In this document: piece by piece, positions 1 through 7,574 of the stretch
Layout: each line of letters starts with the position of its first letter
Position numbering within the stretch: position 1 is the first letter of the stretch
Assembly: GCA_048939465.1 (NCBI GenBank)
Contig: JBHLPL010000093.1
Span: forward strand, 1-7,574
DNA length: 7,574 nucleotides
Reading direction: 5' to 3'
From: Promethearchaeota archaeon
GTDB taxonomy: Archaea; Asgardarchaeota; Odinarchaeia; Odinarchaeales; JBHLKK01
Program-made: the position numbers and the translations under genes
Notes under the pieces: generated by a model
Database searches by the model: none
What the model was told of the DNA's origin: nothing
Seen by the model: only the letters and a program-made list of their open reading frames with translations

Positions 1-213
1 TTAACAGATTGGGTCAGCATCGTAGTGATGGCCGGTCAAAGAGCTATCTAAAAAGGGATAGATGCCGGGGAATTTGCAAAGGAAGTAGCCCAAGTTGTTG
101 GAGGAAAAGGCGGCGGAAAGGTTGATTTAGGTCAGGGGGCGGGGGGGAAGATCGACAAAGTCGAGGATGCCATCAAAAAAGCGTCAAGAATCATAGAAGA
201 GAAAGCACTATGA
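1..213 (+). CDS. alaS: 3' end of probable alanyl-tRNA synthetase (C-terminal DHHA1/C-Ala domain), 5'-truncated by the window, with an in-frame TAA at 49-51
   Basis: Frame 1 reads LTDWVSIVVMAGQRAI*KGIDAGEFAKEVAQVVGGKGGGKVDLGQGAGGKIDKVEDAIKKASRIIEEKAL*. The GGKGGG..dLgQGaG motif is the DHHA1 signature. The TGA at 211-213 overlaps the next ATG (ATGA). DHHA1 also occurs in other proteins, so the alaS name is likely but not proven. Confidence 0.72.
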
Positions 214-875
214 ACCAAAACGAGCTGCTGGATTTACTAACTATGGGAGAGGCCGCAAAGGATCTCAGGTACTTACTAAGTAGGAGTTATGGCAGAACAA
301 GCGCTGTGAATTTTATTGGAGATAAGTATCTGTTGGATAAAGAAGAACGGCATATTCTCTTCAGAGCCGTATATCCCCCAGAGGATGCAGAAAAAAGAAG
401 AAACAAGCTCATTTCAATAGAAAAGGTCGAGAATAAGGTACTAGCAATAGATGGATACAATCAGATAATAGTCGTTGAAAGCCTGCTCAATAGACTGCCG
501 ATTATTGATTGTGATGATGGGTTCATTCGTGATATTACTGGGGTCTTCAGCAATTATAAGGTATCAAATGTGACATATGATGCAATAAAGCTGATTTTGG
601 ATCTTGTGGTGGAATACTTGCCGAAAAAGACCTTGTTCTATTTTGATCAGCCGATAAGCAAAAGCGGAGAACTAGCAATGGAAGTAAAGAAGAGATTAAT
701 GGAATATGGATTAGAAGGCGACGCAGGAGCAGTAAAACAACCCGATCGAGAAGTCTTAAATGAGGGGGAAATCGTGGCCAGCAGCGATGGAATCATCATA
801 GATAGTGCAGAAATGATAGTCGATTTGGCAGGATATATTGTGCGCAAGAGCAAGAAGAAGCTGGTCAAGATATGA
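210..875 (+). CDS. DUF434 family protein (PIN-like fold)
   Basis: Motifs AAKDLRYLLSRSY...FIGDKYLL..EERHILFRAV, AIDGYN, DDGFIRD, FDQPISKSGELA and VASSDGIIID are typical of DUF434 proteins. ATGA coupling to the upstream gene. Confidence 0.85.
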   Translation: MNQNELLDLLTMGEAAKDLRYLLSRSYGRTSAVNFIGDKYLLDKEERHILFRAVYPPEDAEKRRNKLISIEKVENKVLAIDGYNQIIVVESLLNRLPIIDCDDGFIRDITGVFSNYKVSNVTYDAIKLILDLVVEYLPKKTLFYFDQPISKSGELAMEVKKRLMEYGLEGDAGAVKQPDREVLNEGEIVASSDGIIIDSAEMIVDLAGYIVRKSKKKLVKI

Positions 876-907
876 GTCAAGACCATCATAGGATGCTTCT
901 GCATTAA

Positions 908-1175
908 GTTCTAGCCTTATTGGTGAGAAGTCCTCTTGCGAAAGCTGGGGGATGAGAGCACGAAACGCTTATATGTCCTTTTTTCCAGCACTTTACTTGC
1001 GTAGGCATAGGACAGGCCGAAGTCACGCCTGTGGAGACCAAGACCTCCGTAACCTACCCTTCTCGACGTGGCTCTAAGACAAGTCTCTGCCGACGGAGAC
1101 TGCGCTCGGGGTGGGTGGAGATCGAGTCCGGTCGCAGAAGCAGGAAGCCACCTGCGAAAGCTGGTGGTAGTTCAC
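908..1175 (+). mobile_element. Non-autonomous IS200/IS605-family derivative (PATE/MITE-like) with no tnpA and no tnpB ORF
   Basis: Matching imperfect subterminal hairpins: TCCTCT-T-GC-GAAA-GC-T-GGGGGA (931-952) and CCACC-T-GC-GAAA-GC-T-GGTGG (1148-1167). The right end reads GAAGCAGGAAG-hairpin-TAGTTCAC. GAAG (1144-1147) next to the hairpin predicts the observed TCAC end (1172-1175) under the IS608 guide/cleavage pairing rule. The left boundary after TTAA (904-907) is inferred and less certain. Confidence 0.8.
961..974 (+). promoter_or_regulatory. Archaeal BRE/TATA promoter inside the mini-IS
   Basis: CGAAACGC-TTATAT: purine-rich BRE directly followed by a TATA box, about 26 nt upstream of the start of the structured region (~999-1001). 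Confidence 0.6.
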
Positions 1176-1195
1176 AAGCAACATTTTACTTCATT
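1000..1195 (+). ncRNA. TnpB omega-RNA (reRNA)-like scaffold (~1000-1175) plus putative guide from flanking DNA (1176-~1195)
   Basis: Starts with the tnpB-3'-derived segment GTAGGCATAGGACAGGCCGAAGTCACGCCTGTGGAG (reads VGIGQAEVTPVE). Helices: CCTGT(1028-1032)/GCAGG(1140-1144), GACC(1036-1039)/GGTC(1130-1133), CTCC(1045-1048)/GGAG(1117-1120), ACCTACCC(1052-1059)/GGGTGGGT(1109-1116), hairpin AGTCTCTG-CCGA-CGGAGACT(1082-1101), and the terminal right-end hairpin. Confidence 0.7.
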
Positions 1196-1249
1196 CTTAA
1201 GGGGCCCGTGGCCTAGCCAGGATAGGGCACTGGCCTTCTAAGCCAGTAG

Positions 1250-1277
1250 ATCTGCCATGGAACCGAGCAGAGCTGAA
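1250..1277 (+). other. 28-nt tRNA intron at position 46/47 (relaxed BHB)
   Basis: Central helix CAGT/GCTG, bulges AG|A and AA|T, intron helix TCTGC/GCAGA. Removal yields a standard 5-nt variable loop. Confidence 0.88.
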
Positions 1278-1290
1278 TCAGGGGTTCAAA

Positions 1291-1318
1291 TGCCTTTTCA
1301 ATAAGAATGGGCTGAAAT
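1291..1318 (+). other. 28-nt tRNA intron at position 59/60 (strict BHB)
   Basis: T-stem AGGGG/CCCCT serves as the exon helix; central helix TTCA/TGAA; bulges AA|T and AT|T; intron hairpin GCCTTTTC-AATAA-GAATGGGC. Removal restores the T-loop TTCAAAT. Confidence 0.92.
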
Positions 1319-1335
1319 TCCCCTCGGGCCCGCCA

Positions 1336-1340
1336 TTTTT
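1336..1340 (+). terminator. Oligo-T terminator after the tRNA
   Basis: TTTTT immediately after the encoded CCA. Confidence 0.5.
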
Positions 1341-1363
1341 GGACTGTTTCAACGGTGTGGTTG

Positions 1364-2428
1364 ATGGATTCCGTCTTATGTTTAAGCATTTCAAAGGATA
1401 GAGGAGAAAAAGCAAGGCGACTTCTGAAAACCCTAGGACTTTTCAATGAGGATTGGACAATAGAAACCGACGATGTTCGGTTGTATATTCCATTACTACG
1501 AAGGCCGTCTTCAGACGAAGACAGAAAAATCTCAGAAGAGATATGCCAATATGAGATAGTCCACAGAAGCCTTAACGCTAGAGCAAAGAAGAGGTCTAGG
1601 AACCTGAAAGGATTCTTGACCAACAAACTCACGGCGTCTCAACTTAAACTGCTCCCTAGGGCATTTGATATTATCGGTGACATTGCAGTAATAGAAATAC
1701 CACCAGAACTTAGAAGTGTAAAGAAAAAAATTGGAGATGCCTTGATTGCAATTCACAGAAATGTGAATTCTGTATTTGCCAAGGCCGGTAGTGTAAGAGG
1801 CAAATACCGGACTAGAATGCTGGAGCACATTGCAGGAGTGAACAAAACCGAGACAACCTATCGTGAACATGGGTGTGCATATCAGCTTGACGTCTCAAAG
1901 GTATATTTCAGCCCGCGTCTATCTGCAGAAAGGGGAAGAGTAGCTGCTCAGATCAAGCCTCAAGAAGTTGTGCTAGATATGTTTGCAGGCGTCGGACCTT
2001 TTTCAGTCTTGATAGCCAAAACCAAAGGGGTTAATGTATATGCGATTGACATCAATCCGTATGCGATTTATTATTTAAGAAAAAACATCCTAGCAAACCA
2101 AGTCAATAGCTTGGTTACTGCATACCTAGGAGAAGCGAGAGAAATAGTCGAGAAAAACTATCGGAGAATCGCCGACAGAGTGATCATGAACCTTCCCGAA
2201 GAAGCGAGTCGATATTTGGATGTAGCATGTTTAGCCATCAAACGGAGTGGAGGAACCATACACTTCTATGAGTTCAGATCATCAAATGCACCAGTTGAGG
2301 AAGCCATAGCTGAGACTTCAAATAAAATCCAGGCCTATGGAAGAAAATTGGAGAGTATTTCCGGGAGGAAAATCAAAGAAAGTGCACCTTTCAAGTGGCA
2401 TGTTGGTTTGGATATCAAAATAAAGTGA
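1364..2428 (+). CDS. trm5: tRNA m1G37 methyltransferase, Trm5/Met-10+ family
   Basis: Motifs LPRAFDIIGDIAVIEI, YREHGC.YQLDVSKVYFSPRLS.ER, VLDMFAGVGPF, AIDINP and RVIMNLP; N-terminal D1 domain present. ATG 1364 is preferred because GGTG lies at 1354-1357; the ORF can extend to GTG 1355. Confidence 0.92.
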   Translation: MDSVLCLSISKDRGEKARRLLKTLGLFNEDWTIETDDVRLYIPLLRRPSSDEDRKISEEICQYEIVHRSLNARAKKRSRNLKGFLTNKLTASQLKLLPRAFDIIGDIAVIEIPPELRSVKKKIGDALIAIHRNVNSVFAKAGSVRGKYRTRMLEHIAGVNKTETTYREHGCAYQLDVSKVYFSPRLSAERGRVAAQIKPQEVVLDMFAGVGPFSVLIAKTKGVNVYAIDINPYAIYYLRKNILANQVNSLVTAYLGEAREIVEKNYRRIADRVIMNLPEEASRYLDVACLAIKRSGGTIHFYEFRSSNAPVEEAIAETSNKIQAYGRKLESISGRKIKESAPFKWHVGLDIKIK

Positions 2429-2437
2429 CAGAACTCC

Positions 2438-2884
2438 TTAGATAATAATAGTAGAAGTGATAAGTTGTTGAGGGTTTTTAAGAAGGGATATCATTTTGCG
2501 ATTCAAATCGATAGCTGCTTTGTCCGCTCTAATCATGAGAGTACGTCCACAAATAAAATCGCTTTTGCGTCCGACTATATCTGAGGAGTGTGAAAAAGTC
2601 AGATCAGGATGACCATATCCAGTTATTACCTCCTTGAACTTGCCGACACCAAGAACTACCTGAATTTCTGCGCCTTCACAGCATGCGAATTCTTTGAATT
2701 CTGGACTTAGATCTCTTATCGATCTGTCGGCATTTACTCCGATGACGCAAGTACCTCTACTTCCGACAGTGGGAGCCATTGTTAATTCAAACGTGGTCTG
2801 GTGCGTTGCAGTTATATTGGGATGACCACATGCTTTGACGATTTCGATAGTCTTAGTCAATCGATTGCCTCGCAGTCTTTTCAT
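2438..2884 (-). CDS. DUF371 family protein
   Basis: Motifs GHPNITATH.TTFELT, RGTCVIGVNAD, G.GHPDLT, IVGRKS.FIC.RTLMIRADKAA.DL. Confidence 0.88.
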   Translation of the reverse strand: MKRLRGNRLTKTIEIVKACGHPNITATHQTTFELTMAPTVGSRGTCVIGVNADRSIRDLSPEFKEFACCEGAEIQVVLGVGKFKEVITGYGHPDLTFSHSSDIVGRKSDFICGRTLMIRADKAAIDLNRKMISLLKNPQQLITSTIII

Positions 2885-2969
2885 CTTTTTCTCCGCAAAA
2901 AGACCCCATCTGAAAGGGTGAAGATGAATTGCGGTATGTTTAAATGATTTTTTGGTAATTAAGTTTTGG

Positions 2970-3239
2970 GTAAGACACTCGTAAGAGCAAGGTTGATCGA
3001 CGGCATGGGTGTAACATTCAGTCTGGGAGCGCAGGCCTTGTGGGTGTATCCTGCTTGACGGGGCTACTAGCTGTTTTTGGCACAGTATGGAGCGGATCAG
3101 CCCAAAGGCTGAAAGAGATCTTCCTGTGCAGCCCTGAATTCGGAGTACAGAAACCTCCCCTCTGAGAAGCCGAAGTTTACTCAGGTGTATAAGGCAGGGA
3201 GAAGGAGGAGGCTCCTTGCGAAAGCTGGGAGCAGCACAC
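2970..3239 (+). ncRNA. Structured non-coding RNA ending in an IS200/IS605 right-end-type hairpin; possible divergent omega-RNA or IS remnant
   Basis: GCTCCT-T-GC-GAAA-GC-T-GGGAGC (3211-3232) followed by AGCACAC aligns position for position with 1148-1175. Nested helices: GCACAG/CTGTGC (3080-3129), CAGCC-CAAA-GGCTG, CGGGGCT/AGCCCTG, CTGAG..CTCAG and CTCCC/GGGAG. G-U pairs favour the + strand. TTTAAAT box at 2939-2945. The 5' limit is approximate. Confidence 0.55.
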
Positions 3240-3319
3240 TAGTTATTATACGCTAAACAACCTAAATTAATTAAAGATAAGATATTATTGTTCCTAGCCA
3301 TCCAGTTTATTAAATCTCG

Positions 3320-4006
3320 GTGAAATCCTTGTCAAATAAGCGATCATTGGAAGAAAAGCAAAGAACAATAGAGCGATTGAAAAAATCGGGCTCAGTGAGT
3401 GATCCTAAAGTCATACAAGCATTCCTGAAGGTTCCTAGAGAGGAATTTGTGAATCCAGATTTAAGAAATGAGGCCTATATAGATACTCCTCTTCCGATAG
3501 GGCATGGTCAAACCATATCTGCGATTCACATGGTACTAATGATGTCAGAAGTTCTGGACCTGCAAATAGGGCACAAGATGTTAGAAGTCGGTGCAGGTTC
3601 AGGCTATCACGCAGCGATATGCGCTGAGATTGTGGCTCCACAAGACGCCGGTAATAAAGGACATGTGTTCTCTATCGAGAGAGTACCAAATCTAGCAGAA
3701 TTTGCTAAGAAGAATCTGGAACGAGCAGGATATGGTGATAGAGTCACAGTTATCTTGGGGGATGGGACATGTGGCCTTCAAGAGGAGGCACCTTTTGACC
3801 GCATTCTCGTAACAGCTGCGGGTCCAACAATACCGAGGCCGCTGATCGAACAGTTGAAAGAAACGGGAAAACTAGTTATACCGATAGGACAATTACATCT
3901 GTGGCAGGATCTTGTCTTGGTTGAAAAGACCAAGAGAGGAATAAGGAAAAAGAGACTATGTGGAGTAGCATTTGTTCCCCTTAAAGGAAAATATGGATGG
4001 AAGTAA
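3320..4006 (+). CDS. pcm: Protein-L-isoaspartate O-methyltransferase
   Basis: Motifs VPREEFV, AYIDTPLPIGHGQTISAIHM, LEVGAGSGYHAA, GDGT.G..EEAPFDRILVTAA, QLKETGKLVIP, VAFVPL. Confidence 0.95.
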   Translation: MKSLSNKRSLEEKQRTIERLKKSGSVSDPKVIQAFLKVPREEFVNPDLRNEAYIDTPLPIGHGQTISAIHMVLMMSEVLDLQIGHKMLEVGAGSGYHAAICAEIVAPQDAGNKGHVFSIERVPNLAEFAKKNLERAGYGDRVTVILGDGTCGLQEEAPFDRILVTAAGPTIPRPLIEQLKETGKLVIPIGQLHLWQDLVLVEKTKRGIRKKRLCGVAFVPLKGKYGWK

Positions 4007-4077
4007 TTCAGAAGAGCAAAAAACAGGATAAAGTGTTAAGTAGAAAGGAATTGATTTCATTAGGTGAGGAAATACCA

Positions 4078-4695
4078 ATGAGTGGATTGGAGGAATTGAT
4101 AGAAAAGGCCAAGGAGCTTAAGAGGAAAGGCTTAACAACAGAGGAAATAGCGAATATACTGAACGTGCAAACTGATACTGCAACATGGCTATTAGTTAAG
4201 GCAGAGAAAGGTGTAAGAAGAACCGAGCCAAGGGACGTATTTGTCGACTGGAGTGTCATCGGTAGAGATCCGGCCCGACTTGAGCTCATGGGAATAATGC
4301 TTGCTAGTCTGATAGACGAGGCCATGGCAGACGGGAGTATCGAGGAGCCAGATATGATCGCAGGAGTGGATGCTGACGGCGGACCGTTAGCCACTATCAT
4401 TGCGCGAGAGTTGGAAAAACCATTGGCAATAATCAGGTGGAGGCATAGTGCAGAAGGAAAGAAGGACGAGCAACACCTTAGCATAGTAGACTCAAATTTC
4501 GGAGATGTCTATGGAAAGAAGATTTTGCTTGTAGATGACGTAATCACGACTGGAATTATGATACATGAAATAGCTAATGCCTCAAAAAAGACCAACACAA
4601 GGATCGTTGGTGCAGTTGTTATAGCAAACAAAACAAGTACTGATGAGGTTGACGGTGTGCCCTTACGTTGCGTCATAAAGGTAACTGCAATTTGA
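4078..4695 (+). CDS. gfcR: HTH + PRTase-like transcriptional regulator (orotate phosphoribosyltransferase-like, GfcR family)
   Basis: N-terminal LEELIEKAKELKRKGLTTEEIANILNV...ATWLL, DVFVDWSVIG, and the PRPP-binding loop LLVDDVITTG. ATG 4078 follows the RBS AGGTGAGG, so the ORF-track start at 3997 is too far upstream. Confidence 0.85.
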   Translation: MSGLEELIEKAKELKRKGLTTEEIANILNVQTDTATWLLVKAEKGVRRTEPRDVFVDWSVIGRDPARLELMGIMLASLIDEAMADGSIEEPDMIAGVDADGGPLATIIARELEKPLAIIRWRHSAEGKKDEQHLSIVDSNFGDVYGKKILLVDDVITTGIMIHEIANASKKTNTRIVGAVVIANKTSTDEVDGVPLRCVIKVTAI

Positions 4696-4725
4696 TGAAA
4701 ACCCTTGTTGGAATCTGCATCATAT

Positions 4726-5929
4726 CTAAGTTTTTTTCATCAAAGCTATGAAGAATCCTGGCGTATCATGCAGATCGGGATAAAATCGCTGTAGATGCTT
4801 CGCTTCAGGGAATTGCTCTTGCAGTTCACCAGACGACCCGTATAAATAGACTTGATCAATAACAGAAAAACCGAAATGCTCCGTTGCATATTTGATATTA
4901 GATTCATTCTCTTCAGCCGATAAAGTGCATGTACTGTAAGCAATGATGCCGTCTTTCTTTACGAGTTTCCCGGCTACGCCAAGAAACTGCCTCTGGTATG
5001 CTGCACACGCTAATATTTCATTTCTTGTCTTTGTCTCATACAATTTAGGACGATGGCCCAGAGCAGAGCATGGGGGATCGATTAGTACGCGATCTGCTCT
5101 TAAAGAATACTCTTCAGCCAATCCGAGGGCATTCCGCTGAAGAATCTTGACATTGGTTATACCCAATCTCTGAGTGTGATGGTTTAGTGTTTGGAGACGA
5201 GACGGAGAACGATCTACAGCCAATATTGTTCCCCTGTTATTCATTAGCTGAGCCATGTGTGTGGTTTTTCCACCTGGTGCAGCGCACATATCAATGATAA
5301 ATTCATTTGGTTTTGGGTCCAGAATTCGACTTGTTAGAATAGCAGGTAGAGATTGACCGTAGAAATATCCTAACTGATACAGTGGTGTTTCTCGCAAGCT
5401 TAAAACATGGTATTTGGATTTGATAACCTCTACAGCTAATCCTCGTCTCTTCTGAAGTATCTCTTTACTACTCATCTTTGCTATACCAGTAGCTATACGG
5501 TTACCATATTTGTCAACTATGAGAGTCTTATCTCCAGGATGGATTTTGCCTGTTTTAATTACTCCAGGCGCATAGAGACAGGCACCCAGCATCACGCTTT
5601 CTGCTGCGAAATTTATCCGCTACAATCCTCTTGTCAGCATCCGGTATATCGAAAGGGCCCTTGACAGGAAAGGAAATCATTTCGGTTATCTTCATATCGG
5701 ATTTAGCTTCTACGCCTTTCTCAGCCAGTAGGCTGATAAGCCGTTCTGGTGAAATTCTAATAGTGTTTGCCCTAATGGTGTAATTCTTTCCGGGCTTTCT
5801 TAATGCAGCAATAATGCGTTCTGCTCGATTCAGACCGTATGATTCGATAAACACTCCAATAACGTCTGAGGAGTAACCATATTTCTCTGATAAAACCATA
5901 ATATCCGAACCATGCATATGAACCACCAT
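4726..5929 (-). CDS. PUA-domain RsmB/NOL1/NOP2 RNA m5C methyltransferase (NSUN6-like), interrupted by one extra nucleotide at 5608-5611
   Basis: ORF 5555-5929 (EKYGY, TIRANT, KRIVADKF) and ORF 4726-5595 (GACLYAPGV, QSLPAILTSRILDP, IDMCAAPGGKTTH, VLIDPPCSALG, YSTCTL, RFYPDLHDTPGFFIA) join as DKF-AAESVMLGA if one base of TTTC is skipped. Confidence 0.88.
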
Positions 5930-6135
5930 TTGCTTTCAGATTCCTATAATTAGTTACATGTTCTTAAAATGTCTGAAGCATAAGTGAAGTAAAAATCTAA
6001 ACCTAATCCTTATGTCAAAATCATCAAACAGGCTTCTGAGTGATTCCAATATTTGAACATATGTTCTAGTATTGAAAAATTGAAAGTATGGCTTTCAATG
6101 ATGTTCTCAAAGAGACAGAGAATACATCAAATCAC

Positions 6136-6141
6136 AAAAAA
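6136..6141 (-). terminator. Oligo-T terminator of the structured RNA
   Basis: CTCTCTTTTTT on the minus strand at the end of the closing helix. Confidence 0.45.
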
Positions 6142-6488
6142 GAGAGGTTGTGTGTGGTCAGACGGATAGTCCTCCCGGATCCCAACAGATGACCTTTTTC
6201 AACAACCTGCTGACGTCTCTAAAGTAATAGAGGACGTCTCAGCAGTTGAGCAGCCTGATCAGGTGACAAGGCATCTCTAGGGGATCCGTTTTCTTTAACC
6301 ACGTTTCGTACCTTTCTCTTTACAACAAACACATTGCATCCCCCCTTTCCCGCCTTGTGGCGGTTTGGGTATTTGTTTCATCACGCCCCTCCTTGGCGCT
6401 CTGTCTAGGAAAGATGTCTTTCACAGAGCAGACAAATCCACCCGAACAAAGAGGTTTCAATTGCATCCCACTCCCGCATCAATCCTAC
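6136..6488 (-). ncRNA. Unclassified ~350-nt highly structured RNA
   Basis: ORF-free, GC-richer island in AT-rich intergenic DNA. Helices: CGGATCCC/GGGATCCG, GATGCCTT/AAGG(T)CATC, a long CTGCT-GACGTC-TCTA hairpin (6207-6245), GGGT..ATTTGT/ACAAATACCC, GCTCTGT/ACAGAGC, CCGCC-ACAA-GGCGG, GTGGT/ACCAC, AAAGAGA/TCTCTTT. The minus strand is chosen from promoter and terminator placement; G-U evidence is mixed. Confidence 0.65.
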
Positions 6489-6507
6489 GATTATATCTAA
6501 TAACGGC

Positions 6508-6517
6508 TATATATTTA
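6508..6517 (-). promoter_or_regulatory. TATA box for the structured RNA
   Basis: TAAATATATA on the minus strand, about 25 nt upstream of the GTAGG start at ~6488-6485. Confidence 0.5.
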
Positions 6518-6720
6518 CATATTTGTCTAATATAATAGTCATCAGTCTAATTAAATGATTGTTATGACAGGATTGGCTGTATTGCTTAAAACGAGTCCTT
6601 TGACTGTATTGAATCAATTGATGTTTGTGATTTACAAAATAATATTTATAATGAAAAGTGGGCTTCATATTAACTGATATATACTTGGATAGGGGCATTT
6701 CCTGAAGCGAGGGAGAAGGA

Positions 6721-6990
6721 ATGGCGGAGCTAGATAGGTTCGTGAAGAATTCCTATATCACTAAAAGACAGTTTACAATTTATCAGCTATTAATGAATCG
6801 AGATTTAACCATAAAAGATGTCGCCAAAAAGTTGGGAGTTACTGAAAACACAATTTATGTAACCCGTAGGAAATTTCACAATATCCTAGATAGGGCAACC
6901 CGAACACTTGAAGTCGCCTCAAAGCTGGGTGTAATAGATAGAGAAAGGATTAAAAGGCTTCTTATTGAGAACAAAGATTCTGCTCTGTAG
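6721..6990 (+). CDS. Small helix-turn-helix DNA-binding protein, Tfx/sigma-70 region 4-like
   Basis: SYITKRQ..IYQL...DLTIKDVAKKLGVTENTIY..R....NILDRATRTL resembles the Tfx N-terminal domain. Purine-rich RBS GGGAGAAGGA directly upstream. Confidence 0.7.
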   Translation: MAELDRFVKNSYITKRQFTIYQLLMNRDLTIKDVAKKLGVTENTIYVTRRKFHNILDRATRTLEVASKLGVIDRERIKRLLIENKDSAL

Positions 6991-7039
6991 ACTGATGTCG
7001 GTAGGGTGATCGCGGAAGCAGATGTATCAAAAGCTAAGG

Positions 7040-7050
7040 AAAAAAGAAAG
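7040..7050 (-). terminator. Oligo-T terminator after ahcY
   Basis: CTTTCTTTTTT on the minus strand, 5 nt after the TGA stop. Confidence 0.5.
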
Positions 7051-7055
7051 AGGAG

Positions 7056-7574
7056 TCACTCAGTGCCTGATTTCCAGTCGGAAAGATACTTTATTTGCTC
7101 TTCGGTTAACTTGTCAATCGATATTCCTAATGCCTCCAGTTTGAGTTTTGCAACTTGCTCATCAATCTCTGGAGGAACTTTGTACACATCTGGCTTGAGT
7201 TCACTGCCATACTTTACCAGATACTCTACGGAAAGCGATTGGTCACTGAAGGACATATCCATAACCTTTCCAGCCCATTTATCTTGGGACGCTGGGGTGG
7301 CCTTTTCCGCCTAGAACCATGAATCACGGCTAGCCTGCGGCGGCCAGATTTACTAAACGTCCCTCAGCAAGCAGATATAATCTTCGACCATCTTTTAGCA
7401 TGTACTCATCCACATTTGGTCTAATTCTTTGTTTTTTGACGGTCATGGCCTCCAAATCTGACAGGGCGAGCTCCACATTGAATTGACCCGTTGAAGGAGA
7501 CTCCAACGTGTGGCCTGTGTTGGCAAGTATCGCCCCATCCTTCATCAACTCCATATGCTCCTTACGAATGACAT
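7056..7574 (-). CDS. ahcY: S-adenosyl-L-homocysteine hydrolase, 3' part; spliced from exons 7574-7510, 7482-7335, 7304-7290 and 7267-7056
   Basis: Spliced product: [92 protein letters not shown]...[43 protein letters not shown]. This is the typical SAHH C-terminal half, with frame conserved across all junctions. Confidence 0.95.
7268..7289 (-). other. 22-nt BHB mRNA intron in ahcY (frameshifting if retained)
   Basis: Minus strand: ACC-CCAG-CG|T-CCCA-AGATAAA-TGGG-CTGG-AA|A-GGT, a strict BHB. Splicing gives AGC GAG GTT ATG (SEVM). Confidence 0.92.
7305..7334 (-). other. 30-nt BHB mRNA intron in ahcY (contains in-frame TAG and TGA)
   Basis: Minus strand: TGGCC-G-CCGC-AG|G-CTAG-CCGTG-ATT-CATGG-TT-CTAG-GCGG-AA|A-A-GGCCA. 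Splicing gives GCA GAA GGC CAC (AEGH). Confidence 0.92.
7483..7509 (-). other. 27-nt BHB mRNA intron in ahcY (in frame, no stop)
   Basis: Minus strand: GGCC-AC|A-CGTTGGAG-TCTC-CTTCAACG-GGTC-AA|T. Central helix GGCC/GGTC, two 3-nt bulges, 8-bp intron hairpin, weak exon helix. Splicing gives GGC CAC TTC AAT (GHFN). Confidence 0.88.

Follow-up and report, generated by a model that had tools for sequence, protein, structure and literature searches.

Positions 915-1175 of the window, the 7,574-nucleotide stretch of archaeal DNA analyzed here, are almost certainly a gene-less, non-autonomous IS200/IS605 derivative that carries an omega-RNA scaffold. On a joint reading of the data, we consider it likely that this is a PATE-like element seated in the TATA box of a tRNA gene, and that it would act by the mechanism proposed below.

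Limits and parts of the element

The limits of the element were taken from the empty loci of two congeners. Both G002 (L046) and G001 (L047), which belong to the same genus, share the DUF434/DUF5616 gene and the tRNA with the window but lack the element. Their empty sites read ...CTGCATTAAC(T/G)TTTAA followed by AAGCAACATT..., so that TTTAA is joined directly to AAGCAAC, with equal flank lengths and no duplication; the window reads ...CTGCATTAAGTTCTAG, the element, then AAGCAACATTTT.... These sites define an element of 261 bp and make the right boundary at 1175/1176, and with it the proposed guide, exact. An earlier note on this DNA had started the element at 908, but the empty sites put the left boundary at 915 and leave 908-914 as flank; its placement of the guide start at AAGCAAC was borne out, and the guide is true flanking DNA. 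To judge from these alignments, the insertion is 3' of TTTAA without duplication, as is usual for IS200/IS605 elements. Positions 910-914 now read TCTAG where the congeners' empty sites have the target motif TTTAA, and the subfamily copies in relatives' genomes are all preceded by TTTAA.

The element was also found at ~100% identity in metagenome contigs (DNA contigs) of three studies. Two of the three also yielded contigs of diverged relatives that lack it, one with its joint exactly at 1176. An empty allele at >99% identity was absent from the metagenome contigs, which drop rare variants, so that its absence there says nothing firm on excision.

Table 1. Features of the element and its surroundings, in window coordinates
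Feature	Position	Strand	Basis
Left flank GTTCTAG	908..914	+	Alignment with empty loci G002 (L046), G001 (L047)
Left end: CCTTATTGGTGAGAAGTC, hairpin 932-951, GATGAGAGCA, CGAAAC 961-966, TATA GCTTATATG 967-975	915..975	+	
Omega-RNA-type scaffold	996..1175	+	Model R1 full-length match, covariation counts, single-sequence fold
P1 hairpin	1004-1009/1013-1018		
Long-range helix CCUG/CAGG	1028-1031 with 1141-1144		
Hairpin GGAG/CUCC	1033-1036 with 1045-1048		
Expanded stem	about 1053-1118		
Flank between right end and tRNA, 26 nt, AAGCAACATTTTACTTCATTCTTAAG; would-be guide	1176..1201	+	Empty sites, metagenome contig joint
tRNA-Arg(UCU), encoded CCA, then T5 1336-1340	1202..1335	+	Rfam tRNA (23 bits, below threshold); ARAGORN after insert removal

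Both ends carry subterminal, imperfect hairpins, CCTCTTGC-GAAA-GCTGGGGG on the left and CCACCTGC-GAAA-GCTGGTGG on the right (1148-1167), which have a T-T mismatch in common and whose stem differences all preserve pairing; there are no terminal inverted repeats. The right-end hairpin has GCAGGAAGC before it and TAGTTCAC (1168-1175) after it, and the arrangement GCAGGAAGC-hairpin-GTAGTTCAC agrees with that of the ends lying 3' of two intact tnpB genes (C2, C105) and one tnpB remnant (C69). Between the hairpins, the BRE-like CGAAAC and the adjoining GCTTATATG make a good archaeal BRE/TATA. This left-end layout is common to relatives L007, L008, L016 and L025-L030 and to the tnpA+tnpB element on C105. 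The ORFs inside the element (41-61 aa) had no Pfam match, and tblastn with five TnpB queries returned nothing in the element region and none on contig C24. The left-end hairpin, BRE/TATA, right end and loss of protein-coding sequence listed in the earlier note are all present, by inspection of the sequence and by the Pfam and tblastn searches.

The GC content of the element stretch is 0.52-0.61 against a genome mean of 0.43, and it sits between the DUF434/DUF5616 gene (210-875) and the tRNA gene. A GC-rich, structured stretch adjoining a tRNA gene would fit a structured RNA gene with a housekeeping role, such as a variant RNase P or SRP, that has no more than a likeness to a transposon end. 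We regard this as exceedingly improbable, given the IS605-type hairpins at both ends and the homology to a tnpB tail, and given that a search of the complete window against Rfam, with E allowed up to 1, yielded a weak match to tRNA alone and none to an omega-RNA or any other family. The housekeeping reading was rejected on the ground that the element is missing from the same locus in two congeners.

Scaffold structure and relatives of the element

The consensus derived from an alignment of 27 scaffolds comprises a 5' hairpin, the long-range CCUG/CAGG helix with three adjoining pairs, and the right-end hairpin. Across the 27 sequences and 20 pairs, 98.3% of cells can pair, versus 82% in shuffled controls and 28-46% with the partners slid; double-change cells numbered 81 versus 31, and 9 of the 20 pairs have compensatory changes, counts that are to be read with the structure having been derived from the same alignment and the sequences representing few lineages. 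The covariation whose absence would have counted against the reading in the earlier note is present, across six genomes. The window copy keeps all 30 invariant columns of this alignment (A1), as it must by definition, being one of the 27 sequences. Its own structure departs from that of the family in two places: two of the six P1 pairs are mismatched, and the short ACCC-GAAA-GGGG stem of the family is replaced by a stem that is 56 nt larger and still folds. The description of the scaffold helices as intact thus holds for nearly all of them, with the exception of P1 and with one stem expanded. Folded as a single sequence, the window copy is no more stable than its shuffles (z -0.74). Contigs of two metagenome runs from different studies have a C>T change at 1080, within the expanded stem, in a copy that is otherwise identical.

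Covariance model R1 was built from 26 relatives in five other genomes, with the window copy left out, and used to search the whole genome. The best match was window 996-1175, at 83.8 bits and E 1e-18 over the full model length. Second was a decayed tnpB remnant on C77 (70.1 bits), followed at lower scores by ~15 copies of a 300-base family of this genome; the omega region of the intact tnpB on C2 scored 49.9 bits. These matches support homology of the scaffold to a tnpB 3' tail plus right end, which is omega-RNA territory.

Relatives of the element occur in six genomes of the phylum, with a left-end hairpin, TTTATATA, a scaffold of 95-150 nt, a right-end hairpin and (C/T)TCAC. The distance from TATA to the scaffold core CACGCCTGYGGA is 52-53 nt in the five relatives measured and 54 nt in the window copy. 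The L014 relative is a complete tnpB gene, and the same core lies in its last codons and downstream end. A 19-nt scaffold core, GAANTYACGCCTGYGGANA (L060-L139), was seen in >120 contigs from bacteria and archaea, with cyanobacteria, Bacillota, Ktedonobacteria, Thermoplasmata, Bathyarchaeia, Ca. Wukongarchaeum and others among the hosts. One reading frame of this core gives x-A-C-G-E, which suggests a tnpB tail and omega-RNA core that are widely conserved.

Within its own genome the window element is present once. A search for a second full copy by blastn and nhmmer, the copy-number check proposed in the earlier note, matched only the 40-nt ends and, weakly, C77. Other genomes hold several copies of subfamily relatives, with at least 8 in G018. 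The C77 match, at G000:C77:45336-45623 on the minus strand (L059), is a decayed tnpB C-terminal remnant (...DGDHNFTINILKRAL...) followed by the only other scaffold of this subfamily in the genome, and is probably a relic of the nuclease gene that the subfamily once owned here. The multi-copy gene-less families of this genome have the same architecture and lower R1 scores, whereas the window element, with its GC-GAAA-GC hairpins, TTTAA target and one copy, is a separate subfamily. It is also the only one among these gene-less elements seen to replace a tRNA promoter.

The window holds a further gene-less element of IS605 type, at 2885-3239 on the plus strand, with a left-end hairpin, a TTTAAAT box, a scaffold and a right end ...GCGAAAGCTGGGAGCAGCACAC; its family is ~350 bp long, with at least 12 full-length copies in the genome at 70-83% identity. 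Its left end abuts the ATG of a DUF371 gene (2882-2884, minus strand), so that the DUF371 promoter region is displaced too. The genome further holds about nine short units of the form AAGAAGAC-hairpin-AGTAGTT(C/T)AC, seen at C5:3072, C23:17237, C23:1999, C73:16377, C77:37742, C88:7414 and C105:1043. The upstream half of these units is left-end-like and the downstream half right-end-like, and such units may be solo ends or ultra-short fusions of one end to another; one lies directly before the left end of the C105 tnpA+tnpB element.

The adjoining tRNA-Arg(UCU) and its promoter

The gene downstream of the element is a tRNA-Arg(UCU) interrupted by two inserts of ~28 nt at non-canonical places, one in the variable region and one in the T-loop. 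ARAGORN found no tRNA in the window as it stands and returned tRNA-Arg(tct) once both inserts were removed. Orthologues are present in all six genomes of the order, and the exons are still conserved. Since ARAGORN gave none in the window and 26 tRNAs in the genome, the census was made with the Rfam tRNA model and by hand, which brought the tRNA matches in the assembly to 31; with so few matches, inserts of this kind probably conceal many of the genome's tRNAs. The tRNA-Arg(UCU) gene is the single one found in an assembly that is 91% complete, and on both these figures a second may exist. AGA is the commonest Arg codon, at 43% by a crude count.

The tRNA genes of this genome have AAAG-TTTAAA boxes that start 31-36 nt before the mature 5' end. 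In the congeners, GTTTAAAAG stands at that distance in the empty sites; the element interrupts this box midway, between TTTAA and AAGC. The equivalent position in the window reads GTAGTTCACAAGC, and no TATA-like box was found 25-35 nt before the tRNA. As judged from the empty sites, the sole tRNA-Arg(UCU) found has had its TATA box split by the insertion, which lies 26 nt upstream of the gene. Among the order-level relatives the regions upstream of the tRNA are too diverged for a TATA comparison. The nearest same-strand promoter to the tRNA is the element's own, and the tRNA is probably read through from it. Whether the tRNA depends on that promoter we regard as close to an even question, leaning slightly against. 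No paper describing an IS605 element inserted in the TATA box of an archaeal tRNA gene turned up in a limited literature search.

We propose the following course of events. An internal deletion would have joined the left end and promoter of an ancestral element to its last ~180 bases, that is, to the tail of the lost tnpB plus the right end, which make up the omega-RNA scaffold. The shortened element would then have inserted 3' of TTTAA into the TATA box of tRNA-Arg(UCU), after the species split from its congeners. The left-end promoter would start an RNA near 998, a start predicted from the TATA position, and this RNA would fold as an omega scaffold and continue past the right end through the 26-nt flank, probably reaching the tRNA as well. 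Cutting by RNase P at the tRNA 5' end would release an omega-RNA with a 26-nt guide, and a TnpB made elsewhere, for which the C2 gene is the nearest kind, could use this RNA to cut the vacant site TTTAA+AAGCAACATTTTACTT. The role of the guide would be the published retention or homing role of TnpB, with no new cellular target. The T4 run at 1183-1186 could end some transcripts with no more than 8-11 nt of guide.

We lean toward the element being transcribed from its own promoter, on the strength of the promoter's position and conservation; read-through into the tRNA, if it occurs, would be indirect evidence that this promoter is active. The alternative is that the element is a dead, inert fossil with a silent promoter, and that the tRNA uses a cryptic start in the right end or spacer, or is backed by a second tRNA-Arg(UCU) in the unassembled 9%. 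Decay of this kind would explain the single copy, the change of TTTAA to TCTAG, the weakened P1, a fold no better than shuffles and the lack of matching TnpA or TnpB ends, and the assembly is incomplete. We nonetheless think it improbable, because the BRE/TATA is intact and stands at the family's conserved distance from the scaffold, and because R1, built without the window copy, still gives it the full-length top score, with the 30 invariant columns kept. A silent promoter is also hard to square with conserved tRNA exons that have no TATA-like box of their own at the usual distance.

A further step, which we put forward tentatively, is that the element took over the expression of an essential tRNA, giving a natural precursor in which omega-RNA, guide and tRNA follow one another; dependence of the tRNA and decay of the target motif would then lock the element in place, and IS605 elements that target TTTAA or TTTAT may often be tolerated in promoters because the guide-RNA transcript runs on through the gene. 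Both motifs resemble the archaeal TATA core. Ten of 37 R1-defined right ends, the window's included, have a same-strand gene start 15-50 nt on, versus 12.6% of intergenic TTTA[ATC] sites (P about 0.014), in a count that used crude ORF calling; a first, cruder count gave 7 of 37 versus 6.5-10%. IS605-type elements may therefore often land in promoters and read into the gene.

Possible partners and comparison with known systems

The assembly encodes three intact or contig-split TnpBs, on C2, on C105 and split across C70/C55, and one Y1 TnpA, on C105. The C2 TnpB has all three Pfam domains, aligns to the ISDra2 TnpB at E 1e-60 and keeps the D, E and D motifs, as read from its alignment to the AI-designed chain 9yyg. 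The left end of the C105 tnpA+tnpB element has the same layout as that of the window element (CTTATTCGGTGGGAAGTC-hairpin-...TTTATAG) with different hairpin stems, and the C105 element and the intact TnpBs have other hairpin stems and more distant omega regions (28.8-49.9 bits with R1). No transposase-linked element or TnpB with matching hairpin ends was found in the assembly, and the search for a cognate tnpA or tnpB with the same GC-GAAA-GC ends that the earlier note had suggested thus came back empty. Its proposal of a TnpB encoded elsewhere fared better in part: an intact C2 TnpB with a related omega region exists, but none of the TnpBs is linked to the scaffold of this subfamily. On these sequence comparisons, a working TnpB partner among the genome's copies is possible; that the element is still used by a TnpB is, in our estimate, rather unlikely.

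In a genome-wide search with a 16-nt guide, the best second matches had 2-3 mismatches and none followed TTTAA. The TAM-adjacent matches sought in the earlier note therefore yield no second target in the genome, and the only sensible target is the vacant site. This bears on the suggestion, made in the same note, that the guide might serve a nuclease-dead, TldR-like relative of TnpB. On such a reading the RNA would bring this protein to the tRNA promoter, or to one located elsewhere, to control transcription. TnpB-derived regulators that arose by exaptation are known, and the guide region overlaps what was formerly promoter-proximal DNA of the tRNA. Such a role is nevertheless very unlikely here, since a second target after TTTAA is lacking and the sequence before the target at the element's own locus, GTTCAC, is no TAM. 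In addition, no nuclease-dead TnpB was identified in a check that covered the C2 copy, the best-matching partner, which retains its D/E/D motifs; and sister elements are scattered over unrelated places, as is usual for copies of a transposon. We thus retain the reading of a transposon-derived guide directed at the vacant site. That each new insertion would make a new guide is correct in the sense that this is ordinary for every IS605 element, but the present one has a single copy and looks immobilised. It is probably locked in place, its TTTAA now being TCTAG and matching transposase-linked ends being absent.

This copy is useful in that its boundaries are proven by the empty sites of sister species, its scaffold is backed by covariation across six genomes, and a transposon promoter appears to replace the promoter of an important tRNA gene. 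Should the read-through be true, the locus would provide a natural guide RNA that is processed out of a tRNA precursor, and would show how transposons that target TATA-like motifs come to be tolerated, and then fixed, in compact archaeal genomes.

The PATEs of Haloquadratum walsbyi are reportedly a related case. The window element resembles the omega-RNA of the ISDra2 TnpB (structures 8exa, 8h1j and 8bf8), of which the C2 TnpB is a clear homologue: in both, the scaffold comes from the tnpB 3' end together with the right end, and the DNA immediately beyond the right end supplies the guide. It differs from ISDra2 in having no tnpB attached, and the likeness is one of origin and layout, with no Rfam family matched. 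Gene-less PATE-like IS elements have been described, and PATEs often encode omega-RNAs that need to be used in trans by the TnpBs of other elements (Meers et al. 2023 preprint, PMC10055086). Like the ISGst PATE-like families of Geobacillus stearothermophilus (PMC10055086), the window element has subterminal hairpins at both ends and no protein gene, inserts 3' of a short motif without duplication, and carries an omega scaffold that would need a TnpB from elsewhere. Unlike these families, it belongs to an uncultured archaeal host, has an archaeal BRE/TATA and a 56-nt stem expansion, is present as a single copy, and lies inside a tRNA TATA box. Gene-less IS200/IS605 elements that keep an omega-RNA are thus already published (PMC10055086), and the new point here is the proposed takeover of a tRNA promoter.

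Follow-up and report, generated by a model that had tools for sequence, protein, structure and literature searches.

This locus raises the question of what is encoded by a GC-rich, strongly folded intergenic block at 6136-6488, which the first-pass annotation described as an unclassified two-domain structured RNA with its own promoter and terminator. The feature is real and unclassified. Membership in a family of mRNA leaders accounts for one half of it, and for its other, unique half we infer a function.

Genomic context and conservation of the block

The window, i.e. the whole stretch of DNA analysed here (7574 bp), is the complete contig C24 of a MAG (G000; 1.96 Mb, 91% complete). The block lies within the following gene order:

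phosphoribosyltransferase gene, plus strand, first in order
4726-5929, minus strand, m5C RNA methyltransferase, two ORFs
gap of 790 nt between methyltransferase and HTH gene, containing the 6136-6488 block
6721-6990, plus strand, HTH gene of 89 aa with Pfam HTH hits, divergent from the unit
beyond the HTH gene, minus strand, 3′ end of ahcY

The GC content is 0.46-0.50 across 6100-6500, compared to 0.28-0.37 in the AT-rich flanks. The block is found beside the methyltransferase in both other species of the genus (G001 and G002), each of the three genomes having a single copy at this one site, and BLAST searches of 58 more distant relatives yielded none. In the sister family (L063), ahcY abuts the methyltransferase, and the element and the HTH module are missing at the syntenic site. 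Therefore approximately 1.1 kb, comprising the element and the HTH gene (within 5930-7055), represents an insertion in this genus.

The sequence of the block is constrained. Domain A, the part closest to the methyltransferase, is 89-90% identical to its congeners with two small indels only, and the 3′ (motif) half of domain B reaches 94%. The coding flanks show lower or similar values (78-84% for the methyltransferase, 84% for the HTH gene). The spacer between domain A and the methyltransferase has an identity of 56% over its length, or about 80% in alignable columns, and measures 206 nt here versus 151 and 143 nt in the congeners, a difference of 55-63 nt. Within domain A, 7.6% of the predicted paired columns are variable, compared to 25.9% of the unpaired columns. 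It is the identities above those of the spacer, together with the fewer changes in predicted stems, that mark the block as constrained.

Several other features of the window were noted. Of the two methyltransferase ORFs, one encodes the ferredoxin-like N-terminal part (124 aa) and the other the PUA-methyltransferase part (289 aa), and they overlap by 41 nt; in the sister family (L063:1492-2692) the two ORFs are 7 nt apart. The split is kept there, so it is probably no error. An ORF of 102 aa (7006-7314, plus strand) without Pfam match is antisense to the 3′ part of ahcY and poorly conserved in G002, and is hence probably spurious. The direct repeat ATTGCATCCC (6333-6342 and 6460-6469) flanks most of domain B, not domain A, is not conserved in the congeners, and is probably due to chance. 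Two more GC-rich folded intergenic blocks, at 901-1208 and 2970-3259, each end in a GCGAAAGC-capped hairpin and have no sequence in common with 6136-6488.

Orientation and predicted ends of the transcript

Read on the minus strand, the unit is composed of the following elements:

6490-6517, minus strand, predicted promoter region with TATA-like ATTAGATATAAT (6490-6501) and TAAATATATAG (6507-6517)
6402-6476, minus strand, leader 5′ part with purine-rich 5′ end (GGGAGUGGGAUG) and the pyrimidine tract CUUUCCU just before the motif
6364-6401, minus strand, leader motif core of 38 nt: GA, hairpin, GAU-GA, AACAAAUACCC-AAA
6383-6399, minus strand, motif hairpin of 5 bp (GCGCC/GGCGU) with the Shine-Dalgarno-like loop AAGGAGG
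6350-6363, minus strand, second small hairpin CCGCC-ACAA-GGCGG, invariant in the three orthologues
6322-6349, minus strand, linker from leader to hairpin, the most variable stretch of the unit
6139-6321, minus strand, domain A, an imperfect rod-like hairpin of 183 nt plus a small side hairpin
6136-6141, minus strand, oligo-U tract straight after domain A (U6 here, U8 in G002, U7 in G001)
6295-6384, minus strand, short open frame of 28 aa (MKQIPKPP...) with ATG at 6381

Both TATA-like blocks are kept in G002 and at a paralogous locus on contig C33 of G001. Across the leader family described below, AT-richness as well as the best TATA-like 8-mers have their maximum 85-115 nt before the motif, with a smaller cluster near -70, and the blocks at 6490-6517 fall into the main peak. 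Since this peak is upstream of the motif, the motif lies inside a long 5′ UTR. The transcript of the window's unit would start between approximately 6487 and 6469. At the other end, the oligo-U tract likely acts as the transcription terminator: within the unit, the minus strand has no other U run of at least 5, and the plus strand contains a conserved internal T5 at 6195-6199. The promoter and terminator initially assigned to the unit are thus plausible as sequence predictions.

Four indicators point to the minus strand, which is also the strand implied by the first description of the unit. Firstly, 21 genes from genomes and more than 100 from metagenomes have 5′ regions homologous to the leader, all in the direction of the minus-strand unit. 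Secondly, the conserved U6-8 tract follows the hairpin on this strand. Thirdly, the consensus energy of domain A is -58.6 kcal/mol on the minus strand versus -50.1 on the plus strand. Fourthly, among the 132 copies in the matches listed, the motif hairpin is closed by G-C in 81% and by G-U in 19%, an exchange that works only on the minus strand.

Domain B is a copy of a widespread mRNA leader

In the first-pass annotation, domain B was taken to be three hairpins joined at a multi-way junction. The fold of this region on the minus strand is no better than those of its shuffles (z = -0.16), and conservation backs two small hairpins only, namely 6383-6399 and 6350-6363. The region is explained by homology. 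A second locus on contig C33 of G001 aligns to window positions 6341-6517 with 74% identity and continues with a gene for a 188-aa secreted DUF3237-like protein. The 5′ part of the leader (6402-6476; 85% identity to G002) is alignable to this paralogue, and homology to the paralogous leaders stops at approximately 6343, within the linker. The paralogues also have a hairpin at the position of 6350-6363 with other letters: CCGUC/GAUGG on C33, with one C-G to U-A change and one G-U pair, and CCUC/GAGG on contig C89. Hence, of the proposed two-domain RNA, the hairpin domain A stands and domain B is no private domain but one copy of a widespread mRNA leader, so that the unit is better described as a leader fused to a hairpin. 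In G001, the contig sequence (C5 position 1, L004; C81) breaks inside the leader at the equivalent of window position 6461, probably because promoter and leader recur in that genome (C33 and C89).

The family shares the core GA / GCGCC-RAGGAGG-GGCGY / RAU-GA-N-A-N-AARUACCC-AA, in which the 3′ module AARUACCCAA is invariant but variably spaced. The 38-nt core is also matched in other Asgard families (BLAST of relatives). A strict 23-nt pattern occurs in 17 of 400 Asgard genomes, compared to three hits for the reversed control pattern. A covariance model (R1) found 1 strong copy in G000, 1 in G002, 3 in G001, 4 in G040 and 8 in G031; the window motif scores 68 bits. A degenerate 33-nt pattern was found on at least 120 metagenome contigs from soils and sediments with a contig GC of 0.32-0.59. 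In public contigs, the sole peak of depth over the block is at 6357-6398, i.e. around the motif. The carriers (L006, L011, L013, L017-L036, L071-L190) fall into at least three subfamilies that differ in the 60-90 nt before the motif. A scan of viral contigs for the motif gave no match, and one soil contig with the motif has a DNA match to none of the 400 Asgard genomes. Rfam 15 has no match to the leader in the window, in the congeners or in four representative leaders of other subfamilies, and no description was found in the searchable literature, motif letters included. The leader family is thus widespread and apparently undescribed.

Elsewhere, the leader precedes genes. In all genomic copies other than the orthologues of the window's unit, an ORF with its own Shine-Dalgarno sequence begins 18-74 nt past the core; in the metagenome copies the distance from motif to start is mostly 13-45 nt among the matches listed. 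A signal-peptide-like hydrophobic start is found in 95 of the 111 metagenomic ORFs of at least 80 aa, likewise among the matches listed. The encoded proteins are mutually unrelated and comprise S15 X-Pro dipeptidyl peptidase, penicillin amidase, M28 peptidase, S33-type hydrolases, beta-helix/NosD, SdrD-like and DUF3237 proteins.

Other interpretations of the motif were considered. Leaderless mRNAs with a TATA box in the A-rich part of the motif were rejected, as a Shine-Dalgarno sequence is situated between motif and start and the TATA-like peak is mainly 85-115 nt upstream. In one metagenomic subfamily, a 5′ purine tract GAAGGG pairs with CCCUUC just before the motif, and the window has counterpart tracts in CUUUCCU and its purine-rich 5′ end. 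Pairing of the hairpin loop with the upstream pyrimidine tract as an H-type pseudoknot is sterically unlikely because no connecting loop remains, and these pairings may be alternatives to each other. The segment AACCTCT had also been reported near both ends of the block and suggested to compete for a common partner. Both copies are there, but the two congeners have AACCTGT in place of the upstream one, and the suggested alternative fold is therefore not conserved.

The AUG within the motif opens the 28-aa frame listed above. The unit could accordingly be read as an mRNA for this peptide (or for a nested 14-aa peptide, MQCVCC...) with domain A as its 3′ UTR. The Shine-Dalgarno-like GGAGG is 6 nt upstream of the AUG, and the frame is open with the same stop in all three species. 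However, the differences between the three species in the C-terminal half are almost all amino-acid-changing, without a pattern of purifying selection, and the cysteines are not conserved. Among the matches listed, 29 of 132 copies have a stop two codons after the same AUG, and in weaker copies indels of 1-3 nt after the AUG shift the frame, with stops at any distance. The open frame is probably no gene, and we consider a small-protein mRNA highly improbable.

Domain A is a rod-like hairpin confined to one genus

The fold first proposed for domain A is well supported. The outer helix AAAGAGA/UCUCUUU is followed by AGGU/ACCU, GUGGU/ACCAC, an 8-bp CGGAUCCC stem and a long apical hairpin. On the minus strand, the minimum free energy is -66.6 kcal/mol (z = -4.69), a value that none of 200 shuffles equalled. 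The GACGTC-containing apical hairpin likewise folds here, but one of its arms reads GATATC in the congeners without compensation, and the apical stem decays in these species. A search for homologs and covariation recovered the two congener orthologues and no compensatory changes in domain A, which is attributed to there being only three close orthologues. Among the variable pairs, 3 are kept and 5 broken on the minus strand, 5 kept and 2 broken on the plus strand, such that neither strand is favoured. Contigs from four public DNA runs added few further variants of domain A, none of them bearing on pairing.

No paralogue of domain A exists at any locus examined: BLAST against all loci and the whole genome returned chance matches of up to 15 nt only. 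A 19-nt match in G051 falls within a 435-aa gene and was dismissed as chance. Scans of metagenomes and of the genome collection with the most conserved 20-mer returned nothing or the known congener only, and no target complementarity above chance was found in the genome. Domain A is thus confined to this genus, in which it is conserved at least as well as the neighbouring genes. Two structural classes were compared with domain A and rejected. In an H/ACA guide (judged by eye), the ACA would be 14-16 nt from the upper stem, but here the distance is about 22 nt, and the upper part measures about 110 nt. A BHB intron or permuted RNA would have a 4-bp helix between 3-nt bulges, but the basal helices of domain A are parted by a 7x5 loop and a 1x1 mismatch.

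The symmetry of domain A allows a reading at the level of DNA, with domain A as a palindrome, a scar left by a miniature inverted-repeat element or a protein-binding cruciform, and the motif hairpin as a palindromic operator for the HTH regulator. Domain A folds nearly as well on the plus strand (z = -3.90), its substitutions do not discriminate between strands, it has inverted-repeat ends, and the region is inserted when compared to the sister family. Against this, domain A is a single copy at the same site in three genomes and is present at no other locus examined. The motif is situated 60-115 nt downstream of the TATA-like peak, i.e. within the transcript, accepts G-U but not the mirror change, and is kept in lineages such as G040 in which no homologue of the HTH protein was found. 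We regard a DNA-level element as very improbable.

A further possibility follows from the shared strand and order of the unit and the m5C RNA methyltransferase genes (5929 down to 4726): the unit could be their cis-acting leader or attenuator, with regulated read-through of hairpin and U tract. Outside this genus's unit the leader family always acts in cis ahead of a gene, which is in favour of this reading. However, a poorly conserved, indel-rich and AT-rich spacer of 206 nt separates the U tract from the start codon, and the motif, usually 13-45 nt ahead of a start, is here about 435 nt away. Moreover, the methyltransferase of the sister family is found directly behind ahcY, where the element is absent. 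Attenuation of the methyltransferase genes is very unlikely in our assessment.

A duplicated module of regulator and leader

The divergent gene at 6721-6990 had been described as a Tfx-like regulator. Its 89-aa product is instead the N-terminal stump of an HTH-TPR regulator that measures 534-580 aa in the congeners, with intact, TPR-containing orthologues of 534 aa (G002) and 538 aa (G001); the loci compared were L198:1436-3040 and L199:1766-3508. As ahcY ends only about 65 nt past the stump, approximately 1.3-1.6 kb encoding the TPR part are missing here, due to either a deletion or an assembly artefact. On contig C33 of G001, a 580-aa HTH-TPR paralogue (72% identical) is encoded divergently from the paralogous promoter and leader, which precede the secreted DUF3237 protein. 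The duplicated unit thus consists of the regulator, the shared intergenic region and the leader. Downstream of the duplicated leader, one copy has the secreted protein and the other has domain A. From this arrangement, the HTH protein is a candidate regulator of the unit.

The same arrangement invites the view that the unit is a gene remnant, i.e. a leader-driven secreted-protein gene that lost its coding part and left an orphan leader with a large terminator or insulator hairpin, whose sole role would be to end transcription ahead of the methyltransferase gene, the RNA being functionless. All other strong leader copies precede a real ORF, homology to the paralogues ends exactly where their ribosome-binding site starts, the hairpin continues into the U tract, and the adjacent regulator is also shortened in this genome. 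On the other side, leader and hairpin are conserved in three species at least as well as neighbouring coding genes and far above the adjacent spacer, and a protein remnant was detected neither in domain A nor after it. Archaeal termination needs the U tract alone, so a 183-nt hairpin is unnecessary for it. The U-tract dependence of archaeal termination has been described (PMC8716108). We judge a functionless remnant to be unlikely, although it deserves more weight than the readings discussed above.

A putative small RNA built from an mRNA leader

The reading that we tentatively prefer is a functional small RNA transcribed from a regulator-linked unit on the minus strand, possibly serving as a decoy for the leader-binding factor. 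The non-coding unit would span about 335 nt, roughly from 6475 down to 6136, and its transcription would be initiated at a promoter that also serves the divergently oriented HTH(-TPR) regulator gene. The first ~130 nt of the transcript would constitute a complete copy of the widespread archaeal leader. While the leader elsewhere leads within 13-45 nt to a ribosome-binding site and a start codon, it would here be followed by the variable linker and the 183-nt rod hairpin, whose last helix leads into the U6-8 tract, the expected point of termination. The result would be a small, stable RNA presenting the factor-binding hairpin of the leader without a coding sequence. Such an RNA could be co-regulated with the leader-bearing mRNAs or could compete with them for their binder, for example an L7Ae-type protein or the small ribosomal subunit. 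In favour of this reading are the strand indicators, the constraint on the block, the lack of a coding signal, the paralogous module of regulator and leader, and the absence of a match to known RNAs. Points against the proposed small RNA are that domain A has no compensatory changes and no strand preference among its variable pairs, that its apical stem decays in the congeners, that complementarity within the genome does not exceed chance, that the kink-turn reading of the leader lacks a supported non-canonical helix, and that the regulator is cut to 89 aa in this genome.

A more far-reaching version holds that the 38-nt motif is the core of a new and widespread class of archaeal cis-regulatory leaders that coordinates the secretome (peptidases, amidases, surface proteins) as a protein or ribosome operator in Asgard and other uncultured archaea, and that the RNA in the window is a dedicated non-coding decoy, with the operator mounted on a stable hairpin scaffold, titrating the factor under an HTH-TPR sensor-regulator. 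In this full form the proposal is quite unlikely.

Asgard archaea are the closest prokaryotic relatives of eukaryotes, and to our knowledge hardly anything is known of their post-transcriptional control. Near-letter-perfect invariance usually marks the binding site of a conserved factor. The leader core is conserved at nearly every position on at least 120 contigs from soils and sediments, before unrelated and mostly exported proteins; once its binding factor is found, co-regulation of the archaeal secretome could be tested directly. The unit in the window is the only strong leader copy seen without a gene behind it and hence suggests itself as a candidate regulatory RNA that arose from an mRNA leader. 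If domain A were only a terminator hairpin, the locus would be an ordinary gene remnant and the leader family alone would be of interest. In either case, the leader family is the more valuable result.

Comparison with known RNA classes and elements

With Rfam 15, the window has no match at gathering thresholds and noise only at E-values up to 10, such that the unclassified status persists at relaxed thresholds. Archaeal RNase P RNA exists as one essential copy per genome. The RNase P RNA of this genome (RF00373) is located at C76:4502-4866 (178.6 bits), answering the earlier query for a canonical copy elsewhere, and its SRP RNA (RF01857) at C86:1877-2216 (140.1 bits); neither model matches the window. 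The unit resembles archaeal RNase P and SRP RNAs in size class (~300-350 nt), strong helices and organization as a stand-alone gene with predicted promoter and oligo-U end. It differs in that the window lacks a model match and the genuine copies are on C76 and C86. In line with the lack of a match by eye, the unit is not RNase P RNA, SRP RNA, rRNA, an intron or a known riboswitch. The features expected of a stand-alone archaeal ncRNA gene are present, namely a predicted promoter and oligo-U tract, conservation above the flanks, and no coding signal.

Box C/D sRNAs have a C box RUGAUGA, a D box CUGA, a terminal stem, a length of about 50-70 nt, and C′/D′ boxes with guides. This class was rejected: GUGAUGA occurs in the copy of the window only, other copies reading AAUGAUA, AAUGAAA and similar, and the unit of ~335 nt has no terminal stem with a D box. 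Miniature inverted-repeat elements have multiple copies per genome, terminal inverted repeats and target-site duplications, and were rejected in view of the one copy at the same site in each of three genomes. The block resembles these elements and IS200/605 omega-RNA-like elements as a GC-rich, strongly folded intergenic block with inverted-repeat ends. Unlike the IS200/605 omega-RNA-like elements it is single copy and lacks a GCGAAAGC-capped end hairpin; there is also no TnpB gene near the block and no HEARO match at it.

A closer comparison is offered by the l7ae leaders of archaea, in which kink-turn operators in the 5′ UTR are bound by L7Ae (Daume et al. 2017, PMC5539422; Huang, Ashraf and Lilley 2019, PMC6298567). 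Next to the Shine-Dalgarno sequence, these leaders have a GAU bulge together with tandem G:A pairs (PMC6298567; PMC5539422). Like them, the leader motif is a short 5′-leader stem-loop beside or containing a Shine-Dalgarno sequence, with a GAU or AAU bulge followed by GA and, on the opposite strand, a GA directly before the canonical helix. The canonical helix (GCGCC/GGCGY, 5 bp) ends in G-C or G-U beside the bulge, and a 3-nt bulge with GA on both strands is present (RAU-GA on the 3′ side, GA on the 5′ side). Among the matches listed, all 132 copies have A at -1 and 83% have G at -2; these two positions stood outside the pattern used in the leader search. In contrast to kink-turn operators, the motif has no supported Watson-Crick continuation of the non-canonical helix beyond the G.A pairs (3b:3n, 4b:4n): flank pairing was no better than in permuted controls for 21 copies, and neither pairing nor mutual information exceeded background in 131 copies among the matches listed. 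The motif also adds the invariant 3′ module AARUACCCAA, and it precedes secreted hydrolases and many other genes, not l7ae. Since the GA signature comes without a supported non-canonical helix and the 3′ module is unexplained, the analogy to an L7Ae-type operator is a lead on how the motif may work, and membership in this class is not claimed.

Two further comparisons concern the arrangement of the unit. As in translational operators or leader hairpins that sequester the Shine-Dalgarno sequence, a conserved hairpin is built around a ribosome-binding-like sequence and is common to many unrelated genes. As in small RNAs derived from 5′ UTRs or orphan leaders, one copy of the leader exists without a coding sequence and ends at a predicted terminator. 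What distinguishes the copy in the window from orphan-leader small RNAs is the extra, unique and conserved hairpin of 183 nt that it carries.

Follow-up and report, generated by a model that had tools for sequence, protein, structure and literature searches.

An archaeal ahcY gene whose straight reading is interrupted three times raises the question of how its owner could make a full-length SAH hydrolase (SAHH). The window (the whole stretch of DNA analysed, 7,574 nucleotides) is one contig, C24, end to end, of a metagenome-assembled Asgard genome, G000 (1.96 Mb, 152 contigs, 43% G+C, 91% complete). Once three segments are taken out, its last part (minus strand, 7056-7574) encodes the C-terminal 145 residues of the enzyme in an open frame running ...ANTGHFNVE...LVNLAAAEGHPSEVMDMSF...SGTE. 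The contig stops inside ahcY, and contig C118, which starts with an exact 77-nt overlap, holds the N-terminal two thirds. DNA alignment with intact orthologues places two further inserts there, making five in the gene.

We consider it probable, at roughly 0.85, that ahcY is a six-exon gene with five bulge-helix-bulge (BHB) micro-introns that are cut by the tRNA-splicing endonuclease EndA and joined by RtcB, so that only the spliced mRNA would encode full-length SAHH. Positions and motifs are collected in Table 1.

Table 1. Positions and motifs of the ahcY exons and introns, of other interrupted genes and of further features mentioned in the text. Contig C24 is the window; paired positions and letters of a helix are given as 5' strand with 3' strand.
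Feature	Contig	Position	Strand	Length	Details
ahcY third exon, 3' part	C24	7510..7574	minus		leaves the window, resumes on C118
Intron i1 (third of five)	C24	7483..7509	minus	27 nt	phase 0, between GH and FNVE
i1 motif	C24	central helix 7515-7512 with 7488-7485; bulges 7511-7509, 7484-7482; inner 7508-7501 with 7496-7489			central GGCC/GGUC, 4/4; bulges ACA/AAU; inner 8 bp; outer 1 bp
ahcY exon 4	C24	7335..7482	minus	148 nt	FNVE...LVNLAAA and first base of Glu codon
Intron i2 (fourth)	C24	7305..7334	minus	30 nt	phase 1
i2 motif	C24	central helix 7340-7337 with 7310-7307; bulges 7336-7334, 7306-7304			central CCGC/GCGG, 4/4; bulges AGG/AAA; inner CUAG/CUAG (4 bp), resuming after a 2-nt bulge, 5 more pairs; outer offset by one base
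ahcY exon 5	C24	7290..7304	minus	15 nt	last two Glu-codon bases, G H P S, first base of next Glu
Intron i3 (fifth)	C24	7268..7289	minus	22 nt	phase 1
i3 motif, full hBHBh'	C24	outer 7298-7296 with 7266-7264; central 7295-7292 with 7273-7270; bulges 7291-7289, 7269-7267; inner 7288-7285 with 7277-7274			outer ACC/GGU, 3 bp; central CCAG/CUGG, 4/4; bulges CGU/AAA; inner CCCA/UGGG, 4 bp
ahcY last exon	C24	7056..7267	minus		VMDMSF...SGTE; stop codon 7056-7058
Small HTH gene	C24	6721-6990
Stretch with no long ORF	C24	5930-6720		about 800 bases
RsmB/NOL1-type RNA methyltransferase gene	C24	4726-5929	minus		+1 frame change within 5555-5600
ahcY 28-nt insert	C118			28 nt	after GGCEE; central 3/4 (A.A mismatch); inner 9 bp; outer 8 bp
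ahcY 32-nt insert	C118			32 nt	after KWDFD; central 4/4; inner 11 bp; outer 2 bp
Insert in amidohydrolase (deaminase) gene adjoining ahcY	C118	about 3276	minus	27 nt	in-frame TGA; between CHTHAAMT and LLRGYADD; central CAUG/CAUG; bulges ACA/AUU; inner 5 bp
Insert in EF-2 gene	C68	~10930		31 nt	after EEQERG
Insert in gatA-like amidase gene	C77	~44577		32 nt	outer and inner stems about 10 bp each
Insert in aIF5B-like GTPase gene	C69	~18530		29 nt
Insert in another GTPase gene	C113	~460		24 nt	with stop
Insert in pyrG	C116	~17814		31 nt
Open frame with one RtcB copy	C31	2961-5708	minus	973 aa
Match to 3' part of i3	C11	22897-22915			19/19; intergenic

Layout and geometry of the inserts

The consequences of leaving the inserts of the window in place differ from one to the next: i1 would add nine in-frame residues and no stop, i2 would bring TAG and TGA into frame, and i3 would shift the frame. 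Excision at the BHB positions regains the conserved motifs GHFNVE, AAAEGHPSEVMDMSF, GGCEETTTG and KWDFDN, and the predicted junctions in the window are GGCCAC^TTCAAT for i1, GCCGCAG^AAGGCC for i2 and CCCAGCG^AGGTTATG for i3.

The canonical archaeal BHB motif is composed, on its 5' strand, of an outer helix, a 4-bp central helix, a 3-nt bulge and an inner helix, and, on its 3' strand, of the inner helix, the central helix, a 3-nt bulge and the outer helix. Cleavage falls after the second base of each bulge, as follows from the standard 37/38 tRNA intron. We fixed the boundaries of the inserts solely by DNA alignment with the intact orthologues of three genomes of the same order (G003, G004 and G006), and all five pairs of boundaries lie after the second base of each 3-nt BHB bulge. 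In each motif the exon supplies the 5' strand of the central helix, and the intron pairs with it through its 3' end. The sequence-only reading had described three introns in ahcY, of 27, 30 and 22 nt, each with a 4-bp helix, two 3-nt bulges and an intron hairpin, and had held that cuts after the second bulge base restore the SAHH sequence and that retention would add nine residues, bring two stops or shift the frame. All three inserts are real and lie where it placed them, the coordinates of the motifs were verified with all four central pairs formed in i1-i3, the cuts coincide with the boundaries set independently by orthologue alignment, and the effects of retention are as it claimed; its count fell short by the two inserts on C118.

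A fit of this kind is rare by chance. None of 80 shifted registers matched the BHB criteria for any of the inserts, and the letter shuffles that fitted numbered, per 20,000, 80 for the 28-nt insert, 19 for the 32-nt insert, 4 for i1, 10 for i2 and 2 for i3, which gives a product of about 4e-17 across all five. Folding energies of the motifs in the window have MFE z-scores that are not significant (-1.9 for i1, -1.0 for i2 and 0.0 for i3), and those of the two upstream introns are -4.7 and -3.5. The support for the motifs in the window is geometric and comparative, not thermodynamic. With respect to the strict hBHBh' form, the inner stem is present in all five introns (4-11 bp), and the outer exon-exon stem is good for i3 and the 28-nt intron, offset by one base in i2, and poor in i1 and the 32-nt intron, which are of the relaxed HBh' type. 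An Rfam search of the window gave no match.

Blastn of the five introns against the genome returned only the introns themselves and one match of i3 on C11, which indicates that the ahcY introns are not a repeated element. The exception concerns the 3' part of i3 (CAAGATAAATGGGCTGGAA), which recurs in full upstream of a gene for a metallo-beta-lactamase-fold protein, at a place with no evident gene context or BHB motif; the match may be due to chance or may be a relic of intron movement.

Conservation and selection among relatives

Both other species of the genus (G001 and G002) have the same five inserts at the same positions. Intron-less ahcY genes in relatives, which the sequence-only reading had proposed looking for, are found within the order: G003, G004 and G006 have none of the five inserts and their genes are intact. 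In G001 and G002, i1 is the same 27 nt with one substitution in the loop, and across G000, G001 and G002 the length of i2 is 30, 30 and 32 nt and that of i3 is 22, 20 and 21 nt. With the five inserts removed, the three genes align without a frame-breaking gap and translate to complete SAHH, and in this spliced frame pairwise dS is 0.39-0.43 and dN/dS is 0.06-0.08. Judged by these rates, the spliced-frame ahcY is under strong purifying selection and is not a pseudogene. The inserts differ by 5-7% among the congeners, against about 32% raw divergence at synonymous sites, and are thus themselves constrained. Differences in length between the species are confined to the inserts and ignore the reading frame, which argues that the inserts are not translated.

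The inserts are also found as DNA in independent metagenomes. Eight studies of sediments, mangrove and other, yielded runs that contain the stretch, and a contig from an independent study covers 7104-7559 with one mismatch and no gap, including all three inserts; no joint without an insert was seen in that comparison of DNA. Between co-occurring strains, indels are limited to one base in the loop of i3 and to TA in i2, which is 32 nt long in other metagenome strains. One contig, from run X5, follows the exon upstream of i2 (to 7335) at an identity of at least 85% and then continues ...GHPSSVMDM without i2 or i3; it represents a co-occurring relative whose allele lacks the introns at the i2 and i3 sites.

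Three further lineages of this phylum have an insert at the position of i3, which falls within the Glu codon of PSEV; these inserts measure 34 nt (G017 and G037), 31 nt (G030) and 191 nt (G040). Across the seven genomes and four lineages, the inserts at this site range from 20 to 191 nt and are unrelated in sequence from lineage to lineage, and the site is empty in genomes of the same GTDB families, namely G027 beside G017 and G037, and G010 and G039 beside G030. All seven sequences are paired at 4/4 positions of the central helix and have an outer helix of 3 bp and an inner stem of 4 bp or more. The inner stems are unrelated (CCCA/UGGG, UUGC/GCAA, GAAGC/GCUUC and CCACAUGU/GCAUGUGG), and consequently all four inner pairs change on both sides. 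Compensatory change on both sides also affects the second pair of the central helix, which has changed from CG to UA in G030, where the exon strand has gone from CCAG to CUAG and the end of the intron from CUGG to CUAG. Two ahcY genes have inserts at other positions. That of G040 contains a further insert of 29 nt with a perfect motif (central helix UGGG/CCCA, inner stem 10 bp), and that of G023 an insert of 32 nt (central helix AUUG/CAAU, inner stem 11 bp).

Splicing enzymes, tRNA genes and other interrupted genes

The genome contains two EndA genes (PF01974), on C90 and C139. The protein encoded on C90 resembles the catalytic alpha subunit in the heterotetramer of Aeropyrum pernix (3p1z_B, E 1.5e-44), aligns without gaps through the region before the conserved core and keeps the catalytic His (GPGIDHSPF). 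The C139 protein is EndA-like and has Val at the position of the catalytic His of Methanocaldococcus jannaschii. Together the pair points to an (alpha-beta)2 EndA, a class reported to cut relaxed and non-tRNA motifs (PMC2738675; PMC5829648). There are also two RtcB genes (PF01139). The sequence-only reading had supposed that the lineage uses EndA and an RtcB-type ligase for multi-intron mRNA splicing, and this gene set, with a predicted catalytic subunit, a His-less one and two RtcB copies, agrees with it.

One of the RtcB copies lies within a much longer open frame on C31. Pfam matches it in two blocks, positions 1-57 and 45-426, separated by about 1.4 kb, and the gene may therefore contain a large in-frame insertion, for example an intein. 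In the same genome two matches to the ESCRT-II (EAP30) domain exceed the Pfam cut-off, an indirect sign of an Asgard archaeon.

Although the genome is 91% complete, ARAGORN recognised no more than 15 tRNA genes, of which 12 contain an intron, and this fits a lineage rich in BHB introns; most of its tRNA genes are probably too interrupted for recognition. Non-canonical tRNA introns have been reported in other Asgard classes (PMC11291895; bioRxiv 10.64898/2026.10.13.758758).

We propose the following course of events. The primary ahcY transcript would contain five micro-introns of 28, 32, 27, 30 and 22 nt, the last three within 7268-7509, and each intron would form a BHB motif with its flanking exon sequence. 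The tRNA-splicing endonuclease, a putative heteromer in which a catalytic alpha subunit is combined with a structural subunit that lacks the His, the architecture known for relaxed substrates, would cut after the second base of each 3-nt bulge. An RtcB-type ligase would then join the exons, the introns would presumably be freed as small circles, and full-length SAH hydrolase would be encoded by the spliced mRNA only. Cleavage, ligation and the enzymes that would perform both are what we infer from sequence; very probably, the ahcY mRNA needs five cut-and-rejoin events by tRNA-splicing enzymes.

Other genes of this genome appear to be interrupted in a similar way. We compared 1,658 ORFs of the G003 chromosome with G000 by ungapped tblastn, gene by gene, and chained the matches. 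The 1,041 ORFs with matches show only nine gaps of 10-250 extra bases that disrupt the frame or include a stop. Of these, eight are 24-32 nt long; the ninth, of 11 nt, looks spurious, as does a low-scoring 31-nt gap on C116 near 37,025 (bit scores 22 and 34). The same survey turned up very few frame changes of 1-4 bases. The genes for EF-2, the gatA-like amidase, the aIF5B-like GTPase and the other GTPase, together with pyrG, are broken at conserved motifs and have BHB-like flanks, several of them relaxed. From its motif and its in-frame stop, the methyl-cycle gene that adjoins ahcY, encoding the amidohydrolase, appears to need BHB splicing too. Of nine homology-defined gaps in other genes, one passed a strict filter that demanded a 4/4 central helix and a contiguous inner stem of 4 bp or more, and inspection by hand found relaxed motifs with mismatches, of varying strictness. 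We estimate from these alignments a lower bound of roughly 1% of genes interrupted in this way, and ahcY is the most interrupted gene in the survey.

The earlier suggestion that core genes are affected in this lineage is borne out to the extent that EF-2, pyrG, the gatA-like amidase, the aIF5B-like and the other GTPase and the deaminase have similarly broken, putatively intron-bearing genes. The accompanying proposal to scan the genome for BHB motifs in apparently broken genes succeeded in part. The homology survey found further broken genes. Bare BHB motif counts across the genome, alone or with an ORF-bridging rule, were equal to those at random positions or with decoy bulge sizes; in such a scan a few dozen genuine motifs are lost among about 1,000 or more that arise by chance, and the ORF rule fails where exons are short.

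Two other places in the window deserve mention. The RsmB/NOL1-type RNA methyltransferase gene, which encodes a ferredoxin-like N-domain, a PUA domain and the methyltransferase, contains a +1 frame change at GAT AAA TTT C GCA GCA GAA, between ...ADKF and AAESVMLGA. A sixth BHB intron was considered for this split and rejected, the frame change being of 1 nt. The site is identical to the letter in G001 and G002, and the AAA TTT C GC arrangement is also present in G003 of the same order; it is therefore not a sequencing error. It is a candidate for a conserved programmed +1 frameshift (UUU-C slip) or for a two-ORF arrangement. Between this gene and the small HTH gene lies the stretch that has no long ORF and no Rfam match. 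Several of its segments are prone to form hairpins, and an interrupted RNA gene could lie concealed there.

Alternative readings and known systems

It is possible that EndA cuts the ahcY mRNA for purposes of control or decay, with poor religation or conditional splicing, the introns serving as a switch that ties ahcY to tRNA-splicing capacity. The motifs are predicted EndA-type substrates, the introns are more conserved than synonymous sites, leaving room for a function beyond removability, and endonuclease-initiated mRNA decay is known for the yeast TSEN (PMC10485636). We nevertheless regard this reading as unlikely, because an organism cannot do without the full-length enzyme when it has a single ahcY, and the conservation of the introns is also explained by the need for the BHB fold. 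Selection on all six exons in the spliced frame further means that productive ligation must occur, to which control or decay might be added as a second layer.

The inserts could instead be passed over during translation, by ribosomal bypassing (hopping) or frameshifting, or simply be translated in the case of the 27-nt insert, with no splicing of RNA. The last option gains some footing from i1, which is in frame without a stop, such that frame logic alone leaves its translation possible. For bypassing there are the hairpins and a stop right after the take-off site (TGA after GAT in the 32-nt insert); a hairpin and a stop near the take-off site resemble the bypass of phage T4 gene 60. However, the take-off and landing codons are unmatched at all five sites, and three of the inserts split a codon (phase 1), where the conserved Glu is regained only when the BHB cut brings G together with AA or AG. 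The covariation, moreover, keeps the BHB with its bulges and stems and not merely a hairpin. Such a translational explanation is very improbable.

That ahcY is a decaying pseudogene, its inserts junk that happens to form hairpins, might be supposed from the stops and frameshifts that break the gene at the DNA level, and automated calling would flag it. The dN/dS of 0.06-0.08 that the three species show in the spliced frame, at a dS of about 0.4, speaks against decay, as do the retention of the five inserts in all three species, with greater conservation than at synonymous sites, and the odds of about 4e-17 for a five-fold fit to the BHB register by chance. The sequence-only reading had named a decayed copy beside an intact second ahcY as the finding that would tell against splicing; neither is seen, for no second ahcY was found in the 91%-complete genome and its sole copy is under the selection described. 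We give the pseudogene reading very little credence, less than translational bypass. Assembly or binning artefacts, or a minority DNA variant, might be suspected from the fragmented genome and the contig break inside ahcY, and are barely credible given that the break is an exact 77-nt overlap, that the same inserts are present in two other species-level genomes and that contigs of several independent studies contain them too, with a single mismatch in the contig that covers all three.

Spliceosomal micro-introns of the ciliate or nucleomorph type were also considered and rejected: there is no GT...AG or AT...AC, and i1-i3 begin with AC, GC and TC and all end with AA.

Splicing by EndA and RtcB, then, is the reading of ahcY that we prefer. 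An extension of it, which we hold tentatively and think somewhat less probable than its negation, is that EndA-dependent mRNA splicing is an ordinary step of gene expression in a number of Asgard lineages, acting on core genes such as ahcY, EF-2, the aIF5B-like gene, pyrG and the gatA-like gene; the PSEV intron would then be either inherited from a common ancestor of distinct families or a recurrent insertion at a hot spot set by the proto-splice site. If this is true, the prokaryotes most closely related to eukaryotes would have an intron-exon structure with micro-exons down to 15 nt, and essential mRNAs that depend on the tRNA-splicing machinery. A gene with five such introns, a 15-nt exon and an intron site common to four Asgard lineages would by itself show that the EndA route can support genuine multi-exon genes, and that essential metabolism and translation can rest on EndA and RtcB. 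Gene callers would systematically mislabel such genes as pseudogenes or fragments, and would thereby distort estimates of Asgard genome completeness and metabolic reconstructions. The ahcY gene would be a concrete, testable system for the gain, retention and loss of introns in archaeal relatives of eukaryotes.

Non-spliceosomal removal of a very short mRNA intron with a change of frame is familiar from HAC1/XBP1 of eukaryotes, where the intron of XBP1 is 26 nt long. There the protein endonuclease IRE1 acts on stem-loops, followed by the ligase Trl1 or RtcB, and an RtcB-type ligase is also proposed for ahcY. The endonuclease and motif are different, and HAC1/XBP1 splicing is regulatory and stress-induced, whereas ahcY has five constitutive-looking introns and would depend on the tRNA-splicing enzyme.

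The multi-intron tRNA genes of the Thermoproteales and of the Asgard classes Atabeyarchaeia and Jordiarchaeia/Freyarchaeia (PMC11291895; bioRxiv 10.64898/2026.10.13.758758) resemble ahcY in having several short BHB introns in a short transcript, at non-canonical positions and with repeated lineage-specific gains. Their introns are in tRNAs and not, as in ahcY, in a protein-coding gene; introns in protein-coding genes are not reported in these two papers.

The archaeal mRNA targets of EndA in the literature that we searched are only two, cbf5 in a coding sequence and HVO_1309 in a leader, and a review from 2023 held that more archaeal mRNA cases were probably still to be found (PMC10485636). 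The BHB intron in the 5'-UTR of HVO_1309 of Haloferax volcanii is, like those proposed for ahcY, an EndA substrate within an mRNA (PMC7714728; PMC10485636), but it lies in an untranslated leader, leaves the frame uninterrupted and belongs to a host with a homodimeric EndA.

The closer parallel is the BHB intron of the cbf5 pre-mRNA of Crenarchaeota (Watanabe 2002; Yoshinari 2006; Yokobori 2009, PMC2738675). In both cases a tRNA-type BHB intron, often relaxed, is found in a protein-coding gene of a host with a hetero-oligomeric EndA, and the introns are distributed patchily among relatives, which implies gain and loss. The splicing of cbf5 has been shown by RT-PCR and in vitro cleavage, whereas ahcY is known from its DNA sequence. 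The cbf5 gene has one intron, and it is the sole reported coding-sequence case; ahcY has five, with exons down to 15 nt, in an Asgard-type host in which at least six other genes are interrupted. What would be new here is the presence of five putative cbf5-type introns in one metabolic gene of an Asgard archaeon.

Follow-up and report, generated by a model that had tools for sequence, protein, structure and literature searches.

The 15 bases at positions 7290-7304 (minus strand) are very probably a genuine coding micro-exon of the genome's single SAHH gene, which appears to be cut by five short BHB introns that EndA and RtcB would splice out, likely constitutively. The window that we analyzed is the whole of contig C24 (7,574 nt) of a 152-contig, 1.96-Mb MAG (genome label G000). 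At its right end lies the 3′ half of an AdoHcyase (PF05221) gene, SAHH (ahcY), encoded on the minus strand; the 5′ half is on contig C118, and the two contigs overlap by 77 nt at the window end. A profile search of the genome's contigs found SAHH to be the sole gene of family PF05221, and in the unspliced DNA it is represented by three Pfam pieces above the cut-off.

The inserts were located by tblastn with an intron-less Bathyarchaeia SAHH, followed by inspection. Relative to its homologues the gene has five of them, A (28 nt, after GGCEE), B (32 nt, after WDFD), C (27 nt), D (30 nt), and E (22 nt), and the exons measure, from 1 to 6, 450, 102, 333, 148, 15, and 212 nt. Within the window, reading along the minus strand, the 3′ end of exon 3 (7510-7574; the rest of its 333 nt is on C118) is followed by intron C (7483-7509), which is in frame and stop-free, has a canonical BHB, and splits the protein between GH and FNVE, after NTGH. 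Exon 4 (7335-7482) encodes FNVE...LVNLAAA and the first base of a Glu codon, and BHB D draws on the last 12 nt of this exon (7346-7335) for one strand of its outer helix, one strand of its central helix, and two bulge bases. Intron D (7305-7334) has a canonical BHB and contains a UAG in the exon-4 frame. The micro-exon, exon 5, then provides the last two Glu bases, Gly-His-Pro-Ser, and the first base of the next Glu. Intron E (7268-7289), also with a canonical BHB, shifts the frame and contains an in-frame UAA. Exon 6 (7056-7267, including the TGA stop) encodes EVMDMSF...SGTE, and its bases G7266-U7264 take part in the outer helix of BHB E.

Three reading frames are used across this region: the ...LVNLAAA frame stops just past 7335, GHPS occupies 7302-7291, and VMDMSF... 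runs from 7265. Removal of D and E, each cut after the second bulge base, gives ...LVNLAAA-EGHPS-EVMDMSF, so that the two junctions restore AAAEGHPSEVMDMSF, colinear with intron-less homologues. When all five inserts are removed, the product is a 419-aa SAHH that aligns with zero gaps both to its 419-aa counterparts from the sister genus, which lack introns (identity, 73-75%), and to Bathyarchaeia proteins of 418 aa (identity, 66-68%). Conservation of EGHPS and colinearity with these 418-419-aa homologues place the spliced protein in the SAHH family, GHP hinge included, and a peptide made across the spliced junctions would cover the stretch LVNLAAAEGHPSEVMDMSF. A preliminary description of this DNA had proposed a 15-nt exon between two introns at 7290-7304, and this was borne out: the coordinates agree, the minus-strand sequence from 7304 to 7290 is AAGGCCACCCCAGCG, and both junctions are colinear with the homologues. 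Its statement that GHP is a conserved active-site element also holds, as GHP belongs to the C-terminal hinge that binds the adenine ring (PMC4647836); in mouse SAHH, His353 lies in this hinge, and the His backbone binds adenine N6/N7 (PMC4647836).

BHB geometry was applied at the junctions set by the protein alignment, and a script confirmed the pairings. A BHB has a 4-bp central helix, formed between the last bases of the exon and the 3′ end of the intron, and a 3-nt bulge on each strand; cutting takes place after the second base of each bulge. In BHB D, the outer exon-exon helix joins U7346-C7342 to G7302-A7298 (5 bp, beyond a G7341/A7303 mismatch), the central helix joins C7340-C7337 to G7310-G7307 (4 bp, CCGC/GCGG), the bulges are A7336, G7335, G7334 (AGG) and A7306, A7305, A7304 (AAA), with the predicted cuts before G7334 and A7304, and the inner helix is CUAG/CUAG (4 bp). 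In BHB E, the outer helix is short, with A7298, C7297, and C7296 paired to G7266, G7265, and U7264 (3 bp), the central helix joins CCAG (7295-7292) to CUGG (7273-7270; 4 bp), the bulges are C7291, G7290, U7289 (CGU) and A7269, A7268, A7267 (AAA), with the predicted cuts before U7289 and A7267, and the inner helix is CCCA/UGGG (4 bp). Flanking helices are present on both sides of the motif in D and in E (hBHBh′). Judged by their sequence, the putative introns D and E thereby show every feature by which a BHB intron is recognized. The other three inserts resemble them: B and C, like D and E, have a complete central helix (4 of 4 pairs), and their inner helices measure 11 and 8 bp, respectively; in A, at an equivalent junction displaced by 2 nt, 3 of the 4 central positions pair, along with 9 inner and 7 outer pairs.

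The micro-exon is made up entirely of motif bases. It had been suggested that nearly all of its bases feed the flanking motifs, and a base-by-base assignment raises this to 15 of 15 inside the BHB footprint: one base of the D 3′ bulge (A7304, its third base), one mismatched base (A7303, opposite G7341), five of the D outer helix, two more of the E outer helix, four of the E central helix, and two of the E bulge. The GGCCA that had been assigned to the exon helix of the upstream intron is indeed the 3′ strand of that helix in D (G7302-A7298), and the ACC and CCAG assigned to the downstream intron do form the exon and central helices of E (7298-7292). The two motifs, which are ∼13 bp apart, have a single base in common, as had been stated; this is A7298, the last of the five D outer-helix bases and the only one claimed by both outer helices. 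Two BHBs that fold independently side by side could hardly leave an exon much shorter than 15 nt.

Motifs of this quality rarely arise by chance at these junctions. When the intron letters were shuffled 200,000 times against unchanged exons, the exact junctions showed a central helix of 4 bp together with an inner helix of 3 bp or more in 18 trials for E, 213 for D, and 588 for B (range, 0.01-0.3%). The 111-nt region as a whole showed no excess of stability over shuffled sequence (z = 0.06); the BHB signal is positional, not thermodynamic.

The spliced frame of SAHH is under strong purifying selection. Among the three species of the genus (G000, G001, and G002), the spliced frame gives a dS of ∼0.4 and a dN/dS of 0.06-0.08, and purifying selection is seen in every exon, including those 3′ of frame-shifting inserts. 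In each of the two other species the gene lies complete on a single contig and has inserts at the same five positions, and between the three species the introns differ by 0-18%, below synonymous sites. Third codon positions are less often variable in the exonic footprints of the five BHBs (3 of 29) than elsewhere (125 of 391; one-sided Fisher P = 0.009), although the D and E footprints alone (1 of 11 variable) are not significant by themselves. Within the micro-exon, variation across the genus is confined to one base, the unpaired A7303, and covariation within D amounts to one G·U to A-U change, among three closely kin genomes. Four independent studies of mangrove and other sediment metagenomes also yielded contigs with the inserts; these contigs cover 7251-7311, 7282-7430, and 7285-7574, and their strain variants match those of a sister species. 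A search of sequencing runs for this locus turned up none from RNA. One low-depth contig (X5) with 22 other letters for 7263-7336 was considered as a processed copy and rejected, as it is another organism's intron-less EGHPSEV.

Three readings that dispense with splicing have to be set against these data. If the gene were a decaying pseudogene, the inserts would be indels in a dead gene, and it is true that the open frame in the DNA is broken four times and that gene callers would give fragments. A dead gene is hard to reconcile with a dN/dS of 0.06-0.08 held in all exons over a dS of ∼0.4 in three species, with insert positions that are conserved and inserts that are more conserved than synonymous sites, with the lack of a second SAHH gene in the genome, or with a BHB lying exactly at the protein-required junction for each insert, and we regard it as highly improbable. 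An assembly or binning artefact, in which the inserts or the C24-C118 join would be unreal, is brought to mind by a 152-contig MAG in which the gene crosses a contig break with an overlap of 77 nt; contigs from four independent studies nevertheless cover the inserts, and two other species have the entire gene, with five identical insert positions, on a single contig, leaving a vanishingly small chance that the inserts are spurious. Given the independent contigs, the shared inserts, the dN/dS, and the conserved introns and footprints, a pseudogene or an assembly artefact is thus practically excluded. The third reading, translational recoding, would leave the RNA unspliced and have the ribosome bypass or frameshift over the inserts. 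These are indeed short hairpins, and gene predictions for the cbf5 intron have been mistaken by others for translational frameshifting (Yokobori et al. 2009, PMC2738675). Recoding would require five events of 22-32 nt in one gene, three of them over in-frame stops; take-off and landing codon pairs are not evident; and the conserved motif is that of an endonuclease substrate, with cut sites at exact codon junctions. Scarcely any likelihood can be granted to it, and we favor removal of the inserts as BHB introns.

The genome encodes the enzymes that such removal would use. A profile search identified two EndA-family genes, of 204 and 191 aa (C90:8954-9568 and C139:31349-31924), each with both PF02778 and PF01974, the N-terminal and catalytic domains, and the presence of two paralogues suggests a hetero-oligomeric enzyme of broad specificity. 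There are also two RtcB genes. One of these, at G000:C31:2961-5708 (minus strand), lies in a 973-aa frame in which the Pfam match is split (1-57 and 45-426) around a ∼1.4-kb insert that is probably an intein. We infer that the SAHH pre-mRNA would fold locally into the BHB motifs, that the tRNA-splicing endonuclease EndA would cut after the second base of each 3-nt bulge, and that RtcB would ligate the resulting 2′,3′-cyclic phosphate and 5′-OH ends; during cutting and joining, the micro-exon would be tethered through 5 bp with exon 4 and 3 bp with exon 6.

When the five introns were compared by blastn-short with each other and with other loci, only one match stood out. The 3′ part of intron E (7286-7268, minus strand) has a 19-nt exact copy at G000:C11:22897-22915 (L126:998-1016; E = 6e-5), which lies in a divergent intergenic region between ORFs of 276 and 228 aa. 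No BHB was found at the C11 copy, and the homologous regions in G001 and G002 are alike at ∼12 of 19 positions.

How the two introns would be removed relative to one another was approached by folding the RNA of window positions 7390-7220 (171 nt) with ViennaRNA, which applies a nearest-neighbor model to RNA alone. The unconstrained optimum contains the outer and central helices of D and the central helix of E. Formation of the strict BHB is predicted to cost 2.4 kcal/mol for D, 2.65 kcal/mol (about 2.7) for E, and 4.2-4.3 kcal/mol for both above the ensemble, and the two are compatible in one fold in which only the terminal pair at A7298 is lost. After in silico removal of D, E would cost 2.85 kcal/mol, and after removal of E, D would cost 1.66 kcal/mol (i.e., a change of <1 kcal/mol in each case), and calculations at 25 and 50°C gave similar values. 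A hybrid BHB between the D 5′ site and the E 3′ site is poor: one of its four central pairs is missing, its inner helix has 2 pairs, and its outer helix is scattered. As to the products, retention of D would place a UAG at the second codon to be completed beyond the 5′ splice site, retention of E would bring in a UAA after four codons, and skipping of the micro-exon would keep the frame and delete EGHPS, including the adenine-binding His.

The preliminary description had further proposed that the tight packing of the two motifs may fix the order of splicing and that exon skipping or partial splicing could act as an on/off control; such a control would switch SAHH and hence the methylation cycle. 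Several features lend this some appeal. The outer helices compete for A7298; if both introns were cut before ligation, the 15-mer would be tethered by 5 plus 3 bp only; an in-frame skip would remove the EGHPS adenine-binding hinge, and retention of either intron would lead to an early stop; D is predicted to be slightly easier to fold once E has gone (from 2.4 to 1.7 kcal/mol); and the C11 copy, if read from the opposite strand, would be antisense to the 3′ splice region. However, the model calculations do not bear out either part of the proposal. Since both BHBs are predicted to coexist (at +4.2 kcal/mol, for the loss of one terminal pair), since the energy gap between the two orders is <1 kcal/mol, and since the hybrid BHB on which skipping would depend is poor, the structure seems to impose no order and nothing seems to favor skipping. 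In addition, E appears to function in other lineages that lack D, where its outer helix likewise has 3 bp, the C11 copy is unconserved in two sister species and does not track their intron-E variants, and we know of no sensor or stimulus-dependent nuclease for archaeal BHB splicing. We therefore consider ordered or regulated splicing unlikely and, on the basis of these models, constitutive splicing without a structurally imposed order most likely. A more specific version, in which the micro-exon is a control point whose weak 5-plus-3-bp tether lets the order or speed of cutting tune the amount of active SAHH, and in which a C11 transcript might act as a guide, is very doubtful. If it were true, transcripts that lack EGHPS in frame or retain an intron would depend on conditions, and the tRNA-splicing machinery would carry out regulated alternative mRNA splicing in a close relative of eukaryotes.

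The two introns that bound the micro-exon differ in their distribution. Exon 6 was searched in 251 genomes of the phylum, and loci in which the match fell within a short frame were fetched. An insert occupies the intron-E codon site, between GHPS and E, in 8 genomes from three families, with lengths of 20-22 nt in this genus, 34 nt in family f13, and 31-32 nt in family f6; between families the intron interiors are unrelated and the BHB geometry is identical. The E central helix is CCAG/CUGG in 6 of the 8 genomes and CUAG/CUAG in the other 2 (G030 and G142, both of family f6), a difference in which the Pro codon changes synonymously and the intron strand changes to match (i.e., a compensatory change). 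The sharing of this site with other families may reflect descent and retention or repeated gain at a favorable site. Intron D was not found among the loci examined outside genus g1, to which G000, G001, and G002 belong, and SAHH has no insert in the four genomes of the sister genus, the class comprising two genera in the genome set used. Where BHB D pairs codons CUG GCC ... GGC CA, the sister genus has UUA GCU ... GGU CA, and these differences are synonymous. Taken together, the restriction of D to one genus, the insert-free sister genus, and the synonymous codon differences indicate that the micro-exon was made by a second gain: this genus would have acquired intron D at a point 15 nt upstream of the intron-E site. 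In another family, SAHH of locus L102 (G023:C270:1200-3100) is broken after GHFDIEN, near the intron-C site, which suggests that further intron positions may exist in the SAHH family.

SAHH does not appear to be the only interrupted gene of this genome. The gatA (Amidase) gene at G000:C77:43519-44908 (minus strand) is found as three colinear pieces with gaps of 26 and 32 nt, as two further short introns would produce, and the open frame of pyrG lacks the first 13 profile positions. Rfam and ARAGORN found nothing in the unmodified window and missed an interrupted tRNA; a tRNA-Arg(TCT) at 1202-1335 (plus strand) is called by ARAGORN only once two ∼28-nt inserts, both at non-canonical positions, are removed. 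A genome-wide census combined a BHB scan (73,108 raw hits) with an ORF-restoring test, which 1,192 candidates passed versus 1,191 random pairs, and a stricter version gave 92 versus 102 expected. There was no enrichment, and a BHB-plus-ORF scan therefore cannot count the mRNA introns of this genome. A candidate NSUN/RsmB-type RNA methyltransferase (ferredoxin-like, PUA, and MTase domains) is encoded by two overlapping ORFs at 4726-5929 (minus strand); a BHB intron was considered there and rejected, as a 1-nt frameshift within an AAATTT run, near 5610, accounts for the break; this would be a sequencing error, real decay, or recoding. SAHH adjoins genes for SAM-dependent methyltransferases, namely Trm5/TYW2 (1355-2428), PCMT (3320-4006), and the NSUN-like gene (4726-5929), and window positions 1355-5929 form a methylation-related neighborhood. 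EAP30 (ESCRT-II), an Asgard signature, had two matches above the Pfam cut-off in G000 and none above it in control archaea, and the host is probably an Asgard archaeon of Odinarchaeia type.

In the literature searched, endonuclease-dependent mRNA splicing has been described in archaea for cbf5 of Crenarchaeota and HVO_1309 of Haloferax, each with a single BHB intron or site, and a 2023 review counts at least two genes spliced in this manner and considers more to be likely (PMC10485636). A close relative of the present case is the BHB intron of the cbf5 pre-mRNA in Aeropyrum and Sulfolobus (Watanabe 2002, Yoshinari 2006, Yokobori 2009; PMC2738675). As is presumed for SAHH, a short BHB intron lies in coding sequence, it is cut by the tRNA-splicing endonuclease and the exons are ligated, gain and loss are lineage-specific, and the organisms have a hetero-oligomeric endonuclease. 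Unlike SAHH, cbf5 has one intron, the splicing of which was shown experimentally; for SAHH, a metabolic enzyme in an Asgard lineage, splicing is inferred and there are five introns, two of them 15 nt apart. In HVO_1309 of Haloferax volcanii (PMC7714728; PMC10485636), an mRNA BHB is likewise cleaved by the splicing endonuclease and the spliced RNA is the main product. That case differs in being a single site in a euryarchaeon and not a multi-intron gene. Its site lies in the 5′ leader and not in the coding sequence.

Outside the archaea, HAC1/XBP1 splicing is carried out by stress-activated IRE1 together with tRNA ligase or RtcB, at two 7-nt stem-loops that bound one intron, and serves as an on/off switch. 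It shares with the proposed SAHH splicing a protein-only, spliceosome-free removal of a short, frame-changing mRNA intron and a ligation of cyclic-phosphate and 5′-OH ends, but its nuclease is stress-activated, whereas no sign of a regulated nuclease was found here. Multi-intron tRNA genes with micro-exons are known from Thermoproteales and from Atabeyarchaeia and Freyarchaeia (PMC11291895; bioRxiv 10.64898/2026.10.13.758758). They are alike in having several BHB introns per transcript and exons of a few bases, in relying on the same enzymes, and, in part, in coming from the same phylum. Their exons, however, are held by the tRNA fold, and the very short ones often need nested, sequential folding, whereas the SAHH micro-exon is protein-coding, would be tethered by 5 plus 3 bp only, and has its BHBs side by side. 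The papers on interrupted Asgard tRNA genes do not mention protein genes (PMC11291895; bioRxiv 10.64898/2026.10.13.758758), and no published report of a comparable multi-intron or micro-exon archaeal mRNA was found in the literature searched. What appears to be new is thus the number of introns in one gene, the micro-exon, and the lineage; the kind of intron and its presumed, cbf5-like working are known.

With five BHB introns in the gene of a housekeeping enzyme, against single introns in the published archaeal cases, the locus bears on archaeal RNA biology and on intron evolution. Gene callers would report this essential SAHH as fragments or as a pseudogene, and the in-frame, 27-nt intron C would be missed altogether. 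The locus also records an intron site that is found across families, whether reused or retained, next to an adjacent, genus-specific gain, and this combination makes intron gain in protein genes datable and testable.
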